Counted from the first letter of the stretch, positions 1-64,000 are shown. The stretch is DNA of 64,000 bases from Clostridiales bacterium (GCA_017513085.1 JAFWDK010000009.1:1-64000); one strand, 5' to 3'. Numbers and translations are program-made. The notes: generated by a model from the sequence alone, not told the origin.

Positions 1-19
1 AGTCCTGTCATCCGCACCA
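1..19 (+). tRNA. 3' end of a tRNA (T-arm/acceptor stem plus encoded CCA), probably tRNA-Leu; truncated by the window start
   Basis: AGTCCTGTCATCCGCACCA looks like a T-loop end, 3' acceptor strand and CCA, followed by a terminator. The anticodon is not visible. Confidence 0.7.
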
Positions 20-25
20 ATTTTC

Positions 26-63
26 AAAGGAGTCTCTAAAAACGAGGCTCCTTTTGTTTTTTT
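26..63 (+). terminator. Rho-independent terminator after the tRNA
   Basis: AAAGGAGTCTC-taaaaac-GAGGCTCCTTT followed by a T-rich tail. Confidence 0.7.
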
Positions 64-253
64 CAGTTCAGAGGAGAGGCGGCCCCCACGACCAAGTCCA
101 GCCGCGCAAGAACCGAAAACTTTATTCTTTCTTAAGAATCGTTTGACGATGACTTTACCTTTTATCGGTAAGATAAAGACATCAAAGCAAGGAGATGAAT
201 GAAAACACCTAAATACTATCTTACCCTAAATAAACATAATACCCCCTCTAAAC

Positions 254-289
254 AGGAAGACCCGAGCAGCAAAGCGCGGGTTTTCTTTT
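254..289 (+). terminator. Rho-independent terminator ending a short intergenic transcript
   Basis: AGGAAGACCCG...CGGGTTTTCTTTT hairpin plus T tract. Confidence 0.55.
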
Positions 290-308
290 GCCTGCGCATC
301 GATGTGTG

Positions 309-339
309 TTGACAAATTATATTTCGCACAATATAATTT
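309..339 (+). promoter_or_regulatory. Consensus sigma70/SigA promoter overlapped by an inverted repeat (likely MarR autoregulatory operator)
   Basis: TTGACA(309-314)-17 bp-TATAAT(332-337). Inverted repeat AATTATAT...ATATAATT spans the spacer and -10. Confidence 0.8.
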
Positions 340-407
340 CAAAAAAGAGATTTGCAGAGGATCTCATTGGATCGAATCAGCAAGAGTACCAGACGCGAGG
401 TGAGAAG

Positions 408-842
408 ATGGCGCAGGAGTATGAACAGTTACTGCTAAAAAATCAGGTTTGCTTTCCGCTTTATGCATGCGGAAGAATGGTGGTCGGTAAGTACACCCCT
501 TATCTAAAAGCACTTGGTCTTACCTACACCCAGTACATTGTCCTGATGGTGCTCTGGGAACATGGAAGTGTGAATGTCGGTCAGCTGGGCGCGACGCTCT
601 ATCTTGACGCGGGCACGTTGACACCACTTCTGAAACGCCTGGAAAAGGCTGGCTATGTGACACGCGAGCGTTCGAAAGAAGATGAGCGTATCACGATCGT
701 AACGATCACGAAAGCCGGCGAAGCCCTGAAGGAAAAATGTAAGGATATCCCTGAGAAGATCGCTTGCAGCGGACTTCCTCTAAACGAAAAAGAAATGGCA
801 CAGCTTTATAAACTGCTTTATAAAATGCTGGACAACAACTGA
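408..842 (+). CDS. MarR family transcriptional regulator (OhrR-like)
   Basis: QVCFPLY with the N-terminal redox Cys; LDAGTLTPLLKRLE...RERSKEDER winged HTH. ATG at 408 follows GAGGTG. Confidence 0.9.
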   Translation: MAQEYEQLLLKNQVCFPLYACGRMVVGKYTPYLKALGLTYTQYIVLMVLWEHGSVNVGQLGATLYLDAGTLTPLLKRLEKAGYVTRERSKEDERITIVTITKAGEALKEKCKDIPEKIACSGLPLNEKEMAQLYKLLYKMLDNN

Positions 843-901
843 CGAAAATACATTCGACATTTAAGAATATATATGACAGTAATAGTAAAAGGAGCAAAAC
901 C

Positions 902-1933
902 ATGTTGACCATACTTTTGACAGATGGCGAATTTACAAGCATGATCCATGCATTACGCGAACGCCCGGACGTTAGGATCGTCGGCTTCCTCGTTTCAGAG
1001 AACGCCGCGCACCGCGCGATGCTTGACAGTTCATATGTCGCACCATCCTGGGACGACCAGGGATATATTCCTTTTCTTTATGACGTGATCCTCAAAGAAC
1101 ATGTGGACTTCATTTTCCCGATCGTGACGAAAAGCCTGGAACTTATGGCCTCGAAGGCACAGGAAATCTATGAGAAAACGAAAGCCATCGTGGTGACATC
1201 TTCCCAGGAGAGCATAGCGATCGCAAACAATAAGGCAGCTCTTCTTCAAAAACTGCAAGAGGACCCAGGCACGGCGGAATATATCACGGAATACGAGATC
1301 GTACATACCATTGGCGAACTGAAAGAAAACATCACGACACCCTGCGTAGTCAAACCGGTCCGCGGCGAAAACCGCGAAGGATTCTACCGCGTGGTGTTCG
1401 ACGAAACATGGCAAAAAGCATTCCTCGAAGGAAACAGCGACGGAGTGCTTTGCCCGTCAATGATTGAAAACATGGATGACAATCTGCGCTTCGATGAGCC
1501 GAGACTGGTCATGCCGTATCTGCCGGGTCAGGAATGGGATGCCGATCTTCTGGTGATCGACGGGAAGATCGTTTCGGCCACGATCCGCAAGAACCTGTAT
1601 ATGTTCGGCGGCCTTTCGGCTGTTACCGAGACTTCCGAAGATCCGCGAATCCTTCAAGCCTGCGAAAAGATCGTGAACGTGCTCGGCCTTAAGTATCTGT
1701 GCTGCATCAGTTTCAAAGAAACGGCAGGCGGCGAACTGAAACTGCTGGAGATCAACCCCAGAGCGATGGGCAGCATCCAGGTCTCCGCGCTGGGCGGAAA
1801 TAACATCGCCACCCGGCTTTTGGCGATCCTTCTTTCCGAACCCGACGACCGGGCGTTCCGCCTGACCCGAGGCGGGCTTCGCACTTCACTTTATTACGAC
1901 ATAATTCCACTTCCGCAAGGAGACAAAGAATGA
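902..1933 (+). CDS. ATP-grasp domain ligase (CarB/PylC-like fold)
   Basis: IANNKA, PCVVKPVRG, VMPYLPGQEWDAD and LLEINPR motifs; RBS AGGAG. Confidence 0.8.
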   Translation: MLTILLTDGEFTSMIHALRERPDVRIVGFLVSENAAHRAMLDSSYVAPSWDDQGYIPFLYDVILKEHVDFIFPIVTKSLELMASKAQEIYEKTKAIVVTSSQESIAIANNKAALLQKLQEDPGTAEYITEYEIVHTIGELKENITTPCVVKPVRGENREGFYRVVFDETWQKAFLEGNSDGVLCPSMIENMDDNLRFDEPRLVMPYLPGQEWDADLLVIDGKIVSATIRKNLYMFGGLSAVTETSEDPRILQACEKIVNVLGLKYLCCISFKETAGGELKLLEINPRAMGSIQVSALGGNNIATRLLAILLSEPDDRAFRLTRGGLRTSLYYDIIPLPQGDKE

Positions 1934-2835
1934 ATCTGACATGGTATCCATTAACCCCGGCGGATCTGCCGGTATATAACAAATACTACTCGATGACCGA
2001 TACGAAAATGACCGACCTGACGTTTCACTGCCGCTATGCATGGGATAACGTGTTTAAGATCCGGTGGACGATCCTGGAAGACTGTCTGGTACAGATATCG
2101 GATGGCGGCGGATATTCATCGCCATTCATGCTGATGCCACTCGGAAAACTGTCATCTGAAAAAATAGAGAAGATCGTGCGCGCAGTCCGCCCCGTCTTTG
2201 ACGAAAAAGGCTGGAAGTTCAGAATCCTGGATATCGAAGACTCCGCCAAAAGCACTTTCGAGAAATCTGGAATTGCGGCGAAAATGGACTATAAGGAGGA
2301 TTCTTCCGATTACTTCTATGACGCTGAGCTGCTACGCACGCTTGCAGGAAAGAAGTACTCGAAGAAAAGAAATCACTGGAGCAAATTTCTTCGCACGTAT
2401 CCGGACTACAGCTACGAGCAACTCTCGCCGGAGATCTTCGATGAATGCCTCAGACTTGTAAGGTTCTGGGCATCGGAAAAAGGGATCGACATCGCCGACA
2501 CGTCCGAAAGCGACTACTACATGATCAAGCGCATGTTTGACCACTGGGACGAACTGCAGGCAAGAGGCGGTGCGATACGGATCGACGGAAAGATCGTCGC
2601 TTTTTCCATCGGAAGCGTCGGAAAAGAAGAAATCGGATTCATTCATTTCGAAAAAGCCGATATAAGGTATGACGGCCTTTATGCGGCGATCAACAAGCTG
2701 GTCCTGGAAAACGAATTCCCGGAAGTGAGGTTTGTGAACAGGGAAGAAGATCTGGGACTTCCCGGACTTCGTAAGTCGAAAGAATCGTATTTTCCGATTG
2801 AAAAGATACGGAAGTGGCGTTTTGTGCCGAATTGA
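1930..2835 (+). CDS. DUF2156 / aminoacyl-phosphatidylglycerol transferase C-terminal-like (tRNA-dependent GNAT-fold) protein
   Basis: LAGKKYSKKRNH, IHFEKAD and VNREEDLGLPGLRKSKESY motifs. ATGA overlap with the upstream gene. Confidence 0.85.
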   Translation: MNLTWYPLTPADLPVYNKYYSMTDTKMTDLTFHCRYAWDNVFKIRWTILEDCLVQISDGGGYSSPFMLMPLGKLSSEKIEKIVRAVRPVFDEKGWKFRILDIEDSAKSTFEKSGIAAKMDYKEDSSDYFYDAELLRTLAGKKYSKKRNHWSKFLRTYPDYSYEQLSPEIFDECLRLVRFWASEKGIDIADTSESDYYMIKRMFDHWDELQARGGAIRIDGKIVAFSIGSVGKEEIGFIHFEKADIRYDGLYAAINKLVLENEFPEVRFVNREEDLGLPGLRKSKESYFPIEKIRKWRFVPN

Positions 2836-2944
2836 TCCGAACGAAACCAACCTTGCCCGGGGCATCCTGATCCGGATGCCTATACTCATACATATCTGGT
2901 ATAATTCAAAAGTAAGGAATAATTGAATTATGAGGAGGGTATGT

Positions 2945-5900
2945 ATGAAAGAACGTAATAAGAAAGCGCGTGTCGCCAGGATCGCTTCTGCGCTGATTGC
3001 GTCAACGATCGCAATCCCGCTTGCCACGGCGATCCCCGGCATTGTAGGGAACAAGGCCGTCCGCGCCGGAGGTGACTGGGCGAAGGTTAGAGAGAATACT
3101 TCGCTAGGTACTCACAAGATCGCTTCACCGGTTGTAAATACCGATCCGAATGAGGATTGGAAGGGAAGCTACGTCTGGTACGGCAGACTCAACGATGAGC
3201 AGATCCTTTTCCGCGTTTTGGATCCGGAAACGACAGATTATGGCGGAAAGACCATGTTCCTGGATAGCGACAGGATCCTTTATCACGATTATTTCGTCAA
3301 CTCTGCGCCTATCAAAGCATGGAGCGACAGCGATCTTCGCGCGGATTTGAACGACGGATTTTTGACGACCGCTTTTACTGAGCAGGAACAGGCAGCGATC
3401 TTTGAAAGCAAGCGCACAGTCGCGCCAAGCTATAGCTCCGGCACATGGGAACTGAAGACTTATCAGAGCTTCGTCAGCCTCACCGGAGAGAAACTGTTCG
3501 TTCTGGACGGATGGGAAGTGCTGAACCCGGAATACGGTTATTCATCGGATTCAGGTTGGACGAAGGGTTCTTCCGGCTACTACACGTTGCACGATGTGGG
3601 TAACCGTGTGAAGATGTATAAAGGCGAAGCCCAGGAGTGGTGGCTGAGATCGAAAGTCTCCAACAACCCGATCGCGAATATCGCCATAGGTCTTGTCAGA
3701 CCCCAAGGTTACTGTGATGAGCACGCGTTCAGTAAAACGATCGGCTCCAATACCGAAAAAGGCGTTGCCCCGGCATTGAACCTTGACTTGGATCATGTTC
3801 TCCTTGCCAGCGCGGTCAACGGCGACACAGGTGATATGGACACACAATACAAGCTTACGATCAAAGACGATGCGCTTTCTTTCTCGGTTCCTACCGGAAA
3901 AAAGATCCGCTACGACTTTGTTGCCCAAAGACAGGTGCATGTTCCTTATCAGATCACCGGCGATCACGCAGAGCAGGCCAACCGCTTGTCCGTCCTGATC
4001 ACAGACGGCGATCCGGACGATCCGATGACAAACATTATATTCTATGAACCACTGACGATAGATGGCGCGTTCTCTAAGGAAGGAGAAGCATCTTTTTATG
4101 TACCTTACCTTGTCGACGATATCGGCGAATGGGGCGTGGATTATCACGTCTATGTGTTCCCCGAAAAGATCATCGACAGCAAATACGAAACAGACTACGC
4201 CGGTGCTTTTTACGAAATCGAGAAAAAACCGTATTCAGATGTTGTGATCGATCTGCAGAAGGGCTGGACCAAGATCGATCAGGAACAAAAGAATGCTCTT
4301 GGCAACGCTGCCTACTGTGGCGTGATCAAGATGGAGGTGAAGAGCGGAGATACCTATGTCGATATCGATAAAGACGGAACAGCTGACTTCATTATTCCGT
4401 ATGACTTTGAAAACGAGCGCACGGAGAGGACGGAGAAGTGTTCTGCACAGGGCAAGGTCGTACTGAGCGACAATATTCTGAGAGGCGGCAACATCAATTC
4501 TCTTACTTTTATCCTGCCGGAAAAGATCACAGCGATAGACATTAAGCTTGCCGAGCCTCTTGGTGGCCAAAAGCCCAGCTATGACGCTAAGATACCGTCC
4601 GGTGTCAACTACTACTTTATGCCGAATTCCGGGGAAACCTACAAGAACGATATCACATGGACGGATATGACAGCCTTATTCACCATGAAGGTGGATCAGG
4701 ATACTTTCCAAATCGGAAGAAAGTATAGTGTTTCCCTCAATGTGACGGCAAAAGAAGGTTTTGTATTTGATTTCCCGGTCTAGAAGATGACTGTAACGTT
4801 GAATGGTAAGAAACCTTCTATGGTAAGCATGGAGGATAACGGGCAGCTGTACATTTCGTACGATTATCCGGATCTAAAAGCAACGCCCACGCCAACGAAT
4901 ACTCCGACTCCGACTCCGACGAATACACCGACACCTACACCAACCAATACTCCGACTCCGACGAATACGCCGACACCTAAACCGACGAACACGCCAACAC
5001 CGACAAAGGTTCCGACAAAAGCACCTACCGTGACGCCGACTCCTCATGTGACTGTATCGCCTACACCTACGCCTACGCCAACAGAAGCTCCCAAGCTGAC
5101 GGTAACACCAACACCTACAATTACTCCGAACCCAGGTGATCCAACGCCGACTACTGCGCCGGATGATCCTACACCTACTCCGATTCCGGATAAGGAACCG
5201 TCTATCGCGGATTTCGTAGAGCGTCTCTACACGATCGCATTGAACCGTGCTTCCGAGCCTGAAGGAAAGGCATTCTGGGTCAAAGAAATCGAGGATGGTA
5301 ACCGTACAGGTGGTGACTGTGCATACTTCTTCTTGATTGAAGCCCCTGAGTTTAAGAACAGAGGATTGAGTGACGAAGACTTCGTTGAAACACTTTATAA
5401 GACATTCTTCGATCGTGCTTCTGAAGCAGAGGGTAAGGCCTTCTGGGTTGGACAGTTGAAGAATAAGACGATGACAAGAGATCAGGTCATTATGGGCTTC
5501 ATTGATTCGAAAGAATGGTGCAATGTCTGTGCGGATTACGGAGTAAAGTCCGGTGCGCCGACAGCGAAGGCAGAGCGTGCATCTAAGAACGCGATCAACT
5601 TTGCCACACGTCTTTATACTTGCTGTCTTGGAAGAACCGCAGAAGACGGCGGCCTGAAGTACTGGTCTTTGGCACTTACTAACCTTGAACAGACAGGCTG
5701 CAGCGCGGCAAAGGAATTCTTCACCAGCACGGAGTTTGTCAACCTCAAACTCAAGGACGACGAGTACGTGAAGAGATTGTATAAGACCTTCATGGACAGA
5801 GAACCGGAAGCAGGCGAAGTCGCTTACTGGACAGGTGAGATTGCCAAGGGCACACAGACGCGAGATAGCGTACTTGCTTTCTTCGGACAGAGTGAGGAGT

Positions 5901-5947
5901 TCACGAACATCTGTAAAAAGTACGGTATCGATCGTGGCACGATCTAA
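2945..5947 (+). pseudogene. Secreted surface protein (signal peptide, DUF6273-like domain, PT-rich linker, C-terminal DUF4214-like repeats) interrupted by an in-frame TAG at 4781-4783
   Basis: ORFs 2930..4783 and 4787..5947 are in the same frame (...GTC TAG AAG ATG...). Motifs FRVLD/WSDSDLR/WWLRS; [18 protein letters not shown]-type repeats. Confidence 0.7.
4882..5190 (+). repeat. Pro/Thr-rich coding linker (TPTPTN repeats)
   Basis: Translation [18 protein letters not shown]... Confidence 0.85.
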
Positions 5948-5968
5948 GAGGTTTTGAGAACAAAATGA

Positions 5969-6006
5969 AAGAGAGCATCCGGACGAAGGTTCGGGTGCTC
6001 TTTTTT
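5969..6006 (+). terminator. Rho-independent terminator
   Basis: AGAGCATCCGGA...TTCGGGTGCTCT followed by a T tract. Confidence 0.8.
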
Positions 6007-6169
6007 GTGGAGATGTCGGAACCACCCAGAGTGGCACTTCCCCTAAAGTGGCGCAAGCGTTGGTCCTGATTTGATCAAAAACTGTGGTTGCATCAGACTG
6101 GACCAGATATGATACTATAATATGCGGAGGGGCTGAGCTAAGATTGCCCCGTGCCTGTTAGGAGAGAGT

Positions 6170-7795
6170 ATGCTGAAAGTATTTCTGGTCGAAGATGAAT
6201 ATGTAGTCCGGGAGGGCATTAAGAATAACATTGACTGGCAAGCGCACGGCTATGAATTCTGTGGCGAGGCCGGCGATGGAGAATTAGCATTTCCGATCAT
6301 TTCGAAAGAACGACCGGATATTGTGATCACGGATATAAAAATGCCGTTTATGGACGGATTGACTTTGAGCCGGATGATCAAGGAGAAGTTCCCCTGGATC
6401 GAGATCATCATCCTGACCGGATACGAAGATTTCCAGTTTGCCAAAGAGGCCATTAAGATCGGTGTATCCTGCTATCTTCTGAAACCTGTAAACGGGGAAA
6501 GCCTGGTCCGTGAAGTGGATCAGATTGCCGAAAAGATCCAGGAAAAGAAAGCAGAACGCGAAGCGGCCAAGCGATACGAAGAAGAAATGCAGGAACGCAC
6601 ATTATACGATAAGCGTGACTTTTTCAATAAACTGGTCAAGGGCGGGCTTCATGCTTCCGAACTGATCGAAGAATCGAAAAAGATCGACATCGATATCACC
6701 GCGCTTCGCTATAACATCATCCTGCTCCGTGTCTGGTCGAGTAAACACGACATCGGAGAATTCTCCAACAGCGTAGTCAAGATCGAAGACGGGATCAAGA
6801 AGATCGCGGAAGAAAACGGGGCACTGTTTTTCGATTTTATCGTGGAAGGCATCGCTCTGCTTTTTAAAGGCGACGATGACCGGGACATCAAGAAGAAGAT
6901 CGACCAGGCCGTATCGAAGATGCGGGTGCTTTTTGATGAGTATAAGCATATCCGCTATTTTGGCGCTATCGGACAAACTGTCGGCAGAGTCACAGAGATC
7001 CATACTTCTTTTGACTGGGCGAGCCGTGCTTTTGCGCACATGTATCTGACTTCGGAGAATGCTTTTCTGGTAGGTTCTGAGGAAGGGCTCCGTCCCGAAA
7101 ACGAAGCCGGCATTCTCTCGGAAGTGGATCCGCAGCATATCGACCGGAAACTGGTGAAGCGCTTCCTTCGCGGAGGCGAACCGTCCGAGATCACGTTCTT
7201 CCTGGAAGAGTATCTCAATAACATCGGGAATAATGCGATCCGGTCTGCCATGCTCCGACAGTACATTGCCATGGATATGTATTTCTGTGTGGTGGATTTT
7301 CTGGAAAACGAACTCGGTCTTTCCAGAAAAGAAGTGGACGAGAAAGTGGACCTTCCTAATAGCGAAGTGCTGGCTGACGAAAACAAGACATCGGATTATC
7401 TGCTGGAACTTCTGGAGCAGGCGTTGTCATTCCGTCAGGATCACAGCCTGGGAAGATACCACGATGTGATGAAAGAGGCAATTACTTATATTTCCGAGCA
7501 TTATGCGGAAGAGGAACTGTCGCTCAATACACTGGCGGCGCAGGTGAATTTCTCGCCGAATCACTTAAGCGCGATCTTCAAACAGGAGACCGGCCAGCCT
7601 TTCATCAAGTATCTCACGGACTTCCGTATGGATGCGGCAAAAGAACTTCTCCGGCGTTCTTCGAAGAAGAGTAATGAGATCGGTATCCTCGTGGGGTACA
7701 AGGATCCGCACTATTTTTCGTATCTTTTTAAGAAGACGCAAGGTATTACGCCGACGCAGTACAGGAACAAAGGACTTGGAGAACCAGAGGAATGA
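6170..7795 (+). CDS. YesN-type response regulator (REC + AraC HTH)
   Basis: LVEDE, PDIVITDIKMPFMDG; C-terminal GYKDPHYFSYLFKKTQGITPTQYR. Confidence 0.92.
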   Translation: MLKVFLVEDEYVVREGIKNNIDWQAHGYEFCGEAGDGELAFPIISKERPDIVITDIKMPFMDGLTLSRMIKEKFPWIEIIILTGYEDFQFAKEAIKIGVSCYLLKPVNGESLVREVDQIAEKIQEKKAEREAAKRYEEEMQERTLYDKRDFFNKLVKGGLHASELIEESKKIDIDITALRYNIILLRVWSSKHDIGEFSNSVVKIEDGIKKIAEENGALFFDFIVEGIALLFKGDDDRDIKKKIDQAVSKMRVLFDEYKHIRYFGAIGQTVGRVTEIHTSFDWASRAFAHMYLTSENAFLVGSEEGLRPENEAGILSEVDPQHIDRKLVKRFLRGGEPSEITFFLEEYLNNIGNNAIRSAMLRQYIAMDMYFCVVDFLENELGLSRKEVDEKVDLPNSEVLADENKTSDYLLELLEQALSFRQDHSLGRYHDVMKEAITYISEHYAEEELSLNTLAAQVNFSPNHLSAIFKQETGQPFIKYLTDFRMDAAKELLRRSSKKSNEIGILVGYKDPHYFSYLFKKTQGITPTQYRNKGLGEPEE

Positions 7796-9111
7796 CAGAG
7801 GGAAGACAGAAGATCAAGCAGAGATCCCGTCTGGCAACACAGATCCGTATCTCGTATATCATCCTGCTCCTGCCAAGTGTGGTTTTTGTTTTCTATGCCT
7901 TTTATAACTTGTGGCATATCAATGCAAGAAACAATGAGATGATCAGTTCCGTCGTAGCGGCAAGTGAATTCAGTCTGCAGTTTAAAGAAGACTTCGATTA
8001 TGAGACGTATCTTCTTATCGTAGGAAACGTAGCTCCGGATAAGACGAAGCTTCACGAAGAGCTGGATCAGGCACGGCAGGTCGTCGAGGGATTGAAAGAT
8101 TATACCAATACGGAAGATAACAGAAAGCGTCTGCTATATGCGGAGAAATATCTCAACAACCTTGAGACATATGTCGCGCAGATCAAAGAAAACCTCGGTT
8201 CCGAGAATAAATACGAAGATAATATGCTTATCTGGGAAAACGACGTGCAGATCGTGACAAGTCTTCTTCAGGAAAGCATCAATGAGTACATTTATTATGA
8301 GAATAAGCAGATCCAGATCACTCAGGCGGAGAACAATGCTATTTTCGTAGATATTGTCGAAATCTCCGGTGTGCTCCTGGTGTTCAGCCTGATCAGTATG
8401 ATCGTGGTTTCCTATATCGGCCCGATCTGGATCACAAGACCGATCGAAGAACAGGTAAAAGAGGAGCAGAAACAACTCCGAAAAGCAGAATTCGATCTTC
8501 TTCAATCTCAGATCAATCCGCACTTTTTATACAACACTTTGGATGCGATCATCTGGTCTGCGGAAGCGGGAAACCAGAAGCAGGTCGTGAATATGGTCGG
8601 CAATCTTTCCGACTTTTTCCGTCTTTCACTGAATAAAGGAAAAGAAACGGTACTGGTCCATGAGGAACTGCAGCACGTACGAAGTTACCTTGAGATCCAG
8701 AAGATCCGCTATCAGGACATCCTTTCCTTTCAGATCGATGTTCCGGAGACTTTCAACGAATACCAGATCCCGAAACTCACGGTTCAGCCTGTCGTGGAAA
8801 ATGCACTTTACCATGGCATCAAGAATAAGCGTGGCGGCGGAACGATCACGATCACCGGTGAGGAAAAGAAAGACTATTATTCCATCACCGTCGAAGATAC
8901 CGGGAAAGGAATGACGGAAGAAAGGCTGCGCGAAGTCCGTAAAGCGATCCGTGAAGGTACACCCGGACAGAACGTGGTGTATGGGCTTTATAACGTAAAT
9001 GAGAGGATCCGCCTGAACTACGGTGAAGAGTACGGCCTGCACATCGAAAGCCAGCTTGATAAAGGCACCCGTGTGGTCATCCGGCTGCCGAAACCACAGA
9101 GTAAAGAATAA
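7792..9111 (+). CDS. YesM/LytS-type sensor histidine kinase
   Basis: Two TM segments; LQSQINPHFLYNTL, QPVVENALYHG, EDTGKGM and GLYNVNERI motifs. Confidence 0.92.
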   Translation: MTEGRQKIKQRSRLATQIRISYIILLLPSVVFVFYAFYNLWHINARNNEMISSVVAASEFSLQFKEDFDYETYLLIVGNVAPDKTKLHEELDQARQVVEGLKDYTNTEDNRKRLLYAEKYLNNLETYVAQIKENLGSENKYEDNMLIWENDVQIVTSLLQESINEYIYYENKQIQITQAENNAIFVDIVEISGVLLVFSLISMIVVSYIGPIWITRPIEEQVKEEQKQLRKAEFDLLQSQINPHFLYNTLDAIIWSAEAGNQKQVVNMVGNLSDFFRLSLNKGKETVLVHEELQHVRSYLEIQKIRYQDILSFQIDVPETFNEYQIPKLTVQPVVENALYHGIKNKRGGGTITITGEEKKDYYSITVEDTGKGMTEERLREVRKAIREGTPGQNVVYGLYNVNERIRLNYGEEYGLHIESQLDKGTRVVIRLPKPQSKE

Positions 9112-9129
9112 CCATCTGCGTATCTCCTA

Positions 9130-9147
9130 AGGCAAAACGTTTTGCCT
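9130..9147. promoter_or_regulatory. Perfect 18-bp palindrome, LacI-family-like operator upstream of the sugar ABC operon
   Basis: AGGCAAAACGTTTTGCCT with a central AAACGTTT. Confidence 0.45.
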
Positions 9148-9334
9148 GAAACGGGCAAAAAAACACACGAAAAATATCAACCGAAATCGTAAAAAAATGA
9201 AACAAAGGAAACAGGAAATAAAAAATCCAACTTTGTTTCGTTTTTTTCTTCATGGTCTTTTTTCACGCTAAACCTAAAATGAAGTCAGAAAAGAGGGGAA
9301 GACCCCACAACTTGATATTTCAAGGAGGTTTACA

Positions 9335-10411
9335 ATGAAAAAAGCAATTTCTGTAATTATGGCTTCTATCATGGTCTTGGGTCTGGCAGCTTGCTCCAAG
9401 AGCGAAGAGACTACGACAAAAGCAACTACGGCAGCAACAACTGCTGCAGAGACCACCAAGGCAGCTGAGACGACCGCAGCAGAGACAACAACTGAGGCAA
9501 CCACAGAGGGTGCTAAAGAAGATACCGGTTCTCTGATCAAAGTCGGCATCATCAACAACGACCCGAACGAATCCGGTTATCGTACAGCAAATGACGCAGA
9601 CCTGAAGAAGATGTTCACCAAAGAAAACGGCTACGATGCATCTTTCGCATACAGCCTCAAGAACGATGAGCAGATCCAGTATGCACAGACATTCATCCAG
9701 AACGAAGTAGATTATCTCCTTCTCTCCGCTGCTGACGTAGCAGGTTGGGATTCCGTTCTCCAGGATGCACAGGCTGCAGGCATCAAGGTTATCCTCTTCG
9801 ACAGAACCATCAATGCTGACCCGAGCCTTTACGAAGCTTCTATCGTTTCCGATATGAACAAAGAAGGCCAGACAGCTGTTGACTGGCTCGCAAGCCAGAA
9901 CCTTTCCGAGTACAACGTGATCCATATCCAGGGTGTTATGGGTTCCGCAGCTCAGCAGGGCAGATCCGGCGCTCTCGATTCAAAAGCAGCCGCTGAGTCC
10001 AACTGGACTATCGTTAAGCAGCAGACCGCTGAGTGGAACGCAGAAAAAGCACAGCAGATCGTTCAGTCTGTTATCGATTCCGGAACGAAGTTCAACGTAA
10101 TCTATGCAGAGAACGACGATATGGCAAAGGGCGCAGTAGCAGCTCTTGACGCAGCAGGTATCTCCCATGGTGTAGGCAAAGACGTTATCGTAATGGGCTT
10201 TGACTGCAACAAGTGGGCATTGGAGTCTCTCCTTTCCAAGGACTGGAACTATGACGGACAGTGCAACCCGTTCCAGGCCAGCTACATCGATTCCATCATC
10301 AAGGATCTCGAGAGCGGTAAGACACCGGCTCAGAAGACGATCATCATGGATGAGAAGGGCTTCGACGCAGCGACCATCACAAAGGAAGACGTAGAGAATT
10401 ACGGTATTTAA
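9335..10411 (+). CDS. Sugar ABC transporter substrate-binding lipoprotein (YtfQ-like)
   Basis: Lipobox LAAC, Thr/Ala linker, ESGYRTAN and VIYAENDDMAKGA motifs. Confidence 0.9.
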   Translation: MKKAISVIMASIMVLGLAACSKSEETTTKATTAATTAAETTKAAETTAAETTTEATTEGAKEDTGSLIKVGIINNDPNESGYRTANDADLKKMFTKENGYDASFAYSLKNDEQIQYAQTFIQNEVDYLLLSAADVAGWDSVLQDAQAAGIKVILFDRTINADPSLYEASIVSDMNKEGQTAVDWLASQNLSEYNVIHIQGVMGSAAQQGRSGALDSKAAAESNWTIVKQQTAEWNAEKAQQIVQSVIDSGTKFNVIYAENDDMAKGAVAALDAAGISHGVGKDVIVMGFDCNKWALESLLSKDWNYDGQCNPFQASYIDSIIKDLESGKTPAQKTIIMDEKGFDAATITKEDVENYGI

Positions 10412-10432
10412 TCATATAGTCACTGATTTTGG

Positions 10433-10479
10433 GCGCGGTGCGGCTTGGTCCGTAAGGACGAACCGCACTGCGCTTTTTT
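10433..10479 (+). terminator. Intercistronic stem-loop after the binding-protein gene (partial terminator or mRNA stabiliser)
   Basis: GCGCGGTGCGG...CCGCACTGCGC followed by TTTTTT. Confidence 0.65.
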
Positions 10480-10501
10480 CAAAACGAGAGAGGTAAGACC
10501 C

Positions 10502-12010
10502 GTGGAAAACAAAGTAATGCTTGAGATGCGTGGCATAAATAAATCGTTTCCGGGAGTACGCGCGCTGCAGAAGGTGGATTTCACACTACGCGCAGGCGAG
10601 ATCCATGCCTTGATGGGTGAAAACGGTGCAGGAAAATCAACATTGATCAAAGTCCTGACAGGTGTATACACCAAAGATGACGGTGTGATCAACCTGGACG
10701 GACAGCAGAACGTGAAGATCCATTCTCCTCAGGATGCACAGAAGCTGGGAATCAGCACGGTGTATCAGGAAATCACGTTGTGCCCGAACCTGACCGTTGC
10801 CGAGAACATGTACATCGGACGTGGAAAAGGTGTGATCACCAAATGGCGCAAGATGAATGCAGACGCGGATAAGATCTTAAAGAAGCTCGATATCCCTGCC
10901 AGAGCTACCCAACAGCTGGGTACGTGTTCCATTGCGGTGCAGCAGATGGTCGCGATCGCCAGGGCGGTGGATATGGATTGTAAGGTGCTGATCCTTGACG
11001 AGCCGACTTCGTCTTTGGATGAGCAGGAAGTGGAGAAGCTCTTCGGTCTTATGCGTGATCTCAAAGCTCTTGGTGTCGGCATCATTTTCGTTACTCACTT
11101 TTTGGATCAGGTTTATGAGGTCTGTGACAAGATCACGGTACTTCGTGACGGACAACTGGTTGGCGAATATGAGATCAAGGATCTCCCGAGAGTCAAACTT
11201 GTTGCAAAAATGCTGGGTAAGGAAATGGATGATCTTTCCGACATTAAGAGCGAGCATTCATTGTACGATGGACCCGACGCGGATACGCAGGTCTTTGAAG
11301 CGGAAAAACTTTGCAGTAATGCCGGCATCAAGCCTTTCAATTTCCATATTAAGAAAGGTGAGGTAAACGGCTTTACGGGACTCCTCGGATCGGGACGAAG
11401 TGAGTGCGTCCGAGCGATCTTTGGCGCAGATCACGTGATCTCCGGAAAGGTAAAAATGAATGGAAGACCGGTAAGGATCAGAAATCCGTTGGATGCCATG
11501 AAGAAGGGCATTGCTTATCTTCCGGAAGACCGCAAAAACGATGGTATCATCGGAGATCTTTCCGTAAAAGAAAACATCATACTTGCGCTTCAGGTCATGA
11601 AAGGTTTTTTCAAACCCTTTACCAAAGCTCAGGCAAGCGCTTTTGCAGATGAATACATAAAGAAACTCAATATTAAGACCGCATCAGCTGATACCCCCAT
11701 CAAGTCCTTATCTGGCGGAAACCAGCAGAAAGTCATTCTTGCCAGATGGTTGCTGATGCACCCTGAATATCTGATCTTGGATGAGCCGACGCGAGGCATC
11801 GATGTCGGCACCAAGGTCGATATTCAGAAACTTGTACTGGAACTTGCTTCCGGTGGAATGAGCGTGACGTTCATTTCTTCTGAAACTGATGAGATGCTCC
11901 GCACATGTTCCCGACTGATCGTCATGCGTGACCGCAAAGTCGTCGGTGAATTGTCCGGTGAGGATCTTACACAGAATAAGATCATGAGTACCATCGCAGG
12001 AGGAGAATAA
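10502..12010 (+). CDS. Sugar ABC transporter ATP-binding protein (double ABC domain, YtfR/RbsA-like)
   Basis: GENGAGKST, LILDEPT and LSGGNQQKV. GTG start after GAGG. Confidence 0.93.
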   Translation: MENKVMLEMRGINKSFPGVRALQKVDFTLRAGEIHALMGENGAGKSTLIKVLTGVYTKDDGVINLDGQQNVKIHSPQDAQKLGISTVYQEITLCPNLTVAENMYIGRGKGVITKWRKMNADADKILKKLDIPARATQQLGTCSIAVQQMVAIARAVDMDCKVLILDEPTSSLDEQEVEKLFGLMRDLKALGVGIIFVTHFLDQVYEVCDKITVLRDGQLVGEYEIKDLPRVKLVAKMLGKEMDDLSDIKSEHSLYDGPDADTQVFEAEKLCSNAGIKPFNFHIKKGEVNGFTGLLGSGRSECVRAIFGADHVISGKVKMNGRPVRIRNPLDAMKKGIAYLPEDRKNDGIIGDLSVKENIILALQVMKGFFKPFTKAQASAFADEYIKKLNIKTASADTPIKSLSGGNQQKVILARWLLMHPEYLILDEPTRGIDVGTKVDIQKLVLELASGGMSVTFISSETDEMLRTCSRLIVMRDRKVVGELSGEDLTQNKIMSTIAGGE

Positions 12011-12013
12011 GTC

Positions 12014-13108
12014 ATGAACAAGAGTTTTTTTAGAAAGATAACAAGCAATCAGATGTTCATACCGCTGATGGCGCTTCTGCTGCTCGTAGTGGTGAATCTG
12101 ATCGTGGATCCGGGGTTCTTCAAAGTCACTCTGGGTAAAAACAATGCAGGCAATCTGGTCTTTTCCGGATTTCTGATAACGATTCTGGACTATGGTTCAG
12201 AACTGGCGATCCTGGCCTTAGGCATGACGTTGGTTACCGCAGCGTCAGGCGGACAGGATATTTCGGTGGGTGCTACGATCGCCATCGCCGGCTCCGCAAT
12301 GCTTCGTGTTCTTTGCGGATCCAACTCCCGCCCGGATGCCATTCAGGCACCGATCATCGTTGCTTTCCTGGTTGCATGTCTCGTGGGTATGCTATGCGGT
12401 GCATTTAACGGAACACTGGTTTCGGTGTTCAAGATCCAGCCAATGATCGCTACGCTTATCCTTTTTACCGCCGGACGTTCTATCGCAGCCTGGATAAACA
12501 ATAATGAACTTCCCATCGTGCCGGATCCGAAATTCGCTTATTTCGGCGGCTTCATCCCCGGGATCCCGATTCCGACTACAGTATTCATCGTGCTGATATG
12601 TATCATCATAATGGCACTGGTACTTAAGTTTACGAATCTGGGGCTGTACACCCAGGCTGTTGGTATCAACGAGAAATCCTCCCGATTGAATGGTATCAAG
12701 CCGACATTCATCAAATTCCTTGCTTTTGTGATCTTGGGTCTGTGCGTGGCCGTTGCCGCACTGATCAAAGTCAGCCGCCTTTCAACGATCAATTATTCGG
12801 TTATTGCAAAAGATATCGAGATGGATGCCATCCTGGCTGTTGCACTCGGTGGTAATTCGCTCTCCGGTGGTAAGTTCAATATTTGGGCTTCGGTCCTCGG
12901 TGCCTATGTCATCCAATTCCTGACAACCACTCTTTATAAGTTTAACGTGCGTTCCGACGCTCTGTCCGCTTATAAAGCAGTCGTCGTAATCCTTTTGGTA
13001 TTCTTCTCAGCGCCGAAGGTTCGCGAGTATCTGTCCGGATTAGGCAAGAAAATTGCAAGCAAAAAAGCGGGCAAAAGAAAATTAGCGGGCAAGGAGGAGA
13101 TCAAATGA
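12014..13108 (+). CDS. Sugar ABC transporter permease (YtfT-like)
   Basis: Multi-TM; GGQDISVG, IQPMIATL and DAILAVALGGNSLSGG. Confidence 0.9.
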   Translation: MNKSFFRKITSNQMFIPLMALLLLVVVNLIVDPGFFKVTLGKNNAGNLVFSGFLITILDYGSELAILALGMTLVTAASGGQDISVGATIAIAGSAMLRVLCGSNSRPDAIQAPIIVAFLVACLVGMLCGAFNGTLVSVFKIQPMIATLILFTAGRSIAAWINNNELPIVPDPKFAYFGGFIPGIPIPTTVFIVLICIIIMALVLKFTNLGLYTQAVGINEKSSRLNGIKPTFIKFLAFVILGLCVAVAALIKVSRLSTINYSVIAKDIEMDAILAVALGGNSLSGGKFNIWASVLGAYVIQFLTTTLYKFNVRSDALSAYKAVVVILLVFFSAPKVREYLSGLGKKIASKKAGKRKLAGKEEIK

Positions 13109-14145
13109 ATAAGACGAAACATAAAGGTGGTTTTTTCAGTCGCGTCAGTGACACCAATCTTCTTATGGCAATCACCATCGTGATCTTTCTTCTCATGTAT
13201 ATCGGAGCCATCGTGTTCCAGGGAAGCGGATTCAAGAAACCACAGATGTTTTTCAATATTCTGAATGCCAATGCCGGATTGATCATTACGGCATGCGGAA
13301 TGAGTATCGTCATGATCACGGGCGGAATCGATATTTCCGTCGGCGGCGTTGTCGCTCTGGTCTCCATGAGTTGCGCCGTATTCCTGGATAAAGCAAACGG
13401 TAACCTCTTTGTTTCCATGCTGATCGCCCTGGGCATCGGCCTTGCGTTCGGTGTCATTCAAGGATTCCTGGTAGCATACGTGGATATCCAGCCGTTCATC
13501 GTGTCACTGGCCGGTATGTTTTTCGCTCGAGGCATGACGACTATCGTCAGTACGACCCCGTTCAATGTTCAGAACAAGAACTTTGTCAAACTGAAGCAGA
13601 CCAGGATCAATGTTCCGGGAATGGGTTCTTATAACAAAAAAGGACTCTACATTCCGGCCTACGTCGAAATCGGAGTTTTAGTTGCTCTGGCAATTGTGGT
13701 AATATTGTTTGTAGTACTTCGCAAGACGAAGCTCGGAAGAGCTTTTTACGCGGTAGGCGGCAATCAGCAGAGTGCACTCATGCTGGGCGTCAACGTGAAA
13801 AGGACGAAATTCCTTTCCCATGTTATCTGCGGTCTTTTGGCGGGCATTGGCGGTTATGTTTATTTCCTCCATGTTGGTTCCGGAGCTGCCAGCCATGCGT
13901 CAGGCATGGAGATGAATGCGATTGCTTCTTCCATTATCGGAGGAACCATGCTTTCAGGTGGTGTCGGTAATATCGCCGGAACTCTCTTTGGAGTTCTTTC
14001 GCTGAGTACTATACAGAATATCGTATCTTCAGCGGGTCTCGATCAGGCTTGGTGGACTGGTATCACGATCGCTGCGATGCTCTGCCTCTTCCTTTTGATC
14101 CAGAGTATCGTCATCAGGCAGAGAAAGAGAGCCCTCAAGAGGTGA
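13105..14145 (+). CDS. Sugar ABC transporter permease (YjfF-like)
   Basis: Multi-TM; GGIDISVG, IQPFIVSLAGMFFARG and IIGGTMLSGGVG. Confidence 0.9.
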   Translation: MNKTKHKGGFFSRVSDTNLLMAITIVIFLLMYIGAIVFQGSGFKKPQMFFNILNANAGLIITACGMSIVMITGGIDISVGGVVALVSMSCAVFLDKANGNLFVSMLIALGIGLAFGVIQGFLVAYVDIQPFIVSLAGMFFARGMTTIVSTTPFNVQNKNFVKLKQTRINVPGMGSYNKKGLYIPAYVEIGVLVALAIVVILFVVLRKTKLGRAFYAVGGNQQSALMLGVNVKRTKFLSHVICGLLAGIGGYVYFLHVGSGAASHASGMEMNAIASSIIGGTMLSGGVGNIAGTLFGVLSLSTIQNIVSSAGLDQAWWTGITIAAMLCLFLLIQSIVIRQRKRALKR

Positions 14146-14155
14146 GGAGCTTTAG

Positions 14156-15196
14156 ATGAAAAAATCGGCCAATATGGCAACCTTGCTACTCCTGCTGGTA
14201 ATCTTTCTGGTTGCCTGTAGGAGTAGTGCTGTTTCCGAGACGACTGAACCAAGCAGACAGGATAAGAAGACCATCACAGTCGGCTTTTCCCAACTGGGCG
14301 CGGAATCCGACTGGCGAGGCGCCAATACCGAGTCTATGCTCGCAGCGCTTTCGGCTGAGAACGGATATAACCTGATCTATAAAAACGGACAACAGAAACA
14401 GGCGAATCAAGTCACGGCGCTTCGTATGTTTATCCAGCAGGAAGTGGACTACATCGTGCTGGCGCCGGAGACGGAGACCGGTTGGGATTTTGTTCTGAAA
14501 GAAGCGCAGGAAGCAAAGATCCCGGTCATCATTGTTGACCGTCGTGTCGATGTTGCCGACGATTCCCTTTATACCTGCTGGGTAGGTTCGGACTTTGAAC
14601 TGGAAGGCCGCAAAATGGCTTCCTGGATCAATTCGTATATGCTGCAGAACAAAGTGGAAGGTAAGGATGTGCACATTGTTCATATTCAGGGAACTTTGGG
14701 TTCCACGGCGCAGATCGGAAGGACCAAAGGGCTGGAAGAGGGTGTAAAAGAATACGGCTGGGATCTTCTGGCACAGGAGAATGGTGATTTTACCGAAGTC
14801 AGAGGACGCGAAGTCATGGCATCGTTCCTTCGCGAGTATGACAATATCAATGTGGTGTACTGCGAGAACGATAATGAAGCGATCGGTGCGATCGAGGCTA
14901 TTGAAGCGGCTGGTAAGAAGGTTGGCTCAAACATTGCCAAAGGCGAGATCATGGTCGTTTCTTTTGACGGTATCAACGAGCAGGCTATGAATTATCTGAA
15001 AGAGGGCAAGATCTCATGCATTGCCGAGTGTAATCCTCTCCATGGTCCGCGTGTCCAGGATCTGATCGAAACCTTGGAAAGAGGAGAAGTTCCGGAAAAA
15101 CTCAATTATGTTTCCGAAACACTTCTTAGTTCTGTACCGGAGATCAAAATCGTGGTTGTGGATTCGAAAGGCTACGATGTGCAGATTGTGAATTGA
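14156..15196 (+). CDS. Second sugar-binding lipoprotein (YtfQ-like)
   Basis: Lipobox LVAC; VGFSQLGAESDWR and ECNPLHGP. Confidence 0.9.
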   Translation: MKKSANMATLLLLLVIFLVACRSSAVSETTEPSRQDKKTITVGFSQLGAESDWRGANTESMLAALSAENGYNLIYKNGQQKQANQVTALRMFIQQEVDYIVLAPETETGWDFVLKEAQEAKIPVIIVDRRVDVADDSLYTCWVGSDFELEGRKMASWINSYMLQNKVEGKDVHIVHIQGTLGSTAQIGRTKGLEEGVKEYGWDLLAQENGDFTEVRGREVMASFLREYDNINVVYCENDNEAIGAIEAIEAAGKKVGSNIAKGEIMVVSFDGINEQAMNYLKEGKISCIAECNPLHGPRVQDLIETLERGEVPEKLNYVSETLLSSVPEIKIVVVDSKGYDVQIVN

Positions 15197-15210
15197 ATGG
15201 AGGAGTCGAT

Positions 15211-15924
15211 TTGAAAAAAAGCGATAACAGAAAGAAATCTTCCTGCACAGTCGATGAACAACTTATGGCACTCGCGGATGAGAAGTTAGCGGCCTTTAAT
15301 GCAAAACTGATCCCCGAAGCTGAGCTTTCGCATTTTATCGGCGTGCGCACACCGGATCTAAGAGCCCTGGCCAGAGAACTTGCAGGGACACCTGTCGCAG
15401 AGAAGTTTCTGGCTGAGTTGCCACATGAGCTTTTTGAGGAGGATCAGCTTCATGCTTTTCTGATCTCTCTGGAAAAAGACTACGATACATGCGTGCAGAA
15501 AGTCTGCGAATTTCTTCCTTATATAGATAACTGGGCGACCTGTGATCAGATGAACCCGAAGGTGTTCGGAAAGAAAGCGAACCGTGAAGCGCTTCTCAAG
15601 CAGATCCGTATCTGGATGAAGTCGAAGAAAACATATGAAGTGCGTTTTGCGATCCGTATGCTGATGTGCCATTTCCTGGATGAGGATTTCGATCCGAAGT
15701 ATCTTCAGATGGTGGCGAAGATCCATTCGGAAGAATACTATGTGAATATGATGATCGCGTGGTATTTTGCGACTGCCCTGGCGAAGCAGTATGATGCGAC
15801 GGTTCCACTTCTGGAGACGAAAGTCCTATCGCGATGGGTGCAGAACAAGACGATCCGGAAAGCCTGCGAGAGTTATCGAGTGAGCGATTCACAGAAAGAA
15901 TATCTACGAAAATTGAAGAAATGA
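15211..15924 (+). CDS. DNA alkylation repair protein (AlkD-like HEAT repeat)
   Basis: IGVRTPDLR, IDNWATCD and EEYYVNMMIAWYFATAL. TTG start after GGAGGAG. Confidence 0.88.
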   Translation: MKKSDNRKKSSCTVDEQLMALADEKLAAFNAKLIPEAELSHFIGVRTPDLRALARELAGTPVAEKFLAELPHELFEEDQLHAFLISLEKDYDTCVQKVCEFLPYIDNWATCDQMNPKVFGKKANREALLKQIRIWMKSKKTYEVRFAIRMLMCHFLDEDFDPKYLQMVAKIHSEEYYVNMMIAWYFATALAKQYDATVPLLETKVLSRWVQNKTIRKACESYRVSDSQKEYLRKLKK

Positions 15925-16193
15925 CGAATTCACCCGTAATCCGTTTTCTTGGAGCCTGGCCGATTACGGGTGAAAATGAAAAAAAGGCGAATTCACCCGT
16001 AATCTGTTTCCGTGAAGCCGAGGCAATTACGGGTGAAAATGAAAAAATGGCGAATTCACCCGTAATCCGTTTTCTTGGAGCCTGGCCGATTACGGGTGAA
16101 AATGAAAAAATGGCGAATTCACCCGTAATCTGTTTCAGTGAAGCCGGGCTGATTACGGGTGAAAATGAAAAAATGGCGAATTCACCCGTAATC
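15925..16193. repeat. Tandem 63-bp array of palindromic units (REP/BIME-like): 43-bp palindrome plus 20-bp alternating linkers
   Basis: CGAATTCACCCGTAATC starts at 15925, 15988, 16051, 16114 and 16177; an inverted copy GATTACGGGTGAA lies between each pair. Confidence 0.95.
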
Positions 16194-16244
16194 AACCAAT
16201 TGGATTTCTCTGTAAACGCCGGTGCCCAGACCAACTGGCTCGAT

Positions 16245-17043
16245 TCAAAGAAAAATTTGAGCGAAGGTGTTCTTGAGTTCGTGAAAAACCGGAGGATTTT
16301 GTTCCGTTTCCACTGTGACGATTAGATTCTTTCCGAAGAAAATACCATTTCGTCTGAATTCCTCAAACCTTGGCAACTTGTCCATGATATACTGAGGATC
16401 ATCGAAACGCCCCAAGTGCTCGTGAAAGAATACTTCACGGGTAGATTTTTTTAGCAGCGTGAAGTCGGGATGATATACAACACCGTTTTTTAATAAGATC
16501 GGACACTCATATTTGTAGGGAATACCCATGTCATAGAACATATCTGCAAAGATCATCTCGGATTTGGATCTTACCATCTCGCCTCGTTTAGTGCGATACT
16601 TCTTGTTTTCCGGATGATTTGGATTCGGCTCATAGGGTTTTCTCTCCCAGAGGTACGCATATGTTTCATTGTCAGTGATAGGGCTTGACCATTTTCTTTC
16701 TGACTACTGGAAGCTGAGCATACTTTGCATCAGAAGAGAAGAGAACGTCCTTGTCTAACAGTTTGGTGATAGCCTTTAATTCAGCACGTGCATTTTGTAA
16801 AAAGAATACAGTGTAATCCTTCTGTGCCAACTGCCTGATTATACTTTCCTCGGACTTAGGAAGATATATATTCTTCGTTTTATCCTCTTGATCCAAACAA
16901 AAGTGGTAATACTGTACGACCCCATGAGATGAAGAGATTCGCAACTGTCCATCCGGCGCTTCCTTGAGAAAAGCTTCTGCGACATGAATTGCCTTCTCAA
17001 GGTCCTGCTTCCTTGTCAATAAAGCTTCCGTGATCTTGTCCAT
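16245..17043 (-). pseudogene. Frameshifted gene: N-terminal helical domain plus C-terminal PD-(D/E)xK-like nuclease domain
   Basis: ORFs 16672..17103 and 16245..16577 join if one base is removed near 16681-16683 (about 265 aa). Motifs RTKRGEMVRSKSE, YHPDFT and HEHLG; RBS GGAGGA before ATG 17043. Confidence 0.7.
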
Positions 17044-17323
17044 TAATAGATCCTCCTTTGTGTAAATAGGAATCAATTTGCCGCTACGGGAAAAAGGAGT
17101 CATATCATATCAATGGTACGGTCACTTGATTATATGAAAGAGTTGAGACCGAACGAAAAATCATTAAAAAAGTACCCGATAGCTACACTATCTATCACAC
17201 ATATATTAAACACCCGGATTCCCATAAATCTATATGATATATGCGAAATCATCCGTTTGATGTAAAATATACACGTATCTTATAACAGATACGCATATAT
17301 CCATAACTATTTGGGAGGCTAAT

Positions 17324-17725
17324 ATGGAAAGCATTGAAAGAGCATGTAAGTTTCTGAAAGACGCACAGACATATTATCTGGCAACGGTCGAGGGTGACCA
17401 GCCAAGAGTACGTCCGTTTGGTACAGCACATATTTTTGAAGGAAAACTTTATATCCAGACCGGCAAAGTAAAGCCGGTTTCCAAGCAGTTGCACGCGAAC
17501 CCGAAGGCAGAGATTTGCGCATTTATGAATGGCGACTGGCTCCGCATCGCTTGCGAACTGATCGAGGATGATCGCCGTGATGCCAGAGCTTCCATGCTTG
17601 ATGCATATCCGAATCTCCGCGGCATGTACAGCGAAGATGATGGAAACTCTGAAGTATTCTATCTGAAGAACGCGACAGCAACCTATTCTTCCTTTACAAA
17701 AGCACCGGAGGTCGAGACTTTCTAA
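17324..17725 (+). CDS. Pyridoxamine 5'-phosphate oxidase-like / NimC-NimA family flavin-binding protein
   Basis: YYLATVEGDQPRVRPFG and KQLHANPKAEIC. Confidence 0.85.
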   Translation: MESIERACKFLKDAQTYYLATVEGDQPRVRPFGTAHIFEGKLYIQTGKVKPVSKQLHANPKAEICAFMNGDWLRIACELIEDDRRDARASMLDAYPNLRGMYSEDDGNSEVFYLKNATATYSSFTKAPEVETF

Positions 17726-17792
17726 TTCGCCCGGAAATGCTCCGTGACCAGGGAGCCCCGGGTCTAATCTTTGACGTAAAGGAATACACAGC

Positions 17793-19187
17793 ATGTGGTT
17801 TGAAGAATCCGTTTTTTACCAGATCTATCCACTGGGTTTTGTTGGTGCGCCCTTTGAAAATGCACCGGCGCAATATGATCCTTCCGGCGTGAAGTATACG
17901 TGGGAGGATAAAGAAGAAGCACCGATCCGGAAAGTAATCGAGTGGATCCCGCATTATAAGAAACTGGGAATCAGTGCCATCTATTTTTCTCCGGTATTCG
18001 AGTCGGATACACACGGTTATAACACCAGAGATTACGGCCTTATCGACCGCCGTCTCGGTACAAACGAAGATTTCAAGGAAGTCGTTGAAGCACTGCACGA
18101 AGCCGGCATCCGTGTCGTTCTCGATGGTGTTTTTAATCACGTCGGACGTGGTTTCTGGGCATTTCAGGATGTGAAAGAAAAGAAGTGGGATTCCCCGTAT
18201 AAAGACTGGTTCCATATTTCTTTTGACGGTAATTCTAACTATAATGACGGATTTTGGTACGAGGGCTGGGAAGGGTGCTTCGATCTTGTGAAATTGAACC
18301 TTCGAAACCCAGCCGTAGTCGATCACATCTTCGATAAGATCCGCTATTGGGTCGAGTATTTCGATATCGACGGACTTCGCCTCGATGTGGCGTATTGCCT
18401 TGACCGGGATTTTCTTAAGCGCCTACGTGGATTTACGGACAGCTTAAAACCCGATTTTCTGCTTCTCGGAGAACTTCTGCATGGAGACTACAAACAGTGG
18501 GTCAATTCCGAGATGTGCCATTCCTGCACGAACTATGCTTGCTATAAGGGTTTGTTCAGCAGCTTTAACTGCATGAATATGTTTGAGGTGATCCATACAT
18601 TGATCCAGCAGTTCGGCCCGGAAAACTGGAGCTGGTTCCGAGGACTCCATCTGATGAGTTTTGTTGATAATCACGATGTGACGAGGATCGCGTCGAATCT
18701 GAATGATCCTGCACATTTGCCGCTGATCTACACACTGGCATTTGGCATGCCGGGATTTCCATGTATCTACTATGGTTCGGAGTGGGGCGCAAAGGGTAGA
18801 AAAGAAGAAGGTGATCCCACGCTTCGCCCTTGCTTCGAGGGACCGGAATGGACAGAACTGACGTCTCATATCGCTAAACTTTCCGAAATCAAGAAGGAAA
18901 GTCCGGCCCTGAATTACGGAAGCTTCCGCTCGGTAGTCTTAACTAACCGGCAATGCATCTTCGAGAGAAAATGGGAAGGGGATGGAGCAGGATCGGAGGG
19001 CTGCCGTAGCAGCAAAAACTATGAACGCATCCTGATTGCGATCAATGCAGCCGATTCTTCCTATACTGCACATTTTGATGCCGGCTGCGGACAGGCCGTC
19101 GACCTTTTGACAGGAAAGATCCACGATTTTGGAGGAGGGTCGGAACTTCCGCCTTATTCTTGCGCGATCTGGAAGATGGAAAACTAG
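17793..19187 (+). CDS. GH13 alpha-amylase family (cyclomaltodextrinase/maltodextrin glucosidase-like)
   Basis: HGYNT, VLDGVFNH, DGLRLDVA, GELLH, FVDNHD and YYGSEWG. Confidence 0.92.
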   Translation: MWFEESVFYQIYPLGFVGAPFENAPAQYDPSGVKYTWEDKEEAPIRKVIEWIPHYKKLGISAIYFSPVFESDTHGYNTRDYGLIDRRLGTNEDFKEVVEALHEAGIRVVLDGVFNHVGRGFWAFQDVKEKKWDSPYKDWFHISFDGNSNYNDGFWYEGWEGCFDLVKLNLRNPAVVDHIFDKIRYWVEYFDIDGLRLDVAYCLDRDFLKRLRGFTDSLKPDFLLLGELLHGDYKQWVNSEMCHSCTNYACYKGLFSSFNCMNMFEVIHTLIQQFGPENWSWFRGLHLMSFVDNHDVTRIASNLNDPAHLPLIYTLAFGMPGFPCIYYGSEWGAKGRKEEGDPTLRPCFEGPEWTELTSHIAKLSEIKKESPALNYGSFRSVVLTNRQCIFERKWEGDGAGSEGCRSSKNYERILIAINAADSSYTAHFDAGCGQAVDLLTGKIHDFGGGSELPPYSCAIWKMEN

Positions 19188-19229
19188 GAAAAACAGGACC
19201 TGCGCATCTTTATACGAAGGAGAAATATT

Positions 19230-19781
19230 ATGAGCACATATCGTTACAATAAAATCAGTACGATCAGTTTCTCTTCCTCCTCTTCCGGCATGATGCTCGG
19301 AAGTAATCACAGCTTGAATGTTGAGATACGATGGGAAGACGATGGGACAGTCATTCTGACGCGAACGGAGATAAAGGGGTTTGAGAAAGAAGAATCCACA
19401 TGGACCGTGGAGAGCGATATGGCTGAGAAGATCCGTTATGAGGCAGAACGTGTGGACATGGCTTCCTGGGGAGCAATGAAATACGAAGAGGACCCGACAA
19501 TGCGATGCACCGATTATTCTTCCTCGGCTGGAGGCTCGATCATCTTGGATATGAGGGATCTCGGAGGAAAACCATATGAGATCATAACGTTTAATCAAAT
19601 AGGCGTATCTCAAGCCGGAAAAGGAGAGGATCTGAATCGGATCGAGACGCTCCTTTCTGCGGTGCAGGATCCTGAAAAAAGAACAGGGTACAAAAAGACC
19701 GACACGAGAACATCAGATGGTCCTGGTGCCGGTAATATGTTTATGGGTTTCAGTATGATGATGCCGAATAGTGGACAGTGA
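19230..19781 (+). CDS. Hypothetical protein
   Basis: 183-aa ORF with RBS AAGGAG and coding-like composition. Confidence 0.65.
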   Translation: MSTYRYNKISTISFSSSSSGMMLGSNHSLNVEIRWEDDGTVILTRTEIKGFEKEESTWTVESDMAEKIRYEAERVDMASWGAMKYEEDPTMRCTDYSSSAGGSIILDMRDLGGKPYEIITFNQIGVSQAGKGEDLNRIETLLSAVQDPEKRTGYKKTDTRTSDGPGAGNMFMGFSMMMPNSGQ

Positions 19782-19821
19782 TCCGTTTTTTCGGGAAATA
19801 GAATAAGTTGTTATTCGATCG

Positions 19822-20649
19822 TTACCAGCAGGATTCAATTTCGTTTTCACTATAAGATTCGACTTTCCTGCCGTCGCGCATGGAAACCATATAACGACCG
19901 TGGTGAATGTCGACAATGCTTCCTTCCAGACCACTGTATTTTACACGGACATGATCTCCTATACGAAACCGAGGAGAGGTGTCCTTTTTAGAGAGCTTCT
20001 TTCTGATCGAATTCAGTTCGAAAAGCGCGCCGATTCCGGCCAGTGTGTGCTTCTTGTCCGGCTTGGATTCTTCGTCAAAGTCGAATTCGTCATCGTCGTC
20101 AAAAACATGCGTGCCTTGTTTCTTGTCGATAGCGTGAATCAGTTTTTCGTCAGCCGTGCACGCCAGTTCCTCCAGAACACCTTCCGGAAAACGCAAACCT
20201 TCCTGGTACTCGAGTTTGACAACATACGTCAGGGTCTTTTCATCAAGGAAAGCAGAAAGATCCTCCAGCTCCAGCGCAGAGAAACGGATATGACAATCCA
20301 ACGCCAGCCGGACCACTCGCGCAAAGTCTTCTTCGGACATATAATCCGCTGATTCGAGAATATCTCCTGACGAAACAGCGAGTCCACGATTAAGCGCAAG
20401 TTCCAGTAATCGGTATACCTGCTCCTCAGAGATATAATCGTAGAATTCGATAATGTCAGTTCCGGTATAGTCGTTGTGCTCGTTGACTGCCCCTTCGGCC
20501 AGCCGATAGCACGCATCGTTGGATGTAAGGTAATCGCAAGCATCCACGACCTCGTTCGCCGGACCATAATTCTCCAATTGAGAGATATTTCTTATGATCG
20601 TCTTTTCTGACCAGTCATCGATTTTCGAGTAGAAGTATTCCCATTCCAT
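19822..20649 (-). CDS. Hypothetical acidic helical protein with a C-terminal KOW/SH3-like domain
   Basis: RBS GGAGG; C-terminal FRIGDHVRVKYSGLEGSIVDI. Confidence 0.7.
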   Translation of the reverse strand: MEWEYFYSKIDDWSEKTIIRNISQLENYGPANEVVDACDYLTSNDACYRLAEGAVNEHNDYTGTDIIEFYDYISEEQVYRLLELALNRGLAVSSGDILESADYMSEEDFARVVRLALDCHIRFSALELEDLSAFLDEKTLTYVVKLEYQEGLRFPEGVLEELACTADEKLIHAIDKKQGTHVFDDDDEFDFDEESKPDKKHTLAGIGALFELNSIRKKLSKKDTSPRFRIGDHVRVKYSGLEGSIVDIHHGRYMVSMRDGRKVESYSENEIESCW

Positions 20650-20791
20650 ATCCTGACCTCCGTATGACTATCTCCTGCATTCATTATAACTATGGTATCT
20701 CTTTTCCAAAAGCACTATAATGAGTTTATCTTTTTTATGTTTCGGGAAAGTGCTTTTTCCGAAATGAATCTACTAGAAAGAGGTGATCTAT

Positions 20792-21337
20792 ATGGCTAAT
20801 CCGAATCCGTACTCCGGCACGAAGACCGAGAAAAATCTTGAGGCTGCATTTGCAGGAGAATCCCAGGCAAGAAACAAGTATACCTATTTTGCATCCGTCG
20901 CGAAGAAAGAAGGCTACGAACAGATGGCAGCGCTTTTTCTGAAGACGGCAGAGAACGAAAAAGAACATGCAAAGATGTGGTTCAAGGAACTGAAGGGTAT
21001 CGGTGATACGAAGGCCAATCTGGCGGCTGCGGCGGATGGTGAGAATTACGAGTGGACGGATATGTATGAGAGCTTTGCAAAAACCGCGGAGGAGGAAGGC
21101 TTTGCAGATCTGGCGAAGAAGTTCCGCCTTGTTGCGGCTATCGAGAAGCACCATGAAGAGCGTTATCGTGCGCTTCTGAAGAATATCGAGACTGCTCAGG
21201 TTTTTGAGAAGAGTGAAGTAAAGGTTTGGGAGTGCAGAAACTGCGGTCACATCGTAGTTGGTACCAAGGCTCCGGACGTTTGCCCGACTTGTAATCATCC
21301 ACAGTCTTATTTCGAGGTCAGTGAAGCGAATTACTGA
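20792..21337 (+). CDS. rbr: Rubrerythrin
   Basis: [24 protein letters not shown] and a C-terminal rubredoxin WECRNCG...CPTCNH. Confidence 0.95.
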
Positions 21338-21346
21338 GAAATCAAT

Positions 21347-22408
21347 TCATCTGTACATGCGGATCGCGGAGGCAAATGCCAGCGATCCGTATTTTTTTGC
21401 ACTGACCAGCTCGCCGAACTTTTTGGCATTTCCCTTGATCGGCTCTTGGTCCGGAAGGTGTATCTCGTACCCGATCATGTTCCAACGAAGATGAGAGAAG
21501 ATATGCTTGCCCGTTCCCAGTACACGGATATCCGGCTCGATGAAGGAAGCGGCAAGAGAACTATCGCCGCAAAACTCGAGTAGATTATCCTTCAACCATT
21601 TTTTTACTTCGTGATATTCCATATTCCCGGGAAGATCCACCAGTTCGAAAAGACCGGCGAGTAGTCCGGAAGACGGACGCTTGTGGACAAGTATCTTCTT
21701 ACCGACAAAAATGCGTAGGATCGTATGCTCCTCGACAGGCGTCTCTTTTTTCGTTTTCTTCAAAGGAAAGTCTTCCTGTTTCCCAAGAAGATTGGCGCTG
21801 CACTCCGTAGCAAAAGGACATGCTGTGCAACGGGGGCTCTTGGGTGTGCAGATCAGGGAGCCGAAATCCATCAGAGCTTCGTTAAAATCTCCCGGTTCTT
21901 CCGGAGGAATATCCTTCGCGACGCGGGAATAAACTTCGTTATAGGTTGTTCTTTCCGAAGGGATCATCGGCAGGGCGTAAAGTCGGCAGTAGATGCGGAT
22001 ACAATTACCATCCACAGCAGGAACGGGCTCCTGAAAAGCCTGTGAGGCAATGGCCCCGGCCATATACGGGCCGATGCCGGGAATCCGGATCAGAAGATCA
22101 GAAGATTCGGGAAGCTCTCCATCAAAATGCTCACAAACGTATCTGGCGCCACGCATCAGGTTTCTGGCACGCGAATAATAACCGAGACCTTCCCAAAGCT
22201 TCAATACCTCATCTTCCGAAGACGCGGCCAGTGAGCGGATGTCAGGAAAGTGTTCCAGAAAACGCGGATAATAATCGAGAACGGTAGTCACCCGAGTCTG
22301 TTGCAGCATCGCTTCGGAGATCCAGGTACCGTAAGGCGTGCGGTCGGTCCGCCAGGGAAGGCAACGGTGATTGTTCCTATACCAGGAGAGAAGTGATTCT
22401 ACGTCCAT
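21347..22408 (-). CDS. mutY: A/G-specific adenine DNA glycosylase
   Basis: WISEAMLQQT, WEGLGYYSRARNL, HhH IPGIGPY, VDGN and the Fe-S motif CTPKSPRCTACPFATEC. Confidence 0.93.
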   Translation of the reverse strand: MDVESLLSWYRNNHRCLPWRTDRTPYGTWISEAMLQQTRVTTVLDYYPRFLEHFPDIRSLAASSEDEVLKLWEGLGYYSRARNLMRGARYVCEHFDGELPESSDLLIRIPGIGPYMAGAIASQAFQEPVPAVDGNCIRIYCRLYALPMIPSERTTYNEVYSRVAKDIPPEEPGDFNEALMDFGSLICTPKSPRCTACPFATECSANLLGKQEDFPLKKTKKETPVEEHTILRIFVGKKILVHKRPSSGLLAGLFELVDLPGNMEYHEVKKWLKDNLLEFCGDSSLAASFIEPDIRVLGTGKHIFSHLRWNMIGYEIHLPDQEPIKGNAKKFGELVSAKKYGSLAFASAIRMYR

Positions 22409-22947
22409 GGCAGAAGCGCGATCAAAAGAGAAAATGCATGCGCGATCGGAGCGAAAAACTTCTTCTTGGAAAGCTTACGTCCAAGTTCTGAGAAAAACTC
22501 TTTGTTGGCACAATGCTTGTCGGCGAGCATGACCAGAATGCTTTCACGGTATCTCGGCGGAACCGGAGTCAGCGGAAACATGTGGCGCACAATAATGTTT
22601 TCTTCAATAGGTGTCAGATCAAATTCGCGTCTGGCGTTCTCCAACGCAATTTTAGGATGCGCAAAGCCATGGAGTTTATCCAACTTGACTGTGTGCCAGT
22701 CGTAGAGAAAGTAGTCGTGAAGAAGCGCGCCACGCACAAGCTGGTCTTTCTTGAATCGGAAGGGAAGATGCATAGCTATCGAAAGCGCGGTCTTAGCTAC
22801 GGCCATGACATGATCGTAGCAAGTACAGGTCCCGTGTTGGATATACTGACGTAAAGGCTCCAGTTTTCCGCTTGCAAGGATCGGAGCCGCCAGGGAATCA
22901 AAAAGAATGTCCAACTTATACTGTCGCTTCAAAAGGTCTCTCCCCAT
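22399..22947 (-). CDS. HD-domain phosphohydrolase
   Basis: QHG...H, RGALLHDYFLYDWH, HGFAHP and HMFP...ADK. Confidence 0.88.
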   Translation of the reverse strand: MGRDLLKRQYKLDILFDSLAAPILASGKLEPLRQYIQHGTCTCYDHVMAVAKTALSIAMHLPFRFKKDQLVRGALLHDYFLYDWHTVKLDKLHGFAHPKIALENARREFDLTPIEENIIVRHMFPLTPVPPRYRESILVMLADKHCANKEFFSELGRKLSKKKFFAPIAHAFSLLIALLPWT

Positions 22948-23174
22948 TCATACGCATATCTAATAACATTCTAATACATTTTGAGCGGTATTTGAATATG
23001 AGTAGAAACTTTTTCATAACCCGAACCGTGACAGCAGTTACCGGTTTATCTTTCCCGAAAAGGTCGGAAAGGCGATTTAACAAGGGATATTATGTTCTTG
23101 GAGTATATATTTTTCCTTATCTTTGCATGTTATACTTTAAACTGATAAAAAATTTTATTACGTGGAGGGGTGCT

Positions 23175-26100
23175 ATGAAAAAGAGAAGTATTTTTTCGTT
23201 AGGTGGTGTGCTCGCGCTAAGTGCGGCGATAGTGCTTTTTGCACCGAAACTGTCTTCAAGAGTTGTTCGCGCCGGTGTCGAGTCGGATGGCTCTGTAAAA
23301 CTTGATGCAAGTAATTTCCCGGATGCAGTCTTCCGCTCCATCCTGGCTGATAGAGATAAAGACAAAGATGGCTATTTATCTCAAAAAGAACGTCAAGCCG
23401 TTAATCGCATTTTTATCAGTAATGCGGAATGCAAATCTATAAAAGGAATCGAGTATTTTGAAAACCTTGACACTCTCACAGTATGGAATTCTTCGATCAG
23501 CAGTGTGGATCTTTCAAAGAATACTGCCTTGACATCGGTCGAGCTTAAAGTAAAAGGCATGACAAGCCTGAACGTATCTAAGAATACAGCTTTAAAGATA
23601 TTGGAGATTCATTCAACTGCGGGAGCTGATGAGATTTCATCTTTGAATCTTAAGGGTGCTACTGCATTGGAGACTTTGGATTGTTCCAATAATGCACTTT
23701 CATCTCTTGATATTTCTGCCAATAATAACCTTAAGACGTTGAATTGCAGTTATAACCAGTTTGCATCGCTTGATTTTTCAAATAACAGTACCCTGACAAA
23801 AATCATCTGTGGCAATAATCCTTTAACCTCTTTGAATTGTTCCAATATGCCGTCTCTGATTTCGCTGGATTGCACCATGTATTCGAAGCCTTTACTTCTG
23901 AAAAACTTAAATGTTACCGGTGACACGAAGTTAGAAGATCTGTCTTGCAAATACCTGAACATTACAGCGTTGGACCTGTCTACATGTACGTCGTTGAAGG
24001 ATCTGGATATTTATCGTGATCCTTATTCCTCGGCCAAATCGGATCCTATGACCAGCCTTGATCTTTCTAATAATACGCTACTGGAAACCGTAGATTGTAC
24101 GGCGAATGGGTTAACGAAGTTGACCCTGCCGACCAGCACGACCTTATCCGAGATCCAGTGCCGGAACAATAAGCTTACGGATCTGAATGTGAAAACCCTA
24201 TCGGGACTGACAAAGTTAGATTGCAGTAGCAATCAGCTTACCAAGTTAACGATCGGATCCTTAAAACAGCTGACAGAACTGGAATGTCAGAGTAATGCGC
24301 TAACAACGCTAAGTGTTTCCGGCTGTTCCAAACTTTCTAAATTGAACTGCAGTTACAATCGCTCCTTGGCAACACTTACGCTACCCGGTTCAGGTGCATC
24401 GCTGAAAAATCTTACCTGCAATTATAATGTCCTCACTGCATTGGACCTGTCAAAGTATACAGCTCTAGAGTATTTGGACTGCTCAGTAAATGCTATTGAA
24501 TCTTTGGATGTTTCCATGTTGAAGGAACTTACATACCTGAATTGTTCAGCTAATAAACTGATTTCTCTGGATGTATCAAATCTTGGAAAGTTGAAGAGAC
24601 TTTTTTGTAATTACTCTTCCTCTTCGACGGGTACGAATATAGGAGAAAATTCTAAGCTCAAAACTCTAAATGTCAGTGGGGCAACGTCGTTACAGGAATT
24701 GGAGTTTGCTTCAAATGAGATATCCTCTATTGATCTTTCCGGATTAAGTGATCTTCGTAGATTGATTTGTTCAGGAAATGCACTGGTTTCGTTGCAATTA
24801 CAAGATTCCCCACTGATTGAAGAAATCACTTGTTCAAACAATGAGTTGACATCTATAAAACTGGGAAGCAAAGAAAACCTTACAGAGTTGTTATGCTACA
24901 GAAACAAGTTTACTACTCTTGATCTGTCATCTGCTCCGAAATTGGAACAGCTTTCTTGTCACACAAATAACCTTACTTCGCTTAAAGTTTCCGGTGACAT
25001 ATCCTTGGAAAAACTGAATTGTTCTTCCAATGCATTGACCAGTCTGGATGTTTCTAATCTTTCCTCTCTAGTTGAGTTGAATTGCTACAGCAACAAAATC
25101 AAGACGTTGAAACTAAGCGGTGTGACGACGATCAAAAAGCTGTTGTGCTATGACAATCAGATTGCAACACTGGATGCTTCAAAGATTTCTGCTTTGCGTG
25201 AACTAAATTGTAATACGAATCAGATCACGCAACTGAATGTATCCGGGGCAGTAGCTTTAGAAACCCTGAATTGCCGTGAAAATGCCATCTCTGCTTTGGA
25301 TGTGTCGCATAGTACTTCGCTAAGAGAACTTGATTGCGCACATAATCAGATCAAGACTTTGAATCTTTCGAAAAATGCCGAGCTGAAAGAAGTGGAGTGT
25401 GAATACAATCTGCTTGAATCCTTGAATATAGTTGGAGCTACCGCGTTAGAAGAATTAAAATGCACGTGCAACCAGCTTTCCTCGCTGAATCTGTCAAAGA
25501 GTGCAAATCTCTCTTGTTTGGAATGCTACCATAACAAGATTTATGAGCTTCAGTTGGACGGGGCACCGATCATTCTTTCTTGTGTGAAAGCTTATAAAAG
25601 CAAGTGGAGCACGCATTGTTATGATAAGGAATGGCCGTTCTATGTGTATTCGACGAGTAGCGACCACTTCTTTGCGGATCGCCTGGAGTGTGACTTGTAC
25701 ACAGGTCTTATATCCAAGAGTCTTACTCCGACTCCGACTCCGCCCCCGCCGGCAGACGATGCGGTAATGCTGAATTCGGCTAATTTCCCGGATCCGAACT
25801 TCCTTGAATATATTATTAATCAGGGGTTTGATACAAACCATAATGGCGCTCTGGAAAAAGAAGAAATCCAAGAGGTTCATGCAATCTCTTGTGATAATTT
25901 CGGAATCAAATCGATGAAAGGATTATCGTATTTTACGGCGCTTCAAGATTTCTGCTGTAGGAATAACCAGCTGACTTCGCTGGATCTGAGCAATCTGACT
26001 GAATTGTACGGCCTGGCATGTGAGGGGAACCAGATCTCTGTGATCAATATATACAGTTGCCCACGCCTTGTGAAACTTGTTGAGAATTATGATAGACAGG

Positions 26101-27134
26101 TCTCGGATGATGGAAGTTATCATTTCTATTATGGTGGAGTTTCTATAGACGGTTGGAGAGGCATGGTAGATTTGTTTATCGATCCGAATGTTGAGATTTC
26201 TACTGTGAAGCCGACACCTACTCCGACTCCGGTTACACAGAAGTCTGTCGAGATCGGCAAGAGCTTCCAGTATTCCATTTGGGATATCCCGGCAGAAAGC
26301 ATCTCATGGTCGGTGGGGAACACTTCTGTTGCCACAGTCGATGCAAACGGTAAAGTAACAGGAAAGAGCATCGGTAACACGTATCTTCATATTGGACTTC
26401 CGGACGGAAAAACGATCAAGTGCCTTGTTAAAGTGGTCTATCCGACGCTGTCTGTCCGCTATACAGAAAAGACGTTGTATGTTAACCAGACTTTCCAGTT
26501 TGCCGTAACCGGAGCATCCGGTCAGAAGGTAACCTGGTCCGTGGGAAACTCTTCAGTAGCTACTGTGGATCAGAACGGCAAGGTCACGGCCAAGAGTGCA
26601 GCGAATACATATCTTTATGCCAAGAGTGCGGACGGCCGTGTTGCGAAGTGCCTGCTGAAAGTCGTTGATCCGGGCCCGCTCGGAATCAACTACACAGAGA
26701 AGACAGTCTACTTGGGTCAGAACTTCACATTCACAGCAAAGAACGCCGGCATCCTGACTCCGACCTGGTCAGTGGGTAATACCGCGATTGCAAAAGTAGA
26801 CAGTAACGGAAAGGTTACATCTGTTTCGGCCGGCAACACGTATCTTTATGTGAAGACAGATGATGGTCGTTCGGCAAGATGCCTGGTTAAAGTAGTTGAC
26901 CCGGGACCATTGAGCATCACCTATACCGAGAAGACCATCAAGGTTGGCAGTAGCTTCCATTTCTCTGCGAAAAACCCGGCTGGACAGACAGTTTCCTGGA
27001 GAGTCGGAAACACAGCGGTTGCTACAGTCGATGCAAACGGCAATGTGACTGGCAAGAGCGTCGCAAATACCTGGCTTTATGCAAGTACCCCGGACGGCCG
27101 AGAAGTCAGATGCCTGATCAAGGTCGTATCATGA
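23175..27134 (+). CDS. Large secreted Cys-containing leucine-rich-repeat protein with C-terminal Ig-like (Big_2) repeats
   Basis: Signal peptide; NFPD...D.DKDG.L cap twice; many LxxLxCxxNxLxxLD repeats; four WSVGNTxVATVDxxGKVT-type repeats. Confidence 0.9.
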   Translation: MKKRSIFSLGGVLALSAAIVLFAPKLSSRVVRAGVESDGSVKLDASNFPDAVFRSILADRDKDKDGYLSQKERQAVNRIFISNAECKSIKGIEYFENLDTLTVWNSSISSVDLSKNTALTSVELKVKGMTSLNVSKNTALKILEIHSTAGADEISSLNLKGATALETLDCSNNALSSLDISANNNLKTLNCSYNQFASLDFSNNSTLTKIICGNNPLTSLNCSNMPSLISLDCTMYSKPLLLKNLNVTGDTKLEDLSCKYLNITALDLSTCTSLKDLDIYRDPYSSAKSDPMTSLDLSNNTLLETVDCTANGLTKLTLPTSTTLSEIQCRNNKLTDLNVKTLSGLTKLDCSSNQLTKLTIGSLKQLTELECQSNALTTLSVSGCSKLSKLNCSYNRSLATLTLPGSGASLKNLTCNYNVLTALDLSKYTALEYLDCSVNAIESLDVSMLKELTYLNCSANKLISLDVSNLGKLKRLFCNYSSSSTGTNIGENSKLKTLNVSGATSLQELEFASNEISSIDLSGLSDLRRLICSGNALVSLQLQDSPLIEEITCSNNELTSIKLGSKENLTELLCYRNKFTTLDLSSAPKLEQLSCHTNNLTSLKVSGDISLEKLNCSSNALTSLDVSNLSSLVELNCYSNKIKTLKLSGVTTIKKLLCYDNQIATLDASKISALRELNCNTNQITQLNVSGAVALETLNCRENAISALDVSHSTSLRELDCAHNQIKTLNLSKNAELKEVECEYNLLESLNIVGATALEELKCTCNQLSSLNLSKSANLSCLECYHNKIYELQLDGAPIILSCVKAYKSKWSTHCYDKEWPFYVYSTSSDHFFADRLECDLYTGLISKSLTPTPTPPPPADDAVMLNSANFPDPNFLEYIINQGFDTNHNGALEKEEIQEVHAISCDNFGIKSMKGLSYFTALQDFCCRNNQLTSLDLSNLTELYGLACEGNQISVINIYSCPRLVKLVENYDRQVSDDGSYHFYYGGVSIDGWRGMVDLFIDPNVEISTVKPTPTPTPVTQKSVEIGKSFQYSIWDIPAESISWSVGNTSVATVDANGKVTGKSIGNTYLHIGLPDGKTIKCLVKVVYPTLSVRYTEKTLYVNQTFQFAVTGASGQKVTWSVGNSSVATVDQNGKVTAKSAANTYLYAKSADGRVAKCLLKVVDPGPLGINYTEKTVYLGQNFTFTAKNAGILTPTWSVGNTAIAKVDSNGKVTSVSAGNTYLYVKTDDGRSARCLVKVVDPGPLSITYTEKTIKVGSSFHFSAKNPAGQTVSWRVGNTAVATVDANGNVTGKSVANTWLYASTPDGREVRCLIKVVS

Positions 27135-27171
27135 CATGGAAGAACTAAGGACTCTCTCGTAGCGATAGAAC

Positions 27172-27207
27172 AAGACGGGCATTTCCGAAAGGAGATGCCC
27201 GTCTTTT
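27172..27207 (+). terminator. Rho-independent terminator
   Basis: AAGACGGGCATTTCC-GAAA-GGAGATGCCCGTCTT plus T tail. Confidence 0.85.
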
Positions 27208-27262
27208 GTATGTTTGAAGAGATATATGTAATCTTGTGAAGTGAAACAATTACAGTATATAT

Positions 27263-28129
27263 TCACAAATCCTCGCCATAGTCGCGCTGAATCTGGTTTG
27301 CCTCTTTTACGAGAACTTGTCCCTCGTCAGAAGTCAGAAATTCACGTATGCGTTGTATTTCCATATTGGGGTTATCTTTTCCGAATATCATATATATCGG
27401 ATGCTGCAGTGGATAACCGGAATCAAATGCCGTATATCCATTGACTTTTATCATTTTTGCGCAGGCGTGGGAATACATTTTCGTGAAGTAAGACCAGAAC
27501 GCGTAGCATATGGCGCCTGGATAGTCGGCTACGTCGTCAATTATACCGGGCATGGTTGGTACTTCTTTATGATTTATATCCAGAGGCGTCTTTCTTAATA
27601 ATTTAGTAAAGCATGTATGGCTTCCATTTCCATCTGTCAACTGGTATGTTCTGACTATGAGATCGGGACCTCCTAGTTCTTTCCAATTCTTTATTTTGCC
27701 AAGATAGAGGTCTAGTATATTATTTGTAGTCAAATCATTTACAGAGTTTTCTTTGTTAAGTATTATTGCAAGCGGTTCCATCAGAATTGGAACAAATTCA
27801 TACTCTCGTCCCGATTCGATCAAAGATTTTCTTTGGCTTTCGGATGGTTCCGTAGAGAAAAGAATATCTATATCATTTCTGCATAGTAAACTGTATCCGT
27901 CACCGGTAGCTTCTTTGTACAGGGTGAATCCATTCCGATAACTTTCTTTGTCGTAAATGCTTTCAACAATTGTGGCAACTAGAGGATAAAAAGCACTGGT
28001 GGCTCTCATACGGAGTGTTTTATCTTTTACTTGAAAATCTGTCCTGAACTTTTTTAGAGCATTGCCTTCTCTAAAAGGGATAAATCTTCTGACATCTGTC
28101 TTGATGACAATATCTTTTTTATTGATCAT
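27263..28129 (-). CDS. PstS-like (PBP superfamily) substrate-binding protein lacking a signal peptide
   Basis: ATSAFYPL, ENSVNDLT...LYLGKIKNWKELGG and GSHT motifs; RBS AGGAGG before ATG 28129. Confidence 0.75.
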   Translation of the reverse strand: MINKKDIVIKTDVRRFIPFREGNALKKFRTDFQVKDKTLRMRATSAFYPLVATIVESIYDKESYRNGFTLYKEATGDGYSLLCRNDIDILFSTEPSESQRKSLIESGREYEFVPILMEPLAIILNKENSVNDLTTNNILDLYLGKIKNWKELGGPDLIVRTYQLTDGNGSHTCFTKLLRKTPLDINHKEVPTMPGIIDDVADYPGAICYAFWSYFTKMYSHACAKMIKVNGYTAFDSGYPLQHPIYMIFGKDNPNMEIQRIREFLTSDEGQVLVKEANQIQRDYGEDL

Positions 28130-28388
28130 TTTCGGAAATCCTCCTCTGATAAATGCGGACACGATCTTGACATGACCGGATAAGTTGTGTGGAGAAAGGG
28201 GTCCTCCCAATGCCGGTATATCTGCCTGGATCTCCCAATATATGGGTGGTTGTAAACTGGTGCTTAAGTGCTATAATCACATGTATATTGATGTGGTCAT
28301 GATATTTTATTCAATTATAGCATTTTCCCTGATTTGTGGATATGGCTATTTGAATGTGTTGATTGCCGGGGTTGAGGGTGAATAATAT

Positions 28389-29750
28389 ATGAGGGAATTC
28401 CAATACACGCATTTTTATTCTCATGAATTTGATGCATATAATCTGCCTGGTTTTGTTCCGCAGATCATTGATAAAGACTATCTGAAAGATTTAGGTGTGG
28501 GGGTTACTCCATCTTCGGAAACTATGAAGCGACTGTTTGAAGGATCAGTTGTTTTTAAGAAAAGGTTTGAGGAAAGAACGTTGTTGCCGCTTTCGCGTGC
28601 AGTGCAAACGGACATAGTACCGGAAAAAGTTGCTACGGAGATACATAATTATACGGGACGCTGCCCAACACTTACATTTGAGATAAACCCCGTGAAGGGC
28701 TGCAATGTGGGATGCCAGTATTGTCTTGTTTCGGATGGTGTTCATGAACAGCAGATCAATATACTGGGAAATTATCATCTCTATGTTAGAAAACTGCTCT
28801 CGGAGATGAACGGGTCTTCGCAAAAAGAGGTGAGTTCTGAAGATATCAAGAGAAGAAATCAGCTTTTGGCTGAACTTGCTTCTGCGATAGAATCCGCGCC
28901 AGACAAAAAAACTGAGATTGAAAATAAGATCACTGAGATAAGTAGAGGGAAGAATTGGAACCATTTTTACTATTTTTCGCCTAAGACGGAAGCTCTTCAG
29001 GAAACTACGATCAAGACAGGAGTGGCACATCGGATCTTAAAAGAGTTTATCAGACATTTTGAGGAATACCCTGATTCCAATGCGAGGTTGTTTGTTGCTT
29101 CCAAAGCTGGTGTAAAGCATCTTCTATACGAATACGAAGGAGAGACTATTCTTGATCTGTTTGTCCGTCTAAAGGATAAAATGCAGTTCAACACAAGCGT
29201 TTCCATCATGCCGAACGAGCTCCGGAATATTCTTGAACCATATGCCGCTCCAATCGAGGAACGCATGAAGGCTGTTGATTTATGCCAACAAAACGGGATC
29301 CTTGCACAATCGGCACTTGTTCAGCCGATAATCTTGCCGTTCCTTACAGAAACCCAAATCAAAGAATTTTTCGACATGCTGAAGAAACACAACATAATAA
29401 ATTATAAACCTGAATTTCTTACAGCGTGTATGGAGAATCTAGCTATGATCGGCCAGTATCTCGGTTACTTTGATAAAAATCTTGAAAGAGCACTTTATGA
29501 TGACTACATCATGCCGTCGAATGCAGACCATAAGAAACAGCGGGGGAGAACAGCACCGGACAGAGCGCTATCAAAAGAGAGTATTACAAAAATGATGAAC
29601 TACACGAAGAGCATAGGATTGACTACCAGTATTTGTTATTGGGTGAGAAATCAACTGAAGATTGGGAATGACGTGATCCCCGTCATTAACCAAAACGGCT
29701 TTCAGTGTTTGGGATACCAGTCTCAACTTTTTGACTTGAACAAAAAGTAG
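28389..29750 (+). CDS. Radical SAM protein, spore photoproduct lyase (SPL)-like family
   Basis: EINPVKGCNVGCQYC (CX3CX2C), LEPYAAPIEERMKA and QNGI...VQPII. Confidence 0.8.
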   Translation: MREFQYTHFYSHEFDAYNLPGFVPQIIDKDYLKDLGVGVTPSSETMKRLFEGSVVFKKRFEERTLLPLSRAVQTDIVPEKVATEIHNYTGRCPTLTFEINPVKGCNVGCQYCLVSDGVHEQQINILGNYHLYVRKLLSEMNGSSQKEVSSEDIKRRNQLLAELASAIESAPDKKTEIENKITEISRGKNWNHFYYFSPKTEALQETTIKTGVAHRILKEFIRHFEEYPDSNARLFVASKAGVKHLLYEYEGETILDLFVRLKDKMQFNTSVSIMPNELRNILEPYAAPIEERMKAVDLCQQNGILAQSALVQPIILPFLTETQIKEFFDMLKKHNIINYKPEFLTACMENLAMIGQYLGYFDKNLERALYDDYIMPSNADHKKQRGRTAPDRALSKESITKMMNYTKSIGLTTSICYWVRNQLKIGNDVIPVINQNGFQCLGYQSQLFDLNKK

Positions 29751-29769
29751 ATCTGTTACCGGAACTGGT

Positions 29770-31173
29770 TTGCCAAGACAGAACAGACTGATAACAGATG
29801 ACCTGTTAAGAAGGTTCTATATGCTAGAAGGTTTATCGAATAAAGCTCTTTTTGAAAAGATCCATTCGGATTATTTTCCATATTATCGTTCATGGTGCCA
29901 TGATTTTCCTATCGTTGTTTCTACCAAGCGTGATCGAGAACTTGAAAGACTGCATGGTATCCTTTATCGAGCTTGCGAGTTTTATGTATATCATTATAGG
30001 GATTATTTGAATATCATTCCCTATTCGGATAAGGTTTTAGAGATTCTGGACTATTCTTCGCGGTTTCCTTTTCGAGCGGGCACCTTTCGGCCTGACTTTA
30101 TTATAGACAAAAACGGCAAAATATTACTTTGTGAAATCACCTCGCGTTTCTTCGCAAATGGATATTTCATGTCATATTTCATGGAGCGGGTGGGTTCTGA
30201 TATTGCTTTTGCTTCAGGACTTACTGATTACCGTTCTTACTTTGACGCTTTTTTTGACTATATGGCGGATATGTGCCAAGGTGATTCCGATGAGGGGATA
30301 AATAAACTGCTTGTTCTCAAAAGCGAAGACAAATCTGATTCCATAAAACTGTATGTACCGTTTTACCAAGCTCTTGGTTTGCAGGTGAATATTATCGAGG
30401 CAGGGAAAGTTGAAGAGAATATCGATCTTTTCAAAGACAGTATGATCGTCAGTGCACTAAATCAACAAGATCTGCTTTCTTTGTCTATAGATACACTAAA
30501 GAAATTGGCAGAGAATGGTATGCGGAATGACTTTCGGACGATTTTTTTGTTGCACGATAAACGGATGTTCAATCTCTTTTTTAGAGATGATTTCACAAGC
30601 AGATTTCTTGATCAGGAGCAGACTCGCTTTCTTCGTGATCATGTAATCAGGACAGCGATTCCAAGGGTTACAGGGCAGAACAATGATGGTCAAGTGCAGA
30701 GTAATGATGCGGAGCTTAATAAAGATGTCATCATGTGGGAAGATGCAAAAAAGAATAAAGACAGATACATTTTGAAACATCATTGTCTTGGAAAAAGTGA
30801 ACAAGTATACGCTGGACCGCTTACGGATCAAGTTGAATGGGAGAGCTTGTTTGAATCCGGAAAAGTAAATGAAATGATACTTCAACCGTTTATTGAGCAA
30901 AGGATATATACCTCGACTTGGAAAGGTTGTGGAATGAAAGGGAAAACCACGCCGAATGAAGAAATATATCCGGTCTGTGAATCAGATGGTTATTCCGGAT
31001 ACACACTACGAGAATATGTTTCACCGTCTATCCTTTGTGTAGATGATAAGTATTTCGGTTGTGGGCTTTTTAGGACATCCTCCTGTGCAGTCATCAATCA
31101 GGGAGATGCGCATAAAATGGCTCCGTTACTTACCGATGAAATCGATAAGCTTGGAGAGTGTAACATTCTCTAA
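29770..31173 (+). CDS. Circularly permuted ATP-grasp amide ligase (glutathione/glutathionylspermidine synthetase-like)
   Basis: FRPDF...LCEITSR near the N-terminus; NDFRTIFLLHDKR, YILKHHCLGKSEQVYAG and ILQPFIEQ. Start codon uncertain (TTG). Confidence 0.7.
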   Translation: MPRQNRLITDDLLRRFYMLEGLSNKALFEKIHSDYFPYYRSWCHDFPIVVSTKRDRELERLHGILYRACEFYVYHYRDYLNIIPYSDKVLEILDYSSRFPFRAGTFRPDFIIDKNGKILLCEITSRFFANGYFMSYFMERVGSDIAFASGLTDYRSYFDAFFDYMADMCQGDSDEGINKLLVLKSEDKSDSIKLYVPFYQALGLQVNIIEAGKVEENIDLFKDSMIVSALNQQDLLSLSIDTLKKLAENGMRNDFRTIFLLHDKRMFNLFFRDDFTSRFLDQEQTRFLRDHVIRTAIPRVTGQNNDGQVQSNDAELNKDVIMWEDAKKNKDRYILKHHCLGKSEQVYAGPLTDQVEWESLFESGKVNEMILQPFIEQRIYTSTWKGCGMKGKTTPNEEIYPVCESDGYSGYTLREYVSPSILCVDDKYFGCGLFRTSSCAVINQGDAHKMAPLLTDEIDKLGECNIL

Positions 31174-31202
31174 ATTGACTTACAAGGTATCGTAAGTCAA
31201 CA

Positions 31203-31231
31203 TTGACACTTTGCCCCTAAGAATATAAACT
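31203..31231 (+). promoter_or_regulatory. Sigma70-type promoter for the tkt/xylose cluster
   Basis: TTGACA-17 bp-TAAACT. Confidence 0.6.
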
Positions 31232-31269
31232 AAAAGGCAAGTGAGCTCGAGCTCTCATTTTTTTCTACT

Positions 31270-31291
31270 TTTTCGAAAGCGATTTCGAAAA
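31270..31291. promoter_or_regulatory. LacI-family operator-like palindrome
   Basis: TTTTCGAAAGCGATTTCGAAAA (GAAANCGNTTTC core) downstream of the promoter; a LacI gene lies in the same cluster. Confidence 0.6.
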
Positions 31292-31397
31292 GGCATCCTT
31301 CTCCTCAAAAGATGAGGTTTCGAGCCGCTTTTCCCTGTCAGTAATACGCTTTTGCGTACGAAAAGATAAGATTTTGAAGAAGGAGTGTATGGAACTT

Positions 31398-33392
31398 ATG
31401 AGTACACAAAACGAAACAAATGCAATTTCGGCCATCCGCGTTCTTTCTGCGGATATGATCCAGAAAGCAAATTCCGGTCACCCGGGTCTGCCGCTTGGCG
31501 CAGCAGCTATGGCTTACACGATCTGGGGAAAGGAGATGGCTTTTGACCCGAAGGATCCGAAGTGGATCAACAGAGATCGTTTCGTTCTCTCCGGTGGTCA
31601 TGGTTCCGCTCTTTATTATTCTTTGCTGCACCTGTTTGGTGTAGGCGGTCTGTCGATCGAGGATCTCAAGCAGTTCAGACAGCTTGATTCCAAGACTCCG
31701 GGTCATCCTGAGTATGGTCATACAGCAGGTATCGATGCTACAACAGGTCCTCTGGGCGCCGGTCTTTCCATGGCAGTCGGTATGGCGGTTGCTGAGGCAC
31801 ACTTGGCAGAAACATTCAACAAGCCGGAATTCCCGGTAATCGACCATTACACATACGTTATGTGCGGTGACGGATGCCTTATGGAAGGTATTTCCGAAGA
31901 AGCACTTTCTCTTGCCGGTACACTTGGCCTGGAGAAACTTATCGTTCTTTACGACTCCAACAGCATCAGTATTGAAGGTTCCACAGACATCGCGTTCACA
32001 GAGAACGTTCGTGGACGTATGGAAGCTTGCGGTTTCCAGACACTCCTTGTTGAAGATGGTAATGATGTGGATGCTATTGCTAAGGCTATCGAGCTGGCTA
32101 AGGCAGAGAAGACGAAGCCTTCCTTTATCGAAGTAAGAACGATCATCGGTTATGGTTGTGAAGCCAAGCAGGGTACACCGTCTGCTCACGGTGAGCCGTT
32201 GGGTGAAGAGAATATCGCTAAGATGCGTGAGACACTGGGCTGGCCTTGTGCAGAGTCCTTCGTGGTACCTCAGGAGATCTACGATCATTATGCAGAGCTC
32301 GGTGCGAAGGGTACTGAAGCACATGCGAAGTGGGATGCCCTTTTCGCAGAGTATGCGAAGGCTTATCCGGATCTCAAGGCACTTTGGGACAAATACTTCA
32401 GCAATGATTATTCCGCTCTTCTTAACGATGAAGATCTGTGGACAGTAGACGATAAGCCGCAGGCTTCACGTGCTCTTGGCGGTAAGGTCCTTAACAAGCT
32501 GGCTGACCGTATCCCGAACCTCATCGGTGGTTCTGCCGACCTGGCTCCGTCCAACAAGTCCTACATGAACGGCAAGGGCGATTTCAGCAAGGCTGACCGT
32601 GCCGGAAGAAACATGCACTTTGGTGTACGTGAACTGGCTATGGCCGGTATCTCCAATGGTATCCTGCTCCATGGCGGTCTGCGTTCCTATTGCGCGACAT
32701 TCTTCGTATTCAGTGATTACACCAAGCCGATGGCTCGTCTGTCCGCTTTGATGAATATCCCGCAGATCTTCATGTTCACACACGATAGTATCGGTGTTGG
32801 TGAAGACGGTCCGACACATGAGCCGGTCGAGCAGTTGACCATGCTCCGTTCTATGCCGAACTTCAACGTATGGCGTCCGTGCGATGCAACCGAGACAGTT
32901 GCATCCTGGGTAGCTGCAATCTCTTCCGAGAAGACACCATCTGCGCTGGTTCTTTCCAGACAGAATCTTATGCCGCTGACCACTTCCTCGAAGGAAGCGC
33001 TTAAGGGTGCTTACATCGTAGCGAAGGAGTCCAAGGAGACACCGGATGTGATCATCCTGGCTTCCGGGTCCGAAGTTGAACTCGGTATCAAGGCGAAAGA
33101 TGTTCTTGCCGGCGAAGGTATTGATGCACGCGTAGTCAGCGTTCCGTGTCTGGATGTATTCCTTGCACAGGATAAAGCATACCGCGATTCCATCGTATTG
33201 CCTTCTGTTACGGCAAGAGTTGCTATTGAAGCCGGTTCTTCCTACTCTTGGGGCAAGCTTGTCGGCCTTGATGGTGCTTACATTACTATGGACACGTTCG
33301 GCGCCAGCGGTAAGCCGTCCATGCTCATGGAGAAGTACGGTTTCACAGTTGACAACGTGGTAAAGGCTTGCAAAGAAGTTGCTGCAAAGTGA
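31398..33392 (+). CDS. tkt: Transketolase
   Basis: ANSGHPGLPLG, TPGHPE, GDGCLMEG and THDSIGVGEDGPTHEPVE. Confidence 0.97.
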   Translation: MSTQNETNAISAIRVLSADMIQKANSGHPGLPLGAAAMAYTIWGKEMAFDPKDPKWINRDRFVLSGGHGSALYYSLLHLFGVGGLSIEDLKQFRQLDSKTPGHPEYGHTAGIDATTGPLGAGLSMAVGMAVAEAHLAETFNKPEFPVIDHYTYVMCGDGCLMEGISEEALSLAGTLGLEKLIVLYDSNSISIEGSTDIAFTENVRGRMEACGFQTLLVEDGNDVDAIAKAIELAKAEKTKPSFIEVRTIIGYGCEAKQGTPSAHGEPLGEENIAKMRETLGWPCAESFVVPQEIYDHYAELGAKGTEAHAKWDALFAEYAKAYPDLKALWDKYFSNDYSALLNDEDLWTVDDKPQASRALGGKVLNKLADRIPNLIGGSADLAPSNKSYMNGKGDFSKADRAGRNMHFGVRELAMAGISNGILLHGGLRSYCATFFVFSDYTKPMARLSALMNIPQIFMFTHDSIGVGEDGPTHEPVEQLTMLRSMPNFNVWRPCDATETVASWVAAISSEKTPSALVLSRQNLMPLTTSSKEALKGAYIVAKESKETPDVIILASGSEVELGIKAKDVLAGEGIDARVVSVPCLDVFLAQDKAYRDSIVLPSVTARVAIEAGSSYSWGKLVGLDGAYITMDTFGASGKPSMLMEKYGFTVDNVVKACKEVAAK

Positions 33393-33463
33393 TCCGCTGA
33401 CCGGTCCTTTGCCAAGCGAAGAAAAACATTTGAATAGTTAACGATTAGACTTAAGGAGAGACA

Positions 33464-34480
33464 ATGGCAACGATCTATGACATAGCGAAGGCCTGCGGGC
33501 TTTCACCGGCTACAGTATCCAAAGCATTGTCCAATGCCAGCGACGTAAGTGCGGCGACACGGGAGCGTGTCCGTCGCACTGCTTCGGAGCTGGATTATGT
33601 GCCCAATGCCGGTGCGCGTGCACTGAGCCAGAGCCGTACCTGGTCGATCGGAGTATTGTGCCAGGATGCATCTCAGATGGGTCTCTGGCATTATCTTTTT
33701 GCCCAGGTCATCGAGAGCTTCAAGGATTATGTGGAACAGCACGGATACGATATCGTTTTTATCTCGAACAAAGTAGGTAATCTCGGACTGTCTTATCTCG
33801 GACACTGCCGTTACCGCCGTGTGGATGGAATTTTTATCGTGAATGCGGATCATGCGCAGAAGGATACCCGTGAGCTTATGGAGAGCTCGCTTCCGAAGAT
33901 CGCCATCGATTTTGAGGATGACAATATCGGTTGTGTGAAGACCGATCCGGATGAAAGCATGCGCATGATCTACGATCATCTTTATAAGCTGGGACACAGA
34001 AATATCGTTTATTTGCATGGCGAAAGAGGAAAGTATATTACCGAATCCCGTATCCGTGCTTTGGAAAAAGCAGCTGCGGATATCGGGGATAAAGATGCAA
34101 TGTTCCGCCTTTTCCCATCCCATTACTATTCGATCGAGGGTGGATATGATTCCATGAAGCACCTGCTTGTAGCGACTGAGGAAAGCCGTCCGACTGCTGT
34201 TATCGCAAGTGACGATTATTCCGCGATCGGTGTGATCGAGGCCATCCGTGATGCAGGACTTTCTTGCCCGAAAGACATCTCCGTCGTCGGTTTTGATGGC
34301 ATTGAGATCACCCAGCGCACGAATCCGAAGCTGACTACGATCCGTCAGGATACGAAGGCGATCGGTGAAGCGGCAGCCAAGAATATCCTTGCCCAGATCA
34401 ATGGCGAGAAAGTGGAGAAGACGATCGCGCTTTCTCCACAGCTGATCCTTGGAGAAAGCTGCATGGATCTGAATAAATAA
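33464..34480 (+). CDS. LacI family transcriptional regulator
   Basis: TIYDIAKACGLSPATVSKAL HTH; DISVVGFDG and LTTIRQD. Confidence 0.95.
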   Translation: MATIYDIAKACGLSPATVSKALSNASDVSAATRERVRRTASELDYVPNAGARALSQSRTWSIGVLCQDASQMGLWHYLFAQVIESFKDYVEQHGYDIVFISNKVGNLGLSYLGHCRYRRVDGIFIVNADHAQKDTRELMESSLPKIAIDFEDDNIGCVKTDPDESMRMIYDHLYKLGHRNIVYLHGERGKYITESRIRALEKAAADIGDKDAMFRLFPSHYYSIEGGYDSMKHLLVATEESRPTAVIASDDYSAIGVIEAIRDAGLSCPKDISVVGFDGIEITQRTNPKLTTIRQDTKAIGEAAAKNILAQINGEKVEKTIALSPQLILGESCMDLNK

Positions 34481-34537
34481 ATCACGCTTTTGGCTCGCGA
34501 GTGCTTTTGACAAATATTGATGAAATGAGGTACTGAT

Positions 34538-36634
34538 ATGGAAAAATATCTCAACCCGGATCTTTCGTTTCAAGAACGTGCGGAAGATCTGGCGGACAAG
34601 ATGACTTTTGAAGAGCAGGTTCCGCAGTTGAGCTACGGTGCTCCGGCGATCGACCGTTTGGGTGTGCCGGCATATAACTGGTGGAACGAAGGTCTTCATG
34701 GTGTTGCCCGTTCCGGAACCGCGACGATGTTCCCGCAGGCAATTGGACTGGCGGCGATGTTCGATGATAAACTGCTGAATAAGGTGGCGAAGATCATTGC
34801 GACAGAGGCGCGTGCCAAGTATAACGCTTCAGCGAAGAAAGGCGATCGCGATATTTATAAGGGACTGACGCTTTGGAGCCCGAACATTAATATCTTCCGT
34901 GACCCGAGATGGGGAAGAGGTCATGAGACCTACGGTGAGGATCCGTATCTGACATCACGTCTGGGCGTGTCTTTTGTAAAAGGACTGCAGGGCGATGGTA
35001 AGTTTATGCTGGCGGCCGGTTGCGCGAAGCATTTTGCGGCGCATAGTGGTCCTGAGGCACTCCGCCATGAGTTTAATACCGTGGCTTCGAAAAAAGATCT
35101 GGCCGAGACTTATCTTCCGGCTTTCGAAGCTTTGATCAAGGAAGCGAAAGTCGAGGGCGTCATGGGTGCTTACACCCGGTTAAACGGCGAACCGACCTGC
35201 GCAAGCACATTCCTTATGGGCAAGCTGAAAGAGTGGGGCTTTAATGGCTATTTCGTTTCAGACTGCTGGGCGATCCGTGATTTTCATGAATCCCATCACA
35301 TTACTAAAACTCCGACAGAATCCGCGGCAATGGCGATCAATGCCGGTTGCGATCTGAATTGCGGAAATACGTACATTCATATGCTTGAGGCAGAGAAGGA
35401 AGGCCTTGTTTCAAAAGAAACGATCCGCAATGCGGTGGTCCGTCTGATGCGTACCCGTATGCGTCTCGGTCTTTTCGAAGAGCATACTGAATTTGACGAT
35501 ATTCCTTACGATGTCGTAGCTTGCGATGCACACCGAAAAGTTTCCAAAGAGTGCGCGGAGAAGTCGATGGTGCTTCTGAAAAACGAAGGAATCCTGCCTC
35601 TTAAGAAAGACAACATCAAGTCGATCGCGGTCATCGGACCGAACAGTGACAGTATCGATGCGCTTCGTGGAAATTACTATGGTACTTCCGAGGCGCCTGT
35701 AACATTCCTGGAAGGCATCCGCAAAGAGGCGGGCGAGGGCATCCGTGTGTACTACGCGGAAGGCGCGAGCTTGAGTAAAGACCGTATCCAACCGCTGGCC
35801 CAGGCGGGCGATGGCCTGGCGGAAGCACAGATCCTGGCAGAGATGGCGGATGTGGTCGTGCTTTGCGTCGGCCTCGATGCAACACTCGAGGGTGAGCAGG
35901 GTGATACAGGTAATGCTTTTGATTCCGGCGACAAGAGAGATCTTCTCCTTCCGGAAGGCCAGCGTGCCCTGATCGAGAAGGTTCTGGCTGTCGGAAAACC
36001 GACGATCGTCGTACTTTCTGCCGGTAGCTCGATCAATCCTTTGTGTGAAAAAGCACAGGCTCTGATCCAGTCCTGGTATCCGGGTGAACTCGGTGGTGAA
36101 GCGCTGGGTGAGATCCTGTTCGGTAAAGTTTCTCCGTCCGGCAAGCTTCCGGTGACATTCTATGATAGTATCGAGGGAATTCCGGAATTTGCCGATTATT
36201 CCATGAAGAACAGAACCTACCGCTATACACGCGAAAATATTCTTTATCCGTTTGGATTCGGTCTCACATATTCCAATGTCGTCGCAACGGATGCTGTATA
36301 TGACGCTTCAGAAGAAGAAGTCTCTGTGACAGTACAGAATAAGGGCAATGTAGATACAGAGGATGTCGTTCAGATTTATATCCGGAATACATCGTCTTCG
36401 CACGCTACACCTTATCCGAAGCTTTGCGGATTCGCACGCGTAGCGCTGGCGGTCGGAAGTGAGGAAACGATCCGCATCAAGATCAGCGACAGTGCTTTTA
36501 CTGTAGTGGATGACGAAGGAAATGTAATCTCGGATGGTAACACATTTGATCTGTTTGCCGGAATAAGTCAGCCGGATCCGCTTAGCGAAAAGCTGACAGG
36601 TTCTTCCTGCATTCACGTTTCCGTAGTAAAATAA
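34538..36634 (+). CDS. GH3 beta-xylosidase/glucosidase
   Basis: WWNEGLHGVA, RDPRWGRGHETYGEDP, nucleophile motif VSDCWA, SPSGKLPVTFY. Confidence 0.92.
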   Translation: MEKYLNPDLSFQERAEDLADKMTFEEQVPQLSYGAPAIDRLGVPAYNWWNEGLHGVARSGTATMFPQAIGLAAMFDDKLLNKVAKIIATEARAKYNASAKKGDRDIYKGLTLWSPNINIFRDPRWGRGHETYGEDPYLTSRLGVSFVKGLQGDGKFMLAAGCAKHFAAHSGPEALRHEFNTVASKKDLAETYLPAFEALIKEAKVEGVMGAYTRLNGEPTCASTFLMGKLKEWGFNGYFVSDCWAIRDFHESHHITKTPTESAAMAINAGCDLNCGNTYIHMLEAEKEGLVSKETIRNAVVRLMRTRMRLGLFEEHTEFDDIPYDVVACDAHRKVSKECAEKSMVLLKNEGILPLKKDNIKSIAVIGPNSDSIDALRGNYYGTSEAPVTFLEGIRKEAGEGIRVYYAEGASLSKDRIQPLAQAGDGLAEAQILAEMADVVVLCVGLDATLEGEQGDTGNAFDSGDKRDLLLPEGQRALIEKVLAVGKPTIVVLSAGSSINPLCEKAQALIQSWYPGELGGEALGEILFGKVSPSGKLPVTFYDSIEGIPEFADYSMKNRTYRYTRENILYPFGFGLTYSNVVATDAVYDASEEEVSVTVQNKGNVDTEDVVQIYIRNTSSSHATPYPKLCGFARVALAVGSEETIRIKISDSAFTVVDDEGNVISDGNTFDLFAGISQPDPLSEKLTGSSCIHVSVVK

Positions 36635-36713
36635 ATGTTGTGCAAAGAGCACTCCATAAGTGGTTCATTAGGGTGAAAGACCCGAGAAAATAAATATTTA
36701 AGGAGATTCAATT

Positions 36714-38237
36714 ATGAAATATCTTATCGGTATCGACATCGGAACATCCGGTACAAAGACCGCTTTGTTCTCTCAGGATGGAAAACTGGTAGCGGCACAT
36801 ACAGTGGAGTATCCGCTTTATCAGCCACAGAACGGCTATGCAGAGCAGGAGCCGGACGATTGGTGGAATGCAGCCAAGGAAGGCCTGAAGAAGGTTGTTG
36901 CGGATAGTGGCGTGAATAAAGATGATATCGCGGGTATCGGCCTTTCCGGTCAGATGCATGGTCTGGTCATGCTCGACAAGGACTGCAAGGTACTCCGTAA
37001 GTCCATCATCTGGTGCGACCAGAGAACTGCAAAAGAGTGCGAAGAGATCACTGAGAAAGTCGGCCTGGATAAGCTCATGGCAATCACGGCAAGCCCGGCT
37101 TTGACAGGTTTTACTGCTTCCAAGATCCTCTGGGTAAGAAACAATGAGCCGGAGATCTATGCACAGTGCGCACACATCCTCCTGCCGAAGGACTATGTAC
37201 GCTTCAAGCTCACAGGCGAGTTCGCAACTGACGTTTCCGATGCTTCCGGTATGCAGCTTCTCGACATCAAGAACCGTAACTGGTCCGATGAAGTACTCGA
37301 GCTTCTCGACATCAAGAAGGAGTGGCTCGCAAAGGTTTACGAGTCCGTAGAAGTAAGTGGCCGTGTTACAGAAGAAATCGCTGCTGAAACAGGTCTTCCG
37401 GCTGGCATTCCGGTTGCTGCCGGTGCCGGTGACAATGCGGCTGCAGCTATCGGATGCGGTGTCGTAAAAGAGGGAACTGCTTTTGCTACACTTGGTACTT
37501 CCGGCGTTGTATTTGCTCATACAGATGATATGCAGGTCGATCCGAAGGGTCGTGTGCACACATTCTGTTCTGCTGTTCCGGGTGCTTGGCACGTAATGGG
37601 TGTTCATCAGGCTGCATGTCTGTCCCTGAAGTGGTTTAAGAATACTTGCTGTGATGCGGAAGTTATCGAGGCCGACAAGCGTGGCATCGATGTTTACCAG
37701 CTCCTTGACGAAATCGCAGCAGAGGTACCGATCGGTGCAAACCGTCTCTTGTATCTGCCTTACCTGATGGGTGAGAGAACACCTCATCTGGATCCGAATG
37801 CCCGTGGCGTATTCTTCGGTCTGTCCGCAATGCATGAGAGAAAAGATATGCTTCGTGCCGTTATGGAAGGCGTTGTATATGCACTCCGCGATTCTATCGA
37901 TATCTTCAACAACCTCGGCGTCAAGATCGATTCCATGTATGCTTGCGGCGGCGGTTCCAAGAGTAAGTTCTGGAGACAGATGCTTGCAGACGTATTTGAC
38001 TGCACAGTCAATACCTGCGCTTCCGACCAAGGCGGTGCGCTCGGCGCAGCACTTCTTGCTTCTGTAGCAGCTGGTGTATATCCGACGATCCAGGAAGCTT
38101 GCGGCGCGACGATCTTCTCCGCTTCCTCTATGGATGCCAGAGCAGACGTACATGCACAGTACGAGCCGTTCTACCAGATCTATAAGGATCTTTACGCTCC
38201 GATGGCTGAGAACTTTAAGAGACTGGCTAACGTATAA
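36714..38237 (+). CDS. xylB: Xylulokinase
   Basis: GIDIGTSGTK, GLSGQMHG, LLPKDYVRFKLTG and PYLMGERTPH; neighbours tkt and a GH3 xylosidase. Confidence 0.93.
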   Translation: MKYLIGIDIGTSGTKTALFSQDGKLVAAHTVEYPLYQPQNGYAEQEPDDWWNAAKEGLKKVVADSGVNKDDIAGIGLSGQMHGLVMLDKDCKVLRKSIIWCDQRTAKECEEITEKVGLDKLMAITASPALTGFTASKILWVRNNEPEIYAQCAHILLPKDYVRFKLTGEFATDVSDASGMQLLDIKNRNWSDEVLELLDIKKEWLAKVYESVEVSGRVTEEIAAETGLPAGIPVAAGAGDNAAAAIGCGVVKEGTAFATLGTSGVVFAHTDDMQVDPKGRVHTFCSAVPGAWHVMGVHQAACLSLKWFKNTCCDAEVIEADKRGIDVYQLLDEIAAEVPIGANRLLYLPYLMGERTPHLDPNARGVFFGLSAMHERKDMLRAVMEGVVYALRDSIDIFNNLGVKIDSMYACGGGSKSKFWRQMLADVFDCTVNTCASDQGGALGAALLASVAAGVYPTIQEACGATIFSASSMDARADVHAQYEPFYQIYKDLYAPMAENFKRLANV

Positions 38238-38304
38238 CTATAGAGCTAATGAAGTTCCTGAAGTTATGCTAAACTAGAGACAGCTAAATATACCAAAGTT
38301 TATG

Positions 38305-38342
38305 ATCGAGGATCTTCGTTCAAACGAAGATCCTCGATTTTT
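38305..38342 (+). terminator. Rho-independent terminator
   Basis: ATCGAGGATCTTCGTT-ca-AACGAAGATCCTCGAT followed by a T tract. Confidence 0.85.
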
Positions 38343-38468
38343 GTTTTTTCGTTGAATGAGGGCGATAGCAATTTCGCTTTGGCATATGGCCATGTTTTTT
38401 TTCTTCGTTGCCTGTTTTGGGTACGAATGTTAAGATTGATTTATAGAAAATTGATCGGAGGAAAGATT

Positions 38469-39149
38469 ATGCAATATGAGATCAAGGGAGATCAACTTCC
38501 CGTAGTAGTTTGTACTTTGGAAGCCGGGGAGTCTATGATTACTGAGCGTGGAGCGATGAGCTGGATGACCTCCAATATGAGAATGGAAACACAGGCTACC
38601 GGCGGTTTTGGAAAGGCTTTCGGACGTATGTTTTCCGGCGAGTCTATGTTTCAGAATAAGTACACGGCAGAGGGCGGTACAGGATTGATTGCTTTTGCAT
38701 CCAGTTTCCCTGGCGAGATCCGTGCATTGCAGATCGCTCCCGGCAATAATATCGTATGTCAGAAGAGTGCATTTTTGGCTGCTGAGCCGGGCGTGGAACT
38801 CTCGATTCATTTTAAGAAAAAACTTGGCGCCGGCTTCTTTGGTGGTGAAGGATTTATCATGCAGAAATTATCCGGTCAGGGACTTGCTTTTGTAGAGATT
38901 GACGGATCGTTGGTTGAGTACCAGCTTGAACCGGGTCAGACTATGCTTCTGGATACTGGTTATCTTGCCATGATGGATGAGTCAGTTCAGATGGATATCG
39001 AGATGGTGCATGGCATGAAGAATATTTTCCTCGGCGGTGAGGGTCTTTTCAATACGAAGGTGACCGGCCCCGGCCGTGTGTGGATCCAGACGATGCCACT
39101 TAGTGCCGTTGCAGGAATCATCGGTGCACGTCTTCCGGGACATGGCTGA
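38469..39149 (+). CDS. TIGR00266 / AIM24 family protein
   Basis: ERGAMSWM, SGESMF, GFFGGEGFIMQKLSG and GGEGLFNTKVTGPGRVWIQTMP. Confidence 0.9.
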   Translation: MQYEIKGDQLPVVVCTLEAGESMITERGAMSWMTSNMRMETQATGGFGKAFGRMFSGESMFQNKYTAEGGTGLIAFASSFPGEIRALQIAPGNNIVCQKSAFLAAEPGVELSIHFKKKLGAGFFGGEGFIMQKLSGQGLAFVEIDGSLVEYQLEPGQTMLLDTGYLAMMDESVQMDIEMVHGMKNIFLGGEGLFNTKVTGPGRVWIQTMPLSAVAGIIGARLPGHG

Positions 39150-39368
39150 TCGGTCGGAAAGACTAGCCGGATATAGCGCGGAAGCTGTTCCAGGAAAAAC
39201 AAAGATATACTTTTCAGAGAAAGCCTCAGGTCGACAGGATCGGAGGTTTTCTTTTGCGGTAGAAGTACTACGGTTGACTATTTAATCGGAAATGCTATAA
39301 TATCGCGGGCGCGCGAAAAATCGTGCCTCTAATGTGGCCTGATTCAGATAAGGATTTGTGGAGTTGAA

Positions 39369-40505
39369 ATGGAGAGGACAGAGCCTTCAAAATCAATAGC
39401 AGGATGGTGTCTTGCGTTCTTTAAGAAGAATACGGTGGTTTGTATTGCCGCGCTTCTGGCCATCGTTACATCCTTTTTCGTTCCGCCGGATAAAGCGTAT
39501 CTCGGGTATTTCGATCTTCGCACATTGACGTGCCTGTTTCTGACACTTGCCGTGATCTGCGCGCTCAAAGATATCAGTTTCTTCAGTATCGTTGCGCAAA
39601 GGATCGTCGTGACAACGGGAAACCTGAGGATATTGGCTTTAGCCTTAGTCTATATCACATTTATCGGCTCGATGCTGATCGCAAACGATATGGCCTTGAT
39701 CACGTTCTTGCCGCTTGGTTATTTCGCTCTTTCTGTAACCAAAAATGAAGAGAAGATGGCGTACATCTTTATCCTTCAGAATATATCCGCCAATCTCGGC
39801 GGCATGCTGACACCGTTCGGAAACCCGCAGAATCTTTTCTTATACTCTTATTTCGGCATCCCGACGGGAGAGTTCACAAAGATCATGTTTCCTCCGTTTC
39901 TTCTGGCTATCGCGATGCTCACTGCGGCCTGCTTCCTGATCCCGCGGACCCCGCTGGTGATCAAGGACGATTCCGGCCGGACGCTGAATAAGAAGCGCAC
40001 GACACTGTATCTGGTGCTTTTCGCGTTCTCGCTGCTGATCGTATTCAGACTGATTCCGTACTGGGTAGGTCTTCTGATCATACCGGTCATTCTTTTCTTC
40101 GCAGACAAAAAAGTCTTTGGCGAGATCGACTGGGGACTTCTGGCAACATTTTCATTGTTCTTTGTTTTTTCCGGAAATATGGCGAGGATCCCGGCTGTGC
40201 AGAACTTTGTCAGCCATCTCCTTGGCCGTAGCACTCTCCTCGTGAGTATTGCTTCTTGTCAGGTGATCAGTAATGTTCCTTCTGCGATCCTGCTTTCCAG
40301 ATTTACGAATAACTATCACGCGTTGCTTCTGGGCGTGAATATCGGTGGTACAGGAACGCTGATATCCTCTTTGGCAAGTCTTATTACCTTTAGCCACTAC
40401 CGTAACCTGCGCCCCGGACATACGAAACAGTATCTGTTGCTTTTTACACTTATGAATGTGATCTTTCTGGCCGTTATGGCAACAGCGGCGTGGTTCTTCT
40501 TTTAA
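39369..40505 (+). CDS. Anion/citrate permease (CitMHS/ArsB-NhaD superfamily)
   Basis: Multi-TM; ANLGGMLTPFGNPQNL, ISNVPSA and GVNIGGTGTLISSLAS. Confidence 0.85.
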   Translation: MERTEPSKSIAGWCLAFFKKNTVVCIAALLAIVTSFFVPPDKAYLGYFDLRTLTCLFLTLAVICALKDISFFSIVAQRIVVTTGNLRILALALVYITFIGSMLIANDMALITFLPLGYFALSVTKNEEKMAYIFILQNISANLGGMLTPFGNPQNLFLYSYFGIPTGEFTKIMFPPFLLAIAMLTAACFLIPRTPLVIKDDSGRTLNKKRTTLYLVLFAFSLLIVFRLIPYWVGLLIIPVILFFADKKVFGEIDWGLLATFSLFFVFSGNMARIPAVQNFVSHLLGRSTLLVSIASCQVISNVPSAILLSRFTNNYHALLLGVNIGGTGTLISSLASLITFSHYRNLRPGHTKQYLLLFTLMNVIFLAVMATAAWFFF

Positions 40506-40549
40506 GAACAGATCAGAAAGTGTATAATTTGACGAGGAGGTTCGCCATC

Positions 40550-41161
40550 ATGGACAAGCGCATTATCACAATCGGGCGTGAATTTGGAAGCGGAGGCCGC
40601 GAGATCGGCATCAAGCTTTCCGAGAAACTGGGCATTCCTTTTTATGACAAAGAACTGATTACGTTGGCGGCGAAAGCCGGGGGAATCGATCCTAAACTGA
40701 TCGAACGAAACGAAGAGGGTGCACACCGTATCTCGGACAAGGGAAGAGGCAGAATGTCATTTTTCTCATTGTCTTATACACCGGATTTTTCCGATGCGAT
40801 CTACCTGCAACAGTGCCGTGTGATCAAGGAACTGGCCGAACAGGGTCCTTGTGTGATCGTAGGAAGATGTGCAGATTATGTGTTGCGAAATGAAGGCAGT
40901 ATCAATGTTTTCATCGCGGCCAGCATGCCGTTTAAGATTGCGCGTAAGCGGAAAGTAGCGGTTGAGAAAGCTGATTATACGGATGAGCAGATGGAGCGCT
41001 ACATTAACGATATGAATGCGGCGCGTGCGAACTACTATAATCACTATACGAACCAGAAGTGGGGAAACAGTTCCACCTATCACTTGTGCGTACACTCGGA
41101 TCTGGTGGATGTGGACGGCTCGGTGGAGACGATCCTGACATATTTAAACAGCTTGAAGTAA
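40550..41161 (+). CDS. Cytidylate kinase-like family protein
   Basis: ITIGREFGSGG, YDKELI and CVIVGRCADYVL. Confidence 0.88.
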   Translation: MDKRIITIGREFGSGGREIGIKLSEKLGIPFYDKELITLAAKAGGIDPKLIERNEEGAHRISDKGRGRMSFFSLSYTPDFSDAIYLQQCRVIKELAEQGPCVIVGRCADYVLRNEGSINVFIAASMPFKIARKRKVAVEKADYTDEQMERYINDMNAARANYYNHYTNQKWGNSSTYHLCVHSDLVDVDGSVETILTYLNSLK

Positions 41162-41171
41162 AGGAGCACTT

Positions 41172-42125
41172 ATGAAGACGAAAGTATTTATTGACGGAAG
41201 TGAAGGCACAACAGGACTTCGGATTTTTGAAAGATTTCAGGGAAGAGACGATATCGAGATCTTAAAGATCGATCCGGAACTTCGAAAAGATCCGGAGGAA
41301 AGAAGAAAACTGATCAATTCTTCGGACATCACTTTCCTCTGCCTTCCGGATGCAGCGGCAATCGAGGCTGTCAGTCTGGTCGACCCGGATAACGATCATG
41401 TGGTGATCATTGACGCATCGACAGCACACCGCACATTGCCGGAATGGGCTTACGGGTTCCCGGAACTTTCCGATTCCCATCGATCCGCGCTCCTTCACGG
41501 AAACCGCATCGCAGTACCGGGATGCTATGCTTCCGGTTTCGTATCACTTGTGTACCCGATGGTCGTAAGCGGAATACTACCGAAAGATTACCCGGTAAGT
41601 GCTTTTGCATTGTCAGGATACAGTGGTGCAGGCAAAAAGACTATTGCTGTCTATGAGAGCAGCGACCGTCCGAAGGAGTTCTCGTCCGGACGTGAATATG
41701 CGCTTGCACAGCAGCACAAGCATCTTAAGGAGATGCAGGCGGTCACGGGTATTGCACGTACACCTTTGTTTTCTCCGATCATTGACGATTACTATAGCGG
41801 AATGGTCGTTTCCGTGCCGCTTTATACCGATATGCTCGGCGTGATGCAGACACCTTCTGAACTTCTTGCGTTCTTCCGTGAGTACTATAAAGACCAGAAG
41901 TTTATCAAGGTGGCAGAAGACGACGACGAGACGGCGGCAAGCGGTTTCCTCGCGGGCAATCAGCTTTCAGGCTGGGATGGCTTGAAGATCTACGTAACAG
42001 GAAATGAAGACCGCATCGTCGTTTCTTCTCAGTTCGACAATCTGGGCAAGGGTGCTTCCGGAGCGGCAATCGAGTGCATGAATATCCGTCTTGGCTGTGA
42101 TGAGGCTAAAGGATTGAATCTTTGA
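41172..42125 (+). CDS. argC: N-acetyl-gamma-glutamyl-phosphate reductase (type 2)
   Basis: VFIDGSEGTTGL, IDASTAHR, VPGCYASG, SGYSGAGK and DNLGKGASGAA. Confidence 0.95.
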   Translation: MKTKVFIDGSEGTTGLRIFERFQGRDDIEILKIDPELRKDPEERRKLINSSDITFLCLPDAAAIEAVSLVDPDNDHVVIIDASTAHRTLPEWAYGFPELSDSHRSALLHGNRIAVPGCYASGFVSLVYPMVVSGILPKDYPVSAFALSGYSGAGKKTIAVYESSDRPKEFSSGREYALAQQHKHLKEMQAVTGIARTPLFSPIIDDYYSGMVVSVPLYTDMLGVMQTPSELLAFFREYYKDQKFIKVAEDDDETAASGFLAGNQLSGWDGLKIYVTGNEDRIVVSSQFDNLGKGASGAAIECMNIRLGCDEAKGLNL

Positions 42126-42349
42126 TTTCGTCTTTCGTACAAACAGCCCGATGGGAAAATCAGAGTAAAACTATAAACGAGGCGATTCTGCAATTAATGA
42201 ATCGCCTCTTTTTTCGCCACCTCCCCAAAATGAAAAAGAATTTGCTAATCCGCAAATGATATGGTTTTAACGTGCTTTCTTCTATGATATATTCATGATG
42301 GTATATTCGTTTGCTTCTGATATGAAGATAATCGTGTGAGGGTAAGTAT

Positions 42350-45300
42350 ATGAAGAAAAAGGTTGTATCGCTAGTTTGCGGATTGGCTGCCGTTTCGGCT
42401 GCAGTGCTCGTGACATGGAGTGGATCCGGATCGACCGTGCGGGCAGCTGTCAATGCCGACGGCTCGGTAACGATCAATACGGAAAATTTCCCGGATGAAG
42501 TATTTCGGACCAAAGTTTCTGAGTTCAATAAAGACGGGGACAAAGTGCTTTCAAAGACAGAACTCGAATCGGTAACCAGGATCATTATGCCTGAATCGTC
42601 TGTCAGTGATCTTACCGGTATTGAGTATTTTACGGAGTTGCGCACTCTTGATGTAACCGGAAATCAACTTACGAAATTGGATCTTACCAGAAATACAAAA
42701 CTTATCGTTTTGGATTGTGGCGAAAACCAACTGACTGAATTGAACATCACGGGTCTTGCCGGATTGACTTATCTGGAATGTCAGTATAATGAGCTTACAT
42801 CATTAGATGTATCTACAAATACGGATCTGTATAGTATCAATTGTTCGTGTAATCAGTTTGCAACGCTGAAAATTACAAGTGCTCTTCCTAATTTGCACGA
42901 ACTTAATTGTAGTGGTGAACGGACCGGGACGAATTATGCTAAATTATCAGAATTAACGCTGACCGGTGCAACCGAACTTACGGATTTGAAGTGCTCGTAT
43001 AATAACTTAAAAACGTTAACGCTTACCAAAAATACGAAACTTGAGAAACTGGTTTGTGATTCTTTTCAAGGCACGATCCTGTCGATTACAACTAACACTT
43101 CTCTTACAGAACTATCTTGTTCCAATTCAAATTTGATGACGATCAACTTCCCGAAAGACAAAAGCAAATTGAAGACGCTTAATGTTTCCCAAAACAATCT
43201 TTCTGCATTGGATCTATCAGGAGCATCGTCATTAGAAAAGCTGGATTGTTGTAAGAATCCTTCGCTTGCTACTTTGACTCTGACCGGATGTTCCTCTCTT
43301 GCTTATGTAGATGTGCAATCGTGCTTTTTGTCGACATTGGACATTTCTTCATGTGTGAATCTGGAAACACTGTATTGCCAGGACAATGAGATTTCCAAAC
43401 TGGATTTGTCCGGTAAGACCGAACTCACATATTTTCGTTGCTATAATAATCAGATCAAAACACTGAACCTTACATCTTGCTCGAAATTGTATATGATCGA
43501 GTGCGAAAAAAATGAGCTTTCGTCTTTGGATCTTTCAAAATGTGTGAATATTTCGAGTGTAGAGTGCCAACGCAATCAGTTGACTTCACTTAAGCTTCCT
43601 AAGACAGAAAGGCTATACGAAGTCCGTTGCTTTCAAAACAATCTGACCTCGCTGGACGTGTCGAATATGCCTAAGCTGGGCAAACTGGATTGTGACAGTA
43701 ATCAGTTGATTTCGTTGAATGTCAGTGGGAGTGAGATGCTCAAGGAGCTAGATTGCAGCTACAACGATAAGCTTACTTCTCTTGATGTTTCTACTTGCAC
43801 TTCACTACGTGAGCTCTACTGCTTCATGTGCGGATTGACCTCGTTGAAAGTGAAGGGGGCAAATGCTCTTGAAAAAATCAGTTGTGGAAATAACAAACTC
43901 ACACAACTGGATGTATCCGATCTTGCTTCGCTAAAAGAACTGATGTGTGCGCAAAACGATTTGGAAAAACTAACGATTTCCGGTGCAGGTTCACTGCAGA
44001 CGATCTCGTGCTATGAAAACGAGTTGACTTCGTTAGCCGTGTCGAATCATTCTTCGTTGAAAGTAGTGGATTGTTACGATAATTTCATAGAAACACTAAA
44101 TCTGGATGGTTGCCCGATCTTGCTCTCTTGTGCTAAGGGAACGTATAAGCGAGAAAGTATATATGTTTTTAGTCATGGTGATATCCAGGTTAAGAATTAT
44201 ACAACAGATACGACCGGTAATAGTTATCCAAGTGAGAGAATCGTCTGTGATCTTATGACTGACTTGATTTCTTCGGGACTGACGCCTACTCCGGTTCCGG
44301 CGGCGCCTTCTTCTGATGCTGTGCTGATCAACGAAAGGAATTTCCCGGATCCTTGCTTCCGTCTATATATGAAGAAGCAAGTATTCGATAAGAACAAAAA
44401 CGGTGGATTGGAACCGGAGGAAGTACAGGCCGTCACTTCAATCGTGTGTGATATGGAAGGATGGCAATCTTTGAAGGGAATCGAATATTTTCCGAATCTG
44501 AAGATTCTTGATATCTCAAATTGTCAGGTCACCTCTGTCGATATCAGCCATAATACAAAACTCACGAACCTGTATATCTATAGTACTGATATATCTAAGC
44601 TGGATTTGAGTAATAATGGTGAGTTGAGATATCTTGAGTGCGTTAATACTAAGATAGCCAATCTGGATCTGAGTAGGAATCCGAAACTTATCTTTGTGGT
44701 TATGTACGGCAATCTGATGCACGAACTGAATATTTACCATTGTCCTTATCTTGTTGAATTAGTCAATACAACTGAGCGGCAGGAAGATGACGAGTATGGT
44801 GTGGAGATGTATTTCTATTCCGGCCGTACAAGCGGTGGTGAAAGTGAGCTTTCGTATGAGAAGAATTTGCAGATCGTGTTGACCCAACCGACACCGACAC
44901 CGGTTACCCAGAAAACGGTGGAGATCGGTAAGAGCTTCCAGTACCAAGTCTCTGGTGTTTCGGCATCGAACATCAAGTGGTCTGTCGGAAATACATCTGT
45001 CGCCATGGTTGATTCTACTGGTAAAGTAACAGGTAAGAGTTTCGGAAATACATATCTGCACGTGGAACTTCCGAACGGCACGACGATCAAGTGCCTGGTG
45101 AAGGTAGTGTATCCGACTCTCAAGATCAACTATACAGAAAAGACGTTACATATTAACCAGGCATTCCAGTTTGTTGACTCAGGCGCGGCGGGACAGAAGA
45201 TAACCTGGTCGGTGGGTAACACTTCGGTGGCAAGTGTGGATCAGAACGGAAAGGTGACCGGTAAGAAAGCGGCGAATACATACCTCTACGCGAAGAGCGC

Positions 45301-45805
45301 AGACGGGCGCGTGGCCAAGTGTCTTGTTAAGGTCATCGATCCGGGCACGCTGGGCATTAACTATACGGAGAAGACGGTCTACCTGTGTCAGAGCTTCACG
45401 TTTACGGCGAAGAATAAAGGCATTCTTTCGGTGAACTGGTCTGTAGGAAATACTGCGGTTGCGACTGTTGACTCAACAGGTAAGGTGACCGCAAAGAGTG
45501 TAGGTAACACCTACCTGTATGCGAAGACAGAAGACGGGCGTTCGGCAAGATGTCTGGTGAAGGTCGTTGATCCGGGTCCGCTCAGCATTACTTATACGGA
45601 AAAGACGATTAAGGTCGGCGCGACGTTCCAGTTCACGGCGAAGAATCCGGCAGGACAGACAGTTTCCTGGAAAGTCGGGAACACCTCCGTCGCAACTGTC
45701 GACGCTTCCGGCAAAGTTACCGGCAAGAGCGTCGCCAACACCTGGCTGTATGCGAGCACGCCGGACGGTCGCGAAGTGCGCTGCCTATTGAAAATTGTTG
45801 CTTGA
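42350..45805 (+). CDS. Secreted LRR protein with Big_2 repeats, paralog of 23175..27134
   Basis: Same architecture: signal peptide, NFPD cap twice, Cys-LRRs and four WSVGNT-type Ig-like repeats. Confidence 0.9.
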   Translation: MKKKVVSLVCGLAAVSAAVLVTWSGSGSTVRAAVNADGSVTINTENFPDEVFRTKVSEFNKDGDKVLSKTELESVTRIIMPESSVSDLTGIEYFTELRTLDVTGNQLTKLDLTRNTKLIVLDCGENQLTELNITGLAGLTYLECQYNELTSLDVSTNTDLYSINCSCNQFATLKITSALPNLHELNCSGERTGTNYAKLSELTLTGATELTDLKCSYNNLKTLTLTKNTKLEKLVCDSFQGTILSITTNTSLTELSCSNSNLMTINFPKDKSKLKTLNVSQNNLSALDLSGASSLEKLDCCKNPSLATLTLTGCSSLAYVDVQSCFLSTLDISSCVNLETLYCQDNEISKLDLSGKTELTYFRCYNNQIKTLNLTSCSKLYMIECEKNELSSLDLSKCVNISSVECQRNQLTSLKLPKTERLYEVRCFQNNLTSLDVSNMPKLGKLDCDSNQLISLNVSGSEMLKELDCSYNDKLTSLDVSTCTSLRELYCFMCGLTSLKVKGANALEKISCGNNKLTQLDVSDLASLKELMCAQNDLEKLTISGAGSLQTISCYENELTSLAVSNHSSLKVVDCYDNFIETLNLDGCPILLSCAKGTYKRESIYVFSHGDIQVKNYTTDTTGNSYPSERIVCDLMTDLISSGLTPTPVPAAPSSDAVLINERNFPDPCFRLYMKKQVFDKNKNGGLEPEEVQAVTSIVCDMEGWQSLKGIEYFPNLKILDISNCQVTSVDISHNTKLTNLYIYSTDISKLDLSNNGELRYLECVNTKIANLDLSRNPKLIFVVMYGNLMHELNIYHCPYLVELVNTTERQEDDEYGVEMYFYSGRTSGGESELSYEKNLQIVLTQPTPTPVTQKTVEIGKSFQYQVSGVSASNIKWSVGNTSVAMVDSTGKVTGKSFGNTYLHVELPNGTTIKCLVKVVYPTLKINYTEKTLHINQAFQFVDSGAAGQKITWSVGNTSVASVDQNGKVTGKKAANTYLYAKSADGRVAKCLVKVIDPGTLGINYTEKTVYLCQSFTFTAKNKGILSVNWSVGNTAVATVDSTGKVTAKSVGNTYLYAKTEDGRSARCLVKVVDPGPLSITYTEKTIKVGATFQFTAKNPAGQTVSWKVGNTSVATVDASGKVTGKSVANTWLYASTPDGREVRCLLKIVA

Positions 45806-45953
45806 TGGGGAGAGATATGAAAGAGTAGAAAAATTCCGGTAAGAAACAGGCATTAGCGATCACACAGGCGGCGTACTTTCCGTGAAGCGCGATGAGAGAT
45901 TTGGCCGCCGCCTTCTATTAGGAATTATCATCTTTATAATCTTAAACCGTGCC

Positions 45954-45984
45954 AAATCAGGACGCCTAACGTCCTGATTTTTTT
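45954..45984 (+). terminator. Rho-independent terminator
   Basis: AAATCAGGACG-cctaa-CGTCCTGATTT plus T tract. Confidence 0.75.
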
Positions 45985-46083
45985 GTCACACAAGTCATGA
46001 GAATTTTATACTTTACTCGGAGAATTTCTGCCTCGCGACAGAATCCGGTCACGTTATGGAAATAACGTATCGGAGGTGACTTT

Positions 46084-46599
46084 ATGAGTCGAGCTGTTGA
46101 AAAGAAATGTTTTCAGGCGGAGCAGATGTATTCTGGGGAGCATGATATGATTCAGAAGAATGATTTTGCCAAATATATTCGTGAGAAAAGGCGTGAATAC
46201 AATGAGATGCACCAGCAACAGCTGAGCACACGCAAAATAGCTCATATCCTCGGAATGTGTGAAAGTTCTTTTCCCAAAGTACTGAATCGAGAAAGACCGA
46301 CGAAGCATCGGGATGTGATCATTGCGATCTGCGTCGTGCTGGAACTCCTTCCCGGAGAAGTGTCGGAAGCACTGCGGCTTTATAATATGCCGGAACTGGA
46401 AGACCAGAGAAAGCTGTCCGGCGAAGAGGTCGACCGGGACAGGTTCCTTTCGAGGATCATGATCAGCGGGAATTCGAAGAAACAGGTCGTCTCGGTGCAA
46501 ATTGTGGATGCGCAGCTGAAGGCGGCGGGATTCCGGCCGCTGATGATCGAACCCAAAGCGGAAATGCAGACGGGACAGGATATGTCCCGTTTTTGTTGA
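46084..46599 (+). CDS. XRE-like helix-turn-helix protein
   Basis: LSTRKIAHILGMCESSFPKVLNRER...RDVIIAICVVL. Confidence 0.6.
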   Translation: MSRAVEKKCFQAEQMYSGEHDMIQKNDFAKYIREKRREYNEMHQQQLSTRKIAHILGMCESSFPKVLNRERPTKHRDVIIAICVVLELLPGEVSEALRLYNMPELEDQRKLSGEEVDRDRFLSRIMISGNSKKQVVSVQIVDAQLKAAGFRPLMIEPKAEMQTGQDMSRFC

Positions 46600-46660
46600 A
46601 TCGGTAAAAATTTCATTCCTATACTCGAATTAGAAGACTGATTCGAAATGGGGTGAGATC

Positions 46661-47761
46661 ATGAAAAAGATGTTGATAATTCTTATGTGTGCTGTGTTGG
46701 TACTGCCTTCCTTTGCTTGTTCCAAGACGAAAGAGACAGAGCATGTTCACCAATGGAGCGAGGCAGATTGTGTTTCCCCGAAAAAATGTGATCTTTGTGG
46801 TGAAACACAGGGAAAAGCACTGGGCCATAAATGGGAAGAGGCAAAATGTGATTCTCCAAAGACGTGTTCAGTTTGCGGAGAAACAGAAGGAGCGGCACTT
46901 GGTCACAAGTGGGATGAAGCAACGTGTACTTCACCGAAAACGTGCTCAGTCTGCGGAGCGACAGAGGGGGATGCTCTCGGTCATAAGTGGGTTGAAGCAA
47001 CATGTGATACGCCTAAGACTTGCTCCGTTTGCGGCGAAACTGAAGGCGAAAAACTGGGACACAAAGTAGATGCCTGGGAACTGGTAAAAGATGCCACGTG
47101 TGCCGAAGAAGGTAGCGAGAAAGGAGTCTGCACGCGGTGCGGAAAGGAACAGACCCGCACGCTTGACTTGCTTGCACATGACTTCGGAGACTGGAAGACG
47201 ACAGAAAAAGCGTCTTGTACTCAAGAAGGAAAAGAAGTTCGCGTTTGCAAAGTTTGCGGTGCTGAAGAAGAATCAAAGATCGACAAACTGGATCATGTTG
47301 AAAGCGATTGGAGTATTGAAGAAGAAGCAACATATACTGATAGCGGAGTGCGAGTCAAGAAATGTAAAGTCTGTGGTGAAGAGTTGGTTCGAGAAACGTA
47401 TTCTTTGGCTAAAGACGAGAAGAGCGAGTGGCTGCGAAGAAACTGTAAGACGGGACTTTACAAGAGCTTGGAGAGAACACCGGACGATTATGAAGGTGAG
47501 TATGTAAAGTTTACCTGCAAAGTGCGTCAGGTTTGTCATGAGGCGACCTCTTCGAGTGAGTATTCTCAGTATCGCATGGCGACATCCGGTAGTTATGACA
47601 ATGTAATCTACGCAGTGATCGATAATTACGGTGCGAAATCCAGAATCCTCGAAGATGATAAAATTACTGTGTATGGTATCTCAGGTGGCCTTTACTCTTA
47701 CACGACAGTTAGAGGAGACAAGGTTACGATTCCGCTGGTATATGTGATTGAGTGGGAATAA
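46661..47761 (+). CDS. Lipoprotein with tandem His/CxxC repeats and a C-terminal TcdC-like OB-fold
   Basis: Lipobox SFAC; repeats HKWxEATCxxPKTCSVCGETEG; C-terminal YKSLERTPDDYEG...RILEDDKITVYG...TIP. Confidence 0.75.
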   Translation: MKKMLIILMCAVLVLPSFACSKTKETEHVHQWSEADCVSPKKCDLCGETQGKALGHKWEEAKCDSPKTCSVCGETEGAALGHKWDEATCTSPKTCSVCGATEGDALGHKWVEATCDTPKTCSVCGETEGEKLGHKVDAWELVKDATCAEEGSEKGVCTRCGKEQTRTLDLLAHDFGDWKTTEKASCTQEGKEVRVCKVCGAEEESKIDKLDHVESDWSIEEEATYTDSGVRVKKCKVCGEELVRETYSLAKDEKSEWLRRNCKTGLYKSLERTPDDYEGEYVKFTCKVRQVCHEATSSSEYSQYRMATSGSYDNVIYAVIDNYGAKSRILEDDKITVYGISGGLYSYTTVRGDKVTIPLVYVIEWE

Positions 47762-47780
47762 CGGCAGAAGCACTTCATCC

Positions 47781-47809
47781 TTGACTTTTCCATACGGCAA
47801 GCGTACAAT
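47781..47809 (+). promoter_or_regulatory. Sigma70-type promoter of the pheST leader
   Basis: TTGACT-17 bp-TACAAT. Confidence 0.75.
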
Positions 47810-47817
47810 CAAAATCT

Positions 47818-48095
47818 GCAATGAAGGTGCGTAAGTAGTTTTTGCCTATACCTGTGAGAAGAGAGTCACGTCACCGGCTGAGAGCGTGATGACAGAGGGA
47901 AAAGATGAATTTCAACACTGGAGCGGTCTGACGAAGGTGAGTTCTCACAGATAAGCAGATGCAGGCGCAGCATTACGGCGCGATAAAGAGCGGGAAGCAT
48001 AGAAACGATGCTTTTTCGAACATGGGTGGTACCGCGAAGGTGCGAAATAAAGCGAATTCGTCCCATGGCAATAGAAATGTTGCCATGGGATTTTT
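47818..48095 (+). ncRNA. T-box riboswitch (Phe, specifier TTC) with terminator
   Basis: Stem I motifs AGTAG, GAGAG and GCTGAG; specifier TTC at 47911-47913; T-box AACATGGGTGGTACCGCG at 48019-48036; terminator TCCCATGGCAA...TTGCCATGGGA-TTTTT; upstream of pheS. Confidence 0.92.
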
Positions 48096-48145
48096 GTATT
48101 CCGGGCAAAGAAAGTTAGTAATAGATAACAAAGCAGGAGGAAAGT

Positions 48146-49189
48146 ATGGCGGAACTGAGTGAATTGAATGAAAAACTGTCGCAGATCCGAAACGAGATCG
48201 AGAGTGATCTTTCCGGCATTACAAGCTCAAAGGGTGTGTATGAATACCGTAAGAGCGTAATGGATGCTAAGGAAGGAAAGATCGGATCCCTCATGAAGGA
48301 AATGGGTAAGATCCCGAAGGAGCAGAAAGCCGATTACGGTAAGATGGTCAACGAGATCAAGAACTGGGCACAGGAGAAGTTTGATGAGCTGGATGCCAAG
48401 TTCAAGGAGCAGGAGAGAAAAGCCCGCTATGAGGCGGAGAGCATCGATATTACACTTCCGGAGAAAAAGCAGAAGAAGGGTAAGCTCCATCCGAATACAC
48501 AGGTCAGAAATCAGATCGTGGATATCTTTGGTTCCATGGGTTTCCAGATCTATGAAGGAAACGAGATCGAGACGGATTACTATAACTTCACGGCTCTCAA
48601 TATTCCGCAGGATCATCCGGCTAGAGATATGCAGGATACATTCTACCTGAGCCCGGAGTTCCTGCTCCGTACGCAGACATCTGCCGGCCAGATCCATGTC
48701 ATGGAATCACAGAAGCCGCCGATCAAGATCATCTCTCCAGGTAAAGTATTCCGCTCCGACGACGATGCGACACACTCTCCGATGTTCTCCCAGATGGAAG
48801 GACTTGTTGTGGATAAAGGCATCACGCTTTGTGATCTGCAGGGTATGCTCGATGTGTTCGTTAAGAAGATCTTCGGCGAGGAGACAAGAACACGTCTTCG
48901 TCCTTCTTACTTCCCGTTTACAGAGCCTTCAGTAGAAGTGGACGTAAGCTGTTTCCAGTGTGGCGGTAAAGGCTGCAAGCTCTGTAAAGGAACAGGCTGG
49001 ATCGAAGTTCTGGGTGCCGGCGTGGTCAATAAGAAAGTGCTTGAGGGCTGCGGCATCGATAGCAATGTCTATAGTGGTCTGGCTTTCGGTATCGGTATTG
49101 ACCGGATCGCGATGCTTAAGTACGGCATTAACAACATCAAGATGCTTTTCGAATCGGACCTTCGCGTCCTCGATCAGATCGACGATTGA
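48146..49189 (+). CDS. pheS: Phenylalanine--tRNA ligase alpha subunit
   Basis: [29 protein letters not shown] and [13 protein letters not shown]. Confidence 0.98.
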
Positions 49190-49206
49190 GATAGGAGGAA
49201 AGAAAT

Positions 49207-51624
49207 ATGTTAGTACCACTTAGTTGGCTTAAAGATTATGTCGATATCGACGTTACCCCGGATGTGCTAGAGGAGAAGCTTTTCTCCTGCGGTTTCGAGG
49301 TGGAAGAAAAATACGAAGTCGGCCATGATATCAGTAATGTTGTGGTAGGCGAAGTCAAGACTTGCGAGGCAATCGAGGGCACACACCTGCATCTTTGTCA
49401 GGTCGATGCCGGAGAACATGGTACTCTGCAGATCTGCTGCGGTGCAGACAATGTAAGAGCCGGCGGCAAGTACCCGCTCGCATTGATTGGCGCACAGGTC
49501 TATGCTACGGCAAAAGATCACGTTACGGTTGAAGGCGTCATGACCATTGGTCAGGGCAAACTCAGAGGATACGATTCCTATGGCATGCTTTGCTCCGGCG
49601 TGGAGATCGGTGTCACCGAGGATATGTTCCCGGGTGCCGGATATAACGGCCTTCTGGTCCTTCCGGAAGATTCTGTTCCGGGTGCGGATGTCAAGCCGAT
49701 CCTGGGTCTGGATGACTATATCTTCGATGTTTCCATCACGGCAAACCGCCCGGATTGTCAGAGCATCTTCGGTATTGCAAGAGAAGTTGCCGCTGTTCTC
49801 GGTAAGCCGATCAAGGAACCGGCTCTCGACTACACGGAGTCCGATGTGACGATTCCTTTCAATATTCGTGTTTCCGCTCCGGACCTTTGTCCGAGATACA
49901 TCGGTCACTATGTTTCCGATGTCAAGATCGAAGAATCTCCGGTCTGGATGAAACGCCGTCTTGCTCTTGTCGGCTGCTCCGCGATCTCTAATGTTGTCGA
50001 CATTACCAATTATGTTCTAAAAGAACTCGGCCAGCCGATGCATGCTTTCGATTTCTCGTATCTCGAGGGTGGTGAGATCCATGTGCGTCGTGCCGAGGAG
50101 GGCGAGAAGATCGTTACTCTGGATGAAAAAGAGTTCGCACTTACTTCGGATAATCTGGTCATTTGTGATGGCAAGAAGCCGGTTGCTTTGGCCGGCATTA
50201 TGGGTGGTCTCAACTCCGAGATACTTGATACGACTTCTGCTGTTATGTTTGAAGCGGCAAAGTTTGCACACGATAACATCCGAAAAAGTTCCAAAGCTTT
50301 GGGTCAGGTTTCGGATTCCAGTATGCGTTTCTCAAAGGGCGTGGATGAGTATACTACCGTTATGGCCATGAAACGTGCACTGCACCTGATGGAAGAACTC
50401 GGTTGCGGTAAGGTAAGCAAGACACACTTCGACATCAACACCGGAAATTCGGTCGAGCCGAAGAAGATGACTGTCAGCGTGAAGCAGGTCAATGGTGTTT
50501 TGGGCATCACGGTACCGGACGAGGAGATCGTACGGATCCTGACGAACCTGAATTTCGCACCGGAACTCAATGGTGATGAATTAACGATCGCCATCCCGGG
50601 ATACCGTGTGGATATGGAATCCTATCAGGATGTAGCCGAAGAAGTGATCCGTATGTATGGCTATGACCATATCGTGCCGACATTTATTCCGACGGCACAG
50701 GTCACCAGTGGCGGAAACAACCTCAAGCAGAGATCCGAACTTAAGATCAAGCAGGCACTTTGTGCTGCCGGTGCATGTGAAGGCGTACATTATTCGTTTT
50801 TCTCACCATCGGATTTCGATCTTCTGAAGCTTCCGGAAGATGCCCCTGAGCGCTTCGCCATTAAGATCCTGAATCCGATCAACATCGATCTTTCCTTGAT
50901 GAGAACAACACTGGTTCCGCAGATGATCACTTCGATGGCCAGAAACCAGAAGAGAGGAATCCTCTCCGGCCGCATCTACGAGATGGGCAACAAGTTCCTG
51001 CCGAAGAGCCTCCCGCTCACAGAGTATCCGGATGAGCGCGAGACGATCTGCATCGGTGTATTCGGTGAGGATGAAGATTTCTATTCGCTCAAAGGAATGG
51101 TTTCCGTGATCGCGGATGCTCTGGATGTGAAGTTTGATTATGAGAAGGATACCAAGACTTTCCTGCATCCGGGAAGAACGGCCAAAGTTCTCTGCGATGG
51201 CGAAGATGTCGGATTCCTTGGTCAGGTCCTCTATGAGATCTGCGATGAACTCGACATGCGTGTACCGGCTTATGTTGCGGAGATCGACCTCAGAAAACTT
51301 TCCAAGTACTACGGAAAAGAGAGAAAATTCATTCCGCTTCCGAAGTTCCTGGAAGAAAAGAGAGACTTCTGCTTCGTAATGGACAAAGCTGTAACCTGTG
51401 CACAAGTGGAGAAGGAAATCGCTTCATCCTGCGAATATATCACCAAGATCGAACTCTTCGACATTTATGAGGGCGCACAGCTTGGCGATAATAAGAAGAG
51501 TCTGGCATTCAGCGTGGTATTCACACCGAAGGAAGAAGAGTTCAAACCAGAGGTGATCGACGGATTCGTGAATACGATCCTTGCTAACCTCAAAGAGAAG
51601 TACGGCATCACGCTTCGCGCATGA
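49207..51624 (+). CDS. pheT: Phenylalanine--tRNA ligase beta subunit
   Basis: SWLKDYV, ICCGADNV, ITANRPDC, NVVDITNYV, EEVIRMYGY and a C-terminal FDX-ACB (KKSLAF). Confidence 0.98.
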   Translation: MLVPLSWLKDYVDIDVTPDVLEEKLFSCGFEVEEKYEVGHDISNVVVGEVKTCEAIEGTHLHLCQVDAGEHGTLQICCGADNVRAGGKYPLALIGAQVYATAKDHVTVEGVMTIGQGKLRGYDSYGMLCSGVEIGVTEDMFPGAGYNGLLVLPEDSVPGADVKPILGLDDYIFDVSITANRPDCQSIFGIAREVAAVLGKPIKEPALDYTESDVTIPFNIRVSAPDLCPRYIGHYVSDVKIEESPVWMKRRLALVGCSAISNVVDITNYVLKELGQPMHAFDFSYLEGGEIHVRRAEEGEKIVTLDEKEFALTSDNLVICDGKKPVALAGIMGGLNSEILDTTSAVMFEAAKFAHDNIRKSSKALGQVSDSSMRFSKGVDEYTTVMAMKRALHLMEELGCGKVSKTHFDINTGNSVEPKKMTVSVKQVNGVLGITVPDEEIVRILTNLNFAPELNGDELTIAIPGYRVDMESYQDVAEEVIRMYGYDHIVPTFIPTAQVTSGGNNLKQRSELKIKQALCAAGACEGVHYSFFSPSDFDLLKLPEDAPERFAIKILNPINIDLSLMRTTLVPQMITSMARNQKRGILSGRIYEMGNKFLPKSLPLTEYPDERETICIGVFGEDEDFYSLKGMVSVIADALDVKFDYEKDTKTFLHPGRTAKVLCDGEDVGFLGQVLYEICDELDMRVPAYVAEIDLRKLSKYYGKERKFIPLPKFLEEKRDFCFVMDKAVTCAQVEKEIASSCEYITKIELFDIYEGAQLGDNKKSLAFSVVFTPKEEEFKPEVIDGFVNTILANLKEKYGITLRA

Positions 51625-52288
51625 TCCGTATGGCGCGGTCGAGTTTCTTTATATAATACTCGCGCTCCCATTCATATTGAAAACCTTGGAAGTCGAGGAT
51701 GTGTCGGCGACATGACGCCAGCGCTTCTTCGGCTTCTTCATTTTGAGTAAGGAGAAGGATCTTAGCCTGCGTGATCTCAAGGAGCAGACGGTTTTTCGGG
51801 AAGATGTCGCACCACTCGCGTAATCTTTTTATATAGATATCCTCGTATTCGGCGTCTTTGGAAAAAGCACACAGCACGGCACTGTTGGAGTAGAAATCTC
51901 CTGAGATCTTGGACCGGACAGGATTTTTCATGAAACGGTCAAGGAATTTCTTGTTTTCGGAATAGATCTCCAGTGCTTTTTGAAACTTGCCCTCTTCCAT
52001 GAACAGCATGATCCTGCAGTGTAGAAGCTGTCCCTTGGTAATGTCGTCGAGGATCGAGCCGGGAGTGATCGGGTCGAGGCACTCTTTTGCTTCCTCGTAT
52101 CTTTCCAGTTCAGTGTAGATCTCGCATAGCGTGAAGAGATTGTCGTTGTTTTTCTTCGGGAATCTCGATGTGAAAGCATCCAGGTATTCCTGACAGTAGC
52201 ATCCCTTGGCCTGATAGATCGAGGACAGACTATTGTCGTCTTCTTTCGTGTTGTTTTCTTTCTTTCGGAACAAGTCAAAAAATGCCAT
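51608..52288 (-). CDS. Hypothetical helical (TPR-like) protein
   Basis: Start MAFFDLFRKK after AGGAG; ERYEEAKECL and GKFQKALEIY helical repeats. Confidence 0.65.
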   Translation of the reverse strand: MAFFDLFRKKENNTKEDDNSLSSIYQAKGCYCQEYLDAFTSRFPKKNNDNLFTLCEIYTELERYEEAKECLDPITPGSILDDITKGQLLHCRIMLFMEEGKFQKALEIYSENKKFLDRFMKNPVRSKISGDFYSNSAVLCAFSKDAEYEDIYIKRLREWCDIFPKNRLLLEITQAKILLLTQNEEAEEALASCRRHILDFQGFQYEWEREYYIKKLDRAIRIMREA

Positions 52289-52422
52289 ATCAGAACTCCT
52301 TGCAAGTACTTTTGCGAAAGGGGAAAGATGCCCGCCTCCCATACGCATATCCAGTATAGGCGAAGTTGTGGTTTTGCTCAATATTGGTATATAATACTTG
52401 CGGAAAAGGAGATGGGATTGGC

Positions 52423-54012
52423 ATGAATCACGGAAGAGTTTCAAAGCTGAGAATACTTGCTTTGTTGATCGTCGGCGCTCTTTTGTTGCCGATGGCAGCA
52501 TGCAAAGGAAAAAATAATAGCGAGCTTCGGCGCAAGTGTGAAGGCGCAGTCGAAGATTATTTCGAATATCTTAAGAGAGGAAAGAATGAGAAGCTTTCCA
52601 GGTACATTGATCCTTCCGAGGATAAATTCCAGCAACTGGATGATTCGGAACAAAGCAAAGTCTTTTTGATCTACCAGAAGACGATCACATATGAGATCGA
52701 CACGGTGTCTTTGGATGGAAATGATGCGGTCGTAAAAGTCTATACGACCGTTCGTGATGCAACCGATGTTAACCGGACACTTGGTTCTGCGCCAACGGCA
52801 AGTGATGTGGAAGAAGCGGTCGATAAGATCAGTGCTTCGATCAATAAAACATTGGAGCTGGAATTGACTTATGATAAATCGTCCGAACGGTTTCAACTGC
52901 TTTCTTCCGATGACATCTACAACATGATCGATAAGCAGGCCTCGAAGATCTATGATAAGCTCACCAAAGGGGAGAAGACGGACGGCTCGGATTATGCGGA
53001 TGAATTTGCCAGGGCACTTCAGCAGTTTGATCTGAAGTATATTTCGTCGCATACTGATCTTCAGATCGACGGAGACTATGATACTGATAATCAGCAGGAA
53101 TTCTACAAGATCGAGATGAATACGCTTCAGTATTCTTATACCGTTAACGATTCTTCCGCCGACTATACTGTGGTCACATTTCATTTTTCGAAAAAGAATG
53201 GTGAAGAGGCATTTGAAAGCGTCATGAGTGATAAGTCTGCGATCTGTGAACTGATAACACCATATGTTCAGGCTGTCGTGAAAGGGGAGGATTTCGATAC
53301 ACCGAGATTTAATATATTTTCATATCTGGATGTGAATGCGATTTGCGATAATTTTGCTACGGCGTTGAATTTGACATCTACTGTCAATTGCGATGTTCAA
53401 TGCAAGATTACCTATAATGGTAAAAATGGCGCCAAATATGAATTTGAAGATGATCTGGATGGTGTTCTTCCGGCTAAAGATTGCATGGATTTCATGCCTG
53501 ATTATTCGATAGATGAACAAAATGAAATGTTTCAGGGCGCGTCGAAGAATGCTCTGGAAGCCGGCCTGATCTCTGAGAAAGACTATAATGATCTTGTCAA
53601 AACTTTTTCTGCCTATCCACTTTCGGATGAGCAAGTCCAGGACATCCTTACCAAGCATGGCCTGACCCAGGAGCAGAACACAGTTGTTTCCGATCCGAGT
53701 ATGTACTTCAGCAATGGAGAGGATATTATGGTGAATATTGAGGTATGTGATTCTTTTGAAGACGCGTATGAAAAGATGGTTGAGTATATCGAAGATGCCA
53801 AAAATGATTTTAGAAATGGTGATGCTTCCGGAAAGATAGAAGGCGGCCCGTTAGACTTGGATGTCTTTGCAAATGTAAACGGAGAAGAAGTAAGGATCTT
53901 CGGATGTGTCATCCAAAACAGGGTCTATGTCCTGCAATTGCTTGGCGGACGGACTGGGGAAGAAGTGAATGAATTTGAGGCTCTGCTCGAAGAACTCAAA
54001 CTCGTTGCTTGA
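52423..54012 (+). CDS. Hypothetical acidic lipoprotein
   Basis: Lipobox MAAC after a hydrophobic stretch; NTF2-like N-terminal pattern. Confidence 0.7.
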   Translation: MNHGRVSKLRILALLIVGALLLPMAACKGKNNSELRRKCEGAVEDYFEYLKRGKNEKLSRYIDPSEDKFQQLDDSEQSKVFLIYQKTITYEIDTVSLDGNDAVVKVYTTVRDATDVNRTLGSAPTASDVEEAVDKISASINKTLELELTYDKSSERFQLLSSDDIYNMIDKQASKIYDKLTKGEKTDGSDYADEFARALQQFDLKYISSHTDLQIDGDYDTDNQQEFYKIEMNTLQYSYTVNDSSADYTVVTFHFSKKNGEEAFESVMSDKSAICELITPYVQAVVKGEDFDTPRFNIFSYLDVNAICDNFATALNLTSTVNCDVQCKITYNGKNGAKYEFEDDLDGVLPAKDCMDFMPDYSIDEQNEMFQGASKNALEAGLISEKDYNDLVKTFSAYPLSDEQVQDILTKHGLTQEQNTVVSDPSMYFSNGEDIMVNIEVCDSFEDAYEKMVEYIEDAKNDFRNGDASGKIEGGPLDLDVFANVNGEEVRIFGCVIQNRVYVLQLLGGRTGEEVNEFEALLEELKLVA

Positions 54013-54081
54013 ATTTTTCAGTATGCAAAGATAAACTTTTAAGTAGTAGAACAAATTGCTTTGAAATGAAGGAGGACTCTT

Positions 54082-54879
54082 ATGAATTGTATCAATTGCG
54101 GTAACCCGGTAAGAGAAGGGGACGTTTTTTGCATGAATTGCGGTTTTAAGCTTGCAGATGCAGCTGCGGCGGCACCGGTAGAAACGACACAGGTTCCGGA
54201 AACGCCTGTATATGAAGCACCTGCTGCGCCTGTAGCCGAAGCGCCGGCTTTTGAAGCACCGGTGGCACCTGTAGCGGAGACTCCTGCTTTTGAAGCACCG
54301 GTTGCTCCTGTCGCCGAAGCTCCTGCTTTCGAAGCACCGGTTGCTCCTGTCGCCGAAGCTCCTGCCTTTGAGGCACCTGCTGCACCGGTCGCGGAAGCGC
54401 CTGCTTTTGAAGCACCGGCATATGAGGCACCTGCAGCTCCTGTAGCCGAAGCACCTGCCTCTGAAGCGCCGGCATATGAAGCACCTGCAGCTCCTGTAGC
54501 CGAAGCACCCGCCTTTGAGGCGCCTGTTGCGGAACCAGCATCTGCAAATACTTTTGACGCGGCAGCTGTAGCGGCTCCGGTTGCGGCAGTAGCAGCAGCT
54601 CCGATCGCAGCTATGGAAGATGCTCTTCCTGAACCGCCGCCGTTCCAGCCATCTCAGCCGGTTCAGCCGGAATTTGCAGAAGGCACTGCCTCTACACCTA
54701 TCAATGATGCTTCCGCTTATCCGAATCAGTTCGCAGGCGGAGGAGCCGGCCCGGTACCTGGCGCTGAAGCTCCTTCGGCGGCCAAGAGTGCGGCGGATGA
54801 GCTTTTCACCAGAAAGGAATGGAAAGATTCCCGCGTGAACAATGGTGGCATCGTCAACCAGGGTCCGAAGAAGTTCTGA
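54082..54879 (+). CDS. Zinc-ribbon protein with an Ala/Pro/Glu repeat stalk
   Basis: CINCG...FCMNCG followed by [11 protein letters not shown] repeats. Confidence 0.8.
54202..54536 (+). repeat. Coding tandem repeat of about 33 bp ([11 protein letters not shown])
   Basis: Repeated GCTCCTGTCGCCGAAGCTCCTGCTTTCGAAGCA-like units. Confidence 0.85.
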
Positions 54880-54901
54880 TGAAGGATCAATAAGGAATAC
54901 G

Positions 54902-54938
54902 AGGAACTGTTTTTTGCAAAAGAACAGTTCCTTTTTTT
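54902..54938 (+). terminator. Rho-independent terminator
   Basis: AGGAACTGTTTTT-tgca-AAAGAACAGTTCCT plus T tract. Confidence 0.75.
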
Positions 54939-55016
54939 ATTTTATGAAGTGGACATTACCGTCAGAAAATGTATAATTATTGAAAGAGCTTTTATGCGTT
55001 TTTGGAGGATATATAG

Positions 55017-56117
55017 ATGAAAACATGTCCGAGATGTAATCAGACGATGGACGATTCGTTTACATTGTGCGGATCTTGTGGAGCGCCGTTGCTTGATGGA
55101 GAACCTGAGTTTGGGGATGAAACAACAGGGTCAGCAGCGGGAGAGGACAGGGAAGAAATGAGACCTTCTCTTTCGCATTCCGCGTCCGAAGATCACAAAG
55201 AAGAACAACCACCACAACACTTATCACCTTTTGGTTCCGGTACCCGAGCAAAACCTTCGCCTTTCCATAAAAATGGTGAGGAGCTAGGTTCTTTTGAGAG
55301 AACAAGAAGCAGCGAGAGACCGAATCTGCCGAATCTTACTTCGCAGCCGGTTCAGTCCATGCGAAAGAATAAACCGACCGGTTATCCGGATCAGTATGAA
55401 GCGGCTGCGGAAGAGGGCGGTCACGGTGAGGATGATTTTGTACCGATCCCGCCATTTGCTTCACACGAAGCACAGATGGAATCCCCGTTTAAGTCTTCTG
55501 CATTTAAGAGCAATTCCGGTTCGAATGCAAGTGAATCCAGACCGGCCCCGGCTCCGAGAGTCCAGCCGGCGCCTGTTCCGTCTTCTCCGAATTCGATTTT
55601 TGATTCAAATAAGACAGGATATGAACATACCAAGCCTTGTCCTCGTTGCGGCGCAATGACATTCCCGTATGATGAGAAGTGCATCTCCTGCGGTTATCGT
55701 TTGATGAAGATCAGAAGGATCAACGTCGGAGCTGTTATTGCGGCACTTGCCTATGCGGTTTGCGTTCTGCTTCCGTTCATTTCGGCAAAGATTGCCGGTA
55801 CGAGTGAGTCGTTAACTCTTCTGGGTACTACGGAAGGATATCTTGTTTTTGCATTATCCGCCATTGTCTTCGTTATTGCACTGACAGGAAGAAATGCTTT
55901 TATTGTGGCACTGGGAGGTATATCGTTGATGTTATCCTTCTATATATCTTCCGTACGTGTATATCAGATCGCCGAATCCAAGTGGGGCGAAGCAATCTTC
56001 AAAAATGATATCAGTTACTATCTTCTCTATGCAGCGTCCGTTGCGATCCTGATCACCGGATTGGTTGGTCTGGTCAATTCTATTGGCAGAAACAGAGAGA
56101 AGATGAATGAGTATTAA
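55017..56117 (+). CDS. Double zinc-ribbon membrane protein
   Basis: CPRC...CGSCG and CPRCG...CISCG separated by a disordered linker; about four C-terminal TM helices. Confidence 0.8.
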   Translation: MKTCPRCNQTMDDSFTLCGSCGAPLLDGEPEFGDETTGSAAGEDREEMRPSLSHSASEDHKEEQPPQHLSPFGSGTRAKPSPFHKNGEELGSFERTRSSERPNLPNLTSQPVQSMRKNKPTGYPDQYEAAAEEGGHGEDDFVPIPPFASHEAQMESPFKSSAFKSNSGSNASESRPAPAPRVQPAPVPSSPNSIFDSNKTGYEHTKPCPRCGAMTFPYDEKCISCGYRLMKIRRINVGAVIAALAYAVCVLLPFISAKIAGTSESLTLLGTTEGYLVFALSAIVFVIALTGRNAFIVALGGISLMLSFYISSVRVYQIAESKWGEAIFKNDISYYLLYAASVAILITGLVGLVNSIGRNREKMNEY

Positions 56118-56148
56118 GAGTAGTAAGAGATAATTAAGGAGGCCATGA

Positions 56149-56724
56149 ATGGGACTGTTTGACAATATTTCGAATACTGTTTCCGGAGCAGTGGATCTTG
56201 CCAATTCCGTAGCTTCTCAAGAGACGAAAAAGACCGTGGTTTTTCAGGAGATGCCTGAGAATCTTGCTCAACTGCAGGCGCTTCCGGAGGCTGCAATGAA
56301 GAATCCTCTCGATGTTGCGGCTCTGACTGTAGCAGCGCTTTGTGTCTATCCGTATAATAAAGAAGCTTCGATTGAAATGTTGAACTTCCTGAAGGGACCT
56401 CAGCCATTGTCCAATGCGGAGATCTCGTTTATTGCTGATCGTTTCCGTGATTCCGATTATGTGCCGCGTTCGTATTTGAATGGCGCGACTCCGCAGAATA
56501 ACTATATGCCGCAGCGTCCGTATTCGGTTACAGTATACGAGACACCGCATAGCCGTGATAATCTCAATGAAGGCTATATGACGATCTATATCACCTCCGG
56601 TGGCGCAGATAGCCCGAGATATGTTCGTCTTCGTACTAAGCCGTCTACAGGTGAATGGTTCCTCTGGGAGCAGTTCCTTCTGGTGGGTATTCGCGTGCCG
56701 GACGCGCAGAATCCGTGGGCATAA
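56149..56724 (+). CDS. Conserved hypothetical protein (DUF6935-like)
   Basis: AALTVAALCVY, VPRSYLNGATPQNNY and SGGADSPR. Confidence 0.7.
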   Translation: MGLFDNISNTVSGAVDLANSVASQETKKTVVFQEMPENLAQLQALPEAAMKNPLDVAALTVAALCVYPYNKEASIEMLNFLKGPQPLSNAEISFIADRFRDSDYVPRSYLNGATPQNNYMPQRPYSVTVYETPHSRDNLNEGYMTIYITSGGADSPRYVRLRTKPSTGEWFLWEQFLLVGIRVPDAQNPWA

Positions 56725-56730
56725 GAAGAA

Positions 56731-57408
56731 ATGACATATAAGATCCTGGTAGTGGAAGATGATTTCACGATAGCATCCGAGCTGAAGACTATGATGACGG
56801 GCTGGGGCTATGATGTCAAACTGACGGAAAACTTTGAAGATATCCTCGGTGAGTTCGAGACATTTCAACCGCATCTGGTCCTTATGGATATCGGGCTTCC
56901 ATTCGCAAACGGCTTTATCCGTTGCGGAAAGATCCGTGAGATATCGAAGGTTCCGGTAATTTTCCTGTCGTCTGCGTCTGATAATATCAATCTGGTGACG
57001 GCAATCAATATGGGCGCGGATGATTTTGTAGCCAAGCCTTTTGATTTCAGCGTGCTGACAGCTAAGATCATGGCTGTGCTTCGTCGTGCATATGCTTTTT
57101 CAGAAGAGAAGAGTGATGTGATCGAGTATCGCGGTGCTTCCTATAATGCTTCCGATTCGACGATCACGATCAATGGAAACAAGGTTGAACTGACTAAGAA
57201 TGAGAACCGTATCATGTCGGCACTCCTTTCAGCGAAGGGAAGTATTGTTTCCCGTAATTCATTGATGCAGCAGCTGTGGGATGACGATTGCTTCGTAGAT
57301 GAGAATACGCTGTCCGTGAATATGAACCGCCTTCGTAAGAAACTGGAAGCGGCAGGGCTTGCTGATTTTATCGTGACGAAGAAAGGGCAGGGCTATATCA
57401 TTGAATAA
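56731..57408 (+). CDS. OmpR-family response regulator (BceR/GraR-like)
   Basis: LVVEDD, LVLMDIGLP, GADDFVAKPF and DENTLSVNMNRLRKKL. Confidence 0.92.
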   Translation: MTYKILVVEDDFTIASELKTMMTGWGYDVKLTENFEDILGEFETFQPHLVLMDIGLPFANGFIRCGKIREISKVPVIFLSSASDNINLVTAINMGADDFVAKPFDFSVLTAKIMAVLRRAYAFSEEKSDVIEYRGASYNASDSTITINGNKVELTKNENRIMSALLSAKGSIVSRNSLMQQLWDDDCFVDENTLSVNMNRLRKKLEAAGLADFIVTKKGQGYIIE

Positions 57409-58417
57409 ACGTGTTTTCCTTGCCTATATTCGAAGCCGCTTCGGTGTGATCGTAAGCGGCATTGCCTGTGTGCTGGTCGTTCTGCTGATATGCTGGATCT
57501 ATGGTTTTTCGCTGATGCCGGCCGTTCTCAGTGCAGCGACACTTCTGCTCCTTGGTGCGATGATCGGTATGGTCGGATACAGAAAGTATGCCAAGAAACA
57601 TGATTCTCTGGAAAAAGGAAAAGCATTTCCGCAGGCGGTGGCCGAGGAATTCAGTGCGTCCGAGGAAGTGCCGGAAAGTGTCGAAGAAAAGGTAGACCTG
57701 ATCGAACAGGATTATCGCGATCTTCTGGTAAATCTTTCCGATGAATTGTCCCGTGTAAAAGAAGAGAATGCGTCGAGCTACAATGCGATGCTGGATTACT
57801 ATACGATGTGGGTGCATCAGATCAAGACACCGATCGCAGCACTGTCTCTGATCATACAGAACATGGAAGACCAGAAGACAGCGAGTCGTCTGCGTTCCCA
57901 GCTTATACATGTCGAGAACTATGCCGATATGGCGCTGAACTATCTGCGTCTGGGCTCGGAGAGTAATGACCTTCAGTTTACCGGTGTCAATGTGGATGAG
58001 GTTGTCCGTGCGGAGATCCGCCGTGCTATGACGATGTTTACGACGAAAGGTCTTTCTGTGGACTTTACTCCTTCCGATCTGGAAGTGAAGACGGATAAAA
58101 AGTGGCTGGGATTCATTATCAGCCAGCTTCTCTCCAATGCGATCAAGTATCAGAAGACCGGTACGATCCATTTTTACGGAGATAAGGATTCGACTTCCTT
58201 CACGATCGAAGATGAAGGTATCGGCATTGCCAAAGAAGACCTGCCTCGTATCTTTGAGAAGGGCTATACGGGATATAACGGGCATAATGAAAAGAAGTCC
58301 ACGGGACTCGGACTATATCTGGTCAAGAAGGCCGCCGACCTGATCTCCGCGCAAGTGCTTTTTGATTCGGAAGTGGGAAAAGGAACGAAAGTGACGATAC
58401 GCTTCGGAAATAAGTGA
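57401..58417 (+). CDS. Intramembrane-sensing histidine kinase (BceS/GraS-like)
   Basis: Two adjacent TMs; WVHQIKTP, QLLSNAIKY, DEGIGI...RIFEKGYTG and TGLGLY. Confidence 0.92.
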   Translation: MNKRVFLAYIRSRFGVIVSGIACVLVVLLICWIYGFSLMPAVLSAATLLLLGAMIGMVGYRKYAKKHDSLEKGKAFPQAVAEEFSASEEVPESVEEKVDLIEQDYRDLLVNLSDELSRVKEENASSYNAMLDYYTMWVHQIKTPIAALSLIIQNMEDQKTASRLRSQLIHVENYADMALNYLRLGSESNDLQFTGVNVDEVVRAEIRRAMTMFTTKGLSVDFTPSDLEVKTDKKWLGFIISQLLSNAIKYQKTGTIHFYGDKDSTSFTIEDEGIGIAKEDLPRIFEKGYTGYNGHNEKKSTGLGLYLVKKAADLISAQVLFDSEVGKGTKVTIRFGNK

Positions 58418-58432
58418 TTATCTTTCAATCAG

Positions 58433-58476
58433 ATCCCAATCTTACGAAAATGTAAGATTGGGGATTTTTATGTAAG
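58433..58476. promoter_or_regulatory. BceR-type binding inverted repeat embedded in a terminator-like hairpin
   Basis: AATCTTAC-gaaaat-GTAAGATT (core 58441-58456) plus an extra TGTAAG at 58471, upstream of the ABC operon. Confidence 0.65.
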
Positions 58477-58574
58477 GTAAATCGATGGAACGACAGACTG
58501 CCGGAAGTGTAAGATTGTCATGAAGTACAAGGATGGCGGGTCAAGGGGAGCCGCCAAAAGAGAGGAGACATAGC

Positions 58575-59348
58575 ATGTCAATGTTAGAGGTGAATAACCT
58601 GAAGAAAGTCTACACAACGCGTTTCGGTGGAAACAAAGTGACGGCGCTGCAGAACGTAAATCTCACGGTAGAAAAAGGTGAGTATGTAGCGATCATGGGT
58701 GAATCCGGTTCCGGTAAAACGACGCTCCTGAACATCATTGCGACGTTGGATAAGCCGACCGAGGGCGAAGTGATCCTGGACGGAAAGAAGATGAGTTCCA
58801 TCAAGGAAAAAGCACTGGCGCAGTTCCGGCGTGAACGTCTGGGGTTTGTCTTTCAGGAATTCAATCTTCTTGATAATTTCTCTGTGCGTGACAATATCTA
58901 CCTGCCGCTTGTTTTGGCAGGATTGCATCATTCCGAGATGGAAGAACGCATCAAGCCGATCGCGGAGAAACTGGGCATCACTCCCTTGCTGGAAAAGTTT
59001 CCGTATGAGATCTCCGGCGGACAGAAACAGCGCGTGGCTGTGGCGCGTGCTGTGATCACCAAGCCGGAGCTGGTTTTGGCGGATGAACCGACAGGCGCAC
59101 TGGATTCACGTTCTACTGATGAACTTTTGGAGCAGTTTGCCAACATTAACAAGGAAGGCCAGACGATCCTGATGGTCACCCACTCCATTAAAGCCGCCAG
59201 CACTTCCGGACGAGTGCTTTTCATAAAGGACGGTATCGTTTATCACCAGATCTATCGTGGAAACGAGAGCAACAGCGAGTTCTACAGAAGGATCTCGGAT
59301 TCTCTGACGGCCCTCATGGGCGACGGCGTGCAGACCGTGAAGGATTGA
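58575..59348 (+). CDS. ABC transporter ATP-binding protein (BceA-like)
   Basis: GESGSGKTT, ISGGQKQRVA and LADEPTGALDS. Confidence 0.93.
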   Translation: MSMLEVNNLKKVYTTRFGGNKVTALQNVNLTVEKGEYVAIMGESGSGKTTLLNIIATLDKPTEGEVILDGKKMSSIKEKALAQFRRERLGFVFQEFNLLDNFSVRDNIYLPLVLAGLHHSEMEERIKPIAEKLGITPLLEKFPYEISGGQKQRVAVARAVITKPELVLADEPTGALDSRSTDELLEQFANINKEGQTILMVTHSIKAASTSGRVLFIKDGIVYHQIYRGNESNSEFYRRISDSLTALMGDGVQTVKD

Positions 59349-59364
59349 GCCGGAGGAGAACACG

Positions 59365-61380
59365 ATGAAAAGCATTTACAAGAATCTTGCGCGCAATGCG
59401 CTCAGCAAGAATAAGATCATATATGTTCCGTATATCATATCGAGTATCATGATGATCACGATTTCATTCATCATCTTTAACCTTGCCGTGGATAAGGTGA
59501 TCGGGGGTATCAACGGTGGTGCTTCTCTTCAGATGATGATGAGATTCGGCATATTCATCATGTACATGATCAGTTTCTTTTTCCTTAACAGCGTCAGCCG
59601 TTTCGTGATCAAACAGAGAAAAAAAGAACTGGGTCTTTATAGTGTTCTCGGCATGCAGAAAAAGCACATCATGCGTGTACAGTTTATCGAGAATCTGTAT
59701 GTGTATATTCTCAGCGCGATCCCAGGTACGATCATCGGTGTGGTGATCTCGAAGATCCTTCAGCTGATGGTCCTGAAGATCTATAACTGTGAAGCCGATT
59801 TCGGATGGGAGATCAATTGGATGCCGATCCTTGTCAACCTCGCTGTTTTCGGTTTCTTCTACCTCCTTTTCTTCCTGGTGAACTGTATCAGTATTCTTCG
59901 TACCAATACGCTGGAGTACATGAAGGAAGAGGCGAAAGGTGAGAAGAGACCGAAGTCAAACTGGCTTTTGGCTATCGCAGGTGTCATTTTCCTTGGCTCC
60001 GGCTACGCATTGGCGATCCGTTCACAGACTGCCATGGATGCATTTTCCTTTTTCTTCTTCGCCGTTTCGCTGGTTATTTTCGGCACGATCTGTCTCTTTA
60101 CTGCGGGGTCGATCACGATCTTGAATACATTAAAGAAAAAGAAGGATTACTATTACAAGACCGGGCATTTCATCTCGGTATCCGGTATGCTCTACAGAAT
60201 GAAAAGAAACGCGTCGACGTTGGCAACGATCTGTATTTTTGCCACAATGGTGCTGGTAACCATCTCTTCGGTTATGACGTTGTACAGCACGATCAGGACA
60301 CGTGCCGAGGAATGGTATCGAGTGGATTTCGATGTCGTTTATGAAACATGCAGTGACGAGCAGATGCAGGAGAACATCGAGAAATTGATAAAAGGCGCGG
60401 AGAAGATCGGAATGAATATCGATCAGATCATTCCGTACAAGTACTACAATGCATACGCAAATTTCAAGGATGGTGTACTTCTTACATATCCTGCTTATCC
60501 GAATACGAGCGTGATCGAAACCTTTACGCTTTCGCTGGATCTATATAATCTCGTAAACAAGAGTGATGTGACTCTTGAGAAGGACCAGATCGGTTACTTT
60601 GTCATGAATGGCCCAAAGATTTCCGGGGAGATCTCGTACCAGACCGTAAATGCGGCGTATGACCAATACTCAGAAAAATCGAAAGCCTTCACGCTTGTGG
60701 AACTCGATGAAGCACCGCAGTTCAGTTATGGTGCCTCCATTACCTTGACAGAAGGGACATATTTCTTCGTTGCTCCAGATCAGGAAACACTCGATTCTCT
60801 CCGTGCTTATTTCAGCCAGTCAATCGTTGAGTACGAAGATGCAAGAATACGTGTTCTTGTGAATACGGATGCTGATGAAGAGACACAGCAGCGCTATTAC
60901 GATGAAATCAATACGAATCAGAAAGACTATGGGTTTATGTATGCCTATAGCCGCCTGGAGGATCTCCACGAAGTGATCGGGATCTATGGTGGTCTGTTCT
61001 TCCTGGGTATATTCCTGAGCATTGCGTTCCTGACGATCACGATCCTGAACATGTACTTCAGCCAGCTTCTGCAGGGATATGAAGATACGAAGCGTTTTGC
61101 GATCATGAGAAAGGTCGGATTGAGCCGGAAAGAAATCAAAAAATCGATCAATTCGCAGATCGTCATTGTTTTCCTTCTGCCGCTAGTTGTCGCGGTGATC
61201 CATACGATGGCTGCCTTCCCGATGGTCAATCGTATCCTGAGTCTCCTGGGAGGATGTAAGCCTGAGCGCTTCCTGCTCGTTCTCGGTGCATGTGTGGCCG
61301 TGTTCGCACTGGTCTACACGATCGCGTACTTCTTCACAAGAAGGACGTATCTGAGACTGGTCAGTGGTGCGAAACAGTGA
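59365..61380 (+). CDS. FtsX-like ABC permease (BceB-like)
   Basis: RKKELGLYSVLGM, a large extracellular domain, and RFAIMRKVGLS. Confidence 0.9.
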   Translation: MKSIYKNLARNALSKNKIIYVPYIISSIMMITISFIIFNLAVDKVIGGINGGASLQMMMRFGIFIMYMISFFFLNSVSRFVIKQRKKELGLYSVLGMQKKHIMRVQFIENLYVYILSAIPGTIIGVVISKILQLMVLKIYNCEADFGWEINWMPILVNLAVFGFFYLLFFLVNCISILRTNTLEYMKEEAKGEKRPKSNWLLAIAGVIFLGSGYALAIRSQTAMDAFSFFFFAVSLVIFGTICLFTAGSITILNTLKKKKDYYYKTGHFISVSGMLYRMKRNASTLATICIFATMVLVTISSVMTLYSTIRTRAEEWYRVDFDVVYETCSDEQMQENIEKLIKGAEKIGMNIDQIIPYKYYNAYANFKDGVLLTYPAYPNTSVIETFTLSLDLYNLVNKSDVTLEKDQIGYFVMNGPKISGEISYQTVNAAYDQYSEKSKAFTLVELDEAPQFSYGASITLTEGTYFFVAPDQETLDSLRAYFSQSIVEYEDARIRVLVNTDADEETQQRYYDEINTNQKDYGFMYAYSRLEDLHEVIGIYGGLFFLGIFLSIAFLTITILNMYFSQLLQGYEDTKRFAIMRKVGLSRKEIKKSINSQIVIVFLLPLVVAVIHTMAAFPMVNRILSLLGGCKPERFLLVLGACVAVFALVYTIAYFFTRRTYLRLVSGAKQ

Positions 61381-61503
61381 CGTTACATCCGGAAGATTTA
61401 TGTAGGACGTAAAACGACACAATACAACACAAAAATGGTACACCACAATACCTCCGGTAAGGTAGAATACTATGTATGAGATTCGACTTGCCGGAGGTTT
61501 TTT

Positions 61504-64000
61504 ATGCCTGAATATATACTAGATTGGAACAAATACACGGACACAGCGATCCAGGTCGCACAGGAAGGTTCGGTGCTTCTGAAAAATGACCGTGAGGCAT
61601 TGCCGTTGACGGAGGGTACAAAAGTTGCCGTTTTTGGCAGAATGCAGAAAAACTACTATAAGAGTGGAACAGGTTCCGGAGGTATGGTGAATGTTAAGCA
61701 TGTCGTGTCGATCCTGGAGGGCCTTCAGCAGGCGGAAAACATCGTTTTGGATCAGGAATTGATCCGTATCTATGAAGAGTGGGAAAACAAGAATCCTGTT
61801 GATCCGGGTGTAGGCTGGGGAAAAGAGAACTGGTCACAGCCGGAGATGGAGTTGTCTGACGAGGTGGTGGAAGCTGCTTCTGAAAGAAACGATGCGGCAG
61901 TTATTATCCTTGCCCGAACTGCCGGCGAGGATCGTGATAATATGGCGCAGAAGGGTTCTTTCTTCTTGAGCGACGGAGAAGAAGCGATGCTCAAGAAAGT
62001 GTGCGCGGCGTTCTCCCGGACGATCGTTCTTCTGAATGTGGGCAATATCATTGATATGTCTTTTGTAGAAAAATATGACCCGGCAGCGGTCATGTATATC
62101 TGGCAGGCCGGCATGATCGGCGGTACAGCGTGCGCGGATCTTCTTACGGGTGCAGCCACTCCGTCAGGATGTCTGACGGATACGATCGCACGGGATCTTT
62201 CCGACTATCCGTCCACACCGAACTTTGGCGGAGAAGATCTGTCCAAGGATTTCTATGCGGAGGATATCTTTGTCGGTTATCGTTATTTTTCCACCTTTGC
62301 ACCGGAGAAGGTCTTATATCCGTTCGGGTTCGGTCTCTCTTACACGACATTTGCAATTTCATTGTCCGGTTTTAAGGCTGAGAAGACGGATGTCAGTGTC
62401 AAAGTTAAAGTGAAAAATACCGGGAACAGGAAAGGAAAGAAGACTGTCATGCTTTTTGCTAAGACGCCTTCCGACCGCCTTGCCGCTTCTGAAAGAGTAT
62501 TGGTGGATTTCGCGAAAACTTCCGAACTTCTTCCGGGACAGGAGCAGGAACTTGTTTTGAAGGCAGACGGTAGCCGTTACGCATCTTTTGACGATGACGG
62601 AAGACTGATGGGAGAGACGGGCTGGGTGCTTCCTAAAGGAACATATTCATTCTATTTCGGAGAAAACGTACAAAAAACTGTATTCGCCGGTGAATTTACT
62701 CTTGATGAGGATACTATGCTTGAAGCTTTGGAGTCTGCCGCAAAACCTGTACAGGCTTTTGAAAGACTGACGATGGGAGGCAAATATGAGCCGGCGCCGC
62801 TTCGTGTCGTAGAGCATATGGATACGCGACTTAAGAGAGTTCCGGAAGAGATCCCTTATACAGGTGATAAGGGTATTAAGCTTTCGGATGTGAAACTCGG
62901 AAAGAATACGATGGAAGAGTTTATTGCCCAGCTTTCGGATGAGGATCTTTCTTTGATCATTCGTGGAGAAGGCATGGGAAGTCCGAAAGTTACAACAGGA
63001 ACGGCGGCTGCTTTTTCCGGTGTGACACGGGAACTTATGGCTAAGGGTATTCCTACGCTGTGCTGTGATGACGGACCTTCCGGTATGCGTATAGACAGCG
63101 GAAAGAAAGCATTTTCTCTGCCGAATGGAACCTGTCTGGCATGTACTTTTAATGAGAAACTGAACGAAGAGCTTTTCGATTGGTTCGGCATAGAAATGAT
63201 CAGCAATGAAGTGGATACGATCCTGGGACCCGGAATCAATATTCACCGTCATCCCTTGAACGGAAGAAACTTCGAGTATTTTTCGGAAGATCCGCTTCTA
63301 ACCGGACGCATGGCATCCGCACAGATCCGTGGTTTGGAGAGGCATGGCGTGACCGGTACGATCAAGCATTTCTGCTGTAATAACAGAGAGACCAAACGTC
63401 GTAATATGGATTCGATCGTTTCCGAGAGAGCCCTTCGTGAGATCTATCTCAAGGGCTTTGAGATAGCGGTGAAAGAAGGAAAAGCGAGAAGCATCATGTC
63501 GGTCTATAACATGATCAACGGCACGTACGGGACTTCGAATTATGAACTGAACACCAAGATCCTTCGTGAGCAGTGGGGGTATACCGGTCTTTTGATGACG
63601 GATTGGTGGGCGTATATCGATGGCGTTCCGGAGAGACCGCACGATCATGCGCTTCGACAGCACTCTGCTATGGCCAGATCCCAGTGTGATGTGTATATGG
63701 TTTGTTCTTCAGTTGAAAAAGAGGATCTCGATATGAGTGATACGTACGATAATCTGAAGAATGATCGGGAAGATCTTATTACGAGAAGAGAGCTGCAGAG
63801 AAATGCGGCCAACATCCTTCGTTTTGCTTTAGATACTCCGGCGATGTCTGCGCTTATGGGTGAACCATGCAAGGTGAAGCACATCGATTGTCCTTTTGCG
63901 GAAGATACGATCGAAGCCAAGGTCGATGTGTACTACGAGATCAATAAAGATCCGGTCATCCAGGTAAACGTGGATACGACGAATGGCGACGATTTCGTTT
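61504..64000 (+). CDS. GH3 beta-glucosidase with permuted domain order; partial, runs off the window end
   Basis: Not in the ORF track. ATG 61504 after GGAGG gives MPEYILDW...EGSVLLKN...GTGSGG, then ARTAGED, YPFGFGLSYT, later DGPSG, GRNFEYFSEDP and MTDWW. Confidence 0.9.
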   Translation, partial: MPEYILDWNKYTDTAIQVAQEGSVLLKNDREALPLTEGTKVAVFGRMQKNYYKSGTGSGGMVNVKHVVSILEGLQQAENIVLDQELIRIYEEWENKNPVDPGVGWGKENWSQPEMELSDEVVEAASERNDAAVIILARTAGEDRDNMAQKGSFFLSDGEEAMLKKVCAAFSRTIVLLNVGNIIDMSFVEKYDPAAVMYIWQAGMIGGTACADLLTGAATPSGCLTDTIARDLSDYPSTPNFGGEDLSKDFYAEDIFVGYRYFSTFAPEKVLYPFGFGLSYTTFAISLSGFKAEKTDVSVKVKVKNTGNRKGKKTVMLFAKTPSDRLAASERVLVDFAKTSELLPGQEQELVLKADGSRYASFDDDGRLMGETGWVLPKGTYSFYFGENVQKTVFAGEFTLDEDTMLEALESAAKPVQAFERLTMGGKYEPAPLRVVEHMDTRLKRVPEEIPYTGDKGIKLSDVKLGKNTMEEFIAQLSDEDLSLIIRGEGMGSPKVTTGTAAAFSGVTRELMAKGIPTLCCDDGPSGMRIDSGKKAFSLPNGTCLACTFNEKLNEELFDWFGIEMISNEVDTILGPGINIHRHPLNGRNFEYFSEDPLLTGRMASAQIRGLERHGVTGTIKHFCCNNRETKRRNMDSIVSERALREIYLKGFEIAVKEGKARSIMSVYNMINGTYGTSNYELNTKILREQWGYTGLLMTDWWAYIDGVPERPHDHALRQHSAMARSQCDVYMVCSSVEKEDLDMSDTYDNLKNDREDLITRRELQRNAANILRFALDTPAMSALMGEPCKVKHIDCPFAEDTIEAKVDVYYEINKDPVIQVNVDTTNGDDFV

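Follow-up and report, generated by a model that had tools for sequence, protein, structure and literature searches.

A radical SAM enzyme and a predicted amide ligase as the probable core of a glycan-tailoring cassette in rumen and gut bacteria

Introduction

What does a radical SAM enzyme with the fold of spore photoproduct lyase (SPL) do beside a circularly permuted ATP-grasp ligase in an AT-rich islet of a Clostridiales genome? The question is raised by a stretch of 64,000 nucleotides (GCA_017513085.1 JAFWDK010000009.1:1-64000, hereafter the window), in which these two genes and a divergent gene for a PstS-like binding protein (PBP) occupy positions 27263 to 31173. An earlier, sequence-only reading found the combination unrecognizable, called it an orphan, and supposed that it might be a natural-product, cofactor, or nucleic-acid or protein modification pathway acquired horizontally. 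We estimate a probability of roughly 60% that the radical SAM enzyme and the ligase are instead the invariant enzymes at the core of a glycan-tailoring cassette conserved among bacteria of the rumen and gut, and that the PBP is an occasional accessory to it.

Results

The islet is part of a species-specific insertion. Homology to five same-genus genomes, as determined by blastn, ends at window positions 22803-22839 and resumes at 31200-31202, so that the block absent from the same site in these relatives (~22840..31200, no strand assigned) is ~8.4 kb long. An HD-domain gene and tkt are adjacent in all five of those genomes, with 230 to 630 bp between them and the insertion missing, and a search for the ligase in 59 related genomes returned none (0/59). 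Together, the empty site and the restricted distribution of the ligase support horizontal acquisition. The composition of the DNA bears out the earlier remark that the islet is visibly AT-rich: its GC content (27263-31173) is 0.399, whereas 3.9 kb segments of the remaining sequence average 0.477 (sd 0.017, minimum 0.434), and the insertion as a whole stands at 0.414; GC3 is 0.36-0.43 in the islet genes and 0.53 in tkt. No direct or inverted repeats were found flanking the insertion. The mutY gene upstream sits outside it.

The sequence-only reading had bounded the islet by a terminator near 27207 and a tkt promoter at 31203. The terminator exists, as a hairpin at 27172..27205 (plus strand) with a 15-pair stem containing 8 GC pairs and a T-rich tail, but it lies between an LRR gene and the 3' end of the PBP gene and is the intrinsic terminator of the former; the left edge is at ~22803-22839, and the islet is accordingly larger and includes the LRR gene. 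Likewise, a promoter-like site is present at 31203-31231, in a region where the number of such sites is within chance expectation (23 observed versus 19.1 +/- 4.3 expected). The same regional count applies to a candidate promoter of the radical SAM-ligase operon at 28250..28277 (plus strand; TTGTAA, 16 nt, TATAAT, with TG before the -10), which is predicted solely from a 10/12 match to the consensus. A hairpin with 9-bp arms (31175..31200, plus strand), read from the sequence, directly follows the ligase stop codon at the right edge of the insertion.

The co-inserted LRR gene (23175..27134, plus strand) encodes a secreted LRR/Big_2 surface protein of 1319 aa, with Pfam matches to LRR_4 (1.8e-47), Big_2 (1.3e-26), and LRR_EndoS (2.6e-14). 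Its ATG at 23175 is preceded by GGAGGGG, the encoded N-terminus is hydrophobic, and the protein has two Thr/Pro-rich linkers. This gene and tkt are the neighbors of the trio in the window; no homologue of the LRR protein was found in 92 related loci, and the gene stands outside cassette membership elsewhere.

The radical SAM enzyme (28389..29750, plus strand, 453 aa) carries the CX3CX2C motif noted earlier, as C105, C109, and C112, all invariant in 68/68 aligned homologues, together with four further invariant cysteines at positions 92, 299, 416, and 440. A 42-aa helical hairpin is inserted after the cluster loop, as it is in 36/68 homologues. The enzyme is 58-73% identical to homologues in four phyla and deviates at only one of 137 invariant columns. 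Its local score against the Pfam model Radical_SAM (PF04055) is 28.1 bits, with the cut-off at 29.5, and PF04055 is precomputed on P0121 and P0122, two proteins that are 98-99% identical to it. The structural model (pLDDT 89.1) predicts a partial TIM-barrel radical SAM fold: about 40 of the 50 VIA matches listed, including ranks 1-40, are radical SAM enzymes (Z 8.4-18.9), and the remainder are TIM-barrel lyases or synthases and one designed protein. The best structural match is SPL (4fhc_A, Z 18.9, rmsd 3.4, 278 residues aligned), followed by MqnE at Z 14.0, and Foldseek also matches the model to 4fhc (E 1.4e-4), so the SPL-like fold assigned earlier holds.

With SPL leading the next-best radical SAM enzyme by 5 Z units in the structural comparison, this protein might act on DNA or another nucleic acid, in repair or modification, assisted by the ligase. 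Weak NCBIfam matches to the PA0069 and Rv2578c families, which belong to the "DNA repair photolyase" group COG1533, point the same way, but they cover only a ~70-residue stretch and fall far below their thresholds (37.4 bits versus 360 and 26.3 versus 430, respectively). There is no SPL family model among the NCBIfam matches at E up to 1, a search of the PDB with the radical SAM family profile recovers no SPL chain at E up to 10, the conserved neighbors described below are glycan rather than nucleic-acid enzymes, and mutY is no part of the insertion. We consider a nucleic-acid role very improbable.

The most likely start of the ligase gene (29821..31173, plus strand) is the ATG at 29821, rather than the TTG at 29770: AAGAAGG lies upstream of it, homologue alignments begin there, and P0001, which is 100% identical to the ligase, has 450 aa, the length that this start gives. 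With this start, 70 bp separate the ligase gene from the radical SAM gene; of the two-gene operon described earlier, the adjacency on one strand stands and the 19-bp gap does not. The family PF28486 (AnkG_N) is precomputed on P0001 and on all 120 homologues listed. The best PDB match is the same by sequence (phmmer to 9cjn, Cp1B, 8.7e-5) and by fold, for which the model (pLDDT 87.7) returns 9cjn at a Foldseek E value of 2.9e-17 (TM 0.68/0.64). Next come human, yeast, and plant glutathione synthetases (GS, 1e-12 to 1e-10), then YgiC, YjfC, and GspS; all 29 matches listed to rank 50 are Cp1B, eukaryotic GS or homo-GS, GS-like effectors, YgiC/YjfC, GspS or putative GspS, or trypanothione synthetase. 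These matches agree with the circular permutation read from the motif order, and the modeled fold is of the eukaryotic glutathione-synthetase type, not that of classical ATP-grasp enzymes, although no Pfam GSH_synth match was found for the protein. All 73 columns invariant in 18 homologues are retained (0/73 deviate), identity to cassette members is 38-64%, and two lineage-specific loop insertions are modeled with low confidence. We thus predict an AnkG/Cp1B-type circularly permuted ATP-grasp amide ligase. PMC12568646 proposes that L-Asp is linked to a carboxylate by AnkG, and it also describes the E-64 pathway; the PDB names Cp1B as a ligase of that pathway.

The type of ligase also bears on whether the pair could be a RiPP maturation or phage-defense module. 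RiPP clusters include pairs of radical SAM and ATP-grasp enzymes, and a horizontally acquired islet would suit either role. The ligase, however, is of the AnkG/glutathione-synthetase type and not of the graspetide type, and we found by reading no conserved small ORF in the intergenic stretches and ORF list of the window; in the related loci the lower limit of the screen was 60-70 aa, so that a typical short precursor would have escaped it there. Searched against PADLOC (E up to 0.01), the three proteins gave 0 matches and hence no backing for defense. Either role strikes us as scarcely credible.

The divergent third gene (27263..28129, minus strand) starts at the ATG at 28129, with GGAGG upstream, and encodes a protein of 288 aa. 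It is PstS-like, as had been proposed, scoring 67 bits against PBP_like_2 (cut-off 27, E 2.9e-18) and as low as 3.8e-16 against PstS chains in the PDB; its 79.6 bits against TIGR02136 fall short of the PstS family cut-off of 206.6. As read by eye, the N-terminus is polar and devoid of a hydrophobic signal segment in 6/6 orthologues. PstS has a phosphate-clamping Arg two residues before the DGSGT motif; in the alignment with PDB PstS chains, this residue is Leu164 in the PBP, invariant in 6/6. Orthologues of the PBP occur within the cassette at only 5/80 genome loci and at 6/12 metagenome loci that were retrieved with the PBP itself. The trio of the window is thus no fixed partnership, and the PBP is best described as an accessory that some cassettes carry.

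The radical SAM and ligase genes, by comparison, travel together. They adjoin in 74/80 genome loci, the six misses being contigs cut near the ligase, and the radical SAM gene is present in all 48 loci that have at least 3 kb on both sides. The host bacteria come from the rumen and gut and represent at least four phyla, a spread that MAG binning errors may have inflated. The two genes often share a few bases, as in L003, where the ligase gene begins at 6974, ahead of the radical SAM gene end at 6977; in L105 and L107 the ligase gene overlaps that for WbqC. The neighborhood analysis that had been called for thus finds the pair conserved in other genomes, and the prospect that the two genes are not co-conserved falls away.

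Among the 48 full loci, we counted WbqC in 39, GT2a in 33, DegT in 23, Wzx in 14, and GT2b in 10, with neighbors labeled by means of rough ORF calling and BLAST clusters; the pair is without a glycan gene beside it in 0/48. Pfam matches of these neighbors include WbqC (PF08889, 6e-61), DegT (3e-83), and Polysacc_synt_3 (4e-99). The cassette aminotransferase is nearest DesI, GT2b is nearest PgfS/ArnC, and the flippase is nearest the Wzx of O-glycosylation; some loci also hold DUF2142/PMT_2 GT-C proteins, Acyl_transf_3, and Glyco_transf_56. The presence of WbqC, GT2, a DesI-like aminotransferase, and Wzx points toward surface-glycan tailoring and away from a free natural product, SPL repair, or phage defense. 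The pair is therefore neither an orphan nor, on the evidence of its neighbors, a likely natural-product, cofactor, or nucleic-acid modification pathway. It matched no characterized pathway, and ordinary SPL repair is unlikely.

The locus in the window departs from this pattern. Going by the taxonomy of the nearest matches, its host appears to be a Firmicute of the Lachnospiraceae type. No glycan gene lies beside the pair, no WbqC (PF08889) match was found across the whole genome (99.4% complete), and tblastn detected no remnants of WbqC or GT2b in the window. The nearest layout is that of the metagenome locus L100 (GT2b, ligase on the minus strand, radical SAM on the minus strand, then WbqC, PBP, and DegT), whose proteins are 60, 76, and 65% identical to those of the window; the window looks like L100 minus WbqC, DegT, and GT2b. 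We accordingly regard the trio as a trimmed version of the cassette. An arrangement without a glycan gene in cis, seen in none of the 48 full loci elsewhere, means that the trio could be a functionless remnant or could serve a purpose other than glycan tailoring.

Under the first of these alternatives, transfer was accompanied or followed by the loss of WbqC, the aminotransferase, and the glycosyltransferase, and what is left of the cassette is inactive. The unmatched pair-only layout, the absence of WbqC from the genome, and the two low-confidence loop insertions of the ligase would all suit such decay. The three ORFs are nonetheless intact, and deviations at invariant columns are confined to the single one in the radical SAM enzyme. 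An independent DNA run carries the whole arrangement, tiling 21232-31574 across both insertion junctions at at least 95% identity, and runs from 14 studies contain the arrangement too, although the window DNA may itself derive from some of them. Parts of the radical SAM gene also turn up in contigs of three RNA libraries from two studies, and three of these contigs bridge the radical SAM-ligase junction; since DNA may be present in these libraries, they cannot prove transcription. We consider decay unlikely; as judged from its sequence, the trio is probably active here, because all conserved residues are kept. Partners in trans are possible: the host contig carries an operon of RmlA, RmlB, DegT, GFO/IDH/MocA, and NDP-hexose 2,3-dehydratase, and the genome has a second DegT locus.

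The second alternative is that the trio makes a soluble small molecule independently of any glycan, such as a pseudopeptide or modified amino-acid amide, as fungal AnkG/Cp1B pathways do. The nearest characterized ligases do belong to natural-product pathways, the pair here has neither WbqC, GT2, DegT, nor flippase beside it in a genome devoid of WbqC, and a PBP that lacks a signal peptide might serve to bind a small ligand. Against this stand the glycan genes, at least one of which adjoins the pair in every well-flanked locus, their presence in L100, the closest counterpart, and the absence of an exporter, regulator, or resistance gene beside the trio. We judge a small-molecule product to be about as improbable as decay, and we favor glycan tailoring.

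Discussion

Arguing by analogy from distant relatives and from neighboring genes, we infer a course for the tailoring reaction. A ligase of the AnkG/Cp1B type would activate a carboxylate as an acyl phosphate and join it to an amine, forming an amide bond. Where the cassette is complete, the DesI-like aminotransferase may help to make one of the two reactants, either an amino sugar or a sugar-bound acid. The SPL-fold radical SAM enzyme would use a 5'-deoxyadenosyl radical to make or remodel an unusual acyl or amino-acid-like piece, or might act later, remodeling the joined product. WbqC would contribute a third step, and GT2, Wzx, and GT-C proteins would carry the decorated sugar to a surface polymer. 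Only the part comprising the PBP, the radical SAM enzyme, and the ligase was delivered here with the insertion; this trio may draw on amino-sugar pathways encoded elsewhere in the genome, or may make an amide-linked building block by itself.

A bolder, tentative reading, to which we give less credence than to the cassette core, is that the SPL-fold enzyme and the AnkG-type ligase jointly build an amide-linked decoration not seen before, and that the trio is a self-sufficient sub-module. The radical chemistry behind such a decoration would start from a sugar nucleotide, an acid, or an amino acid. If so, this would be the first function outside DNA for the SPL-like branch of radical SAM enzymes, and the trimmed trio would make as a free building block what other rumen bacteria attach to surface glycans via WbqC and GT2.

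Several known systems resemble parts of this cassette. With SPL (4fhc), the window enzyme shares the radical SAM core, similar N- and C-terminal parts (the alignment spans model residues 1-419), and a Tyr within the cluster motif (CQYC, read from the sequence). It differs in its 16% identity and lack of a match to the SPL family model, and its clade has four extra invariant cysteines, the 42-aa insert in half of its members, and a glycan gene context.

WbqC is encoded in the O-antigen loci of Escherichia coli O121 and Shigella dysenteriae type 7, whose O antigens carry an amide-acylated 4-amino-4,6-dideoxyhexose. The full cassette is like these loci in having WbqC and a viosamine-type (DesI/VioA-like) aminotransferase with the pair. 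Neither this radical SAM enzyme nor this ligase is known from those loci, and they are unlike the genome of the window, which is without WbqC.

The ligase shares its permuted ATP-grasp fold with eukaryotic GS and homo-GS (2hgs, 1m0w, and 3kal) and with GspS, YgiC, and YjfC (Foldseek 1e-12 to 1e-8), but at 11-14% identity and without a gamma-glutamylcysteine context. It is closer to the fungal enzymes Cp1B (9cjn) and AnkG, with which it shares the PF28486 family, the best PDB match by both sequence and fold, and the expected chemistry, in which a carboxylate, an amine, and ATP would yield an amide. The window protein is bacterial, with ~18% identity over the structural alignment. Those AnkG/Cp1B relatives that are known produce soluble natural products rather than glycans and are partnered by an Fe/2-oxoglutarate oxygenase, whereas the clade of the window ligase is always found with a radical SAM enzyme and usually in glycan loci.

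Conservation and genomic context of the pair

The radical SAM gene (28389-29750, plus strand; 453 aa) and the ligase gene downstream of it (29821-31173, plus strand) form, in the best-supported reading of our data, to which we assign a probability of roughly 0.6, the catalytic core of a glycan-tailoring cassette. Scanning 185,579 species, each represented by a single genome, yielded 118 stretches encoding relatives of the ligase, 80 of which were retained; every one of these 80 loci comes from a MAG or isolate sourced from rumen, gut, or faeces. They are distributed over the Lachnospiraceae, Oscillospiraceae, Erysipelotrichaceae, Coriobacteriales, Fibrobacter, Treponema, and the Bacteroidales/Prevotellaceae. 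The sequence-only reading had singled out the pair as a possible unit, and the pair is indeed conserved elsewhere: a radical SAM homologue lies in 74 of the 80 ligase loci, the six loci lacking one are all cut less than 2.4 kb from the ligase, and the homologue is present in all 48 loci that retain at least 3 kb on each side.

A quick tree sets the Bacteroidota copies to one side and gathers the Fibrobacter copies into a single clade within a group dominated by Bacillota. The Coriobacteriales copies are dispersed among those of Bacillota, with at least three changes forced by supported branches; part of this scatter could reflect errors in MAG binning. At 98% support, the copy in the window clusters with those of two MAGs, one of Coriobacteriales and one of Lachnospiraceae.

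Clustering and relabeling the neighboring genes revealed a consistent set of partners across the 48 full loci. WbqC is the most frequent, found in 39 loci; a soluble GT2 occurs in 33, a DegT aminotransferase in 23, a Wzx flippase in 14, and a second GT2 in 10, and less often there is a classical ATP-grasp enzyme (6) or the PstS-like binding protein, PBP (2). These identities are upheld by both Pfam and NCBIfam. The aminotransferase is closest to DesI, which forms dTDP-4-amino-4,6-dideoxyglucose, the second GT2 is closest to PgfS and ArnC, and the flippase is closest to the Wzx of O-glycosylation; WbqC has no solved structural relative by sequence. Certain loci further encode a DUF2142/PMT_2 GT-C membrane transferase, an Acyl_transf_3 protein, or a Glyco_transf_56 protein. 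The genes of the cassette frequently overlap by a few bases and, since the flanks beyond these partners consist of unrelated housekeeping genes, the cassette is small and occupies many different sites. The co-conservation and the context are firm, and the picture they give is of the synthesis of a modified amino sugar and its delivery to a surface polymer. Maturation of a RiPP, or phage defence, is the least probable of the alternatives that we weighed, as PADLOC matches are absent and no precursor ORF was seen within the window.

The radical SAM enzyme and its fold

The radical SAM enzyme carries its CX3CX2C motif at C105/109/112 and has four further invariant cysteines (92, 299, 416, and 440). 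It scores just under the cut-off of the Pfam Radical_SAM model (28.1 versus 29.5), its only NCBIfam matches are weak, partial ones to the PA0069 and Rv2578c families, and a look-up in the ESM Atlas returned solely clusters named "radical SAM." The AlphaFold model, built with 23 homologues, is confident (pLDDT 89.1). Its top Foldseek match is spore photoproduct lyase (SPL), though weakly so (1.4e-4), and in an all-against-all structural alignment SPL reaches a Z score of 18.9 (rmsd 3.4 over 278 residues; model residues 1-419), exceeding MqnE and the remaining radical SAM enzymes by five units. The protein matches neither the SPL sequence models of NCBIfam nor the SPL chains of the PDB. The earlier description of the enzyme as SPL-like is therefore correct for the fold, but the enzyme is not an SPL orthologue. 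PDB searches with the protein and its family profile found nothing meaningful by sequence; the best matches were Cfr, at 0.29, and Spt6, the latter to a low-complexity insert.

The shared fold is what would commend SPL-like chemistry on a nucleic acid, a reading that we consider very unlikely given the missing sequence match to SPL. The window also holds, just upstream of the insertion that carries the islet, at 21347-22947, a mutY-like glycosylase gene (HhH-GPD and NUDIX_4 domains) and an HD-domain gene; these are kept in relatives and are unrelated to the islet, so their proximity to an SPL-like gene is coincidental.

The family is strongly conserved, with homologues 58 to 73% identical to the copy in the window across phyla. 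A 42-residue helical hairpin is inserted after the cluster-binding loop (residues ~146-187). Of 68 homologues, 36 carry it, from Bacillota and Fibrobacter, whereas it is missing in the other 32, namely 28 from Bacteroidota and a small Bacillota/Coriobacteriales clade.

The ligase as a member of the AnkG/Cp1B group

The ligase had no match in our local copy of Pfam. Precomputed annotation places PF28486 (AnkG_N, by its Atlas name) on the ligase and on 120/120 homologues among the matches listed, and the sole sequence relative in the PDB is Cp1B ("Ligase Cp1B"; 8.7e-5). The structural model (pLDDT 87.7) matches Cp1B best, at 2.9e-17, followed by eukaryotic glutathione and homoglutathione synthetases, YgiC/YjfC, and glutathionylspermidine synthetase. 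These matches to Cp1B and glutathione synthetase put the model in the circularly permuted ATP-grasp group, as had been proposed from motif order. The folds and family membership are firm ground. In one paper, which describes the E-64 pathway of Cp1B, AnkG is proposed to couple L-aspartate and a carboxylate, and Cp1B-like enzymes are described as present in "a few bacteria" (PMC12568646).

The ligase is less conserved than the radical SAM enzyme, at 38 to 64% identity to its homologues. In the window's copy there are two loop insertions, at residues ~283-305 and ~368-391, each missing from 17 of 18 aligned homologues; the exceptions are one homologue (P0100) that has a longer stretch of its own at the first loop and another (P0058) with a short one at the second. 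Model confidence falls below a pLDDT of 50 at residues 285-288 and 371-390. A search of 3113 candidates, in itself a weak test, found no longer or fused form of the ligase. Complex prediction for the two enzymes scored 0.01 against a mark of 0.32, a value uninformative either way on binding.

A product made independently of any glycan, that is, a small molecule assembled by the trio of PBP, radical SAM enzyme, and ligase, would recall the place of Cp1B in a biosynthetic pathway. We regard such a product as improbable: the pair stands alone, with no recurrent partner, in 0 of the 48 full loci.

The PstS-like binding protein

The third gene of the trio (27263-28129, minus strand) encodes a PBP of 288 aa, with a likely start at ATG 28129 and GGAGG upstream. 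The protein is PstS-like, yet it scores far under the PstS family cut-off, and in six of six orthologues its N-terminus is polar and the signal segment is absent. Leu164, invariant in the same number of orthologues, aligns with the phosphate-clamping Arg of PstS, two residues ahead of the phosphate-binding motif DGSGT; the ligand may therefore differ from free phosphate, judging from this alignment.

PBP is a part-time member of the cassette. It occurs in 5 of the 80 genome loci, in four phyla and each time within the cassette. A metagenome search started from PBP added 12 loci encoding a relative. Eight of these PBPs are 43 to 66% identical to that of the window, and the pair adjoins them in six cases, the other two lying on cut contigs. 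The best match, the metagenome locus L100, has a divergent layout like that of the window (GT2b, ligase, radical SAM / WbqC, PBP, DegT), with proteins 60, 76, and 65% identical to those of the window. The remaining four, distant PBPs (L108-L111) are 31 to 35% identical to the window's and 65 to 68% identical to their best match among the cassette PBPs from the five genome loci; for 4 to 7 kb around them there is neither a radical SAM nor a ligase gene, and the PBP family thus occurs outside the cassette too.

A bounded insertion in the host genome

The ligase was found in 0 of 59 related genomes, 23 species of the same genus included. An HD-domain gene adjoins tkt in five same-genus genomes, and homology of these genomes to the window ends at 22803-22839 and restarts at 31200-31202, which delimits an inserted block of ~8.4 kb. 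A small hairpin after the ligase stop codon directly precedes the point of restart. No repeats flank the insertion, the direct and inverted repeats detected being all inside the LRR gene or chance-like, nor are mobility genes in evidence. One independent DNA run spans both junctions, tiling 21232-31574, and stretches of the islet are present in public runs from 14 studies on the gut of animals, often sheep. The insertion is well established.

Besides the trio, the block carries a gene for a 1319-aa secreted LRR/Big_2 protein (23175-27134), which combines numerous LRR_4 repeats with four Big_2 repeats (period 228-231 nt) and two Thr/Pro-rich linkers; the listed ORF start at TTG 22872 is over-extended. 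We considered this protein as the target of the cassette and set the idea aside, since no LRR homologue lies close to the pair in 92 related loci, leaving it without comparative support.

The AT-rich character ascribed to the islet held up, its GC content of 0.399 over 27263-31173 falling below that of every 3.9 kb window elsewhere in the 64 kb (mean 0.477, sd 0.017, minimum 0.434). The claimed terminator is borne out by a convincing hairpin of 15 pairs followed by a T tail (27172-27205). The promoter-like site at 31203 is present, but matches of this kind are no more numerous in the region (23) than shuffled sequence leads one to expect (19.1 +/- 4.3). The 19-bp gap described between the radical SAM and ligase genes is instead 70 bp, because the ligase likely starts at ATG 29821 rather than TTG 29770: this ATG is preceded by AAGAAGG, it agrees with the 450-aa length of the database copy (P0001), and it encodes the Met at which the alignment with 18 homologues begins.

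The host genome (3.06 Mb, 99.4% complete) lacks WbqC, and the window holds no remnant of WbqC or GT2b. Such absences might mark the trio as an inactive remnant, which we hold to be unlikely. All three reading frames are intact, and the window's copies deviate at 1 of 137 invariant columns in the radical SAM enzyme and at 0 of 73 in the ligase. Contigs from three RNA libraries of two studies contain parts of the radical SAM gene and extend across its border with the ligase gene, a hint of expression that falls short of proof; cover is lacking for most of the PBP gene and, in two runs, for the 3' half of the ligase gene, which is no sign of silence. In the favored reading the trio is a trimmed form of the cassette, probably still active.

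Proposed role of the cassette

For the glycan-tailoring reading, we infer the substrates and the order of steps. The ligase would form an amide bond via an acyl phosphate, the radical SAM enzyme would produce or remodel an unusual acid or amine piece, and WbqC, GT2, Wzx, and GT-C would finish the decoration and export it. An operon on contig C4 of the host genome (141-147 kb; L112:7152-12756) encodes RmlA, RmlB, a DegT aminotransferase, a GFO/IDH/MocA oxidoreductase, and an NDP-hexose 2,3-dehydratase; it resembles a dTDP-amino-deoxysugar pathway, with no acyltransferase seen alongside. Given this operon and a second DegT locus in the genome, amino-sugar nucleotides would be available in trans, and the operon could supply the amine substrate.

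A search by title and abstract, with most subscription journals outside its coverage, found no published work on the pair. New here are the minimal three-gene variant, the WbqC-free genome, and the cleanly bounded insertion. Three genes that form a natural "minimal set" in a WbqC-free genome are a convenient start for assigning the pair's own steps. If the reading is true, a radical SAM enzyme found across Bacillota, Bacteroidota, Fibrobacterota, and Actinomycetota of the herbivore gut carries out a step in cell-surface decoration, a trait likely relevant to recognition in the rumen, whether by phage, by the host, or between bacteria. The SPL-like radical SAM branch would then gain its first function beyond DNA repair, and the newly described AnkG/Cp1B amide ligases would be extended from fungi to bacteria.

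In two cassettes of the Lachnospiraceae type (L002:9039-11246 and L003:10286-12295), a DUF2142/PMT_2 GT-C gene and a classical ATP-grasp_4 ligase gene follow the PgfS/ArnC-like GT2. This arrangement resembles that of three-component extracytoplasmic glycosylation systems.
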